DNA from: Podospora anserina
Taxonomy: Eukaryota
Assembly: GCA_017654855.1 (NCBI GenBank)
Contig: CM030333.1
Coordinates: forward strand, 4,464,001-4,528,000
Reading direction: 5' to 3'
Length of the DNA: 64,000 nt
The first letter of the stretch is position 1, and each line of letters opens with the position of its first letter. Below the pieces are notes generated by a model, which ran no database searches, had not been told where the DNA came from, and saw only the letters and a list, made by a program, of their open reading frames with translations. Both the position numbers and the translations under genes were made by a program. Positions 1 through 64,000 of the stretch are shown here, in pieces.

Positions 1-600
1 CGGATCGTTTTTTCTTGCCTGGGACTCCCACTCTTGGGAGTGATAACATTCCACGTTGTTGATTTTGGTCTGGCCATTCAGTCATTTTTGTTTTAGAAGC
101 GAGAATTAACTCCCCCAAGATGTTTTGTGACTCTTTGGATTCGCTTGGTATCCAGCCTCGTAAGACGGCAAAAAACACAATCTCAAAAAGACTCGAAGAC
201 GTCGAGGATAATCCAGGGTTAGGGTCCCGCCACAAACTCGAATCCTGACTGCGCTCACTCTCGGTTTTCTCAAAAAGCAACTTCAGTTGATTTTTTCCAC
301 ATCAGTGTGTTCGTGAATAGATTCCCTTGTTTGTACCAATATGTTTGATGCTCTATTTTCCCACTATATTTGACGTTCTCGGGAAAAGCGGAGTATCTTG
401 GTCAGCAACAACCATCGGCGGTCCCTCACGGCCACTGCCGCCGCCGCCGATAGCAGCGCCGAGACTTTAAAACAAGTCGGCCAAACCCACTCACTCACTC
501 ACTTGGTCGCTGGGTGAACTCACCTTGCATGCTTGTTTCATAAACTTCAGAGACTCAAACTTCCCTTGTGAACACGACTTTTAAATATTTTTATTGAAAC

Positions 601-1935
601 ATGGAGGTGGAGGAGGATACGTCATGGAACGGCGTCGAACACACGGGCGAGGAGGCCATCGATGTCGATGAGCTAAGAGTCATGTATTGCGCTGCTGATT
701 CTTTCCAGTAAGTTTTCATCTCACCATCACATCACATACATATTGGATTGAAAATATTGACATGAGACGGCAGACAATACCCCCGCCTGGCCCACTACCA
801 AACCACCCACCTCCGCCGGCAGTCCTTCTACTCCCTCCCCCAAGCCCACCTCCGGCTCCTGTCATCCCCACCGTTCAACTACCTCGAAACGCTTTCCAAA
901 GTCGACGACTGCATCGACTCCAACGCCGAGCTGTCCAGGGCCATCTTCAAAGCTGCCCTCTCAAACTTCAACCTGGGGGTGCCCGACGAAAAGTCACGGA
1001 CTGCTACTGACACCCTTAAAATCCCGGATGAGTGGGCAGGCTGTGCAAAGAATGGGGATGTGGACAAGGCGAGGAGCACAATTCGTCAGTTCTACCGGGA
1101 CTGGTCGGCAGAAGGAAAAAGGGAGAGGGATGTCTGCTTCCGGAATGTCTTCAAGGTTGTTGAACAAGAGCAGAAGAGGTTGAAAGAAGGGGAGAAACTG
1201 CGGGTTTTGGTGCCGGGCGCGGGGTTGGGGAGGTTGGTGTTTGAACTGTTTCTACGGGGGTGTATAGCGGAGGGGAATGAGATTTCCTACCACCAACTGC
1301 TGGCGAGCTCTTACATCTTGAACTGCTGCGAGCGGGCGGGGCAGTACGAGGTTTTTCCTTGGGTGCATGGGTTTTCGAATCACAGGACAAGAAGGGATCA
1401 GTTTAGGGGGTACAAGGTGCCGGATGTGCACTGTATGAGCGAGACAATGAGGGTGCAGGAGGAGACGGGCAGGGTCGGCGAGATGAGCATGACGGCTGCG
1501 GATTTCTTGTGCGAGTACGCCAAGGAGGAAAACGCGGGGGCGTTTGATGTGGTGGCGGCGGTTTTTTTCCTCGATACGGCCCCGAACCTGATTAGGTATT
1601 TGGATGTGATTTATGGGTGTTTGAAGCCGGGGGGGGTGCTGGTGAACTTTGGGCCGTTGCTGTGGCATTTCGAGGGGGTGATGCCGAATAAGAGTGAGAA
1701 CCAGGCCCATATGAGCGGCGGGGATGATATGACGGGGATTGCGGAGCCGGGGAACTTTGAGCTGACGGATGAGGAGGTGATGGAGCTGGTGACAAAGGTT
1801 GGGTTCGTGGTTGAGTCGAGGGAGACGGGGGTCGAGGCGCCGTATATACATGATACCGAGTCCATGCTGCAGACTGTGTATCGAGCCAGTACGTGGGTTG
1901 CGAGGAAGCCGGTCATCAAGGCGGATACTTCTTAG
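601..1935 (+). CDS. Carnosine N-methyltransferase (N2227-like, SAM-dependent); 2 exons, intron 708-773
   Basis: ATG 601. GTAAGT at 708 and CAG at 773 join in frame to QQYPRLAHYQTTHLRRQSFYSLP. Family motifs STIRQFYRDWSAEG, VLVPGAGLGRL, EGNEISYHQL, FFLDTAPN, NFGPLLWHF. Confidence 0.92.
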
Positions 1936-2002
1936 AGGGTGCATATATTTATCTCAAAAAATAAAACAAAAATGCTCAAAATGCTAAATAACAACTCCTC
2001 TC

Positions 2003-2907
2003 TCAAAGCTTGGAATCCAACTGCCCCCTAGCCCACATAGCACCACCATCAATGGCGAAATCAGCACCGTTCACGTGGTTACTCGCCCGACTGCACAGAT
2101 ACACAATCGCACCAGCAATATCCTCCGGTCTCCCTAACCTCCTCATCGGGTTGGCATTGGCAAACGCATCATGCCCACCGCTCATCTCCAGCAGCCCATT
2201 GCTCATCTTGCTAGGGAAAAACCCAGGGCAGATGCTGTTCACGCTGATATGCCTCGGGCCCAATTCCACAGCCAAGTTCCTCCCCAGGTGAATAACCGCC
2301 GCCTTGCTAGCACTGTACCCATACGTGCCCTGCTTGCCCAAAGTACCAATCCCCAACCCAGCCACCGACGCAGTGATAATCACCTTTGACGGCGTCTCAA
2401 CGCTGGCGTTCTTGCTCATGAGGGGCACGAAGTCACGGATGAGGTTAAAGACGCCCTTGACGTTGAGGTCCATGACCTTGGCAAAGGCCGAGTCGGAGTG
2501 AGTGTCGATGTACTCGCCCCATGTGGCGCCGGCGTTGGCGAGGAGGATGTCGACGTGGTCGGTGTGCTTCTTCACCTGCTCGACGAGGTGGGTGACGCCG
2601 GCTTGGGTGGCGCAGTCGGCCGGCACAGAGATGGCCTTGGCGCCGGGGGAGAGGTTGGGGAGGGCGTTGAGGGTGGCGACGGCGGATTCGCAGGCGGCGG
2701 CCTTGCGCGAGGAGATGAAGACGAGGGAGGCGCCGGATTGGAGGATGCTAATGGGGGGTGTTAGTGACGTGATTGATACAGACTGACAGGATGAACATAC
2801 GCAGAAGCAGCACTCAACCCCAAACCACGGGAGCCACCGGTGATGACGGCAACCTTGCCCTTCAGGGAAAACAGGGACGAGAAGTCCTCGAGCTGAGCTT
2901 CGGCCAT
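2003..2907 (-). CDS. Short-chain dehydrogenase/reductase (RhlG/3-oxoacyl-reductase-like) with C-terminal PTS1; intron 2748-2800
   Basis: Spliced N-terminus MAEAQLEDFSSLFSLKGKVAVITGGSRGLG (TGxxxGxG), ANAG, catalytic YSASK, ends GQLDSKL*. Confidence 0.93.
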
Positions 2908-3121
2908 TGTATCGGTCTTGGTGTGAGAAAAGATGAGAGATGAAACAGACAGACAACTAGAATTGGGACAAAGGAGGTGGATGTTATAATTCCCAGCCCT
3001 CGAGGTATGTACCCGCTATATCGCTACCGCCGATCCGGTTCGGTTCCCTTTCCCGGGGTGGTGGAGCTTAACTCAGGGGGTTTATACTAGATCGTGGAAT
3101 CTGCGGGGAACCCCAGCCGTG

Positions 3122-3200
3122 CCTCGGCCTCGGTCCATCACCCCGCCCTTTAAAGCTACAACTCCGGCTTTAGCCTCGCCCAGGGGGAGACTAACCTCGG
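3122..3200. promoter_or_regulatory. Three CCTCGG motifs (FarA/FarB/Ctf1-type fatty-acid induction sites) upstream of the peroxisomal SDR
   Basis: CCTCGG at 3122-3127, 3128-3133 and 3195-3200, 215-290 bp upstream of ATG 2907. Confidence 0.55.
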
Positions 3201-3559
3201 CGATAAGCACATAGGTAAGAGGCAAGCTCTTTGATATCTTGCTGTCTTGACACTGGCCAATCATCTTACACTATCAGTAACATAAAAAGAAAGACCCAAA
3301 GTCTCAAGGATCGAATTGGTACAAAATACGCTCACAAAACTAAGTACAGTAGCTAAGCTAGCTGGATGGAAATTCCGCAACATCAGAAACCATAAAAGAA
3401 CAAGGCTGTGGCCTAGGTACCGGTGCTGTTACCAAATTTTGGCGTAGCCTATAGAGGATGCTCTTCCAACCACAGATTTCGCTTGGGAAAAAAAGCCCAA
3501 GGCTTCCTGAAAAGCACGTCAACACAAAGCAGCCCCAACGGCCGGTCAGTCTCCGAATT

Positions 3560-5867
3560 TTATACCTCCACCAAAGGAGCTTGAGCCTGAGGCTGGGGCT
3601 GTACTGGAGACTCCTCTTGCTGCCCATGGTCCGCTCCATCTTCATGTCCTGGTTGCTGCCCTTCCGTCTGGGCCTCCTGGGCTGCTCGAGCAGCGGCCCT
3701 CTCCCGTTCGGCAGCCTCTTCAGCAGCTCTCCTCTCCTCCCTTTCCCGCGCCTCCAGTTGCTGAATATGTCTCTCTGCAACCCCTGGCGCCAAACTGGCC
3801 AGAAGCAAGATACCTGCTCTCTCTAGCCACCTGGCCTGGTTTTGTAGCCAATTTCCATTAGCATTCCGTCTCTGCGCTACCAACCGCCGCGCAGTCTCCG
3901 CCGGATCGGGGTTGCCAGCCTGACCAGCCCCTGCTGGTGCGTTCTGTGCTGGTCTCTGTTGATTCTGATGTTCCGGATTGGGGATCAGGTTCTCAATATG
4001 CTCTCTGATGGGCTGAAACACTTCGTTGACCAAGGCGTTCAAAATCCCTGTATGGAACGCCAGGAGGATCAGGGACGCTATACTCAACGACAGCCACCGT
4101 TCCCATGAGGGGTTGCTGTAGGAGAACCAAAAGGCAAAAGCGGCCAGACGAATGATGAGCCACACGGTGGGCCAGGCAGCCACCACCCACCCTCCAGGGT
4201 TGCCCTGATGTCCAAACTGTGGAGGCCGGGCAAGAGGAGGGTTAGCTGGAGCTGCCACTTGGGCCTGCTGAACCCGATGCCGAAGGCCGTCGACAGGATG
4301 AGCCTGGAAACCTGCTTGGGCTTGTCCCTGCTGGGGTTGTACTGGCCCGTGAGCTGCTGCATTTGGGTTTGGCCAGAGAGGCGGTGGCACCGGTCCGGGT
4401 TGCGGCTGCTGGAAAGCCAATGGCATGGGGCTCGGTTGAAAAGGTGGCAGATACATGGCTGGCGGGGGATAGAACGGAGGTGGGTAGAAAAGAGGGCCTG
4501 CCATAGGAGGTACGCCGAAAGCCATGGGCTGGTAGACGTGCTGTGGTGGCCTCACAGGTAAAGCATGTGGCTGCCGCGAGGTGTACAGATCTAGAGGACT
4601 GTTTACCAGTAACGCACGAGGACCGGCCTGGTCGTACAAAATGTGAACCTCGAGATCATCCAAGGCCCGAGCTTGGGACTGTCCCTGTTGGCCCTGGGGT
4701 TGTGATTGAGATTGATTCTGTGGTGCTACCTGCCGCTGCAGCGGCGGAATACCATAGGCAGCATGTCTGGTGTGGGGATCTGGGGTCGCAGAACGACTGA
4801 CATGTCTGGATACACCGGGAAAGAGAGGCGTAGTCACCCCAGGTTGAATTGGCTGAATAGGCCCATTGGAATTCGCAAGATTAGCCGCCATGTTTGCTAA
4901 GGATGCGCCAGATGCACTTCTTTGCATCGCATCAGTGATGGTTTGCGAGGCCCTAGCGGCGTCATCACCATGGATCCAGTCACGAGTCTGGTTCGCAGAA
5001 GATGGGCGATGACTTCCAGGGTTGGATGTAGGACCGCCCGCTCCTGGAGCAGAGCCAGCGGCTGGCGCAACGACCTCGTTCTGAACAGTGATGCGTACTT
5101 GTTGTCCGTTGGGCCCAACCATATCCCGCGTCAAGGCATGCGCCGGGTGCTCAGCCCCCATGACCGGGCCGTGGTGTACGCCATCGAGAGGCGGAATACC
5201 ATATCCAAAGTGTCGTTGAGTATTCATATGCGCTACTTGCCGCTGAAAGGCCTCCCGCTGAAGGTGAGCACCCCACTGAACCATATCTTGGTGTTGTAGG
5301 TGATGGACCATGGGCTGTGGAGGCGGGATAAAGCCGGCGGCTGCCACACGAATTCCATGCTGAGGGTGAAACTGGATATGTGGCTGGCGGCCAAATGGAG
5401 GTTGCGCATGGTTGTTGGGAGGGGCATTCGCATTGCCAGGCGCAGGGCTCTGGCCATGGTTCGGTGTTGCGAGCTGGGGGGTGTTGCCAGACGGCTGGTT
5501 GACAACATCTCTGATCACCATATGAAGAGATTGTTGGTCGCCGCTTGATCGGATCTATAGCAACAGTATTAGCACACCAAGTCGAGAGAAAGCGACACAG
5601 TAACGTTACACTTACCACCTGTTCTGTAAAGACATCCAGCAATGTGTCGGTATCGCGCTGCAACAGATGGCCGCGGTAGATGAATCTGATTTGCTCGTCG
5701 GATGGTCGCGAGGGGAGTCCCTCTCGAACTTTGGCCTTGAGCTGGCGCAAAGTGGTAGCAGCTGGTGTTCGGGCGAAGCTTAGTGAGGTGCCGCTTGGTT
5801 GGATGAGGTTGAGGTTAACGACCAAGGGCGCATCCTCCTGTGGAGCGGCGACCTGCTCGTCCGCCAT
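3560..5867 (-). CDS. Ubiquitin-like-domain ER membrane protein (Usa1/HERP-like, ERAD); intron 5555-5615
   Basis: N-terminal UBL (TTLRQLKAKVREGLPSRPSDEQIRFIYRGHLL...LHMVIRD), long P/Q-rich middle, two hydrophobic segments (WLIIRLAAFAFWF; LSLSIASLILLAFHTG) and LLASLAPGVAERHI. Confidence 0.75.
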
Positions 5868-6777
5868 GTTTGCTGCTAATATCTGTCGGTCAAGATGATG
5901 GGTGGGCAATGGCGACGAGACTGGAGAGAAAAGGTGGGCGGCGCTGTCAATTATTCATGGAAGTCAAGAAAGACGCATGCCAGGCACGGACAGTCTGGGG
6001 CGCTCGGAGCGTCGATGTTGATGTGGGTGAGGGTGAGGTGGGCGCAAGCAAACAAGGGAGAGTCAGTCGGTCACGTCGCGGAGAAAAGGAGAGACCACGT
6101 TGTTGGAAAAGAGGGGAGCAAAATCGAACTTGTTGCGCATCCTATTGATGTGGAGAGGTAAAGTGTTATGTCTGAAATAAAAAAAAAGTCCGCTCTTCGC
6201 ATCGAAAAGAGAGAGCTGTTGTTGAGCACCACCCACGCTCACTGCCTTGCTCTTGCTCGGTCAGCTTCCAAATTCCACGCTGTCATTCAAGATGGAGGGT
6301 GCCCCCAGGTATCGGTACCCGACCACACGCTGGGTGGCCCCCTGTACACAGGAAATCAGCGGAATCACATGTGATTAATCAAACTATTCTGTAAAAAATA
6401 GGGGACACATGTACCCACCACACGCGACCAATGGTGCCCCCCCAAACGGCGCCTTGCCATCCCGGGATAACGGCTCTGGGCGGGAAACACCGTCGCATCC
6501 ACTGGTTCGCTCTCTCTTTCAGTCTGAAAAGCAAGCTGCGTCATGAGAGTGACGGCTTGAGCTAATCGTGCAGCTGTGCCGCCCTTGCGACCGGTTTATT
6601 TCTTGTGTGACTGACTTTGCGACTTTGCGGTATATCAACGGCCTGAGATTCCCCGCGCCTGCCCCCAGAGCCGCTGCTATTTTTTTTTTTGCAGGCAGGC
6701 CAACGATGCAGGTTCGTCAACATACACCGCCTTGCTCCCCTGGTTACGGATGAGAAAAAGTTATTAAAAGGGGCAAC

Positions 6778-8484
6778 ATGGCGTTTCCTCAGATTGGCCC
6801 TGCTTCGATCTCTGTCGGGTTACCTGTAGCTGGGTTGGCTCGCACCACACTCCTTCGACGCTCTCAGCGCCTCTCTCACCACCACCTCTCGCAAGCCGCC
6901 ACTCGTCGGGCACACTCGACACATCGATACGGCCGCCAGCAGCAGCGCCTCTTCGGCCAACGCTCCTTCTCCCAGCAGTCCCACCGGCCCAAGGCCGACT
7001 CCAAAGTGAACGACTCCAAGATTCGGTGGTATCCCATTCCCGTCGGCCTCGGCGTCGGCTTCCTGGGTCTGGTTCAGTTCTACAAGGTCTACTCGCGGGA
7101 GAAGGAACCTCAAGAAAATGGCGAACCAGAGAAGAAGCCAAAAAAGAGGCCACGGGTGAGGCCCGATGGACCTTGGTACGATATTTCACTCCAGATACAT
7201 ACTTGATCTTGAGGCACGAGGACAGAGGACTGACACATGGTTTCCAGGCAGGTGCAAATCATGTCGACTCTGCCATTGAAGGCCATGTCTCGGCTTTGGG
7301 GCAAGTTCAATGAGCTCGTCATTCCATACCACCTCCGTTCTCCTGGTTTCCGGCTGTACTCTTGGTTCTTTGGTGTCAACATGGACGAGATCGAGGAACC
7401 GGATATTCGCAATTTCCCCAACCTGGCCGCCTTTTTCTACCGTACCCTGAAGCCCGGTGCCCGACCCCTGGATCCGAACCCGAACGCTCTCTTGTCTCCC
7501 GCGGATGGTCGAGTTCTGCAGTACGGTCAGATCGAAGGCGGCGATATCGAACAGGTCAAGGGAATGACATATACCATCGATGCTCTCCTCGGTCAAAACA
7601 GCCCCTCGCCAAGTCTCTCCAGCAGCCAAGCCTCTCTCGAAAAGCTCATCAAGCCCGCCGCCCAGCGTGAACTCGAAGGCGACGAAGAACTGGTCAAGAG
7701 GGACGAAGAATTCGCCTCGGTTAACGGTATCTCGTACACCCTCCCCGATCTCCTGTCCGGTAACAAGAAGAAGAGAAAGAGCGACAGCTTCGACCAGCCC
7801 AAGGACGAATCCGTCACTCCCTCTGCCACCTCCGTCTCTGAAGTCCGCGCCGAGCTCGAGAAGGGTGAGAAGGCCTGGTACGATTATCTCACCCCCGGCA
7901 GCCGTCACGTCCTCTACTACGCCGTCATCTACCTCGCCCCCGGGGATTACCACCGCTTCCACTCACCCACCAACTGGGTCGTTGAGAGGAGACGCCACTT
8001 TGCCGGAGAACTCTACAGCGTGTCCCCGTATCTTCAGCGCACCATGCCCGGTTTGTTCACTCTCAACGAGCGTGTCGTTCTCCTTGGTCGCTGGCGCTGG
8101 GGTTTCTTCAGCTACGTCCCCGTTGGTGCCACCAACGTTGGTTCTATCAAGATCAACTTTGACAGGGAGCTCCGCACCAACAGCCTGACGACGGACACCG
8201 AGGCCGACAGGGCGGCCGAGGAGGCTGCTCAGCGCGGTGAGCCGTACCTTGGTTACGCCGAGGCCACGTACGAGGCTGCCAGCCAAGTCCTGAGGGGCCA
8301 CGCGCTGCGCAGGGGTGAGGAGATGGGCGGTTTCCAACTCGGCAGCACGATTGTTCTCGTCTTTGAGGCACCTGCTTCGGAGCACGATCCCGAGACTGGC
8401 AAGCACACCAGGGGGTGGTCGTGGAATGTTGAAAAGGGGCAGAGAGTCAAGGTTGGGCAGTCTTTGGGGCAGGTTGATATGTAA
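6778..8484 (+). CDS. PSD1: Mitochondrial phosphatidylserine decarboxylase proenzyme; intron 7176-7247
   Basis: Arg/Ser-rich presequence and TM segment; FFYRTLKPGARP, SPADGR, YLAPGDYHRFHSP, VGATNVGSI and the self-cleavage motif GGFQLGSTIVL. Confidence 0.95.
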
Positions 8485-8947
8485 AAGTTGGTATCCAAAA
8501 CGTCGGGGGAAAGAGGGGGGTTGTATATACCAAAGAGGGATTCGAAAATGTTTTTCAACTTTAATCGTGGGTAGATATTTGTGTTTTAATGCGGCAATCA
8601 ACTTGTTCGTTTATTCATAGTTTTGGGGGTCAGTTCCTATTCTAGCATGTTGGGTGTGGTTGGAAAAGTGGATAGAAGTTTTAAAAGTGTTGTTAAGATC
8701 TTGAAAATCCATCATCTATGATGCTCTATAGGTATATGTACATCTTCTCTCTAGGTTTCATTCCAGTCGTCTGTATCCGCCATCATTGAATAAAAGGGGT
8801 TATTTCATATTCTCTTAAACTTCTGAAAAAAAAAAAAAAACTGTTTCAACGCCCACTCACGATGTCTTCCACGCCTTGCTCTCAATGCCTGCTTATATTG
8901 TGCTTTGCAGTCCATTTCACGTTGTTGCTGGACCTGCTCCCAGCTCT

Positions 8948-9749
8948 CTAAGCAGAACCAAAAACCCTGTACTTTTGCTCCAAAGGCCCAAAGGTCTTCT
9001 CGCCTGGCTCGCCGGCCTTGCCGCCAAAGACGAGCTGAGCGGAGAGCTTCCACGTCGACGGGACGGACCACTCCTGCTGGACCTTCTGGTCGACGAGGGG
9101 GTTGTAGTGCTGGAGGTTGGCGCCCAGGCCTTCGGCTTCGAGGGCGGTCCAGACTGCGAACTGGAGCATGGCGCTTGAGTGGCCGGCCCAGGGGTCGAAA
9201 CTGTTTTTATACGTTAGCAAAAATTTCATATGGGGGGGTTGGATGGGAAAAGGGGACATACCGATCAGCATAAAGGGCAAACTTTTCCTGCATGCCCTTG
9301 ACGACGTCCTGGTCCTCAAAGAACAAAACAGTGCCTGCGCCGGCCTTGAACCCGGCCATGCGGGCGGCCGTCGAGGCGAAGTTCTCCTCGGGGACGATGG
9401 ACTTGAGGATGGCGGTGGTGATGTCCCAGAACTTGTCGTGCTCGGCGCCGAGGAGGACGACGACGCGGTTGGATTGGGAGTTGAAGGAAGAGGGGACGTG
9501 GAGGAGGGATTCCTTTACGATTTCTTGGACGCGGTCGGTAGAGATGGGGAGGGTCTTGTTGAGGGCGTAGATTGTGCGGCGGGCTTTGATGTGGGAGAGG
9601 AAGCCGTCAGCGCCCTGGACGGCGGGGGTGGTTTTGCTGGAGGAAAACATCTTGGGGGTAGTAATTGGTGTGGTGATAGGACGGGGAGTAGCAACTCTAT
9701 AGGTGGTGTTTTTGAGGAGTGTGCGAAGCGGGTGGGCGAATCTCTGCAT
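8948..9749 (-). CDS. Nitroreductase family protein (Frm2/Hbn1-like); intron 9201-9261; alternative start ATG 9650
   Basis: ARRTIYAL, HVPSSFNSQSNR, GAGTVLFFED, spliced to WAGHSSAMLQFAVWTALEAEGLGANLQHYNP and AQLVFG. Confidence 0.9.
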
Positions 9750-11281
9750 AGGAGCGGAAGACAAGATGGGATGATGGGTTGGTTGGTGATGAGATGAACT
9801 TATAGATAGATGTCAAAAAGGTGGGAAGGACCCCTTATATGTATCTACCTTCCTATGTCTGTCCTCTTTCCCTACGGACAGCAAAAGACGGGGTTCTACC
9901 CGGCAGAATTCGAGACCGACACCTTCCCCCCAACCCCCATCATGGAAGGAACCCTGGAGCATTTCTGCCGAGAGACCTCGAAAGATTCCATGAGCATCCC
10001 AAACCATCGCCAGACTCCACTTGGTACGTACGGATGGAGTTTTCTGCTTGCAAGCGGCTCACTCATCGAGTTGTCATCCATTTCAGCTACCAAATCTGTA
10101 TCCACTATTCATATCGTCTCGCTTGCTCGCGCGCGGTATTCCGATCTGTCCTGTATATAATACAATTACAACATACATCATTGATTATACATAAGCTTAG
10201 TACTCGTTCGACCGTTGGAGTTGCATGTCGCCCAGCTCCCTAACCAATGACAAGCAATCATACAGCCGAATTGGGGAAGTTGGCTGAAAACCAGTTCGTG
10301 GCTTCGGCACCAACGACAGCACGCCGCTGGGCTTTGAAAGCGCATTTCAAATGCTGACAAAATCCCGCTAAGACCACACCCCCACTTCTTTATCTATTGG
10401 GTAGCCGGACAGGGGGTGGGATCTGATCCATTGCTTGCTCGGCAGTCCCCGAGGTGCCAACCCCACCACGTGCCGTTGATGGAGGGGAGGGTTGAATCCT
10501 TGAACTGCCTGATTCAGTATTTATAAAGATACAAATGCCCCCCGTATGAGAAAGTATCAGGGGCATGGTGTCACAAGGCCTGACGGTTGCGCCATCTGGG
10601 ATGTCTCTTGGGTGAATAGACCATGCACACCTAATGTCACACCGTGGCCTTGAGAAACCAGCCTCAAATAGCCAAGAGATACATCGATCAATGATTTCGA
10701 TGTCATGGTAAGAAACCTCTGCTGCTAGATTATAACATATACAGTCCTCCATACATTCAGTGTCCGTCATTTCAAGACTCAAAGCTGTTCTTCTCACCCC
10801 CTCAACATCACATTCCCCCCTCTGCTGTGCAATGTTACACACCTCCACCAAGTCCCTGATGATCCCTCAACTGCAAATGCCGAGCAAAACAACGATTCCA
10901 TAAAGATAGAGTAAACATGTATATACATCAAGAGCCAGACCTATCCTTCATGTGCTCGTCGTCCTCCTAACACCCGCCCATACCCTTCATATACCCTCCA
11001 TGTTATATAGTTATTGTTGTTGTGTGTGCGCTTGTGTGTTTATCTTTTCTCTAGCAGACCAAAGCAAACCCCCAAAGAAAATCTTTACCATGGCTTCGAG
11101 CCCCAAAAAGTCTGGTATAAAAATCTCAAACATCTTTATGCGCCCACCAGCCAAAGCAATGAGAAAAGCAAGAACGCGATACAAAACTCCCGTCAAATGC
11201 ATGAAACGATACCGAAAGGGAGGATAAGAAACGTGAAGCCAAAGAAAATTTTGTCAAAAAGACTACAAATCCTGAACCACC

Positions 11282-13129
11282 TCACCAAGTCTCGGCAATG
11301 TACTGGCCCGTCTCCTTTTTCAAGTTCCAAAACTGCTGAGCCTCGTCATGCTCCAGGTTGCCCTTCTCCATGGCAACCTCGACAAGCGCCTTCTCAACAC
11401 CCTCGCCCATGCCCCTGCTGCTTCCGCAGACAAAGACTCTGCCGTCGACAGCGTTGATGATGTACCAGACAAGGTCAGCCTGGGCCTTGACCTCCTCCTG
11501 GACATATCTTCCTGGGCCCCTGCGGCTCTGGACAACCTTCTTGACTTCATCCTCATGGACACCCCACTCGCCACTGTACAGCTCGTCCACCAGCGAATCA
11601 CGGACACCTTGGAGCACCCAGACCTTGTTCGCACAGTTGGCCGTCTTGAGACGCCGCTGGACGAAGCCTCTGAACGGAGCAATACCGACGCCAGCCCCAA
11701 TAAGGAGCATCGGTCCGTCCGAGACGAACTGCTTGGCAAGCGGGTTGGCCATCAAACCCTTGAACATGGGGATATAAAACTCTGGGTCTTTCTCCCCCTT
11801 CTCCTGAGCTTCGATGAACTTCAAAGCCTGTCTCTGAAAGAAACCCGAGCCAATACCCGTCCGACTGCCATTGCGCCAGTCCTCCGCCTCATGAACGGTG
11901 ACGGCAATCTCAATCAACCGATGCTGCTTCCCATCGCGTGTCAGGAACGACTCATGAGGGTCGTTCGACAACGAGTAGAAGCGGGGCATAAGTGGCTGCA
12001 GGACGGATAGGAGAAGATCAAGCGGTGGCTTGGCGTTAGGGAAGGCGTGCAGTAGTTGGACCAGACTGATGTGTGGACCGGTTCGGAAGTCGCAGAAGAC
12101 GCCCTGACCCTCGGCGGAGCAGAGGTACCGCAAGATCTTGCGCTCAGTTGCGTCAGTGGTGTGCTCAGCAAGCACACGGAGAATTTGCTTCGTTGGTGGG
12201 TATGACTGGACATCGGAGCACCATGTTAGAAGATCGCGGCGGGTGGTGACAATCTCACGAGCCTGGTCGGCGCCCCAAACGGTTGGCCAACGGCCCTTGG
12301 TCGTCCGGAGGAGCACAGGCTTATCGCGCAGAAATCGAGGGACCAGGAGCAAGTCGAGGATCTCCTGCACTATAGAAGCCTCGTTGGGCGCAGACACGCC
12401 GATTGCGCCACCGACTTTGAAGTCAACATCCTCACCCTCTGGATAGTTGGTGACATCAAGGTCGAAGTGGAAGGTGCGCTTCTCAGCACCAGGCTTGGTC
12501 AACTCGCGAGTGTTGTGAATGCGCGCGGGGAACACATGGTGCGGCGGGTGTGGTTGCACAAATTTGGGAGGTTGTATTTGTGTGTCGAGCCTCTCCAATG
12601 TCAAGTCCTGGAGTGTCTTTTCGATGCCGACCACTGACGAAGTGGTGTCACTCTCCGTGCCGAACGGCACAGCAGGCTCGGATGGCGATGGAACATTGGA
12701 GGGCCGGCGAACGGGTTGCAGGAAAGCCGTTTGCTCAGGAACATCGCACACTCCGCTGAGTGTGGTAGGAATCTTGTCGATCTTGAGGTTCAAAGAACGG
12801 TATGCGTCATTGTCGGGAAGCTCGATCGCCTCGTACTCCACATTGTTGTCTTTTTTCGGGGCACCACCAAGACAGCAGCCTCCGCCGCAGCATCGCCGGA
12901 TCAATTGCGTTGTCGTCTCACCGGTTATGCGTTGCACATCTTCCGGGCTCTTGGCGATCAGGCGTGTGGACGCCCGCCGGCGACGTGGGACCGGTTTTGT
13001 TGGCTCTTCAATCTCCTGTTCGTCAGAGCTCGAGTATGTAAGTGACGGTGTGGCCGATTCGGGCTGGGGCTCCTCAGGAATGCTCGCAGCCGCACGCTGG
13101 GCAAGAAGAAGGTCTGTCTGCGCCGTCAT
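11282..13129 (-). CDS. FAD/NADPH ferredoxin-reductase-type protein (CPR/MTRR/sulfite-reductase flavoprotein-like, no flavodoxin domain)
   Basis: Intact 615-aa ORF with PRFYSLS, GIGSGF, LIGAGVGIAPFRGF, YVQE, VFVCG and terminal ETW. Confidence 0.88.
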   Translation of the reverse strand: MTAQTDLLLAQRAAASIPEEPQPESATPSLTYSSSDEQEIEEPTKPVPRRRRASTRLIAKSPEDVQRITGETTTQLIRRCCGGGCCLGGAPKKDNNVEYEAIELPDNDAYRSLNLKIDKIPTTLSGVCDVPEQTAFLQPVRRPSNVPSPSEPAVPFGTESDTTSSVVGIEKTLQDLTLERLDTQIQPPKFVQPHPPHHVFPARIHNTRELTKPGAEKRTFHFDLDVTNYPEGEDVDFKVGGAIGVSAPNEASIVQEILDLLLVPRFLRDKPVLLRTTKGRWPTVWGADQAREIVTTRRDLLTWCSDVQSYPPTKQILRVLAEHTTDATERKILRYLCSAEGQGVFCDFRTGPHISLVQLLHAFPNAKPPLDLLLSVLQPLMPRFYSLSNDPHESFLTRDGKQHRLIEIAVTVHEAEDWRNGSRTGIGSGFFQRQALKFIEAQEKGEKDPEFYIPMFKGLMANPLAKQFVSDGPMLLIGAGVGIAPFRGFVQRRLKTANCANKVWVLQGVRDSLVDELYSGEWGVHEDEVKKVVQSRRGPGRYVQEEVKAQADLVWYIINAVDGRVFVCGSSRGMGEGVEKALVEVAMEKGNLEHDEAQQFWNLKKETGQYIAETW

Positions 13130-14706
13130 TTTGGATGTGGTTGAAGCCCTCAGCTGCCTCGGAGAGTTGTGGCGATGGGTAGATAATATAGGTAGACGGG
13201 AGGTGAGCGAATAGGTCGGAGCAAGTGCTGAGGATAGGGGAAGGTGAATTCGTCTCTGTCAAAGGCCCAGGCGCATGACCGAAATTTGCAGAAAATCGAG
13301 ATGGAATTCCGAAGGTGATGTGGGCCGAGGTCAAGTTACGGTAATGCTGTATGGATGGTATGACTTGAGTCAAAGGCTTGCCTCGCCGTATAACAATTTG
13401 GTGGTCGCTATGGGTATGGCACAAAAAGGTCTGTAGGAGGGAAAAAAGGAAGGACACAGCTGGGCCACTGGGAGGCTGGCGATCTTTATCACCGTCCTGC
13501 TATTGTCATTGTGCAGCGAGCGCAGCAGATGGCCAGGTCATTGAGGTCAGCTCACAGCCAAGATACGCTACTTTGACTTCCAAGCCCCAGCCTTTGGGGG
13601 GCAAGCGGGACCGGACACAGTGCGCGTGACTTTGTCCTGTCCCCGTCCCGAAGAAAATCAATGTGTGGGCCTTTTGCCGTGTTTCTCCGGACAAACCAAC
13701 ATCTGATATCGAGATATTCACCAGGGCATCTGAACACATATCTGTTGTTTGCTCTCTTATATACCTGTGATAGACACTCATACGGCCGGAACTGCAAGCC
13801 TGAATAACACATCTGCAACACAAGAGCCTCGCCCTTCTTGATGCGCCCGGTGAGGCTTCCCATGCTCCCGGCTCAATGGGCATTTTCCCATTCCCTCGGC
13901 ACGTGCTCAATTCAACACTTTCCCCTGAGCGCCAGCCCTGTCTGTCTCCGAGCAGTGCCAATCCGTCAGAATCACCCGGGGCTGCCGGGGGAGGATCGGT
14001 AGCCCTCACGGCAATGAGCCCAGCTTAATCTCACATGGTCTCATCACCATTCCACCCTCCCACTCACTGACCGCGCCGTGTAGCACAAAACTTCCGGTTT
14101 TCCCAACAACCATGTTGAAAACCAGCGGTACCTGCATGGGCTTATATCTCTGATTCAACCAGCATCCGTGGACATCCGAGATGTCCTAGGAGAAACAGCA
14201 GCAACTTGTCTCCATCGCCACCCCCCTTTCTGATCTCCTCCCTCCAAAAAAGCCAAGCCACCAATCCCTCTTTCCCCAGAAAAAGCTCTCGACTGTTTCA
14301 ACACTTCCCGGCGTCAAGAGTGGACTCACGGCGGAGACCAACTCTCAAGATGCAGAGCTTCCGTCCACATGAAGCATGCATCTCGCCGCCGGTGCCTACC
14401 TTCTCCGAACTCGGCCAGACCTTCACCAGCAAAAAGATGGGAGAACACACAGTGTTGCCACTTACTGTGTGGATACCACAAATGACGGCAAGCAAGGATA
14501 ATCTAATCAATCAACGATTATCAATCGGCCCCACAAATTACGATTTCAGTGCGCAGCACACAGCGCGCGAGGCGAGCCCCTTTTGCGCGCCGCCGCCGTG
14601 ATGACCGAAAAAAAGCCAATCCCAATCTTTGGGGTGATGTTTTTGATCAAGCAGATTGATAATGATTTGTGTTGAGATTAGATCAGCCTGCCTCCTGCGA
14701 CCCGAG

Positions 14707-14715
14707 ATCTGATAA
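14707..14715 (+). promoter_or_regulatory. ATCTGATAA (SreA/SRE-type extended GATA site)
   Basis: Exact match to ATCWGATAA; related GATA words at 13701-13709 and 14653-14662. Confidence 0.3.
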
Positions 14716-16445
14716 AACTGAAAGGGCTAGATTAATGACACTAGTGGGGTGACTAACGCTTTTGCAACTCATGGTCATCGTTTTGAATACACACAGATGA
14801 TTCACCACGGTTGATGCAAACTCCGGAGAAACAGCCCTTTCCAGTGGGGATAATTGGGAGTGAGGTGGCTCAGCCTCAACTATTCTCCTCCTCTCACAGC
14901 GGCGAAAGGTTTCTTGTTGTTCCAGACCTTGTCCCTCAAAAGCCGGGGCACCCCTCACTGCCGGCGTAGTCGGCGGCAAGCAGCGGCTGCCGTTCGGGCA
15001 ATGTTTCGGTGCCCGCTTGGGACCCAAAAACCCCCCACAAATGTGAGCGGAAACATCACGCCTTTGTGGGGGTTTAGTTTTGAAGATGTATCCTGATTCC
15101 AAGAAGCCAACCCGACAATAAACCAAAGCTCGGTTGGTACCGCCTAAAGGGCTCAAATCCCACGCAGTTGGTTATCATATGCAAATGCGGGATTTTTATT
15201 TAGCTGGTGCCTGCCGCGCGCCATTATTAGATTGATCAGATTGGGTCTCTTGTCAACGCCGCCCTTTGTGCTCTTCGGGATTGTATGTATGGCAGTTGTG
15301 CAAGCAGCTTGATGAATTGCACAATCTAGGTCTCCTCTTTTGAAATCTTGGCATATATGACAGATCAAGGAGGCATGGGTTGCTTCGACTAGCTCAACTG
15401 TCATCCATTTGCATAATGTAGTGTGGTCGATGTCATCTGATCGAAGCCGGGTGGTCACCGGCTGCCGTTCGGCGTGGCGTCAACCTGGGATGCGATCGGG
15501 ATCGGGATCGGAGCCGAAACGGCAACGACATCCGACCTCCGCCCCGGTTAGGGAAGCTTATCTCCGTGATGGTTTCGTTGTGGCTTTAGTGTATCATGGG
15601 TATATAATAATGCGATTCCCCATAGTTCCGTTGACAACGACTCAACATGATCTGGACTTCGTAGTTACCCGGAGATGCCTAGAGAACTCTTTGAGGAGGG
15701 AACATAATCATCATCATTCAGGCTAGCAAGTAATCGTGATAACCCTGTCCTAAACAACACACTGCCTAGCAGCACAAGATCTCTTGTCTTGGTTTTGCCC
15801 GTTTCGAAAGAATAACCACGACAAAAACCTGCTCATCAATCCCATCCGCCTTTTCCACTGGATCAACATTTTCCAATCTGTTCAACACGATACCCAATCC
15901 TTGAAGTCATAGCCAAAAAAAAAAACCTTATAAATCAGCAACATGAAACGAAGATCATAAACATCATATTCTCATCATTGCCCTCCCCAAAAAGATCCTG
16001 CCATTGCTGTTGCCAAAGTTGCAGTTGTTATTTGAAGAAGAAATGGTCATAAATCGTGAAATAGCCGCAGCTGGCTGAACATCGATGGCGTCAGCCAGAA
16101 AATAAAGAAACGTATATTCGGATACTGAGAAGAGTTGTGAAAAACGTAGATAAATTGGTCTCGAGACTGGTGACGGAGAAAATAAGGAGCTGCTGGCTGG
16201 TTGACTACTAGCAGCGATCGTAAAAAAACGTTAGAGGTATGTCTGCCCAAGTTCTTGACGATGACCGTCATAAAGTATCAAATAATGTAAATGAAGAAAA
16301 AAAAGAAAAAAACTACAGGAAAACCCCGGGCACGCAAGATACGCTTTATCAGTAGCCCTGCCCGCTGCAAAAAAATAAAAATAAAAAATAAAAGCTTAGT
16401 TAAAGTATCCAAGAAATAGGAAAAAGAAAACCGGATTCGACCGTG

Positions 16446-18365
16446 CTAACGGTTCTTGTTTTGCCAACAGTAGTCAACAGCGGGTGTGACGATGTTGTGG
16501 AAGTCGGAGGTAGCAATACGGCCAATGAAGAACACTCTGTAGTTGTGCTCGATCGTGACAAGCTTCGCGTAATTCACGCGCGACTCCTTGTCGAGCTTCT
16601 CGGTTCGTTCTGTGAGCTCGAGCCGCACTGGTTCGAAACCCAAGTCTGGCTCGCCCGGCATCATGCGTGGTCTTGTACCAGAGGCATAGACGATCCCATG
16701 CTTGCGGGGCTTCACGCCCTTTTTGGTGCAGGCTTGATGACCATATGTCAGAATAGGCCTGTTGCTCCGGTCAGTTCATAGGACTTCAGGACGGAGCTCG
16801 GGGTATCATTTACACGCAAGTAGAATGACCTTCGTCGGTAGCGACAACAATGAACCGACGAAAGCTTTCATGAAACTTCTGGCCTCGTTGCATGTAGGAT
16901 CGCAGGGTCGCGTTCATACCGCTCCCGAGAGGTTCAGACCAGTAGATTTTAAAGACCTTAACATCCAGTCATGTTAGCCAAGAAAATTCAATCTCTATTA
17001 AGAGTCACCTACTTCTCCCGGTTGGAATCTTGACGAGTGTTCGACAACGAAGCCTGTCAACAGTTAACAACAGATCGGGAATTCCAGGGAGGTGGTACAT
17101 TACTGCTCCAAATGTCATTTTGTTGCGATGAATGTGAAGTACCATAGCCTCTATCGCTGACTCGTTGGTTGATGGTATTCCCATACGAGTAAGGGGTCTG
17201 CACCATCGGAGACAGAGCTCTTGGTGTCTGCTGCCCAGGATCGTCTTGAAATTGATATGCGGACTGGTCATATCCAGTAACCATTGAAGATGGTCCAGGC
17301 ACCATGCCAGTTCCGTACCCATCATCTTCCTCATAGGCCTCGGGAATAGTAGAGTACTCCTCTATTTCTCGTTAGCAACAGCAGCATTATATCGAAAGCT
17401 TTTTGGACTATCGGTCAATGTTTTCATACCTGGCGGTTGAATCACAGTCGCAGTGTCCTCTTCAACTTCACCTTCTATAGGGCCAGGCTCTGAAAACACG
17501 GCTGCCCTTGGATCAAGAGTGACAGTGCTGCCTGAGTAATAGCTGGACTCCGCGGGATTGGGCGCAACTTGGGTTCCTGTTCAGAATCAGCAATTGTCCC
17601 GATAAATCATTTGGAAGAACTTGAGGTACCTTGATCGTCGAATTCACTTGCAACACTTGCATCCGTACCATCTGCAAGATCAGTTCCATACTCGGATGCA
17701 ACAGATGAGGCTTCATCGTAGGATGAAGTAGGCTTCGTTGGTTCGTAGAACGGCTCACCGGGCCCAAATGACTGGGGTTGGGCTGGCGGCAGATCATCAG
17801 GTTGAGGTTTTCCCCTGTTCCGAGGTCTCCTTGACGAGGAGCTTTTCCCTTTGGATGGTCTGTATCCAGAAGACTGGTCGTAAGATTTCCCATTTGGCCT
17901 GGTCGAGTACCCATCGTAACCTTGTGCAGGTGGCGCTCCATATCCCTGAGTTTGGTCACTATAAACTATGTTCTGCCCAGGGCTCGGTGGAATACCCGAC
18001 AGCCCGAAGCTCGTGGAACCAGTCGGGGCACTAAACGTATAAGAGTCATCATATGCCGAACCATCTTGGACACCCGGCGTATCAAGATTGTACGATGTAT
18101 CTGAGATGGTCACATTGGACATCGAGCTCGCGAGATTATCAACACCATCACCGCGAGGAGCTTGCTGCTCACTGCCTGGCGGGTAGCTGTAGTCATATTC
18201 CCAATCACCTGCACCATGTCAATATGACGTTCGCATCGTCCGAAAAGAATATTTGGGGAAGATATCGGTACCTCTGTGGTTCCGTCTGGCCCTAAAATAT
18301 CGGTTGTTCTGCTCATCATGTTCCCACTTGGACCATGCCCCTTGGTTTCGTCGACTGGAACTCAT
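16446..18365 (-). CDS. DUF6590-type fungal protein, 7 exons (introns 18209-18271, 17577-17629, 17362-17429, 17054-17103, 16957-17012, 16759-16813)
   Basis: All six GT-AG introns join in frame. N-terminus WSKWEHDEQNNRYFRARR. C-terminal domain FQPGEVFKIYWSEP...RRFIVVA...GHSTCVPILTYG...ESRVNYAKLVTIEHNYRVFFIG. Confidence 0.82.
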
Positions 18366-20274
18366 GGTGCATGCATTTTTGGAAAACGTAACAAAATATT
18401 GGTGAACTCAACAATCCCGATAGACGGGATGGTGTTATGAGGGAGCGTATTCGTGGGTAAGATGAAAACCAGAGCAAAAAACGATATACCAAACGGCCAA
18501 CGGCAAGAGATCCAGAACCTCCTCTACCACGCAGCGGAGTTGCTATTCCAAGATGATGTCCTGCCTTTATACTGAGATTCTCTTTGCCACAATGCAGAGC
18601 CGCAAGTGTAGCTAGAGGCCTAGGAGTGGGGGAGTGGAATGTCTAGTTGTCGAGTGGTGCTCTGGGCCTCTTCGTAGATTAAATGCAATTGTAATTGGCG
18701 GAGGTGAGAGCTCGTGACACACGGCCCGGGATCCCATTCGCGGCGTAGGCCGACCCTATTGTCGCCGGATGAATGACCTCTTGAAAGAGGGAAGGATAAG
18801 TGTGGGTCGTTGGAGGAACAGAAGAGGCCAAAGAAAGTTGCAGCAAGAGGAGAGGCGGTGACCAGTGGTCGACACGACGACGGAGCCCAAAGGCTGGAGT
18901 CGAGAACAGCCGCAAGACTGGGGAAACAACGAGCTCAAAGCTGAGGAGTCAAGACGGCGGGCTGCTGCAGTGTCTCGACGCGAGGTGGCTGCGTGTGGGT
19001 GTTCTTATCAGGCCGTGAATGACCAATGTCGACGAATCCCGAGCCACCTTGAGCGGAGCTTGATGTGGTTCTTGGACCAGTCGCGAAGACCTGTTGGAGA
19101 TGTTGCCCAATGATCACGATATTCTCCTGATGAGAACGAGGGAGTTGAAAACAAAAAGGATGAATACATTAGGCAGCTACACATGAGCTGGGAGACGGCA
19201 AGTGGGTTTTTTCTATACCGCGCTTTTGGCGCGATGCTCTCATAAGTTGCCTCTTTTCATTTTCCATCTGCTCCTTCCACAGCTGAATTTCCATTTCCCA
19301 GTTTGGGATTCTCTGCATACGCAGTCATGCCGGCGGATTTGGTGAAGGAGGGGTCGAGAGTGCTAGCGCCAGTGCTCCACCGCAGGGTCGAGATGCCCCG
19401 CTGTGGAAAATGTATGTATGCGTGATCCGGGGTACAGGAAATGGAATTTCCAAAACCTCTCTTCAAGAGAATATAAGAACTCTGCCGTGACATGTCGCAC
19501 GTCTCAGAATATTAGATCAGACGGGTTATCCAAGGGCAGGTCTTCATGTTAAATAGACTCGCCAGGGTGTTCCTCCTCAACATCGTTAGGCTGTCAGAAA
19601 CCCCCATGAAGTGCGGCCAGGACCGTCCCGTTGATTCCAAGCTTCCCCATTCGAGATGAGTTGGACCCACAAGGCTGGGAACAACTGAGAAGATGGGTTG
19701 AAGGCCCTTTCCTTATTTCTAACCGCCTTTTCGAACCCAACCAAACTGCATACCCTTCGTGCCTTCCAAGGTTGACCGATACAGTTGGAAGGAAGATGTT
19801 TCATTCCGCTTGAACCAACCACGAAGGCTGCCTCCATTGCATGCCCAATAGTAGAGCAGGCATTCACTTGGACACTGGGGGGCTGGCATGTTAGGAAGCT
19901 GCGGAACTTGGAAGGCATGACTGCCCGGCACAGATTGGGGCACTGGGCAGTAGGTTCTCGCACAAACGAAGAAGCCCTGTTTTACCAGCCGCCGCAACAA
20001 TACCTAATTCTATCAGCAAACGCGTTCCATCTCACCCACGGAATCCCTTTGGGCATTTCCCCACTCATCTCCTGCCTTGGCTTACCTTTGATGGCACTTC
20101 GTCTTCTGTCTGTTCCTTGTGTATACGGCATCATTCAAACAAGCCCTCTGCTCTTTCCTGGAGAATCGGGCTAAATCTATCGCACCATCTGTCTGTCCGC
20201 CTTCGCGTAGCATCATCCGATGGCCCCAAGCCATTGGAGATGCTGTTCGAGACCGACGTGCTGTCTTCATCGCC

Positions 20275-22275
20275 ATGACTTCGACCACATTACCACCAAC
20301 CAACCCCAACACGCAAAACAATTTTCCACTGAGAACTGGCTCCTTAAACGCTCAAACCACCACACTACCTTTGACCCGCAAACCTACACCACTCTCGTCG
20401 CCAGCTACGCCTCGCTTCAACCATGCTGTGTCGCCGGCATTCAAACGGTCTGTTGAGAGGCCAGCTGCCCTCAATGCCTTGCCCACGACGAATGGGTCAC
20501 CGCCTAACCTACGCAATGCTTCTGTTCACACACCTCCTGACGATGATTCGGCCTCTTGGACTGGAGATAGTACAGCAAGCAGTGGTGATGACGATTTGTC
20601 CCCACCCCCTCCTCCACCCCCTCCTCCACCACCCCCTCCACGAGCTTTAAAGCCCGAGATTGTCCATCCAGTTCCACCAACCAACCTGCTGCCCGTTGGC
20701 CAAATTTGGGCAGCACAGGCTGCGCCTGCCATAGCACCGGCTGTTCATGCTCCAATCCGACCACATCCTCTTGACATCGACGGTTCGGAGTCGGAATTTA
20801 GCGATTCGGACGAGGCATCCACAAGTCGATATCATGATCGGCTGCGCCGGGATCTGGGGGCTGCGGTCGAGGGCAAGCAACGCGACCTCCGCCAGCTAAG
20901 ATCGCAGATTTCTACCAAGCTTGACGAAATGCTTGACGCCATACGCAGGTTGACGACCTTGGAAAATGAGGCCATGAAGCTTTTGAAGCCGGACCAAGGG
21001 GGTGTTCAAAAGTTTCGTCAACTACAAAAAACCCAGATGGAACTCCTCTCGACATTCAAAGCAATGAGGAGTGATTTCGAAGAAGATGAGTCTCAGTTGC
21101 AGAGCTTGGAGAGTGATTTGGTCAGGGCTGCACGACCAGCTCCATTCTCAGCCAGGCCTAATGCTGTAGGCCTGCCGGGGATGGATTCAGTCATGCAACA
21201 GTCCGTTATTGAAGCGAAAGAGGGGGTGCCAGAGATCTTGTTGGGCATTTCGGGAGAACGCTACGACGATATACACCCTCGGTATCAAGATCTTTTGGAC
21301 AAAGTTGGAGATCGCGAACTTGCCCGAGAACATTGTGAGGAAATCAGGTACCGCCGCGAGGATATCATCTACGAACTTGAGATCAAACTTCACCGGAAGA
21401 GGATGCAAGAGAACCCGGGCAACTCGATCAGCGAGGAGGAGCTAGCGGAAATGAAGACATCGCTCGAAAGCATCCCGACAAATCCTGGAGAATTTCAGGC
21501 TCGATTTGGACTCCCCGCTAATGAAGAGGATCTCAACTTTCTCGAGGACTACGACCGCCAACTGCAACGAGCGCAAAGGAGGTTTGACAGGGCAGAACAG
21601 GAAGTTCACCGGCTGCGAGAATGGTGCATCAGCAATAAGGCGATGCGTCAAAATGCCTCTTATAACGAGTTACTAACAATCTACCTGGGGACCGACCAGC
21701 CACCGCTTCCCCCGGATGACGGGAATATGCCCATTGAATTCGTCCCGCGAACCGGTCACAGCAAGCTTGCCCATGATCGGTTTCCTATTCTCATGTCGAA
21801 TCCATCGCATGTCCTGGACGAATTATCGGAACAAGCGGCTCTGAACAAGGCGATGGCACTTCCAGCAGACTCCCCGGAGAGTGCTCAGCGGAGGGCTGAG
21901 TGCATGAAGGAGTTAGGAATCACCAAGCTGCTTCAGAACGCCAAGAATATCCCTGACCTGATCAATCGATGGCTACTTCACCGCCTCCGCACATGTCCTA
22001 TGGAAATAGAGCTCATGCTTACTGTATTTGAGACGAGCTGCAAGGTTGTCAACTTGCGGAGATGGCAGGAGGAGGTGCTGTTTTACTGGCCAAGAGACGA
22101 GGCAGCCAAGAAGTCGCCGCTGGAATTTGAAGGACCTCGAACACCGGTGGATGAGATATATCTTGGAGAGCAGGACTTTTCACGAATCAACTCTGACATT
22201 CACAAGAGTCAGCAGGCGGACGAGGGGGGTCAACACAGCTCAAGGAGATCGAGTGGAAGTGAGAGTGATGGATGA
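20275..22275 (+). CDS. Hypothetical protein: Pro-rich N-terminus, long coiled coils, C-terminal INRWLLHRLR...WQEEVLFYWPRD region
   Basis: Uninterrupted ORF of about 666 codons from ATG 20275 with protein-like composition and a 14-residue poly-Pro run. Confidence 0.8.
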   Translation: MTSTTLPPTNPNTQNNFPLRTGSLNAQTTTLPLTRKPTPLSSPATPRFNHAVSPAFKRSVERPAALNALPTTNGSPPNLRNASVHTPPDDDSASWTGDSTASSGDDDLSPPPPPPPPPPPPPRALKPEIVHPVPPTNLLPVGQIWAAQAAPAIAPAVHAPIRPHPLDIDGSESEFSDSDEASTSRYHDRLRRDLGAAVEGKQRDLRQLRSQISTKLDEMLDAIRRLTTLENEAMKLLKPDQGGVQKFRQLQKTQMELLSTFKAMRSDFEEDESQLQSLESDLVRAARPAPFSARPNAVGLPGMDSVMQQSVIEAKEGVPEILLGISGERYDDIHPRYQDLLDKVGDRELAREHCEEIRYRREDIIYELEIKLHRKRMQENPGNSISEEELAEMKTSLESIPTNPGEFQARFGLPANEEDLNFLEDYDRQLQRAQRRFDRAEQEVHRLREWCISNKAMRQNASYNELLTIYLGTDQPPLPPDDGNMPIEFVPRTGHSKLAHDRFPILMSNPSHVLDELSEQAALNKAMALPADSPESAQRRAECMKELGITKLLQNAKNIPDLINRWLLHRLRTCPMEIELMLTVFETSCKVVNLRRWQEEVLFYWPRDEAAKKSPLEFEGPRTPVDEIYLGEQDFSRINSDIHKSQQADEGGQHSSRRSSGSESDG

Positions 22276-25200
22276 GTCTGTCCTAATGAGTCCTTGTCGG
22301 GTTTTTTCACGTTGATATTGGGTATAATCACACCACAACGCATGTTGTTGGTCAACATGTTGAAACTGCAATGATTTTGTAGTGTGATCACGGCTTGGTT
22401 GGATGGTTGGGGGGGCTACGTTTGTGACTTTTGACCAAAGGGATTACTTGGTACATGTTTTTGGTGTATTGGCTTGGATTTGTTCTATACCCCTCGGTTT
22501 ATTCGCAAACGATATGAATGTATGATGATTCTGCTTTCTGTTGTCGGGGCCTTCATCTTCGACAGCTGTGTTGCACAACCTATGTCGTAGACCGGCAGGC
22601 CGTTGTACAGAAACGATATCTGGGGCACGCGCACAGTTACCCTTCCTGCAATGTAACCAAACTTCGCTGCCGTAGGTGGTCAACAAGGCAGCAAGGTCAG
22701 ACCTGCAGAGAACGACACTAATGTATGCAGATAGCATTCGATGCCACTCATCGCTCTGCCGGGACAGACCACTGCTTCAGATCTCGAGGTGGGATGTAGC
22801 TCGAAGCTCGGCACGGCAGCCCTATCAAGCAACTCTGACCCCCCGAGATTTGTCAATCATTCGACTGAGTGGCACCTAAATGCTATCGGAAGCTGCCCCG
22901 AAAGAAGCTGGTCAGAAAATGAAGTCCTTCGGGGCAACGACATCCCACACGGTCTTGGCTTACAGCCTTACTTGTCGAATCCAAGGCACGGTAATCCATG
23001 GGTACCTAGGAGTCGAGCGGGAGGGAATCACACACCCAACAACAAAGACCAATAATTTTCAAATCTCATAGCCTTGCCTATTTCATCCCACACTTTTGGC
23101 ACACCATCTTTCAAGAGTGGTATGCGACTAACCTTTTCCCACACCATTTCTGCTTTACTATCTCGAGACAGGTATGACTCAATAGCGAGATCTCACTCTC
23201 CTATCATATAGGCCAGTGATATTGCTCCTCACACACCGCAAGTTGGTCGAGCGGTGGGGGAGTAAGGCTGCGGTCCGACGTTGGTTCGAATCCTAAAGGA
23301 TTTTTGCCCGCAAGTAGGAAAGCGGAGCCCGCTTGCCCCGTACGAGATAAATTGAGGAGTGGTAGGTGCATGACGATGGCAGTGGTGGTGGTGGTTGTCT
23401 CACAGTCCACGGGACGAATGTGGTGTGGGTGGTGTCGGATTGCTTTGCCCCGCGAGAGCTATCAAAGCTCATCCGAGCTTGAGTATCACAGCCTGCTGAC
23501 GTACCAGGCCAGTTAATAGGCCCTGTATAACCTCGACATCGGCGCGAACGTTACCGAGCCTCGCAGGTGAAGATCATAGCCAGGCATACAAGCTTCAAGC
23601 CCCCAAATGCACGGGACTAACAGACCAGACTCTCTGCCATAGTCATGTAACCAGAGCCTTAGAGCCTTGGATAATCCTCATCACTTGGACAGTATTCTCA
23701 GTCGTGTGGGATCATCAACCACCTCCAAGTCAACCCCTCGCCAGCTCAGCCGGGCAACACGCCCACAACCCGTATCCAGCATCTTTCTTTTTTCAGCCAC
23801 GATATAATTTACCCCTGAATGACGCCCAGATCGCCAATTCAGGACATCCACTCACAAGCCCACCGAAGGTCAGTACAAAAACGGGGATATGAGTTATCAT
23901 GTACTTGTATCCCTGTTTTCCCATGCTTCCCGTCCCAAGCTGTCGGATCACTCGGCTGGGGCCGCCTCACTTTCTTTCTTTGACTTTTTGCAGGTGGGCC
24001 AAAATATGCAAGTGAGATCTCTAAGTCTTGACAGCAGTTTTGGCTCCGGCTCCGGGTTGGCTATGGAAAGTAAACCTGCGGTGTGGTCAGACAAACAATA
24101 CACCTAGTATACTCCTCTTCGATCGGTATCACGTACTTTTCTACTGAGGTTGGATTCTGGTGTCATATTCCTTCATGTTCACGTTATACAATCTCATTGA
24201 GTGTATTTCAAGAATTGGCAGACTGTCTATTTTACAATTACCCCTTTTGGTCGGGTACACTCCGTATTTGAGCATGACTTTCCAAACGGGCAACATGAGA
24301 AGTGCAGGTCGGGGGCTCAACAACATGCCACAAATGCAAGATGAGGCTCATAAACGAACTACAAGGGAAAAGTGCAGTTCGAGGCTCTAATGTGAGCAGG
24401 AGAAAACTTTATCTTGATGTCTTTAGGGTTTGGTTTCTGTAAGGGAGAAGTGCATATTTTCCGGATAGGCGGGCTGTTCTACAGTCAACTGCCGCGGTGA
24501 AAAAGATTTATTCGAGGAAATGTACCGTTCAAGGTAGACTTTGATATATTCATCAAAAATGTACTCAGTTCAAACAGAATAGGTATGTAAACATTGGGAA
24601 TTGACGTTGATGCCAAATGTTACAGTAGGCTATTTCCACTCTGATGTTCTTTCCAACCACCAACCGGAACCTGGGTTATATGACACGACAAAAGATATAT
24701 ACTCGCAGAGACTAGCTCGAGACATTTCAACTACGCCTTTCAAGTTTAGAGACCCCACAAGGAGGAGACTGTGAAGTACTGGATCTTGCTGGGTGGTCCT
24801 CTTTGGCCGGCGGTAGCTGCGTCGTCATCTTGGTGATGTGCCAAGGACAATATAGGAGATTTGACGTTTCAAGAACGGTATCACGAGAATCAAAAGTATC
24901 TATGCACACTCTAACTACACATGAACATACTCATCGCGGGATTGACTACCTACGCGGCTTGCGTTATGGGATGATAAAAAAAAGACCTAGTGTAAAGTTG
25001 AGATCAAGACACATGAGATGAATTCCCTAGAGAACTACCATGCATGCAGACATACATATGTACACCAACAGGTCAAGGACTAAACCATCAATCTATGCTG
25101 TAAATTCACATCAGGTATCTCTCTATCTCCTTCATGCTCTGCGATGTCATCAGATCAGACCCCCGACTGTACATCTCGCATACCCCCCATCCACAGCCTC

Positions 25201-25534
25201 TTCCCGCGGCCAACACAAAACAGATGCATATCTGCACCTCGCAGTTACTGACGCTTGTAGCCCATCCCCAAACACATCGCCAGAACTGGATAGAGTGACC
25301 GTGTCGATATATGAGACATTGGGTATTACCAGCGAGTGTGGACTGACGCTTGATGTCGCTTTCCCCCCACTCCGTCGTTTATTTTACGCAAACATGCTGT
25401 CAAAAAACCAAAATACCTATAAACGCCATGCGCCGCCCCAGACACACGAAAGCCAACCATCCAGGTGAACACCGAGCAATGTCAGAACGCCCTGAACAGA
25501 GCAGTAAATGATCCCACGATCCAACTTTTTACGC

Positions 25535-26988
25535 TTATTCCTGGTACTCCTTTTGGAGGTAGACGCACGATACCATGGCGTGATCACGCTCATAGGGTTC
25601 TGAGTATGATAGTTAGCATTTGGATCATTGTATTTCAAGACAAATCATCTGTCGTGGGACTTACCAAGAGTAAGTTGCTCCTTGGGAACAAACTTGTCCT
25701 CACGGAGCTTCTGGACTTCGCTGGCAAACACTTGCTCAGGGGGCGCTGTGCTGTCAATGCAGGACGCCTTGATGGAGATGAGAAGACCACCACCCTGCTT
25801 CAGGAACAACTTGGCGTTGATACCGACAATTCTGGCCTGATCGGGCTGGGCAACATCGGCGAAGATGACATCGACCATCGGCAAAAGCATGCGGTAGGCC
25901 ATGGGCTTCCGGGCGTCCTCAACGATGGGAATGACGTTTGTGCGGCGGGTCTAGTGAAGAGTCAGTATTTCACGATTTTGCAATCGAATGACGGGCTTCA
26001 ACGTACAGCCATGTTGATAAGATCTCTGCCAGAGCGGTGAGAGAACTCAACTGCGTAGACGGAACCGGTAGGGCCGACGATATCGGCAACGTGGGAAACG
26101 GAGGTACCGGACGCAGCACCGAGGTAGAGGACCTTGGAACCGGGCTTCATGTAGATGGTCTCGAGACCACCGAGGATACCGGCAGCCAACTTGGAACGGA
26201 AAGGATTCCAGATCTGAAGTCCATGTTGTTAGCGCATGTTCATGGAAAACGCTGATAGCCAAGACTAGCACTCTGCGACTGAAAAACTTACGCGGTACTC
26301 GGTCTTGGTGGCGTTGCCCTCGTCGTTCTTGCCAGTCTCAACAGAGATTCTCTTCTCGCCGTAGACAGACTCGCCAGGTACAAGGTTGGCAGTGGCGAGC
26401 AAATCCTCCTTTCCACCGCGGGCAACGAAGACGCCCTTGTGACGATGGGGCTCGACGATGACCTTCTTGCCGCCAGCAGCACCACCGGCACCACCACCGC
26501 GACCACCACCGCGGCCACTGTTGAATTGGTTAGCATCTGCCATAGTGGCTCGTAGATCGACATTCAACGTACCCACGACCACCACGGGCAGGACCGCCAC
26601 GGCCACCGCCGCGAGGACCACCGCGGGCACCACCACGGGCACCACCACGACCGCCGAAACCGGCTATGTATTCAGTCAGCAAATGTCATCGGAAATGTTG
26701 AGGCGAGAGAAGACAGCAAAGTAGCAGGCCGGAGGAGAGGCGCAGGAGATCGCAAACTTTGGAGGGAAGCGAAGATCGAAAACTTCATTCGCAATCCTCG
26801 GCGCGCAGAATCTGAGCACTCGCATCGTCCGAAAGCAAAGCCATCGCAATCCAATGCCGTCAATTGATACCAGAAAAGAGAATCTAGGACTTACCACCAC
26901 CGCGGCCACCACCGCGTCCACCACGGTCACCACCACGGAAGTTGCCTCCCCCGCGACCACCGCCTCTTCCACCGCGCTCAAAGCCCAT
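25535..26988 (-). CDS. NOP1: Fibrillarin, rRNA 2'-O-methyltransferase; 6 exons (introns 26664-26894, 26518-26572, 26214-26291, 25951-26006, 25600-25664)
   Basis: GAR/RGG N-terminus, [67 protein letters not shown]. Confidence 0.97.
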
Positions 26989-27405
26989 TATGACGGTTGG
27001 TTGTGTCTGTAAATCGGATATAAGATCGTCGTGGGTATGTCTGTCGACGCCGAATCAGATGTGTTGCGCAAAGAGTTGTTGAGGACACAATGGGTTGATT
27101 TGCGCGGCTCTGTCGAGATGCTCAAAGAGCTTGTTGGAGCTGGATGCAAAATTTCCTAACACCCCAGAAAAAATGAGTGGAGCACCGATCAACTTTTTGT
27201 CGCCTCGGTGGTGGATTCTTCCGACATTCTGAGTGGCTGGGCATCTTGCTGTGAATCTGGTAAAGGTCCGTGCAGTATTGTTATCGTCTTATCGGCTTGG
27301 TGGGGCTGCAATTGGGAAAGTTTTCTGCACTTGCCCGCCGCCAAGATTTTCTTCTGCCTCAGGCCAACACCGCTCCCGCACAAGCCAATCGAACACCACC
27401 CACCG

Positions 27406-27413
27406 AGCCCTAA
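27406..27413 (+). promoter_or_regulatory. AGCCCTAA ribosomal-protein-gene promoter element in the NOP1/RPL17 divergent promoter
   Basis: Motif about 100 bp upstream of the RPL17 ATG; resembles the element I recall from Neurospora ribosomal-protein promoters. Confidence 0.45.
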
Positions 27414-27509
27414 TCGCGAAATTGAATTTGGCTCCAAAATTTGGTAACCGTCATTCCTTGAACATCACCAAATTCGGCCGATCTCGCCTCTAATCGACAA
27501 GCAGTCAAG

Positions 27510-28512
27510 ATGGTGAGTAGCCCTTGCGAAATCAATTCCCGAAGTCATTTTCGAGCGCCGTTCGAAGCCCCCGTCGAAATTTTGCTGCTGGACCTTTGCG
27601 GAATTCCGTCCGGGATGGAGGATGGAGCTATTGCGGAAACCGACGAGGGGGAGGGAAATGTTGAAGCAATCGCCAGGAACCATGCTGACCATGGTTTTAT
27701 CACGACATTAGGTTCGGTACGCTGCGACTGAGATTTCCCCGGTGAAGTCCGCCCGCTCCCGCGGCTCTTACCTCCGTGTTTCTTTCAAGAACACCCGCGA
27801 GACTGCCCAGGCCATCAACGGCTGGAAGCTCCAGCGCGCCCAGACCTTCCTCCAGAATGTCATTGACAAGAAGGAGGCCGTCCCTATGAGACGCTACTGC
27901 GGCTCCATCGGCCGTACTGCTCAAGGTACGAATAATCATCGATTTCCCGACGTAAACACATCGGAAGCTTTGGACATGGAGATTTGGGATTGGGATGGGA
28001 TTGGATACCGGAACGATTACAAGCTCCACGACTACAAGACTGGTGAAGGATGGATATGGCTATGAGAATGTTGGGCTGACTGTGATGGAAATGTAGGCAA
28101 GCAGTTCGGTGTCACCCGTGCCCGCTGGCCCGCCAAGTCCGCCGAGTTCCTCCTCGGTCTCCTTAAGAACGCCGAGTCCAACGCCGACTCCAAGGGTCTT
28201 GACACTGGCAACCTCGTTGTCAAGCACATCCAGGTCAACCAGGCCCCCAAGCAGCGCCGCCGCACATACCGCGCCCACGGTCGCGTACGTATCTTCGAAT
28301 CCGAGAACATCTCCAGCGGGGAGTGAGAGGGGAGGGACACACAGGCTAACATATGGCAGATCAACCCCTACATGTCCAACCCCTGCCACATCGAGCTTAT
28401 CCTCACCGAGGCTGAGGAGACCGTCGCCAAGTCCGAGGCCGTTGTCCGTGAGGAGCACCTCAACAGCAGACAGCGTGGCGTTCGCGTCCGCCAGGCCCTC
28501 ACCGCCGCCTAA
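27510..28512 (+). CDS. RPL17: 60S ribosomal protein L17 (uL22); ATG-only first coding exon, introns 27513-27711, 27926-28096, 28285-28359
   Basis: [36 protein letters not shown]...[23 protein letters not shown]...[25 protein letters not shown]. Confidence 0.97.
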
Positions 28513-29091
28513 ACGGTTGGTCGTGTGGTGATGTTCGGGACGTCGGGGTATCTTTTGACTGGGGCTTGATTTTTCCGGAAACGGTGTACTGCGAGCATGG
28601 CATTCTTTCGGGTCAGGGCTACGATTCCAGAGGAAAAAGGAGTCGGTCACGAATACTCAATAAAAACAATTGAGAAACCATGAACGCGGGAAACGGGGTT
28701 ATAAAAGGCGCAAACCGAATTTTATTTGCTTGACTCGACTCTCGGCCGAGGCTGCCTTGCCCGTTTGATAGCTGAAGATACCCAGCGTCTCAGTCATCTT
28801 GCGTCTCTCATCCGTGTGAAGCGACTATGCATGCCGTGGTGCTGTGGAGGGCAGTTTGGGGCTGTAGTGATACCATAGGGTGATTCCTAACCATTGAGCT
28901 TGTCGAACATATCTGGGTCTTGTTGCATATTGATGATTATGGTCTTGTGACACCGGTGCTTGCTACGATGATATCATAAATGATTCTCCAACATAACACA
29001 CTCAATGCCGTCCACATTCGCATGCTTATGCCTACATGGACACATGCAGCTCATACCGCTCACTAGAACAGATTCCGCTCCCAGGTACGCT

Positions 29092-30145
29092 CTATCCCTC
29101 CATCTCAACATCCTCCCCACCCCCACCTCTCCCCTTCCGTCTCTCCTCTATCCTCTTGACCATCTTCTGCTTCCCTTGCCCAACCCAACTCTTGTACCCA
29201 TCCTCCCCTCCCTCCTTCAGCCTATACTCCACTACCCCCTTCAGCACCTCCCCGGCAAACCCAACAAAGTTGTGCTTCCTCAACGCGTTCTCAAACTGCC
29301 AATCCCTCCTCTTTTGCTCCTCCCGCTCCAACAACTCCACATCGCCCAACTCCCTCGCCCTGATCCTCAAGTCTCTCGTCATGGCCAAGAGGTTAAACCT
29401 AATCTCTGCGTCGCCATATCTCGCAATCCGGCGCTGAATCACCTCCATGACCTTTTCAGGGAAGCTCTCCTGCGTGCAAGGCCCATGGGAGATGGGAGCA
29501 GGCTGGAGGCCGTCCAGTTCGTAAAGGGTCCCGTTAAAGGGCGTGTAAGCGATAAAATGAAACGCATCTTCCGTCTCGTCGTTTGGGTTGCGGGTTGTCT
29601 CATCCACAAAGGGAGACGATTTGGCAAAAGAGTTGTGCGTGTCTCTTATGACATCTGAATTGGAAAGCGCCTCGCCGCGGAACTCGGGGGGGAGGTCGAT
29701 GGTGAAGTCGCGGAAGTCTTTGAGGACGGGGCCGATGTCGATTTTTGTTTCTTCGTCGTCGGAGCCGGAGGTTTTGTTGAGGAGGACGGAGAGGAGGGCT
29801 TGGGTCCCGCAGGCGTTGGGGATTGTCTGGGCGGCGAAGAAGAGCTTGTTTTCGGCGATGGAGTGGTCGAATGTTCCGTCGAGGGGCTTGTCGCCGGTGG
29901 CGCGGTAAGGGGCGTCGGTTGGGTATTTGAAGAGGAAGATGACGCCGTAGACGGGGTGGAGCTCGGCCAGGGAGGAGGGGTCGAGGGTGAGGAGTTCTTC
30001 GAATTGGACGTTGCGGACGCCGAGGTTGGTTAGGAGGTAGGTGAAGACGCCGGCGTCGGATTCGACTGGGGAGGGTTAGTATGGGGTGTTTGGTCGGGGA
30101 TGGGGAGGGGGAGGGAGACATACTGGTATTCCAGCTTCCACTCAT
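29092..30145 (-). CDS. UCH37: Ubiquitin C-terminal hydrolase, UCH37/UCHL5 type; intron 30066-30123
   Basis: WNTIESDAGVFT, YGVIFLFKY, FFAAQTIPNACGTQA (catalytic Cys), AFHFIAY, LYELDGL, C-terminal ENALRKHNF. Confidence 0.93.
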
Positions 30146-30866
30146 TTTGCTGGTTGGGGTTGACAGGTTACTCGGTCGAGGAGATGTCTGTCTCGAGGGT
30201 GGGATATTGTTTCGTTGGGCGGGTGACCCAAAAATTAGTATCTGATCGAACAGGGAAAGCCGTTGAGCCCGACGGGTCGATTGCGTGGCTCAGGGAGCTG
30301 TATGTAAACCGAGCTACAGGCCTCAAGAATGTTTTTCGGCACTTGGGATTTTCTTGCAATGATGCGGTTCATCAACAGCTGGAACGTTGCAGGTCCGATA
30401 AGATAAGATGATGGATGATGCAAGCTTGGGAGCCTGGGCTGTCCAGCTTTCTTGGCGACGACAGCTGCGTGCCGGCTGATAGGTTTGCATCTTTTCCCAA
30501 ATAATGTCACCAGAGCAACGATGCAGCCCCTGAAAGCCCCTAAAGATGATGAACTATCTCGGTGCCTTTTATCCAACAGACCGTTTTCAAAAACATAGAT
30601 ACAAGAAAAAAATAAAATGACGAGAAAAGAAAAAAACAGGACACAGACATATATAAACACCGGAAATCTAAGTCCGACTCGCTGCCTGTACCTTCGACCC
30701 AGTATCCTCAAACGTGAAAGACAAAATGCAAGCAAAACAGCAGCCAATCCAACCAGATTCCCGAACCAGAATCGAATCTAATTCCTCTACCATCTACCAC
30801 AGATTTGATCCCCCATCCACCATCTCACGGCCTTGGGTAATAAACCAACTCCTCCTCCAGCCCCCT

Positions 30867-33722
30867 TTACAACCCCGTCGCAGCAGCAGCAGTACTCTTA
30901 TCCTCCACCGCCGCCGTCGAGTTATTCGGACTCACCCGATGCCTCGAGCTCCCACCGCTCCCATCATTCGACCCCAGCTGAAAAGTCGAGTTCCTACCTC
31001 GGCGCTTGGTCCTAAGCCAAAAGATGGCCTCGCCGATTTTGCGAAAAAGCCAGGGGCGCTCGCCGGGGGGTCGCCAGGTCCAGTATTCTTTCATGTCGTA
31101 GTTTTCGGGCATGATGGTGCCCCGGGATAGTTTGATGATGGCCCAGATGCAGAGGTTTATGCCCGCGTAGGAGAAGATGCCGCTGGGGGGGTTAGCTGGG
31201 GGTGGACGGGAAAGCGAGGAGGGGGGGAAGGGGCTTACGCGAGAAGGCCGTAGGCTACACTGTAGGTAAAGGGGATAAAGGCCAGGGTGATGAATGAAGG
31301 GACTGCGTCACCGATGTACGCCCAGTTGATTTTGGTCACTTGTCGGATCATTAGGCAGCCGACCTGTCAGTCGTGTTAGCTTGGTTAGCCTAGAAGAGAG
31401 GAAGTTCGCTTACCAGCATCAGAGTACATCCAGTAGCCCAAGGCGGAATTGAAGCAAATATAGGGGCAAAGAAAATACACAGGAAGAAACAAAATCCAGC
31501 AGTGACAGCCGTCAGCCCAGTCCGACCACCCTCAGCAATACCAGCACCGCTCTCAATGAAAGCCGTAACTGGTGAGCATCCGAGGAGCGCCCCGAGCGAG
31601 ATACAAATCGAGTCTATGCAGAATGCAGTGGTTGAGCGGGGAAAGTCCTTATCTTTACCTGTTGTCCGTCTGCAAAACCGAGCCATGGAATAGAGTGTTG
31701 CCGTGCAGTCGATGATATCCACATAGAGGAGGGTGATCAAAGCGACAAGCACTTTGGTGTCGAATTTTTCACCCAAGTCCCATTGGATCTGGCCGAGGGT
31801 GTGTTTGATGGGGTGGAAAGCGACAATTTGGCGGAAGTATGTGAAGCGACGGTTGCCATCGTCCGTATCGGGGAAGTACGTGACGGCTGTGTTGCGTCTG
31901 GAGAAGGTTAGCATCCGAGTAGATAATGACAAAGAATTCCTAGGGTTTCTTACGGCCAAGACAGGATTGAAACCAAAGCAATGCCAATGACGATTGAAGC
32001 TCGAACCTTGAAAGCCATCAGGAACACCACGAACAGACCACCGAGACAAATACCAATCCACATCTGTGAAGTACTAAGTTAGCGTGCAAGTAACTCGGGA
32101 TTTGGTTTGGGGATTTACCTTTGGGTTGGTCATGACCTCTCCAGTACACTCGCCATATTGATCCAAGGAACTAGCTGGACAACCGCCAATAGCCAAGGGT
32201 GTACTGATAGCTCCCGTGATGATGCCAATTCCAGAGGAATATGACATACCGATGAGTGTGAGAAACAGACCGATGCCAACACCACTGGCCGTTTTGATGG
32301 TACCGGGAATAATCTTGACCAGCCAGTGTCGCATACCAGTGAGGGCTAGAAACATGAAAATCCATCCTTCAATGAAGACAGCGGTGAGAGCAGTCTTATA
32401 GGGAATCGAGCCGGTCCCCTTTGCGCCAACGACTTGGTAAGTGAAGTAGGCATTCAAGCCCATGCCAGGACTGTGGAAGTGTCAGGACAATACGCTTCAA
32501 CATCGAATAAGGAGCATCTTACCCAAGACAGACAGGGAGGTTGGTGAAAAGACCAAACAGAATGCTGGAGAAAGCGGCCACCGCAGCTGTGGCAGTGATA
32601 AGATCCAGCTTGACCTCTGATTTCTTGTCAGTATGTGTGACACATGAAGTATATGCTTTCATGGATTTTCAACTGACCTTCGTAGCAAGCTGTCCACTCC
32701 TTGTTGTTTACACAGTTGCCCGCGTTGTCGAGTGGTTTTTTGCATTCGCAATCGAACCCCGTGTCTGCGAGAATGGAGGCCTGTGAGGGTGTCAGAATAC
32801 CAAGTGTAAGGAATATGCCGCAACGACACCTTACGTTGACGGCAATGATGTAGGACATGGTGGCAAATGTAGTGAGGCCAGCCCGCAACTCTGTAGAGAA
32901 GTTGGCATCGGGAATACTCTTAGGCTGTGGTAGAAGCATGTCAGCCGCCAGTGTTCTGTTTCTCTTACTTGGAGCCATACTCACTCCGCTCCCCTTGAGG
33001 TTGAACACCCGGCCAACGACCGAGTTGTTCATTCGCTCATCAACCCTCCCAACGCGGTCCTTGAAGGAGTCAAGTGCCCGTGCCTTCCAGCTTCTGTGCC
33101 TTGTGGGCAGACTCCCATCAGCATGGTCATCAGCCTCAGGCGCCGAACAGCTCCCGACAGGTCCCATCTCAATCCCAGCGCTGCGAATGTCAGTATGAAA
33201 ATTCATTGAGTCATGAGTGACAAACGGAAGCAGAAACGGGCAAGGCAATCCGAGGGGAAGCGAGAGAAGGAAATGACTGAATCAATCAACCCCGCCGCCC
33301 AGGGGTCGTTGTGTGTGTACTCCGCAGCCCAGACAGCCCCTTGTTAAGAGCGCGCGTGTGGGCAAAGAGAGCCTTGTTTCTCGGAAACAATCGAGCTCGG
33401 GGCATACAAGGATAGTGGAGGGGTACTCAGAGATCCCCAGAAGAATGAGGCACGACGGTGAAGCAATGCCCGGTTCCACGGCATTCCAACTTAAATGGCC
33501 GTCCAGAGCACCAGACGCCCTGTCTGACCGGCCCTGTCCGGGGTGAACCAGAAGACCTGGGACAAGTGCCGCAGCTGACCGACCCGGAGGCACGGCAGGG
33601 TGACAGCGGCAGCAAAGGGAATTCGACTGTTCAAGGAGATTGACAGGGCGGAGACAAACTCACGGCTTTTTCTTCGGACCCAGCTCAGGGCTCTCCCACG
33701 AGAAGTGGTCAAAGTGGTCCAT
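30867..33722 (-). CDS. AzgA-family purine (xanthine/uracil/vitamin C-type) permease, multi-exon; first intron 33181-33663
   Basis: ELRAGLTTFATMSYIIAVN, PGMGLNAYF, GIGLFLTLIG, SPVTAFIESGAGIAEGGRTGLTA, FAPIFASIPPWATG. Upstream exon MDHFDHFSWESPELGPKKKP joins in phase to AGIEMGP. Confidence 0.9.
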
Positions 33723-36700
33723 GATGTCACGGCGGGGGGTCGAACCATTCGAAGTGGGTGATAATTTTTGAGGCGGTGGAATCTGCGAGTCTCTCTTGAG
33801 AACGGCGTAGCAGAGAGGAGGGAGAGCTGGGTTTGTTGACAAACCTGTACACGTCGCTCTGATGGTCAGGGCGGGCTTGGATTGTGAGAGCAAGGTCAAG
33901 AATGGCCAAGGGTCCACAAGGTGTTGAGAATGTGTCCAAAGCACCAAGAGCAAGCAATGTGGGGATGGGGAAAGCAGTACTCCGGAGGAGCAAGTCAAGA
34001 GAGCGGGCCTGGTCTTGGTACAGTCACTCGACGGGGTGCTACCTCTTATTGGGGTGGCCTACGCATACTGGCCAGACCCTGACTGAGCAAGAGACAGAAA
34101 AGATAATCCAACTTATGATGTAGATATGCTGCCACTTAGGTAGACGGTCGCCCCGGAAAAATTACCAACTTCAACATTTTGATTTGTGGATCACTGAAAG
34201 ACCGTATCTATAAATTCTACATATCAGCACCCAATCGGACTAAGAAACTCAACAGCCGGTAAGGAGGCGGTATGGAAGTGGCAACCACTCAGTTAAATAC
34301 AAAGGGTCCTCGACAAGTTCCGAGCTGGAGCATCAACGAGTGAGAGCCTCTCCCCTGTTCCTTTTTGACAGAGCCTTGATATTCCAGCCAGTCATGTAGG
34401 TGTAAGTGATGGAATACTGACAGAAAGGATGAAGAGGCGTGTAACATGAAGAGCACGCTGCCGCAGTGCCAGGCCAGGATCGGCAAAAGAAGCAGGCCGG
34501 AGATCACAAATTCTGACACGACATGAGAATACAGCCGTATTTCCGTGCTCACGAACCACGACTTGCTGTGCGTCAGTCAAGCCCCTTATACGGCAGGTGT
34601 CTTGTTCCTGGCGCCCCCCCCCCTTGGAGCCGCAGCAGAAACTTTCTGCATAAGCGCATGGCCGAATCTTGTTTACTCGCGTTGAAGCTGCTTGGTTCGC
34701 TGCTGCTGTGTCTGCTAAACGGCCCTTTTGGGGCGAGTCCATGCGGTTTCTAATGCACCAGAATGTTTGTCTGGTATTCTAAGGACCAACCGTTTTGCCC
34801 CCCCCCCTTTTTTTTTTTCCCCTTCTGTGCTGTATGACAACCATAGCCGAGCAGTTCAAGACATCAACACCGAGTGCTGCCAGAAGGCACACGGCTACGG
34901 GCCGCAGGGAATCAGCGGAAGATTTGTCAATCACCGTGAGGCAAGACACTATGCCATCTTTGGTAGATAAGGGCGCGGTTGAATGTCCCAGCTGCTGGCG
35001 AATCTTTTGGCAATCAATCTGATCATTCCAAGTTGACCAATGCGGCGTTTAAACACGGTCTATGTCACCGTGGCTGAACTGGTGGTGCCTCCAAGTACGA
35101 ATAGTTCTGGAACAGTTCAGCTGACCATGTTATACAAATATTTTTCGACGAATCTGAGAATTATAAGCATATGAATTTCTGGAAACCGGGCTTTACCCTT
35201 TAAGCTGTCGACGGCAAAGCGTATGCATGTTGAAGCCTGGGTGGTGTGGTATAGTGTGGTGTGTTCTGAAAGTGCTGATGCGAACCCGCCTTTTGACCCC
35301 AAGAGGACAAAACGATACGGGCGTTGGTGAATGAAATTGGAAAGAGAAGCTCCAAGATCCACTGAGGCTCCATCTCCTGTCGGCAGTTGAGGAAAGATTT
35401 GATCGGTTCCCCGGATGCCACCCGATAGGGACATGGGTCAGCTCGATGGTTGGTGGATCTCCAGATCAACGGCGATCTTGGGCTTGGCATCCAACATGTG
35501 GGTCAGGGACCTCGAGCACATTTCTTCTTTCAACGTCTGTCAACGGCCCTCCTCATGGAAGCTCTATCTCGAACATGGCTGGATCAATATGTCAATATGC
35601 GGCCAGGGCTTGTAGCCATTTGCAGAACTTGCTTTTTCATTACACCCATCGCGTGCCAGCATATCCGACGAGCGGGTGAGGCGGACTGCATGGGATAAGC
35701 AGGGGCGAACTGGGCAAACTTCATCTGTTTATTCCTTCATTCACCTGCCCGCCCGTCGCATTTACACCAGGAGCAGCCAAGCTCCCGTCCGTGTGGGACA
35801 TCACACCTATGGCATCTGGCGTCCTCTGTGAGATCTGAGACGTGGGTGAAGTTCCATCGAGGAAGGACGCGAGGAAGGACGCGAACACCCCAAGCGTGGT
35901 TGGGAGAGCCTGATATCGGCCGTCTAGAGCAATCAATATTAGTAGTGAGGCGAGTGATGATGCTATCTCATCTTTCTTACCCTACCTACCTTCCACGGCA
36001 GCGCGGCGGGATTAAGTGGGATTTTACTGCACGTCACTTACCTACCCTTTCCAATGCACCTCCGGACGGCTGACAGTGGTAGTACCACGTCTCTTGTGAC
36101 CCCTATCAACTCATTGTTGTCCAACTTGGGCCGAGTCGAAGAGCGTCAAATAGCGGCCTTTTGTCGTCGATAAGGAAAAAGTATGCTCTTGATGACGCCG
36201 CAGGGCTGTTGGCGTGGTCTTCGAGATCAGACGAGGGGCGGGCCGTGATGGGTGGAGGTTCACAAAAATGCGAGATGGTCTGACTTGATGAGGTAGATGG
36301 CGTTTGGCCGTTGAAGTTCCTTTGGCTGCAGAAGAAATCAGCCCCAGACGACGCCATGTATCTGGAATGGCGATTTGTTTGGCGGACACACCTTTGCAGG
36401 ACAGGGAAGGGGTTGACTTTGCGAACGCCGAGCTGCAGTCTAACGGCCGAGACTTCTCGTGAGGTTCTCAGGGAGCACAGATTTCGGTGCCCGCCAGTGG
36501 ACCCCTTCATCCCACCGCTTGAAGTCGAAGCTACTGTACCTCAGCTGTCAATTTGACGACGAGCAGCTTCCTGATAGGCCTGCCTGCTCCTGTCATCATC
36601 TAACCTTGCCCTGGAAGAACGCCGCTTCTTCTTCCCCCATTCGCGGTTCGAAGTTGCCTTTCCGGCCCCAAGAAAGGCACCTGGCACACAGCACGACTTC

Positions 36701-37261
36701 AACTTCCCTCGTTGCATGCACGAGTGCCCAATCACGTACCGAGCGCAACCTGACAGTGTCTCACTCGATTCCCTGCATTGCAGGGGGATCATACTCCCAT
36801 CTCAGCGTGTCCAGAGGCCAACAGCTACCACAACTTCACCAGCTCCTGTGTGGCAAGACATAATAATAATACACAAAAAATCAATCGCCAATCCTGGTCA
36901 ACCTATTTATCGTCTTACCCCTCTTGTGAGGGGTTGGTTACGTCGGGTCTTTCATCCCCCTCGAGGCCAACTTGAGCCGATTCACCAAAAAAAAAAAGGG
37001 TCAGGGTTGGCTAGAGGGTTGATCTCGGCACTTGCACTCCACCTCAGCCAATCTAACCCCAGAGGACCTAATCACAGTAATTCAGTAGCTTGTCGTTGCT
37101 CTTTCTCGCACTCGCTCTCTCTTTTCGGTGGGCTGGGCAATTGAGCATTAGTCTCGGCAAACAACCAGTTTCAACTCGGCATCGCATACGCATTGGCTCT
37201 TCCGGCATCCTGTAAACAGCCTCGTTTTCCTTCTGCTTTCGCCATCAGTGGCAGGTTCGCT

Positions 37262-39539
37262 ATGTGGGACGTCGACTGGTCCGACGTTTCTATCGAAAAG
37301 GTTGGGGAGAGACGAGCGCGCAAGGGAATCGAAAGAAACTCAAAGAGGGAGGATGTTCAGAGCGTACATGGGTCAACAGGCAGCCGCCCCTCCTCGACTG
37401 AAGAGCGACCAGCCATGAGCCTCTTTGAATCCATGGGCTTGAAGCGCAACAGCATGTCAATGAAGAACAAGAGGAAGGACACATTGCAGCCAGAAACGAC
37501 AAAGGACGATGGCAAATCAAGACGGACATCTCTGCTGGCTGCTGCGGTTTCGGCCCTGGGCAATACAAACCGGTCGTCGACTGTGTCTGACAAGTCTCTC
37601 AGACTGCAGACCACGCTCACAGAAAAGGACATTGTAGAAGACACCACCACGGTAACAAGTGGGAGCTGGGGGGCGCCAACGGATAGATCATCCAAAGGTA
37701 TGGTTTCTGGGAAACCCACACCATTCCAATTGCCAACACCGGCAGTGCTAATGTGTCCCCCAGAGTCAATGCTCTCCAAGTCCACTGCCCTAACAACGCC
37801 GTCTCTGGACTTTCAGGGGGAAGGAACGATGGGAGATGTGCTTGCATCAGAGGCACAAAAGCCCGTGCGCCCAATGAGCGACTCGATGAAGAAAAGCACA
37901 ACCACCGACCACAACAGAGCTGTTGGTCCCGTGAGAGTCGCGAGCCTAGGAAACCAACCGACTATTCTCATAAATAACACAATACCGCAAACTCCGGCAA
38001 CGCAGAATTCACGCTCAATATCCTCTCTATCAACAGAACTTGAGAAGTCAGTATCAGACTTCATTGACAATTGGTATGAAGTTATTCACGCGTCAGACAG
38101 ACCGATTCCCGTCACCATGCCGGAGCCCAAACAGCCCAACGAGCAGCACCCTCAGTCACAAGGTGCTGTCAAGCTACCTCTGATGGCCCCTTTGCCTCGA
38201 GGCCCCTTGCCAGAGGTCCCGAACCGACCTCCGACTCAACCTACGCCTCGTCCATCCAGAGCAAGAATGCTCAGCACTCTCCCACCCTCATATCAGCCCA
38301 AGGGTTACTACAATCCAGATCGGTGGAAGCCCCCTGATCAGTGGAAACCCAAGCGGGGCAGTGTCGAAGAAGCTCCTATTCCTGCCACGGAGGCGTCTCC
38401 AGTTGCCCAAGAAGTTCCTTTGGTCGTGCCAAAAAAGCGAGTCCGGCTACCAAAAGACACCGAGGCTGCTTACGCGGCGACTTTGAGAGTTCAGGCTCTG
38501 CAGATGGAGTTGAAGAGAATGGCCCAGGCAACTCCTGAGGTAGCCCTCGCACGTCTCAAGGAGAACTGGGGTACTGTTACAGATCCCATAGTCTACCAGC
38601 AGCTTGAGCAGGAAAAGAAGCGATGGATGCTGGCCTCCCTGTACGGGATGGAACAGCAGATCAGGGGCGGTGACAATACAGCTGTCACTGTGGCCGGAGC
38701 GCAGCCATTTGTCCAAGGTCCAGATGTCTTGTCACTGTTCGATTCTGACTGTACGAACCATCTGCTCTCTTCAATAGCTTGAAATCCCCGCTAACTCGTC
38801 GTCTACAGCTACGACATCCTATCTCGCAGTCCTCCACCCGGAGACGAGTATCAAGCACATGAACTCAACTCCCATTCCTCATCTTCAGTACCCGAATGTC
38901 CAGTCCTTTCCCTGGCCTGTCTCACCTTCACTTGCCCTGGAAGCGAACAAATTCACCTCGGTGCATTGTTTGTCCATGCCCTCTTTGCTGGCAAGCCAAG
39001 AGATTCCCCAGCTTCTCCAGAAGATCTACCACTGTCTCGCCCCTCAAGGAGTGTTGCATCTTGTGGTGATAGATCCATCACCAGTAGCCCACTCTCTAGG
39101 ACCACACATGAGAGAATGGCTGGAAGAACACCTGACTACCAGCCTCGAGGCCGAATTTCGATGCATCACCCCCAGCAGAGTGTTTCCGAGATGGCTGGAG
39201 GCAGCCAAGCTCGACGGCTTGAACAGTTTCACCACCAAGAACAAGTTCCAAGCCATCCCGCCTTCCCAGTCGCGCCACGACAATGGCAAGGGCAAGGCCA
39301 GAGCAATGGATCCTCACGACCAGGAGGCCATGATTATGGGAGACCTCCGGAGCGTGGTTGGCAGGATGCTGTGGCAGGACATGTGGTCCAAGAATGTGCG
39401 CGCAAAGGCCTGGTGGTGGGAGATTACGGAATGCGTCGAGGAGTGCATTCAGCTTGGTACCTACTGGGAGTACTCCATCATCCAGGCAACCAAGAATGGT
39501 GAAGACTGTAGCGGCAACTCTCACCGCAGTTCGTACTAA
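37262..39539 (+). CDS. Hypothetical protein with disordered N-terminus and degenerate class I methyltransferase-like C-terminal domain; introns 37698-37763, 38751-38808
   Basis: MWDVDWSD...ERRARK start; in-phase splices; C-terminal LLQKIYHCLAPQGVLHLVVIDP...VGRMLWQDMW...WWWEITECVEEC. Confidence 0.75.
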
Positions 39540-42500
39540 CCTGCTGGACCCAACGATACTGGGCGCTCTTTCTGACGATCACTTGCCAATGGAACCAGCT
39601 GTATCGAAACTCGACAACATTCTTGCTATTTGTTCCTTTTCGGCCTCCACAGCATCAATTATTGCCCCTGGAATTACAGGACAGAGCGACCGGTCTCCTT
39701 GTGCATCGAAACGGCTTTGCCATCGAGTTATTGTAACAACAGTTGGCTTTTTTACCGACCAAGGGCTCCCTCCATTCAGGCATGAATTTTTCTTTCTCTG
39801 GTACCGCGCCTGTTCTGACTTTGGACAAGTTGTGCAACATTCTCATGAACGGGGCCAACAATAATCTCAAAAACTGGAAGCTGGGCAAACGAAATGGGGG
39901 GCTAGCCTTTTTATTCAGCCTGTATATTTGTGATAGAGATTTCCAAATCGGGCTTTTCTTTCACCGGGTAAGAGAGGAAGTTTCTCTTGAAGTCAGGGGG
40001 CAAGGTTGGAAACCAGGCTGGTTTGGTCAGTGGCGTTTGTTTTTCTTTTCTGTTCCCCACCCCTTCACAAAGCTCGAGGATCTTACTTAGCTTTGGGGGT
40101 CTTTTTTTTCATGTAGTGTATGTAGCTTCCGACAAGGAAACGAACTTTTGTATGATCTGGGTTTGAGTCTCTTTGGCTGATGTTTTGTCATGGGGATGGG
40201 GAAGGTTTCTTTTTGTTTTGATGTGTTGTATGAATAGTACGTGATCATAGGGGAGTTGGGTTGGGGGGTTCATGATGGGGTTTGGGACATATGGGGGATG
40301 GCGTGAATGCGGTGTGATTGAGGTATGTGTATGAACAGGATGAGAGTGCTGAAAAGCTTTGCATATGCGGGTTGGGGGGGGGAGGGGACGGATGCTCATA
40401 GTCTACTAAACAAACAAACAATGCTAGTTTTTTCTCTTGTACGTTTGGTGGCTTTGGATGGTGAAACTGGTTGTGTCTTGTTATAACTCGGGGTGGTTAC
40501 TCCCCTAGGTATGATAGCCACACACACGACAGGCAGCATAATTTCGCTCTTTGACGTTCTCTCACGGCGGTTGATAGGTTCACTTTTCCTCATCATCGTT
40601 CTTCTCCGACTTCCGTTTCAACCTCTGCTGCTCGTAGATTATACTCAAGTGTGGGATTAGATCTGATGGACCCTGCTTCTTTCCGAGGGGGCATCATAGA
40701 CATGTTCAACACCGGGCCAGAAAGAAAGCTGTGATTATCACCACTAAAGGGCATACACATATCTGTCTGTCTGCTTTGTGATATGCTGTTTGCAACTGGC
40801 ACCTCTCCGGATGCCTAGCTAGGCATGTATGTAGGCGCTGTCCATGTTGCTTGTAGCCAGTTCCTCTTCCATTCCCCAAAATCATCCGTGACAGTCCTTT
40901 ATTATGCAAGGCTGCTCAGGTGGTTTCTGTGCTTAGACACCACCCCTGACCCCCGCGTAAAGTGTCTTTTATCCTGCGAACTTTGCAGAAAGATTGCATG
41001 GTTGTCGCTTTGTTGAAAACGAGGTGCAGTAGGCAGTGGTGGTTGACTGAGCGCTATGGAATAAACACTTGAAGTCAAGGGTAGTTATCTAAAAAAAAAA
41101 AAAGGCTTGGATATCATTGCAATGCGTCCGTGCATACAAACTAATTCGCCATTGAGAGACAAAAGTGACCATTAAGTGAATTGTCCAAGTTCGCCCTAGC
41201 AATGATAGGATGAAAGTTGACAAATACCATCACATCAACGTCACTTACACCACTCCATCACTGAATGCTGGATGCCACCCACCACCCACCACCCACCGTT
41301 ACAAAGAAGGATGCCCTCCAAAAGCAAACACTAACGGCTCACCCGGCCGGGACTCCGGAGCAGGGCCATCAACGGGAGACTTACATGCATTGGCGACCGG
41401 TGACGGTGCGGGGTACAGGCAAAAAGGAAGTCCGAGTCCCTCCCGCATTCTTGGGACTGGACCGACGACCAGGTTACAAGAGACACCACAAACCTTCCCA
41501 ACTTGGGACGACAACCCCCATTTCAGCCAATTAACCAACCCCTTTCCATGGGCCAGTTTCGACGCCCGGCCCCCCCCCCCTCCCCTCACCTGCAGGCCAC
41601 AGAACATTCCTTCCCACACATTTTTCTGCTGAAGAAAAAAGGCTTGAGCGCAAACAGAATGCATTCTGCAAAAGCAAGAATATTATGATGACCGTTTTAC
41701 CCATCTGATCGGTGGCGTTTGCCGACGACCGGCGCACGGTTGCCATTCTTTTACCCATAAGCGGAAAAGTCCTCCGGGTGAGGCGTTCAATGGCTTCGGA
41801 GAACTGTTGACGCCGTTGAGCGGGTGGCTTGCCAGCTAGAACCAGGCACCTTGCTCTTTTCATTGCTGCGCACTGGGGATTTTCCAACAAATTCCTTTTT
41901 TGTGTACGAGCCGGCGCGAGGGACTAAGAATGTTACTTCCTCGTGGTCGAGCATGGTTAAAAAGGAAGCGGGTTCTTGGCCGTGTCTGAGCTTTAGGTCT
42001 AGTGGACCTCGCGAGGCGGATTGATTGGGTTGTGATTCTTGGGAGTCCGTGCTTTGATATTGCTTCAACAAAAGTGAGGGGGATATAGGTTGCGCTGAGT
42101 TAAGCTCAACGGGAGCGCCAGAACCGCAGTGTTCTTGACACTGATTGCACCACCATCGGTGAAAGGCTGGCAGTGTTCTGTATGAGTGGTGATGGGTTGC
42201 TCAGTACAACTGACAAGCTCGCATAAGGCTGGCCGCCATATGACATGTAGGTTTGGCAACCAGCTCGCAGCTTCCGGAGCTGCCATACCAAGGCTCAGTC
42301 AGAAACTGGGTGTCGTATCCCTTCCAACCAGGCCTGCGGGAGAGTTGGTCTCTGCGAGAAGCGGCACGGGTGTCGGTTTCCATGCAGCAATACCTCGCTA
42401 CCAGGCAGTCAGAAAAGATTGCAACGCCGATATGTCGACAGAAGCCCGCCCGAAAGGAGGGCAGGAGCTCTGGTCTAGAGCTATCCGCCTGGGAAACTAT

Positions 42501-45005
42501 CAGCACAGACACACACCCAAACTTTGGAGTGTTTGGAGGTAGGAGGGGGTTGAACTTCCAATCTCTCTGCCGGCCGAGCTTTCCGATAGAATCTCGATGG
42601 AATGATGGGTTGCGTGGGGGTTTTTCTATCTCGCCTGTAGACGATGTGGTGAAGGGCGTGGTGAAGCACTCATCTCGTGAAGCAAGCGATGCTTGGAGTG
42701 TCGACTTGGCATCGGTTTTACCATGTGACGATGTATGTGGACGAGATTTGTAAATCTGTGGTTGAGGGGTGATGACTAGGACCAGGTCTCAAAACTCAAG
42801 TTTAGCAGCATCTTGACATGCGTGACAAGCTAAGAACGCCGAAGAGCCAACCCCTGAGCCCTACGAACTCGTGGTCGATGCCCTCGACGCCACCGGGCAT
42901 GCCGTGTGGTTGATGAAACAAATCTTGGCAGCCTTGTCGACTACTTCGTACAAAACATCGATTACCCGTGTCGAGCTGGGCGAGAGGCATGTCGGGTAAA
43001 ATATGATGAAGCATCTACCGGTGCTACAGACATCCGAAGTCGGATAATTGTAGATACGAATACTACTGCCCGTCTGTCTTCCTCGCGTCAACAGAGAATT
43101 GATGAAAGACTGCGAGACTCCGCAAGCTAGCAACGGTTGGAGACAGTAGAACCCAAAAGTGGTTGGTGAAATGGTGATTGTCGTGAAGCCAGTCTGAGCG
43201 TGCAGGAGACGAGCCATGGTTGAGGACACAGAAAAACCTGGGTCTTCACTGCAAGAACGGAGAAGCCATCTCAAAGCGGGGAACGCTAGCCGGGGTTGAA
43301 AACGGTCAACAGTCGAAACGGTTTTGGCTCACGTAATGGTTGCCGGGGGGCCTGGTTAAGTGTGGAGTCCTCCCACGTGGTTGATGTGTTTCCCCCAGCC
43401 TCAATTGATCCATCTCTTTGCCATTTTGATGAGGGAGGTAACAATGGATCTGATATCTTGTTTGGCGGGTCGAGTTGAGCACCATCTGAACTGGTAGCTA
43501 CGAAATACTTGGGTAATACCCTCTTTCCCCGAGTCATTCAGACAGCCAGTTTGGACATCAACGCTTCGCTGAGAAACGTCAAAGCAAATGATGACCAGTG
43601 TGTCACAGCCCTCTTGCTCCCCTTTCACGACTCAGATCGTAGCAAACGCCTGGGCAAACGATAGCGGCGAGGGCCTTTGGAAAGACACCGTCAAGTCCGT
43701 TTCTGTCGGGATATCCCAGCATCCCAATACAGCCTAGAATTCAGAAGTGTCAATCGAACACGGATGATGTTTGGCAATGGAAACAGGAAGCCGTCACATC
43801 CCACGACATACATACAATCCCGTACAACCGGCAAAGCGTGGTGTTTCCTTTCTTCTTTTTCCATCCGATGGTTGATCATGCTGATGTCGAAGGATACGGA
43901 TAAGGCAGTGTGAGCCTGAACGGAAAGCGACGTTTTCAACGCCAAGATGACTTGCAGGGTACCCGCAGGGGTATGTCACCATCGGAAGTGGATCTTTCTG
44001 GGGGAGCTCTGGGACCCCTGCGAGAAAGAAAATGGGAACCAAAGAACCACATCTTGGACTGGTAACAACCCCGCTTGTCGCTGTGTGTCGAGGTCTTCAG
44101 TCAAGCACCTGTTAATTGTTGCGAAAGAAAACTGACCAGAATTGCAGATATCCTCCAGTATATGTAAGGTGTATTATGGGCGTACACGTACTTTCGGGAG
44201 CGGACCGAGCATGTCGCAGATTGCCTTTTCCTTCTCGTTTATCATCCGTACACAGCGTTGGGCTACCCACCTTATTTGACCTCTCAGCCAATCCTACGCC
44301 TTCACATCCGTGTCCATAAGCCATCTCTTCGTTTCTCTACAGGCAAGTATTTGTGCCAGTACCCATGGCCCCCTTTTGCCCAGCTTTTGTCTGCATCATA
44401 TGCAGATCGAGGGGCAACGATCCGTGGGAGAAGACACGGTACAGTGGTGTACCCTCCCGTTCATCTAGACCGTCTTTTGCTTAGTGTTGCAACCCCTGGG
44501 ATACAGCCAAGCCACCGCGAAGCTGGCCTGGTTCGTGGTTGGGCCCTGCATGGCATTTCTCCATGTCCTCTTCATGACGCTTTGCATTCTGGCTAGCCGT
44601 TCTGGGATCAGGTAGGTGCTCCTTTTCGTCCGGGCTCCGTTTCTCTCCCAAGCTCTGGTTGAATACTTGAATCCCCACTATCCCTCTACACCTTCCTCGA
44701 TTCCACTGTCCTGGGTCTCGCGATGGGAAGCTGGGTTCAACATCGCACACGGCCTTGTTGACCTCGCCAACATCTACGCCGATGCCAACACTCCGAAGCT
44801 TGTTTGATCGCACTCACGCCAGCACTTCACTCTCAACCCGAGGAAAACTCTACGCTTACTGACGACAAAGCCAGAGACCGGCGGGAGACAGTCACTTGGA
44901 AGATCTGATTAAAAGCCAGTCGTGCCCGGGAACACAACTACATCGCGACGCCGTTGCTGTTCTTCAAACACTTCCGTTCGACTTCATGGTGCGCAAGTGA
45001 TCGAG

Positions 45006-46489
45006 ATGGCCGAAACAACCAATCCCCGGGCCGAGCTCCCGGTCGATGTGTTCAGCATCATTGAGCGCACCTGCTCCGTCTTTTCCCTCCTCGGCTCAGT
45101 CCTTGTGATTGGCACCTTTTGCGCCTCCAAAGCGTTCCATAAACCCATCAACCGTCTAGTATTCTATGCCTCGTTTGGCAATCTCATGACCAATGCTGCC
45201 ACGTTGATGGCTCGGTCCTTCATCGCGAATCCAAGATCGGCTGGCTGCCAATTCCAGGGATTTCTTATTCAAATGTACGTTTTTTGCGGGGGGAGAAAAG
45301 GACCTTACCATTCAGTTGCTGATTTGTCTCGTCAGGTTCATGCCCGCTGATACATTTTGGACATTGGCCATGGCGGTCAATGTGTATTTGACCTTTTATT
45401 TCAAGTTTGATGGAGCTCGGTTACGAAAGATGGAAATCCCCTATCTTCTTTGCTGCTATGGGATTCCCTTCATCGTCGCCCTCACCTTCATCTTCATTGA
45501 GACCCCGGAAAAAGGCAAGATGTATGGGAACGCAACGCTGTGGTGCTGGGTGAGCCCTAGGTGGGACATCTTCCGCATTGCGACGTTCTACGGACCGATC
45601 TGGTGAGTTGTTACCCAAGATCTCTCCCACTCGAACCAAACACTAAGCGTTTCGGTCTTCTAGGATTGTTATTCTCATCACCTTTTTCATTTACATCCGC
45701 GCCGGCCGCGAAATCTACAAGAAACACAAGCAACTCCGTAACTTTAGCACCAGTCACCACGACCACGAACCGATCACAGAGGACCCCTTCAGCTCGGTCA
45801 AGACCACCGAGGTTTCGGTTACCTCTGAAGTCATTGACAAAAGTCTTGCAACCTTGGGCATCGTACAAAGCGGAAACGAACAACCGAAAGCACCGAATGC
45901 TGCCTACTCAGTTCACATATCATCTAACAAGCGAGCTCCCGAGCGGGACTCTTACGGCGATATACCGCCGACCACACAAACTAACATCACAATCGATCCT
46001 CCGACACGCAACGCCACCGCTGGGGCTAACCCACTCCGCCGTCGAGCTGCCTATGAAGCCAACAATGCGACCTGGTCCTACACAAAGTGCTCCATCCTAT
46101 TTTTCACCGCCATGCTTGTTACATGGATTCCTTCTAGCGCCAACCGCGTGTATTCTGTCGTCCATAGGGAGCAAGCGTCGCTTCCACTTGAATACATGTC
46201 CGCCTTTGTGCTTCCTCTCCAAGGTTTTTGGAACGCCATCATCTACGTCGTCACATCGTGGAGAGCGTGTCAACTGCTGTGGGAGGATACCAAGGCCTGG
46301 TTTGGACACAAGGATCAGCATTCCCACGGCGATGGTTCCTTCCAGATGATGAGCAGCGGACGGAACGCATTCAAGAACAGCGACAAGACGTACGAGACAG
46401 AAAGCATGACGGAGTTGGCGGGGTCGGCATCACACGCCGAGGATCGGTCTCCCATTGAGCCACCTTCAAATACGCTGGGTCGAGATTGA
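45006..46489 (+). CDS. cAMP-receptor-like 7TM GPCR (CRL class, Neurospora GPR-1/2/3 type); introns 45275-45335, 45603-45663
   Basis: FHKPINRLVFYASFGN, CQFQGFLIQMFMPAD, MYGNATLWCWV, RIATFYGPIW, TWIPSSANRVYS, LPLQGFWNAIIY. Confidence 0.92.
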
Positions 46490-49400
46490 ACATGCTGCCA
46501 TCATTTTTTGTTTCTTAATAGTATCGCCTTGATTGTTTTTTGGCGTTAAGACTCGAAATACAGAGATTTTGGATATGGCTCAGGGCCTAATTCACATGTA
46601 TTCTATGCAGCCACTTTTTTTTTTGTTTTTTTTTTTTGCTTTTTGGCTGTTATTGCAAGACAGCAGTTGCGCGGTGGTTCTGGGTAGCGGTGGGAAACGG
46701 GCTACGGAGAATTATACCCCTGGATTTTTCCTTGTTTTTTTTATGGTTCATTTACAATCACTTTATGACTTTTATATCTGTCATGTACACACGAGGTATG
46801 ATGGGAACTCGAGTTACAGCTTTGATGCGACATCGAGTTCGGACTTTTCTTTATGTTTATTTTGGATTAAACCTGAGACATTCTTGTCCTTCAAAAAGTT
46901 TCCAGGGGTTTGGGATATTTATGTCTCATAGTAACCGGGAGGGCTGGTAAAAGTCAACTGGGATAAAATCAGGTAGTCCTGACCTCATAGCAATAGCTAT
47001 GGAGTTTCAATGGATGCATTAATTGCAATCTCTCACACAGAGTTTGGATCATCTCTTATTTGCAATCATTGCCTGCCGCTTTCTGAGGCCATCCCAGGTT
47101 CCAGATCCCTCAGTCAACCCGTGCCGCATCATCATCAACCACAGCGTCGCACGCAACACGACGCTGACCACCTCCTGTCCAGGAACCCGGGGCCCTGCTG
47201 CGCCGCCCAACAGCAAACGAGAGCCTCATGACACGGTGGAATTAAGTTACAATGATATAGACCAGGAAATCGGTCTCTTCAGCTGCGAACTAGCACCACC
47301 AAGACTTAATAATTATCAATTGAAATCCTACTGTGTATTTACCCCTCTGCTACCTGCCTTGCCATATCACACTCATGAGACAGCCTTGTCTCGTCTCATC
47401 CTTGGCCTTCCATTCTTCTCTGCATCCCCCGTTGCTTCTTTCTGCCTGCATACGGATGTCACTGATGGGCATGTTTGAAACACGATTCTGGTCACAAATC
47501 ACACAAGGGCCTGGGTGCCGATCTCAGATCTTGATCGAATTTTTCTTTTTGCTTTTTTTGAGATGCGAATCAAACCCGCATGTCCCACCACACTGAGATT
47601 TCTTTTTTTTCCTTGTGTGTCTTCAAACGGCTTCGATCTTGTTTGCGCTTTTTGCGGCGGCAGGCTGCAGAGGAAATGTTCCGATCACTTTTCGGGGTCG
47701 GGAACGCGCGGGGACATAGGATCGTGGTTTTGACTCTCGATCGAGACACAAAAGAACTTGCAGATTTGTTCATGTCGTCAAATTGAATTGATCATAAAGA
47801 AAAAATTGCAAAGGATAATAGGTGGTGTTGTGTTTGCTTGTGATGCTCGCGTTGTGCTTGCCGAGATAGTTGACTATGGCAAGATAAACAAACTACTATT
47901 GCTATATGCCTTGCAAGAGGTTGCAGATCTGTTAGTGAGACATCATCTTACTCAACTCCACCCATACACCACTCACCACCCAGCCTCCAAACACATTCGG
48001 GAACAAAAAAAATCCCAAGCCTGTGGTTCATGACAGGTTGACAATTTCGGCAGCGTCGAAACCATCCCGAGAAATCCCAGAAACTTTTCTTTCCCGCCAT
48101 AAGCGATAACCGCGGACTGGAAGCAACTGTTAAAAGCCTGATATTTTCTGACACATCATCAATCCCTCCAAATCCTACACATGTATGTATGTTCAGCTTC
48201 GAACAAAAAAGAGCGCAATCTCACCATAATCATCAGATCATTCACTTCCCATTTCGTTCTGCGGAGGACTTCCCAACCAAGCAATTTCTTCTTCCTTCTC
48301 TTTCCCCAATTCCACTGTAACCCTCACCCAAGAAAAGAAGCAACACACCAAAGTCTGGGGAAATCTGGCTCCAATCGCCGTTGTCTCCATCAAAGACCCC
48401 ATAACGATGTCACATTCCCCAGAGAACCCACTGCGGAAAGGCTCCGTTTGGGAGGATAGAATCCATAATTTTATTCTGACCGCGCCGGCGAACTTGGTCT
48501 CTGGGAGTTGATCACTGGGCAGGCGATGAGATGGCGAATTGATTTAAAGTAGATTCATATGCCTCTTGGCCTTTTTGGTTGACAAAACTCCTCGGCATCG
48601 TCGGATCACGATTCCCAGGGAATTTTGTCCCTCAGCTCTTCCTCTGGGTCTTGGTATCGGCGATGTTACTTCAGTCCAAAAACCCCACAACACCGTTTCT
48701 CTGACCGTTTTTTGAGGATGTAAAACTGTCGCACTTCCCCAATTCATCACCACCACCACCACCATCAGGCAACCTACCTGCGACCGCCTTAAACGACCAC
48801 ACCACACCATCACTATAACCTTTGCATCTTTCCAGTCCGCTTCCGAATTTCCCATACCTGCCCTCCCCCTATCCCTCCTATTCTCCTGCGTCAAATCTGG
48901 CAGCTTACCTTTGCATCCAAATTACCCTGCTTGCTTTTGCTTGCTTGCTTGCGTTTCACCCGCCCAGCAGCAGCTGCTATATCCCACAGGAAGAGAGAGG
49001 GGCGAATGTTGTAAAACAACACACACTTCAGGTTCGCTTCCGCGGGGGATAGATTGATTACCACCCAACCCTTCTTCTGTGTCGTTTTTGCCCCCCTTCC
49101 ACCCAAATAGTTTGAGTGGGGGGTCGCTCTTAACTCAGCCAGCCACAACCCCAGCAGTCCGGCTCGCCCGTTCTCAGTTGTGGTCTGAGGGATAGCTACC
49201 TTATGTAGAACAAACGTCCCAGAATTTTGGGGCGAAGGGAGGTGGTTCTTGGATAGGATATACTCACCAGCAAACTGAGCTGGGTAGCACACGCTCTTTG
49301 GTCGTACCGGGTCATTAGTTGACTTTCCCCGGTTATACCTGTTTTATGGACTGTTGTGATGGTGCGACGAAAAAAATTGGCTTGTCAACAATGCAGTCGG

Positions 49401-49793
49401 CGGGTGGATACATGGAGAGAAGAAAGCCCGTCTAGTGTTACCTTTGAAAGCTCTGATGCTCAAACCCAGAGAGCTCCGAAAATCCCGGAAAGAACAGACA
49501 TGGCAGCCGGCGAATCAAACAATCGTCCTTCAATGTTGCTTGAAAGCAGCTGAAAGAGACGAGGGGTGTTGGCACGATGATATTGGCCGAGATATGCTTC
49601 CCCTGGGCAACCAAACTATACCCCCTGAATTGGTGGTGCGCGTGGACAACTTTCCCATTCAGCCCTGCTTGTGAAAGCCTGTTCGTTCTGTACGTTAACA
49701 CCCTTACCACAAAATAGTTGATACACACAAGTAGGTTAATCCATATCATATTCTAACATTATGCTACGAAGGATAGTTAGTATGTCTTTAAAA

Positions 49794-49848
49794 TATCTCT
49801 AAAGGCCTATTAGCTATCTTGAAAGGCCTATTAACTATCTTTAAAGGC
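49794..49848. repeat. Short AT-rich tandem repeat, about 2.6 copies of a 21-bp unit (AAAGGCCTATTARCTATCTTK)
   Basis: aaaggcctattagctatcttg / aaaggcctattaactatcttt / aaaggc read directly at 49801-49848, preceded by tatctct. Confidence 0.8.
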
Positions 49849-50014
49849 ATGGTTTACGATACCTATGATATGAGTCCATCTACTCTGGTGTGCCAATTAT
49901 TTCGTGGGGAGGGTGGATCATAGGGGGTTCGACGAAATCAAAGCCGTAGGATGCGTTGATTGGTAGCCCCCCGAACCAAAGGTCTCACCAGATGGTTCAC
50001 CGTTTTTGTTCCTT

Positions 50015-53000
50015 CTACCCCCCCAACCTCCCCCCAGCCTGTACATACTCCCCCCAACTCTCCCCTCCCAGCACATCCCCCCCATGAATCATCTCCTCCC
50101 CCTCCTCCTCCCCTCCATTCCCCCCTCCCCTTCCTCCCTCAGGATACTCAACTACAGCCCCCTTCTCCCGCACCCTCTCCACAAACTCAAACCCAACCCT
50201 CAAGTTCTCCGTCCCGCTCAGCGCCCTCGCAACCAACCCCTCACACCTCTCCGCCACCAACCTCCTGAGCCCACTCACCAAAAACTCTGCTATCGTCTCC
50301 ACAGGCCAACCATCCGGTATCACCTCCAACACCTCCAAAATATCAAACCAGCCCCCGAATCTCTCCAGCAAATTCCCCGTGCGCTCCACCCTCTCCTCTG
50401 GGTCCTCCAACGCCAAAAACTCGCCGAGCAATGACTTGAAAAGTTGTACCTGCTCCTCGTACGTAGGCGGGAGGGAGCTATCGCTATCGCGGCGTTTGTT
50501 CCGACTACCAGGTGACAGCGCCGCGCCGCCACGGATACAGTACGAGACTGCAGTGTCGTAGTCTCCCAGGCGGTGGACTAACAACCGCAAGGCATCGCGA
50601 TGTTGCCTTGCGCGGCCGGCGAGGATGATCGATTCTGGTACGAGGAGCTGATGGCGGAGTGTGTTGACCCCGTTGTTGTTGGAGTCTTCGTGACCGTTGG
50701 GTTGCGGGATGGTAGATAGCGAGTCGTCTATCCTGGCGCGGATGGCTGTCGCGTTGTAGTCGTGTCCACCGGATAGTAACTGGAGCAGCCGTAACCGGCT
50801 CTGCCAGACCTCGCTGTTGGGTGGGGTGTTGTCTGATAGGAAGCGGAGGTAAGTTGGTTTAGGGGGGTGGAGGGCACGGTAGGCTTCATAAGAGGCGGCG
50901 ACCATCTCCCGGGTTTCTTCGGAGGACTGCAAGTCGGTGATGACGATGTCGAGGTAGTACGTGATGAGCTCGTTGACGTAGGCGGTATTGCCTTTGCCGA
51001 AGACGAGGTGCTCGAGGTAGTATGCCACTGCGTCAGGGGCTTCTTCTCGCAAGAGAGCGACGACTTGGCCATGCTCGAATCCGGGAAACCTCCCCTTTTC
51101 GTCTGCGAATACTTGAACACCGAGCTTGGGGTTGCGGGCGGCCAGCCAGATGGCATATTCCTGGACAAGAGCCTGGTTGCTGATGTTGGAGAGGTAGCTC
51201 CGGATCCGTTGCTCGCCATCCCCAAGCTCGCCGCCCTTGTCCTCTTCCCCTTCCATGATGCGTCTCCATGTTGCGAGAACTTCGCCTGCCATTTTCTTGT
51301 GTTGGTAGAGACGGCTGAGCACAAAAAGTCTCTGGTAGGTCTCTAGTAAGTCCACCGCGCGGTCGAAACAATCCACACCATGATCAACAAGATCATAAAG
51401 TTCCTTGCGGACAGAGCCGCTTCTTCCGAGCTGACCCAAGGGCGTTTCCTTGTCCAGCTCTAGAAGTACCACAAGAAGAGATGCATCAACAGTTCTGAAG
51501 ACCTCATCAGATACGCTCCCAAACCCCTTCTTTTTCCTGGTTGCCGTGAGGAACCGGCGAAGAAACTGGAGGACATTAGACGCCAATGAACTGACGCCCT
51601 GATTCTCTAATCCATCCTGTTCACGGGATATATACTCCTCCACGACAGTTTTGATGCCCCCATATATCCAGATTCCTCGTCTGCTGACAATGATCTCGTT
51701 CCGGAGAGCGGGTATAAGCGACAAGACAACTCTAGCGTCCAAGTCGCCATCAAGAAGATGCTCTTCCATTGCTGCCGTCTGACCTTCAGTGAAAGGTGTC
51801 TCTGTCGACGTCAGAAAAGCAACAAGAAGCATGACGCTAGCCCGCTGCTTGATATACCCCAGCGTCAAAAATTCAAGCTCCATCTTCGGTTCCCGCCCCT
51901 TTATAGTCTCTAAAAGTGAGAATATCCGTAATCTGGTTTCAAGCGTGGTTGGCTGAGACTGCTGCTCCCGTGATGCTGCTGCGTCCAAGGCAGCCTCTAA
52001 TTGCACAAGCAGAGGATTTCGAACCGCCCACCATATATTCGCCCCAGCCCATACGGCTAGTCTGGATGAGGTCTTCGCCAGCCTCCGGACAAAGTCCTCG
52101 CCTTCTTTATTGCGATTAGTCTCCCATTCTGGTGGGAGCACCTCGTCATCCGACTCGTCACGGTTGAAGAGTTCTTGTTCCTGTGTTAGCCGTTGAAGGG
52201 AAAGCGCGGTGCGGGAGTCGTTACTTTTTAGCGATACCGTTGGTGTGGTAGATTGTCCCCTGAATGGCGAGAATCGTCTCTGGCACAGCCGCTGTACAAT
52301 CTGCTCAAAGTGCATCTCCTCGCTCTGCAGCAGAGAGCGGATGCCTATGGGTGTATTTCCTGGCGCCTCGTTCGAAACTGTGTTGTCCACCTCCAACCAC
52401 CATTTTTCTGGCTCGTCCTCGCCAACATTCACATCAAAGCGTTGAATTTCCAGCCCATTATGCAACCCATCCTCGAGCTCTTTAGCCATGGACGCAAGAA
52501 CATAGCCTTCCTCTGCCTCACCAAGAGATGGGCGTGATGATGACGGGTCAATAAGTCCACCATCAACCACAATTTCACGTGGATACCTGTCGAATTCCAA
52601 CGTCGGCCTTGTTGGATCACCGTCGAGATTCACAAACATGCCAATACCCGGGTCAAGAGGGCCGGTGCCCGTCACGAGAAGAAACTCTTCTGTGGTTGGT
52701 GATACTATGAGAGGTTTCAACAATACAGTCTCAGGCCTTGCTGGTGACATTGTTCGGGAAGGTGGATTTGCACCGGCAGCTTGTGCTGCTGATACCGCCT
52801 GGGGCTGCGGTGATCGGTTCTGCTGGGCCCGATTTGGGCCATCTTCTCCTGGCGCCGGGCTGCGCGTCGGTGTTGGCGCATCCGTATCTTGGAAGACAGG
52901 ATCTTCAGTTTCCCCTTGCCGTCGTTGTATACCCCTCGAGATGAAATCGCCCAAGCTTGTGCTCCTAGAATGCCCATGTGCATCAGTAGGTGGCCGAGGC

Positions 53001-53859
53001 GAGGCCGTAGAAGCACTCCTGAAAAGACCTCCATCTGGCGGCCCAGCAATGTTTTGGGCCTGCCCGAAGGGACCTCCTGGCTGTGAGTCGTCAAGTGATG
53101 ATATGCTCATGAGCGGGATCTTCAGCTGCCGGTCGATATCCACCAATGCATAGCTTCTCGAGTCCGCCACACATGCAAACGAGTCCCTACGTACAGATAG
53201 TGTGCTCCCGGCATAGTCGATGGTTCGGTATACACGTGGAGCATCATCTCCAATCCTCACTACTCTGATCTTGCGGTTCAAGTGCAGTAGTATCGTAACA
53301 GATCCTGATCTGTCGTGCCCCGGCCCAGTCAAGTCCTCGTTCAGATCAACTCCACCGATCCAATTGCAATTCCTGACCGTGGTTCCAAATACTGGGCTTA
53401 GTTCTGGAAGTGAATAGAATGATACGGTTGAGTTGCACAACACACATGCCTTGGCGACGCGGGGCAGCAGGAGAATCTGCTGGACACCAGGCCGTGAGCC
53501 ATTCGATGAGCCGTTGGTATCTGAGGATGCTGGTTTCAGTCGCGAGGCGAGAATAAACGTGGGATTTTGGTTCGAGTCGGCGGGGTCTGGTGGGATGCCA
53601 AAGAAGTGAAGCAATTCAGAAGCAGTAGTGCCAACATAGAGGTTTCCGTCTGATGATTGGAGACAGTGTCAGCTGCTAATCCACACAGAGGCTGGTACTG
53701 GAATAGCGTACCCAAGTATTCCACGCAGTTGATCTGGATATCCTCCTCGTCACCATTTTCTGACAGGGGGACGCCATGGAGCAGCGGGCGCAAATCGAAG
53801 GGTCCTATACCAGGCGGCGCTGTGGTTGCCCTGTGGTTCCTGTGCCGTTCAGATGCCAT
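50015..53859 (-). CDS. CNH-domain Vps3/TGFBRAP1 (Vps39-related) CORVET/HOPS-type tethering subunit; intron 53650-53711
   Basis: INCVEYLDGNLYVGTTASELLHF, GMFVNLDGDPTRPTL, long helical C-half, ALRLLVHRLGDYDTAVSYC, WFDILEVLEVIPDGW. Confidence 0.85.
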
Positions 53860-54289
53860 GGCCTCTCGCGCGACATCGTCGCCGTTTCTGGGAAGATGCT
53901 GCGAATACAGTAGGCACCGGTGGTCGTCAACACCCTCGTATCGTCGTTATATCGAGAAACTTGCTACGGAGAGGCTGACTTCTTGATGTGCCTTGTGGCA
54001 GGAAGCTTCCAAGTAGGAGTGCGCCCATTGCACCCCTGTAGCTCACCTGCCAGGTCCCACACATGGGGCTGGGGTGACGAAGCTCCCCCAACTGCATGGA
54101 ACGGCCCCACGGCTCGGGCCAAAGTCTTGGCGCCTCACACAGTCCCTGAGCGGCCACCTTTCCAGCTGTTCAGCAGCCGAAACATCAACCTCCAAACCAT
54201 AACAACATTAATGCTTGCCACACCTCAACACGGCATCCGCTGCCGTCCCCGATAGCTAATCTAGTAATCGCGCCTACAAACACCACGTA

Positions 54290-56694
54290 ATGGCAGAAGA
54301 CACCCCATCAGAAGCTCCCGCCGCGGCGGCTGCCACCGCGCCGGCGACCACGACGACGACAACGTCAACCAATGAATCAGTCAACAAGTTCCAAAACGCT
54401 ATCTCGCAATGGAGAAGTAGGCTCATTTCTAGATTCCGAGTTTGAAATCAGCACGTGTCTGACTTGCTGCTCCATCAGGTCTCGATTTCACGAGCCTTGT
54501 CTCGACCCTCGACAACACAGCCTCCGAAATCGTTGCCTACCAGCGAGACTCGACAGTACAGAGAAAAGACCTTGCGTCAAAGACCAAAGAATTCCGAAAG
54601 CTGGATGATGCGAGCAAGCTTTCTGAAGTCAAGGGTTTGCTAAAGGGTAAGTTGGGATTTTGGTGTTTTGGTCCTGGCTCAAGGGAGGAAGTTGGGGGCT
54701 AACAGGGACTCTGCTCAGCTTACCAGACGTTCATTGATCTTCTAACCAACCATTCGAAATCTGTCAACTCGGCCTTTTTGCACGCCTATACCTCCCTATC
54801 CGAAGCTCCCGATCCGTACCCATTGCTCGAGGCCTCGGTCGATTCTATGCTGGTGTCTGAAGACACCTTACCAAAGCTTAGTCAGGAGAACGAACACCTT
54901 CAGAAAACAGTGTCAAGCTTGACTGCCCAGCTCGAAGAGACCGAAACGAGACTGCAAACAGAGCGCGACTTGAGGAAGGGGTTGGAAGAGAACTTGGAGA
55001 CCAAGGTCAAGGAGGTTGAGGCATCCTGGACTGCGGTGCTGGAGGAGAAGCAGGACAACTGGGCTGCCAAGGAGAAGGCGTTGGAGGACAAGGTCGAGAA
55101 CCAGGATCGTCTTTTGAACGAGATCAAGGCCAGCTATGAAGTCAACCAGCGGTTGGGCAAGGGCGATGGAGAGGAGGGTCAAGGGGGCCATGTCACGAGC
55201 GCAGAGCTGGAGATGGTGCACTCGGATTTGGAGCGCACCAGCGCACGGCTTGCCGAGGTTGAGGCTCGCAACGAGCAGATGAGGCTGGAGCTGGCTCAAG
55301 CCAAGTCACAGGTTCCTACACAAGCTGCAATTTCATTGGAAGACGACCCCGGGTATATGAGGATGAGATCAGAGAATTCATCACTTATTCGAAAGCTGGA
55401 GGCGGCGCGCGTGGATAAGGAAGGGCTCAAGCGAGGTCTCGATACTAAACTGCGCGCTTTGGAGCGTGAAGTTGGCTTACTCAAAGAAGAGCGAGACAGT
55501 TTGAAGGCCAAGGTGCAAAAATGGAGTGATTATGACGAAGTAAAGCAAGAGCTGGAAGTGCTGAAGAGCATCGAGTTTGCCACTGGCGATGATGACGAAG
55601 TACGAGACATGTCCACAGACCAGAGCGGCGGACAAGGCAAAGGCACCCTTGAGCAGCTCCTTCTTGCGCGCAACAAGAAGCTGAGCGACGAACTCACCAT
55701 TCTCCGAGTGTCACACCAAGACCTTCAATCCAGGCTCCAAAACCTCCAAGAGGAGCTCTCCCGGACCAATGCTGAGCTGGAGAAGTCCCAGAACCTCAAC
55801 GAAAAGCTCGAAAACGAGCTCTCGACCATCCAAGCCGAGGCACCCAACGCGTTTCCTTCAGGCGCTTCCGTAGCAGGGACCTACGTCAGCCGTTACGCAC
55901 CTTCAATGGCGCCAGGCCGAAGACCAGGCGGAGGCAATGGGCGCACCTCCCCCACCTCCTCCATCATCAGCGGGTTCAACCCCGGCGGAGGCGGCTTTGA
56001 AGACAGACCCACGGGCGGCAGCAGCGGCGGTGGCATCCTACCCATGATCACGGCCCAGCGTGACCGCTTCAAGAAGCGCAACGCCCAGCTCGAGCAAGAA
56101 CTAAACGAAACCCACAAAACGGTCTCGCAGCTCCGTCAGGAAATCGCCGCTCTGCAACGCGACAATTTGAATCTTTATGAGAAAACCCGCTACGTATCTA
56201 CTTACAACCGTGCCGGGCCAGCGGTGGGGGCTTTGACGTCGTCGTCATCGGCCTATTCCAACCCGAACCCAAGTTCGGTGTCTATCGGTGGAGGAGGAGG
56301 GGGCGCACAAAGCCCGGGGATAGCGCTGGACCGGTACCGCAAGGCGTACGAGTCTAATATCTCTCCGTTTGCGGCGTTTAGGGGGAGGGAGTCGGCGAGG
56401 GCGTATAGGGGGTTGAGTTTCCCCGAGAGGGTGGTGTATTCGGTCACGAGGATGGTGCTGGCCACGAGGGCGAGCAGGAATTTGTTTGCGGTTTATTGTG
56501 TTGTTTTGCATATGATGGTGTTTTATAGCTTGTTTTGGATGGGGACGGGGGATGTGGATAGGCGGGTTGTTGCGGCGGCGGCGGTGGAGGTTGCGAGGAA
56601 TTTGGGGGGTGCGGCGGAGGATGTTGGGGATGGAGGAGGAGGGGGGAGTGGAGGGGGGACGGGGAGTTTGTCGGAACAGGGGTTTCAGACCTGA
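54290..56694 (+). CDS. COY1: CASP/Coy1 Golgi coiled-coil membrane protein; introns 54417-54478, 54647-54718
   Basis: RKDLASKTKEFRK, LLKAYQTFIDLLT, SLSEAPDPYPLL, ILPMITAQRDRFKKRNAQLE, DNLNLYEKTRY, YESNISPFAAF, C-terminal TM FAVYCVVLHMMVF. Confidence 0.92.
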
Positions 56695-59340
56695 TGATGG
56701 TGAGGTGGTGATGGTGGGAAGGTTTGGTGATCACTTTACAAGAGTTGGCGGTGTAGATGCGAGTCTGCTGGCCGTGAGAATGAACGACAGGCTGATGACG
56801 TGTATGTGTGGTAGTATACACGCGTCACGATTCTTTGGATTTAATCTTTAGACACCTTGATAACAGCGAGAATTGGCATGCAAATCACGGTTTGGCAAGT
56901 CCGGAGCCCAAGGAGTTGGCTGCGGACTATTGGGCCGAGGGCGGTTGCGGGAGGAAGAGGTGTGGTCGGTAGACTCCGGCGGGCGGCTGGATGATGCTCG
57001 GAACCGGAGATTGGCTGTGTTGGAAGGCTTTCTTGGTTGCACTGCGGTTTATGTGTGTGGGCCTGGAAAAGATGATGGGTGGCCTCATGTGGCGTCGTAC
57101 TGTTGTACCATATCATTTTCCTTAACAAGTTGTGAAAAGGGAAGGAGGTTTGATAATGGGACGGTGGGCGAAAGGTAGAAGAGATATGTTACCATGTTGT
57201 AATGAGTTTCTTGAGTATGGGTAACAATTTAGACCAGATTTGAAGGCTGGTGTTACAGTTTTGTGTGTTTGGGCTGTGTCCTGGTCCCTGGTGCTCGTGG
57301 GACTTGTATCTTCGGAACCAAGCTGAGCTCAGGCAACAAATGACCCTCGAATTCCCAGGTTCAAATCCCGTCTTTCCCAGGACAAGAAAATTTGTCTTTC
57401 TCCTCGGACTATTCAACCTTCCAAGAATCAAGGCATCTGCGGATGTGTCCAATATGTATGTGCCTGTGTGTGCGGTCCTGTGGACGACTTGCCCAAAGTC
57501 ATAGTGGGACTCAGCCAATCAAATCCCAGCATTCCCCTTACACAATTCGCCCGTCTGTTGTACAAGCGGCAGACAGTAGCTCGCTTGGATTTTAAACGCT
57601 GGCCAACTCTGCGGCCTGGTCTTCCATCCCGAGTGAGGTTGCGTTTTCCCGGCTTTCATGTCCCGTGGGCGCGTGGAACGGGCGGACTCAAGGTCGAGGA
57701 AGGTGGCCCATTACCTTGAGTTCGGTAGAGATGTCAGTGTGGAAGGTGTAAACGGTTGGCCATCGGGTTGCAGGAGAGCCAAGCTTCTCTCCCGCGGCTA
57801 GGGACTTGCGGGGAGGTCATCACCAATTGAATGCTCTTGGAATTATTCCCCATCGGAAGATTCCGCTGGTTGGATTTTGTGGTCTTCTGCAGGTTGTTGA
57901 AACGAAACAAAAGAAGCATGCAGAGCAACTGCATCGTGAGTTGTTCGGATTTTCCTATCTTACGCTGGAATGAATCCCTCAAGGAGGCATGATTGGCATC
58001 CAGAAATCTAAAAGAACGCCGGATACTGAAGCTTCCGTGAGCACTCCTTCCATCGACAAGGAAGGAGACTGTTGGCAGCGCAAAAATAGGCGCGGACGCG
58101 CAGAAAGAAATCTGGTGAAGCAGATTTGCCCAGAAATTTACCCGCGATTTTGGTCGTTAAAGGAGGGGGAAGGTAATCTGGATAGGCGACCTTCCGTATG
58201 CAACATTGACGGCGAGGGAAGACGGCTGTTGGACAGCAGGGTCGACCGAAGAGAGCTAAATAGATGAAAGGGTGCACCGGCGGCTAAAAGCTTGGTGTTG
58301 ACAGGGGAAGACACGGAAGGTATTTTGGGTAAAAATAGCTGTGCCGCGGTGTAAGCCAGCCAATGAGGTGAGTAAGAATGTGGGTTAATAAAAGTGATTG
58401 CATGCCATAGCGGGCAAATTTTCCCAATATTGCCTTTGGGGGGTGGAAGATCATTAGGTGTACGCCTCACGCCCTTCTAGAATTTCGAGATTTGTCCCAA
58501 TGTTTGGGAGATCATCGTTGAAGTTGTTAGAGTTGTCGCTGGTCTTGTGGGTAAAGGGAATTAGTGGATAGTAGATTCCGATGAGCCGGATGATCAACGA
58601 TGGAATGCCCAAGACAGGGACTGTCTCCATGTTGTTAAACGGTGGTGGGATGAGGTCTGCCAGGGACATCAATTTACACGCTCCACACACCCCTCATTGC
58701 CAAGGGTGTTTGAATTAACTCTGGTGGAAGCGCACGGTCCCAGCGCTTGCAAGACGGGCGGCCAGGGTCTGACAGACAGGGGTTATCCAACCCCTCCAAT
58801 GTCGATGTCGATCTCCATCAACCATTCAGAAGACAGCATCCCACCTCTGAGCATGTCTTGTCGTCGTCGTAACTGGGTCTTCGGCGGCTGCTCATCGGGA
58901 CCAGCGACTACGTGCGTCTTCGGCCACGGCACCGGGGGCACACGTCTTTCTCTTCCCGCCTCCCGCCTTGCCAAATATGGGAAGGACGGGTGCTACCCTC
59001 CAGCATATCGAGGCGGTTGGCCGGCCTTTGTGCGCGCCTGTTGTTTCTCGTGGCTTTTGTATATAGCCCATCTTGTTTCCCCAATGATGGCGTTCGTGAT
59101 CTGCTCTACACCACATCCCCTTGCATGAAACATCTGGTCTAGTTCAGACCTTGTTTTCCTTTTCAGTTTTCCATATCTTTCTTTGGTCTCTCTGCTTGGG
59201 TTTCTCTTTTGGGTTTCCTTTCTTTCTTTGTGATACCCATCGACGACCAGACTCGGCTTATTCAATAGTCGATCTACCATACCATACAACTCCACCAATC
59301 GAGCTCACCTTCTACTCCCACCACCAGCACACAAATCACC

Positions 59341-60229
59341 ATGCGCTGCCCACTCCTCCTAGTCCCTGCGCTCAGCGCTTCTACCTGGGCAGCTCCCGCT
59401 TTCCCCAAATTCACCGCCGCTCTTGCTCCCAATATCCAGGCCATCTCAGATTACTTCAACATCCTGGCGACCAAGGTCCAAGAAAACCGGGCAGCAGGGT
59501 CGGCACCTATCTGCGACCTTTCAAAGCTTTCTCTTCCAATCGGTAAGAGCATCACGCACTCGGCAGTTCTGTGAGACATACTAACCCAACAACAGAGGCT
59601 GAACCCCTTGGTCAACCAACACCTGGTCTCTACCTCAAGCATGTCGCGATTGGCCGCGGAACACAAAACTACACATGCGATCTCAGCAACTCCACTGCCG
59701 TGCCACAAGCATTCGGCGCCCTTGCCACCCTTTACAACGCCTCATGTGTCACATCAGCCTTTCCTGACGTGAGCGCCATGCTTACCCGCGCGTCACTGCA
59801 CTTTGATGTTGCCGACAATGACGCTCTTCAAAGACTCGCCCCCGCGGATCTCCCCGTAAGCGGCATCCACTACTTTACCGACGGCACCACCCCTTTCTTC
59901 GGCCTAGATACCCCCCAATGGCACCTGGGCGAGGGCACCTTCGGCAAGAACGCCAGCACTGCGGCGCCGCTGACTGCCGCCAAGGGCAAGAAGGGAGAGG
60001 CTGCTGTTCCATGGCTCAGACTGGCAGCCAAGGGTACCAACACTGGTGGTCTTCAAGAGGTCTATCGTCTTGAGACTGTCGGTGGCAGCGCTCCTGCAAC
60101 TTGCAAGGGGATGCCAGCGTCGTTTGAGATTCAATATTCCACACAGTGAGTAGCCCTCAAGGTTCTCAAGAAACACTAAATCAGTAAAACTAACTTTGAA
60201 ATAGATACTGGTTCTACGCCTCTTCATAA
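59341..60229 (+). CDS. Secreted DUF3455-type protein (often labelled 'malate dehydrogenase'); introns 59543-59595, 60146-60204
   Basis: Signal peptide MRCPLLLVPALSASTWA; HVAIGRGTQNYTC, GIHYF, AVPWLRL, EVYRLETVGGSAPATC, QYWFY. Confidence 0.88.
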
Positions 60230-61582
60230 ACAGAAGCCAACCAGAGGGAATGATATGATGAAGATTGTACTTATATCGGAGGACCTTTTGTTCCATTGCA
60301 CATACCTTTTCTTTTCGTTTTTCTGCTTCTTCATTTTTGGGCGTTCACGGCGCCCGGTTGGCCAATATTTTTGGGGCCTTTGGGGATCTTCAAGGCATAT
60401 TATCGCTCGTTCTGGCCTTACATAAAGGGGAAAGGGAAGGGAGTTGCTTGCCAGGAGCAAACTAAATTACAGAAGCTTGGTTGGAGGATATAACAGCTAC
60501 TTATTTGCTTGACAAGGGCAGTAAGGAGACAGGAATACTAGTAAATAGTTTAATACCCCCACTGGCTGAAAGCCGTTCACATCATCGGCTATGCTTCTTT
60601 GTCGCTGACTGTGACATTCATGCTGTGTGGTTCTGAGAATGATAGATGTACTGGTACAAATCATCCTCGAAGAATATTGACAAGCATGGACAATAGCTAA
60701 CCAGCCGGAGGACTACATTGCCGTGATACCGTGAAACGGCACACTACCTTTCTGCTTTTTGTTGGAGATGTGGTGCCGACATTGTGAATGAAATCGCTTA
60801 GTTTGTGATGACTGAAGGAGGTGATATTCGCTAAGGCTAAGGGTTATATCATGACTAAACCTGGTTTAGCTCACGGAAGGCGGACAGACAGACGCGTGCA
60901 TAATGCACTGTCGATCAGGGAACAAGGTGTTTCTGGTCGGTTGACTGGCGGGGGGTGTATATGAGATGGAGATATGGGTTTCAAGAGGAGCGAATGGATA
61001 TGGGTTGGGGGTGTGAAGTTGGTGCGAGTGTGAGTGAGAAGAGTCAGGTACGTGATGACTAGGTGTGTATGAGCTGGTGGTGAGTGAGAGGTTGATTCAG
61101 ACGCTATGAGTGATCAAGTAGGTGATTGATTTACTAGAGACTTTGAATGCCAACCAAGAAAGAGACATATCAAAACGTGCCAACTATTTATCTGATGGAG
61201 CCAGCCTAAGAAATATTGACCCTATACATTTTGAAAGAAATTTGATTGATTACCGGTGGTGTAATGAGGTTGAAAGAAGCACGACCCAAGTCACGTGAGT
61301 GTTCCTGTAAGCTGAGCCTGCAGACCCTTTCTGCTCCAGATGCCTGACGCTCATTGGCCAGTCTGGAAAAACTGGGCTTTTGACCCTGAGGCCTACAACA
61401 GACCAACATGGTGCCTGCCTATTGCTTTGATGAAGGCTACACTAAAAGAAAGGGACGACGGAGGCTTATCGACGATAAGCAGGAAAGATAGCCCCAAGGA
61501 CTGATCATCTGGTCTGCAACCGATATCGTTCAATCAGGTCGCTCCTGCCTATGAACTGTGAATCAGGTTTTTCTTTTCTAGA

Positions 61583-63177
61583 ATGATAAGACGGCAAACA
61601 AACCCTCTGCTTGCCAACCTTCTCGACCGAGCATCTCAACCACAGCAACTCTTTTTGCCAATCCGAGTTTTTGATAACAGTAACAGACTGCTATCATTGC
61701 ATTCTTCTCAAGAACTCCGACTTAACTCAAAGCCATATTTCATTGGCAATATCCATCAGAGTCGAGGTTTGAGCAAATCGGCTCGAGAAAGGCCCGATCG
61801 CAAATCGACTTCTCAGAAAGGTTCACTATCTGGCAAAGGGGAATCGCTGTTGTCTTCATCACCCACATCACAACTATCAACAAGACCACTGTCTTTGTTG
61901 TCATCACAGAATTGTAAGTCACACCACGCCAGCACTCACTTCATTCATTGCTGACCGGATCAGGGTACACCGAACCACCAGCTCCGGCTACAGAGAGCAA
62001 TCACCCAACTGTTGACACCTCCAAATCTGGATCAGCTACTATGGATCAAAATCCAGGCTATCAAGGGTTCAGCCAAGGTTGGTCCAATGGCCTGAACCCA
62101 TCTGCACCTTCCTTCGACCTCAACTCTGCCGAAGGTCAGGCTTATCAACAGCCACCAGCCCAGTTTGATTCCGTTCCCAGATATCGCCACCCCAACGCTC
62201 AGCCCAGTCCTGATTCTAGCCCCATAAATAGCCAGCGCTCTCACAACAAAAAGAAGAACAAGCGTAACCGCAAAGGCCAAAGCGAAGGCGGCGGCACCGG
62301 AGGCGAGTACCTCACCCCCCGTCAAAGACGAAAAGCTGCCCGAGGAGCAGACCCAAACCAGCCCCCAGTCGGCGGTGGTGGTGGTCCCAACCAACTCCCA
62401 AACAGCAACCTTCCCCCCAAACCCCCTCCCGGCCTCTCCCGAGACATGGACAGAGCTCGCCTACCGGCGCAATCAACCCTTCCCGACCTCCTACCTTTTG
62501 CCCCATCCGCAGAGTCAGGCGGCGTTCCCGTTCCTACGGAAGCCTACCTCGCCCGCGCCAACATACCCCCTGCCCCTTCCCCCTCTCCGCACTCATTACT
62601 CCTCGTCATCGACCTCAACGGCACCCTCCTTCATCGACCCCACTCTAGGAGATCTGACCACTACATTCGCCGTCCTCATGCGGAGAAATTCGTGACGTAC
62701 TGTATCGACACATTTTCCGTCGTCATCTGGTCTTCTGCCCGACCAGAAAACGTGGAAAAGATGTGCAGGGATTTACTGACGGACGACCAAAAGCAGAGGG
62801 TTCTGGCCATGTGGGGAAGGGATAAATTCGGGTTGACGGCTAAGGACTACAACAGAAAGGTACAGGTGTATAAACGGCTGGAGACGGTGTGGGGGGATCA
62901 GCATATCAACCCCTCTGGAATGTGGCACCAGGGGAACACGGTGCTGATTGATGATTCGAAGGAAAAGGCGAGGAGCGAGCCGCACAATGCGGTGACGTTG
63001 CCGGAGTTCACGGGGAATAAGGAGGGGAGATGGGAGGGGCAGGTGTTGCCGGCTGTGCATAATTACTTGAACGAGCTGGCCAAGACGGAGGATGTGAGCA
63101 GGCTTATGAGGGTTCATCCGTTTAGAATGCCTATGAATAGGGAGGAGAAGCCTATGAATGGGGAGGACGAATTTTAG
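61583..63177 (+). CDS. NIF/FCP1-like HAD-superfamily phosphatase-domain protein; intron 61914-61963
   Basis: LLVIDLNGTLLHR, RPHAEKF, VVIWSSARPENV, WGRD, KRLETVW, NTVLIDDSKEKA. GTAAGT/CTGAC/CAG intron joins the upstream ATG 61583 exon in frame. Confidence 0.85.
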
Positions 63178-63546
63178 GAGATGGGGGCTTGGGTGGATGT
63201 GGGGGAAGGGGTTTGGAGGGGGGTGTATAGGTGGAACGGGAGACCTGGGAAGAGGACGACGGGGCAGAAAGAGCAGAGCTACATGAAGGTGGCGAAGTGG
63301 AGCAAGAGGCTGGACAAGGCCATGCCGTAGGGGAGGTACGTGACGGGCTGCATACCGGAGGTGAGGAACCATCATCAGCTGCCTTGCAAGGTCCTCAATG
63401 GGGATGGTACACCTCGGAAGGTTGAGGAGGGGGAAGTTGGCGAGTTGGATGAGCTTGTGCAGAGCCTGTACCTCATCTTGCCGCGGCGGAGAAGACAGAA
63501 GCCGTTTAATCACTGTATGAATAACAAGAACGTGACGGTGCTGTAG
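63178..63546 (+). other. Coding-like in-frame extension after the NIF gene stop (candidate edited/readthrough C-terminus, or pseudogene fragment)
   Basis: 123 codons in the same frame, mostly G/C-ending, with one internal TAG (63328-63330) and a closing TAG (63544-63546). Confidence 0.45.
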
Positions 63547-64000
63547 ACAGCGGGTAGGGGAAGAGAGGGCAATAGAGATAAAAATAGCGGTTGTAGTGTA
63601 AATCAACAAGCGTATATTCATACGGCATGCCCTGGAGAAAGATAACTGGTGCTGCGAGTCTGTAAAACTTGTAGTTGTGGTTAATTTGCAGAAGAACGTA
63701 GTCTCGAAAAATAGTTGATAGGCCTCAAAGATAGCTGGGATGCATGACTTGCTTTTGCAGTGCCAGTTATATTGTCTGCAGCGTGATATAGGTAGAGGAA
63801 TAGAGAAAGATCATGATAAAAGCGGTAGTGTGATAAGCAAGTGTTTAAAAGGAGAGGGGGAATGGTTGGAGGGAGTGTATTACCTAAATTGTACATTCAT
63901 TAGTCACATACCATACCAAGAATGCTTCCAACATCTCTATCAAATCCCTGTCATGCTAAAAAGCATCGCAGGCACTGCCGAGTCACCACGGTATCTCAAT

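What the first reader, a model, noticed from the sequence alone, without database searches (positions are those of the whole stretch)
63175..63546. Hidden coding-like C-terminal extension behind tandem TAG stops: candidate A-to-I stop-loss editing or readthrough
Seen: the NIF-domain ORF stops at TAG 63175-63177, but the same frame continues EMGAWVDVGEGVWRGVYRWNGRPGKRTTGQKEQSYMKVAKWSKRLDKAMP(TAG 63328)GRYVTGCIPEVRNHHQLPCKVLNGDGTPRKVEEGEVGELDELVQSLYLILPRRRRQKPFNHCMNNKNVTVL(TAG 63544). Codons are predominantly G/C-ending, like the gene body. The in-register antisense frame stays open (ORF 62773-63621), and the first non-TAG stop comes only at about 63643. The first two stops sit in T-A-G-G-A and T-A-G-G-G contexts. 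Known: Sordariomycetes (Fusarium, Neurospora, Sordaria) perform sexual-stage A-to-I mRNA editing that favours U at -1 and purines downstream and converts UAG to UGG. Inference: a stage-specific long isoform that needs two edited stops. Alternatives are an 84-nt in-frame intron 63094-63177 (GTGAGC...TTTAG, weak branch site) or a remnant of a neighbouring gene.
Basis: partly seen in the sequence, partly recalled or inferred. Interest (0 to 1): 0.7.

Follow-up and report, generated by a model that had tools for sequence, protein, structure and literature searches.

The report
Coding-like tail behind a TAG stop
Behind the TAG stop of a Podospora phosphatase-like gene, 122 more codons still look like protein-coding sequence and are broken only by TAG, which fits sexual-stage RNA editing of stop codons, but that editing has not been shown.

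Summary
The gene is a Podospora NIF/FCP1-like gene, inferred to be Pa_2_12190. Its stop, TAG 63175, is followed in frame by 50 codons, TAG 63328, 71 codons and TAG 63544. This stretch has the codon periodicity of the gene body: GC by codon position is 0.55/0.41/0.77 (chi2 33, p 7e-8). None of 324 non-coding-like windows here, and none of 70 evaluable relatives' post-stop regions, comes near that (maxima 13.8 and 9.4). Periodicity and G+C content drop at the third TAG. RNA contigs from four runs run unspliced through the extension and mostly end near 63610-63633.

The stop position is kept in five annotated sister species, and two more distant relatives also end in ...F.

A-to-I editing was not seen. 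The contigs read A at both TAGs, but the stage of the runs is unknown and contigs drop minor variants. The predicted folds do not put the first two TAGs in hairpin loops. The extension has no homologue outside the species complex.

Best reading (about 0.4): a UAG-gated C-terminal extension read after UAG-to-UGG editing. Main rival (about 0.33): a young dead coding relic inside the 3'UTR. If the best reading holds, this is a new member of a known kind.

The parts
61583..61913 (+). Exon 1 of the NIF-like gene (ATG 61583; MIRRQTNPLL...)
   Evidence: Matches the N-termini of the 514-aa models of five sister Podospora species. RNA contigs of 4 runs cover it and splice at 61913|61964.
61914..61963 (+). 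50-nt GT..AG intron
   Evidence: Joint 61913->61964 in one contig in each of 4 of 4 runs (table 5).
61964..63174 (+). Exon 2 coding part. The NIF/FCP1-like HAD domain lies at about 62599-63096, followed by a 26-aa tail
   Evidence: Pfam PF03031, E 1.2e-18, 67.8 bits against a cut-off of 21.8, residues 187-352 of the 378-aa reading. There are 940 homologues; the best is 98% identical, from P. pseudoanserina.
63124..63172 (+). 21-nt in-frame tandem duplication (PMNREEK / PMNGEDE) just before the stop
   Evidence: TRF period 21, 2.2 copies. Direct repeat D1.
63175..63177 (+). Canonical stop TAG (context UUU-A-GGAG); candidate edited site 1 is A 63176
   Evidence: Sequence. The stop position is kept in five annotated sister species, all 514 aa. 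T. setosa and T. verruculosa models end ...EEGF and ...RKEF. RNA contigs of 3 of 4 runs cover it and read A.
63178..63327 (+). Extension part 1, 50 codons (EMGAWVDV...DKAMP)
   Evidence: GC by codon position is 25/50, 25/50 and 42/50, p 3e-4; G3 is 0.72. A 49-aa ORF from a P. comata-like Logan contig is 96% identical and ends at the same place.
63328..63330 (+). Second in-frame TAG (context CGU-A-GGGG); candidate edited site 2 is A 63329
   Evidence: Sequence. Contigs of 4 of 4 runs read A.
63331..63543 (+). Extension part 2, 71 codons (GRYVTGC...NVTVL)
   Evidence: GC by codon position is 42/71, 25/71 and 51/71, p 5e-5, in the same phase as part 1 and the CDS.
63544..63546 (+). Third TAG; the coding-like signal ends here
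   Evidence: GC3 falls to about 0.27 and G+C falls from 0.59 to 0.43 downstream. The minimum-free-energy fold puts this TAG in a 4-nt hairpin loop, z-score not significant.
63547..63633 (+). A+T-richer 3' end of the transcript
   Evidence: Contig ends at 63610 (X2), 63620 (X6) and 63633 (X4); X1 reaches 63729. The published transcript model gives a 3'UTR of 398 nt, so an end near 63575.
62773..63810 (-). In-register antisense open frame of 345 codons, read as a by-product of A3-poor sense codons
   Evidence: No Pfam family above cut-off. No homologue among proteins of 189-604 aa. Its own codon-position GC would be 0.77/0.41/0.55 over the extension. Similar antisense ORFs accompany other GC3-rich ORFs in the window.

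Best explanation
The 3' region of the mRNA of this Podospora NIF/FCP1-like gene (inferred to be Pa_2_12190) carries a 122-codon in-frame continuation of the reading frame, gated by two UAG codons.

In vegetative cells translation stops at UAG 63175 and gives the 514-aa protein with a complete NIF domain. I infer that during sexual development the ADAT-type A-to-I mRNA editing known from Sordariomycetes converts UAG to UGG (Trp). One edit at 63176 would add 51 residues. A second edit at 63329 would add 72 more, giving a 637-aa isoform that ends at UAG 63544.

Shown: the coding-like signature, its frame and its end; the presence of the whole stretch in unspliced RNA; and the conservation of the stop position.

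Inferred: that the stretch is translated at all, and that editing is how.
For: (1) The codon periodicity is as strong as in real genes, in the gene's own phase, across both TAGs, and it ends at the third TAG (chi2 33.1, p 6.6e-8). Non-coding-like windows of the same DNA reach at most 13.8 (324 windows). Post-stop regions of relatives reach at most 9.4 (70 of 80 loci evaluable).
(2) The phase does not shift and there is no TAA or TGA in 122 codons.
(3) The extension shares the unusual G-ending codon style of the C-terminal half of the CDS: G3 is 0.52 in the CDS half and 0.72 and 0.51 in the two extension parts. The median G3 of 131 coding-like 122-codon windows here is 0.27.
(4) The G+C drop typical of a CDS end lies at 63547, not at 63178.
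(5) RNA contigs pass unspliced through the stretch. X2 has one contig from 61408 to 63610. The ends lie 64-87 nt after the third TAG in 3 of 4 runs.
(6) The stop position is old. It is the same in five sister species, and two Triangularia models also end in ...F. A tail that died that long ago should have lost its periodicity.
(7) Both TAGs have U at -1 and purines at +1 to +4. These are the flanks enriched at Fusarium editing sites (PMC4817773, passages).
Against: - No A-to-G difference was seen in contigs of 4 RNA runs from 4 studies. Site 1 is covered in 3 of 4 and site 2 in 4 of 4. Stage is unknown and contigs drop minor variants, so this is weak.
- No longer ORF, as an edited or hard-wired TGG form would give, appears among homologues of 207-662 aa or among hits to the extension.
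- The 61-nt folds do not put sites 1 and 2 in hairpin loops, and their energies are ordinary (z 0.16 and 0.51).
- The extension has no homologue beyond one P. comata-like ORF in 1.84 billion representatives.
- That ORF differs at 2 of 49 residues while the NIF domain is identical. This fits weak or no constraint.
- AlphaFold2 gives the extension mostly pLDDT under 50; only a hairpin at 379-398 reaches about 67.
- In 37 homologues the tails after the conserved PF motif are 3-104 aa, in most of them 3 aa, and none resembles the extension.
- 'TAG only' follows from G3-rich, A3-poor composition, so it is not independent evidence.
- The full isoform needs two edits on one mRNA.
Confidence: 0.4

Rival explanations
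1. A young coding relic. The stretch is the dead remainder of a formerly longer C-terminus, or of a small orphan gene captured into the 3'UTR. It is no longer translated and has not yet lost its codon periodicity. The TAGs are ordinary nonsense mutations, which in G-ending codons (TGG, CAG, GAG, AAG) mostly give TAG.
For: - No editing was seen.
- There is no homologue outside the complex.
- The P. comata-like ORF has 2 of 49 residues changed against 0 in the NIF domain.
- The fold confidence is low.
- Relatives have short, variable tails.
- The composition makes TAG the expected first stop.
- A 3'UTR of about 400-450 nt is within the range for P. anserina, where the mean is about 300 (PMC9801653, passages).
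Against: - The canonical stop position is shared with sister species and apparently with Triangularia. A tail dead since then should be randomised.
- There is only one internal stop and no frameshift in 122 codons.
- The periodic signal starts at the first codon after the stop and keeps the gene's phase and unusual G3 style. An unrelated relic would be in phase only 1 time in 3 and would rarely share that style.
- No parent gene was found.
Confidence: 0.33
2. Translation of the extension without editing, either by programmed ribosomal readthrough of UAG or by termination-reinitiation at ATG 63181, which gives a 49-aa downstream ORF.
For: ATG 63181 lies 4 nt after the stop and opens a 49-codon ORF. 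A gene caller also called that ORF in a relative's contig. The coding-like signal needs some form of translation.
Against: The contexts UAG-GAG and UAG-GGG are not the readthrough contexts I recall for fungi; this is recall and was not tested. Two successive readthroughs would be very inefficient. Reinitiation at 63181 does not explain the 71 periodic codons behind TAG 63328, which contain no early ATG.
Confidence: 0.08
3. Alternative splicing removes the TAGs. This would need the in-frame 84-nt intron 63094-63177, and a second in-frame intron such as 63289-63378 around the second TAG.
For: GT..AG boundaries with lengths that are multiples of three can be drawn.
Against: - The only joint in 4 of 4 RNA runs is 61913|61964; X2 is collinear from 61964 to 63610.
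- No alternative-splicing entry for the gene was found in the supplementary file of PMC9801653 that lists such events by gene. One of that paper's three datasets is labelled sexual development.
- The putative first intron encodes the conserved ...DVSRLMRVHPF end of the domain.
- The putative introns have coding-like third positions (read directly from the sequence; 90-nt bins).
- No CTRAY-like branch site was seen near 63177 (read by eye).
Confidence: 0.03
4. Chance. A G-rich, T-poor 3'UTR in which stops are rare.
For: T is only 0.18 of the stretch. Stop depletion alone is marginal (P 0.057). The positive GC skew continues past 63547.
Against: Base composition cannot create a three-base periodicity with p 6.6e-8 in the gene's own phase. 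Frames 1 and 2 carry the expected 5 stops each. No control region comes close. No tandem repeat is present.
Confidence: 0.04

Closest known systems
Stop-loss A-to-I mRNA editing in Sordariomycetes (323 genes in Fusarium graminearum; FgDBF2 as the studied case)
   Same: A canonical UAG with U at -1 and purine-rich 3' flanks, and an in-frame extension behind it. In the published cases the extended form is restricted to the sexual stage (PMC4817773, PMC11156358, PMC13123824; passages read).
   Different: Editing is not shown here. The FgDBF2 extension is 24 aa, and stop-loss extensions are described as biased toward disorder. This one is 51 to 123 aa, carries a strong codon signature and contains a second UAG. 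No hairpin-loop placement is predicted for the first two TAGs.
Premature-stop-correction (PSC) editing, e.g. PUK1 with two tandem UAGs and about 70 further F. graminearum genes
   Same: More than one in-frame UAG inside sequence that otherwise reads as coding. The full-length product would need every UAG edited (PMC4817773 abstract and passages; PMC11156358 passages).
   Different: Here the conserved domain is complete before the first UAG, and that UAG is the stop in all annotated relatives. The unedited product should therefore be functional. The RNA is present in four runs from four studies, not visibly stage-restricted.
Neurospora rfk-1 (Spore killer-2): an early UAG and a late UAA stop
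   Same: One transcript with two possible ends separated by a UAG (bioRxiv 10.1101/2020.12.30.424869; I saw only the search listing and the start of the abstract).
   Different: rfk-1 is a meiotic-drive killer gene. This gene is a conserved NIF/FCP1-like housekeeping-type gene. There is no functional evidence here.
Gene relics in Podospora
   Same: Coding-like sequence with in-frame stops and no annotated product.
   Different: That such relics are common in Podospora is my recollection of Silar et al. 2019, a paper I did not read here. This stretch is in phase with a live gene and directly abuts it, and no parent gene was found.

Membership tests
Fungal sexual-stage A-to-I stop-loss / PSC editing site | A-to-G mismatch between RNA and DNA at the UAG, in sexual tissue only | tested here: inconclusive
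   Contigs of 4 RNA runs read A at 63176 (covered in 3 of 4) and at 63329 (4 of 4). Stage is unknown, contigs drop minor variants, and no raw reads were available.
Fungal sexual-stage A-to-I stop-loss / PSC editing site | U at -1 and A or G at +1, with G at +2 and purines at +3 and +4 enriched | tested here: met
   Site 1 is UUU-A-GGAG and site 2 is CGU-A-GGGG, compared with the preferences in PMC4817773. The third TAG (UGU-A-GACA) fits less well. In a G-rich stretch this match is cheap.
Fungal sexual-stage A-to-I stop-loss / PSC editing site | Edited A lies in a hairpin loop of the fold of the 61-nt window (30 nt each side) | tested here: not met
   In the minimum-free-energy folds, site 1 is unpaired beside a weak hairpin and site 2 is in a bulge; z-scores are 0.16 and 0.51. 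Only the third TAG sits in a hairpin loop. This is a statistical preference, not a requirement.
Fungal sexual-stage A-to-I stop-loss / PSC editing site | An in-frame open extension behind the UAG | tested here: met
   50 codons, then 71 codons, both with a coding-like signature.
Fungal sexual-stage A-to-I stop-loss / PSC editing site | The organism edits mRNA in its sexual stage | not tested
   No editing catalogue for P. anserina was found in the held library. A preprint notes ADAT genes differentially expressed during P. anserina sexual development (10.1101/2024.12.09.627484, passage). Editing is reported for other Sordariales (listing for PMC5381528).
NIF / FCP1-like HAD phosphatase family (PF03031) | Profile match above the curated cut-off | tested here: met
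   E 1.2e-18, 67.8 bits against a cut-off of 21.8, covering profile positions 2-159 of 160.
NIF / FCP1-like HAD phosphatase family (PF03031) | Catalytic DxDx(T/V) motif (recalled, from no call) | tested here: not met
   The motif position reads D191-L192-N193-G194-T195, invariant in 38 aligned homologues. The second acidic residue is Asn in the whole orthogroup. The fold family is met, but catalytic competence is open.

The most novel reading that the evidence does not exclude
A two-gate recoded gene in Podospora anserina. A conserved NIF-type protein, possibly catalytically altered, gains a lineage-specific 123-residue C-terminal module only in sexual cells, through two successive UAG-to-UGG edits. 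That module is kept coding-like by selection that acts solely through edited transcripts. This would show that editing-dependent sequence can evolve and be maintained as real coding sequence behind a conserved stop codon.
Probability: 0.25. Interest if true: 0.6.

Novelty: new member of a known kind. Interest (0 to 1): 0.45.

Why it matters
Stop-loss editing is common in Sordariomycetes, but whether the extensions matter is debated. PMC13123824 argues for adaptive degron-like tails (passages). PMC13684035 argues against general adaptiveness (listing and start of the abstract). An extension that carries a codon signature of its own would be a rare case where selection on the extended product is visible in the DNA alone. 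Public sexual-stage RNA-seq of a model fungus could test it directly. My searches of the held library found no editing catalogue for that fungus. If the stretch is instead a dead relic, it shows how a recent coding past can mimic recoding, which matters for scans that look for such signals.

Tried and rejected
- RNA runs. The look-up of sequencing runs listed no holder on record as RNA. The four runs I laid are RNA by their spliced contigs, but they gave only contigs. That means no read-level variant frequencies, no strand, no poly(A) sites and no stage. Contigs break at G-runs around 63160-63215 in 3 of 4 runs, with different depth on either side (X6: 13 against 37). The break points (63162/63204, 63200/63215, 63163/63160) do not fit a single variant at 63176, so I read them as coverage loss in G-runs, not as editing bubbles. 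This is an inference.
- Own genome: not held.
- Earlier findings: not open.
- phmmer with the extension found only a 49-aa P. comata-like ORF and a spurious bacterial repeat protein. The 'shorter' word search found the same ORF.
- Antisense ORF: no homologue.
- Pfam on both extension parts: nothing.
- AlphaFold2 of the read-through protein with 37 homologues: the extension is mostly unconfident, so no fold search was made.
- Folds around the TAGs were not distinctive.
- Cross-species DNA of Cercophora, Triangularia and the sister Podospora species could not be fetched with these tools, so no dN/dS and no check of TAG conservation at the DNA level was possible.
- bioRxiv supplements, which hold the expression profiles for the sexual time course, are closed. 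They may show whether the gene is induced in perithecia.
Full report
WHAT IS THERE. The finding lies at the 3' end of a gene for a NIF/FCP1-like HAD-fold protein (Pfam PF03031, E 1.2e-18, 67.8 bits against a cut-off of 21.8). The best homologue is a 514-aa protein of Podospora pseudoanserina, locus tag QC764_212190, 98% identical. Its 90% cluster holds 514-aa models from five Podospora species and a 378-aa form that is the window's own.

RNA contigs from four runs of four studies all skip a 50-nt GT..AG intron, 61914-61963. The gene therefore reads: exon 1 at 61583-61913, exon 2 at 61964-63177, 514 codons plus TAG. A published transcript table for P. anserina lists Pa_2_12190 with a 5'UTR of 204 nt and a 3'UTR of 398 nt. 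The CDS span it implies (1593 nt) matches this gene (1595 nt) to within 2 nt. On that basis I take the gene to be Pa_2_12190 and place its transcript end near window position 63575. The next gene, Pa_2_12200, is convergent and ends near 63983 (PMC9801653, supplementary file 1).

TAG 63175, TAG 63328 and TAG 63544 are in one frame.

The important point is the codon periodicity. Over 63178-63543, G+C by codon position is 0.545/0.407/0.772 in the gene's own phase, with chi2 33.1 and p 6.6e-8. Each part is significant alone (p 3e-4 and 5e-5). The C-terminal half of the CDS reads 0.51/0.37/0.70. After 63547, GC3 falls to about 0.27 and in-frame stops of all kinds appear.

CONTROLS.
- Among 2122 windows of 369 nt across this 64-kb window, the 324 with no open frame of 100 codons reach a chi2 of at most 13.8. 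Long-ORF windows have a median of 14 and a 90th percentile of 32.
- Of 80 metagenomic loci that encode relatives of the protein, 70 had at least 300 nt behind their stop (56 distinct). Their in-frame post-stop chi2 has a median of 2.0 and a maximum of 9.4, and they carry a median of 5 in-frame stops in 122 codons. Their stops are TGA 26, TAA 16 and TAG 14 among the distinct ones. Some of those stops may be misplaced if an intron lies near the C-terminus.
- No tandem repeat of period 3 is present.
- No second copy of the stretch lies in the window.

The extension therefore is, or recently was, coding sequence in the gene's frame. This is not a family trait.

WHAT IS WEAKER THAN IT LOOKS. Stop depletion alone is marginal (P 0.057; P 0.027 for no TAA or TGA; 5000 shuffles). 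Third positions are 51-72% G and 6-7% A. Chance stops and first nonsense mutations are therefore expected to be TAG, so 'TAG only' adds little. The open antisense frame is likewise a by-product of A-poor third positions. It has no Pfam match above cut-off and no homologue among proteins of 189-604 aa. Similar antisense frames accompany other GC3-rich ORFs of the window.

RNA. X2 gives one contig from 61408 to 63610 that is collinear with the genome from 61964 on. X1, X4 and X6 cover the extension in separate contigs. No contig differs from the genome by a single letter, and the only joint is the known intron.
- The whole extension is in mature RNA.
- The 84-nt intron proposed as an alternative is not used in these runs. 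No alternative-splicing entry for the gene was found in the supplementary file of PMC9801653 that lists such events by gene. One of that paper's three datasets is labelled sexual development.
- Transcripts are not polyadenylated before 63300. The ends cluster at 63610-63633 in three runs, 64-87 nt behind the third TAG.
- No A-to-G change is seen at 63176 (covered in 3 of 4 runs) or 63329 (4 of 4). This last point is weak, because contigs keep the major variant only and the stage of the runs is unknown.
- Contigs break at G-runs between 63160 and 63215 in three runs. The break points do not fit a variant at 63176, so I take them as coverage loss.

RELATIVES. The five annotated sister species all stop at the same codon. 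Triangularia setosa and T. verruculosa models end ...NEEGF and ...RKEF, against ...GEDEF here. Cercophora samala and Apiosordaria backusii models end a few residues earlier. In 37 homologues the tails behind the conserved PF motif are 3 to 104 residues, in most of them 3, and none resembles the extension.

The extension peptide, with TAG read as W, finds only two proteins in 1.84 billion representatives. One is a 49-aa ORF from a Logan contig whose neighbouring NIF fragment has the P. comata tail. The other is a spurious bacterial repeat protein. A word search for shorter proteins finds the same ORF. That ORF keeps the start, the length and the stop of extension part 1 and differs at 2 of 49 residues. 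In P. comata the NIF domain is identical to the window's and the 14-residue end of the tail differs at 3 positions. This shows the second stop predates the P. anserina / P. comata split. It has no power to separate constraint from neutrality. No longer form, as a TGG allele or an assembled edited transcript would give, exists among homologues of 207-662 aa.

AlphaFold2 of the read-through protein with 37 homologues models the NIF domain well (pLDDT 85-97). The extension is mostly below 50, except for a Trp-rich hairpin at 379-398 at about 67.

MECHANISM. Something must explain 122 codons of in-phase coding signature behind a stop whose position is shared with distant relatives. I rank the explanations as follows.

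(a) A UAG-gated extension read after A-to-I editing, confidence 0.40. UAG-to-UGG editing in sexual structures is frequent in Sordariomycetes: 323 stop-loss genes and about 70 genes needing premature-stop correction in F. graminearum, and hundreds of stop-loss genes in N. crassa (PMC4817773 and PMC11156358, passages). Both TAGs carry the preferred U at -1 and purines at +1 to +4. A functional stop-loss extension acting as a degron is documented for FgDBF2 (PMC13123824, passages). Against this: no editing was seen, no hairpin-loop placement is predicted, there is no conservation beyond the complex, and two edits are needed.

(b) A young coding relic inside the 3'UTR, confidence 0.33. It fits all the negative results. 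It has to explain the old stop position, the exact phase and immediate start of the signal, the shared unusual G-ending codon style, and the absence of frameshifts and of any parent gene.

(c) Readthrough or reinitiation at ATG 63181, confidence 0.08.

(d) Alternative in-frame splicing, confidence 0.03.

(e) Chance composition, confidence 0.04.

The remainder is unassigned.

COMPARISON AND NOVELTY. If (a) is right, this is a new member of a known kind, intermediate between stop-loss and premature-stop-correction editing. The conserved domain is complete before the first UAG, as in stop-loss cases. The sequence behind it is long, coding-like and interrupted by a further UAG, as in PSC genes such as PUK1.

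I found no paper in the held library that names Pa_2_12190 in its main text. Among the 13 and 34 papers returned, judged by titles and abstract starts, none reports a catalogue of editing sites for P. anserina. One preprint only notes ADAT genes differentially expressed during its sexual development (passage).

VERDICT. Interest 0.45.

Noticed in passing
window 61583-62040: The window's own protein in the collection is a 378-aa model starting at ATG 62041 (P0124). RNA contigs of 4 runs splice 61913|61964, and five sister species carry 514-aa models starting MIRRQTNPLL. The longer reading, with ATG 61583, fits this genome too.
   Followed up: partly
window 62599-62613 (residues 191-195 of the 378-aa reading): The position of the DxDx(T/V) catalytic motif of FCP/SCP phosphatases (recalled, from no call) reads D-L-N-G-T, invariant in all 38 aligned homologues. 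The second acidic residue is Asn across the orthogroup, so the protein may not be a conventional phosphatase.
   Followed up: no
window about 62700: There is an abrupt switch of third-position usage inside one exon. Upstream C3 is 0.46 and G3 0.11; downstream G3 is 0.52 and C3 0.18. GC skew goes from about -0.5 to +0.6, and the positive skew persists to about 63900. This is unexplained.
   Followed up: partly
window 63124-63172: A 21-nt in-frame tandem duplication (PMNREEK / PMNGEDE) lies directly before the stop codon. The tail after the conserved PF motif varies from 3 to 104 residues among homologues, so this C-terminus is evolutionarily labile.
   Followed up: partly
window 63160-63215: RNA contigs of 3 of 4 runs from different studies break in this run of G-tracts. 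Depth differs on either side (X6: 13 against 37; X1: 15.5 against 7). This may be technical coverage loss at G-runs, or alternative 3' ends or a separate 3' transcript. Contigs cannot tell which.
   Followed up: no
window 63612-63815: Low-depth RNA contigs (X4 at 63612-63815; X1 to 63729) lie beyond the main transcript end. They may be readthrough from the convergent neighbour, inferred to be Pa_2_12200, whose listed transcript end maps near 63983. The strand is unknown.
   Followed up: no
window 63540-63551: The third TAG sits in the 4-nt loop of a small GCUG/CAGC hairpin in the minimum-free-energy fold (z-score not significant). Of the three TAGs it is the only one with the loop placement that fungal editing prefers. 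Behind it the frame runs 32 more codons, without coding signal, to TAA 63643.
   Followed up: no
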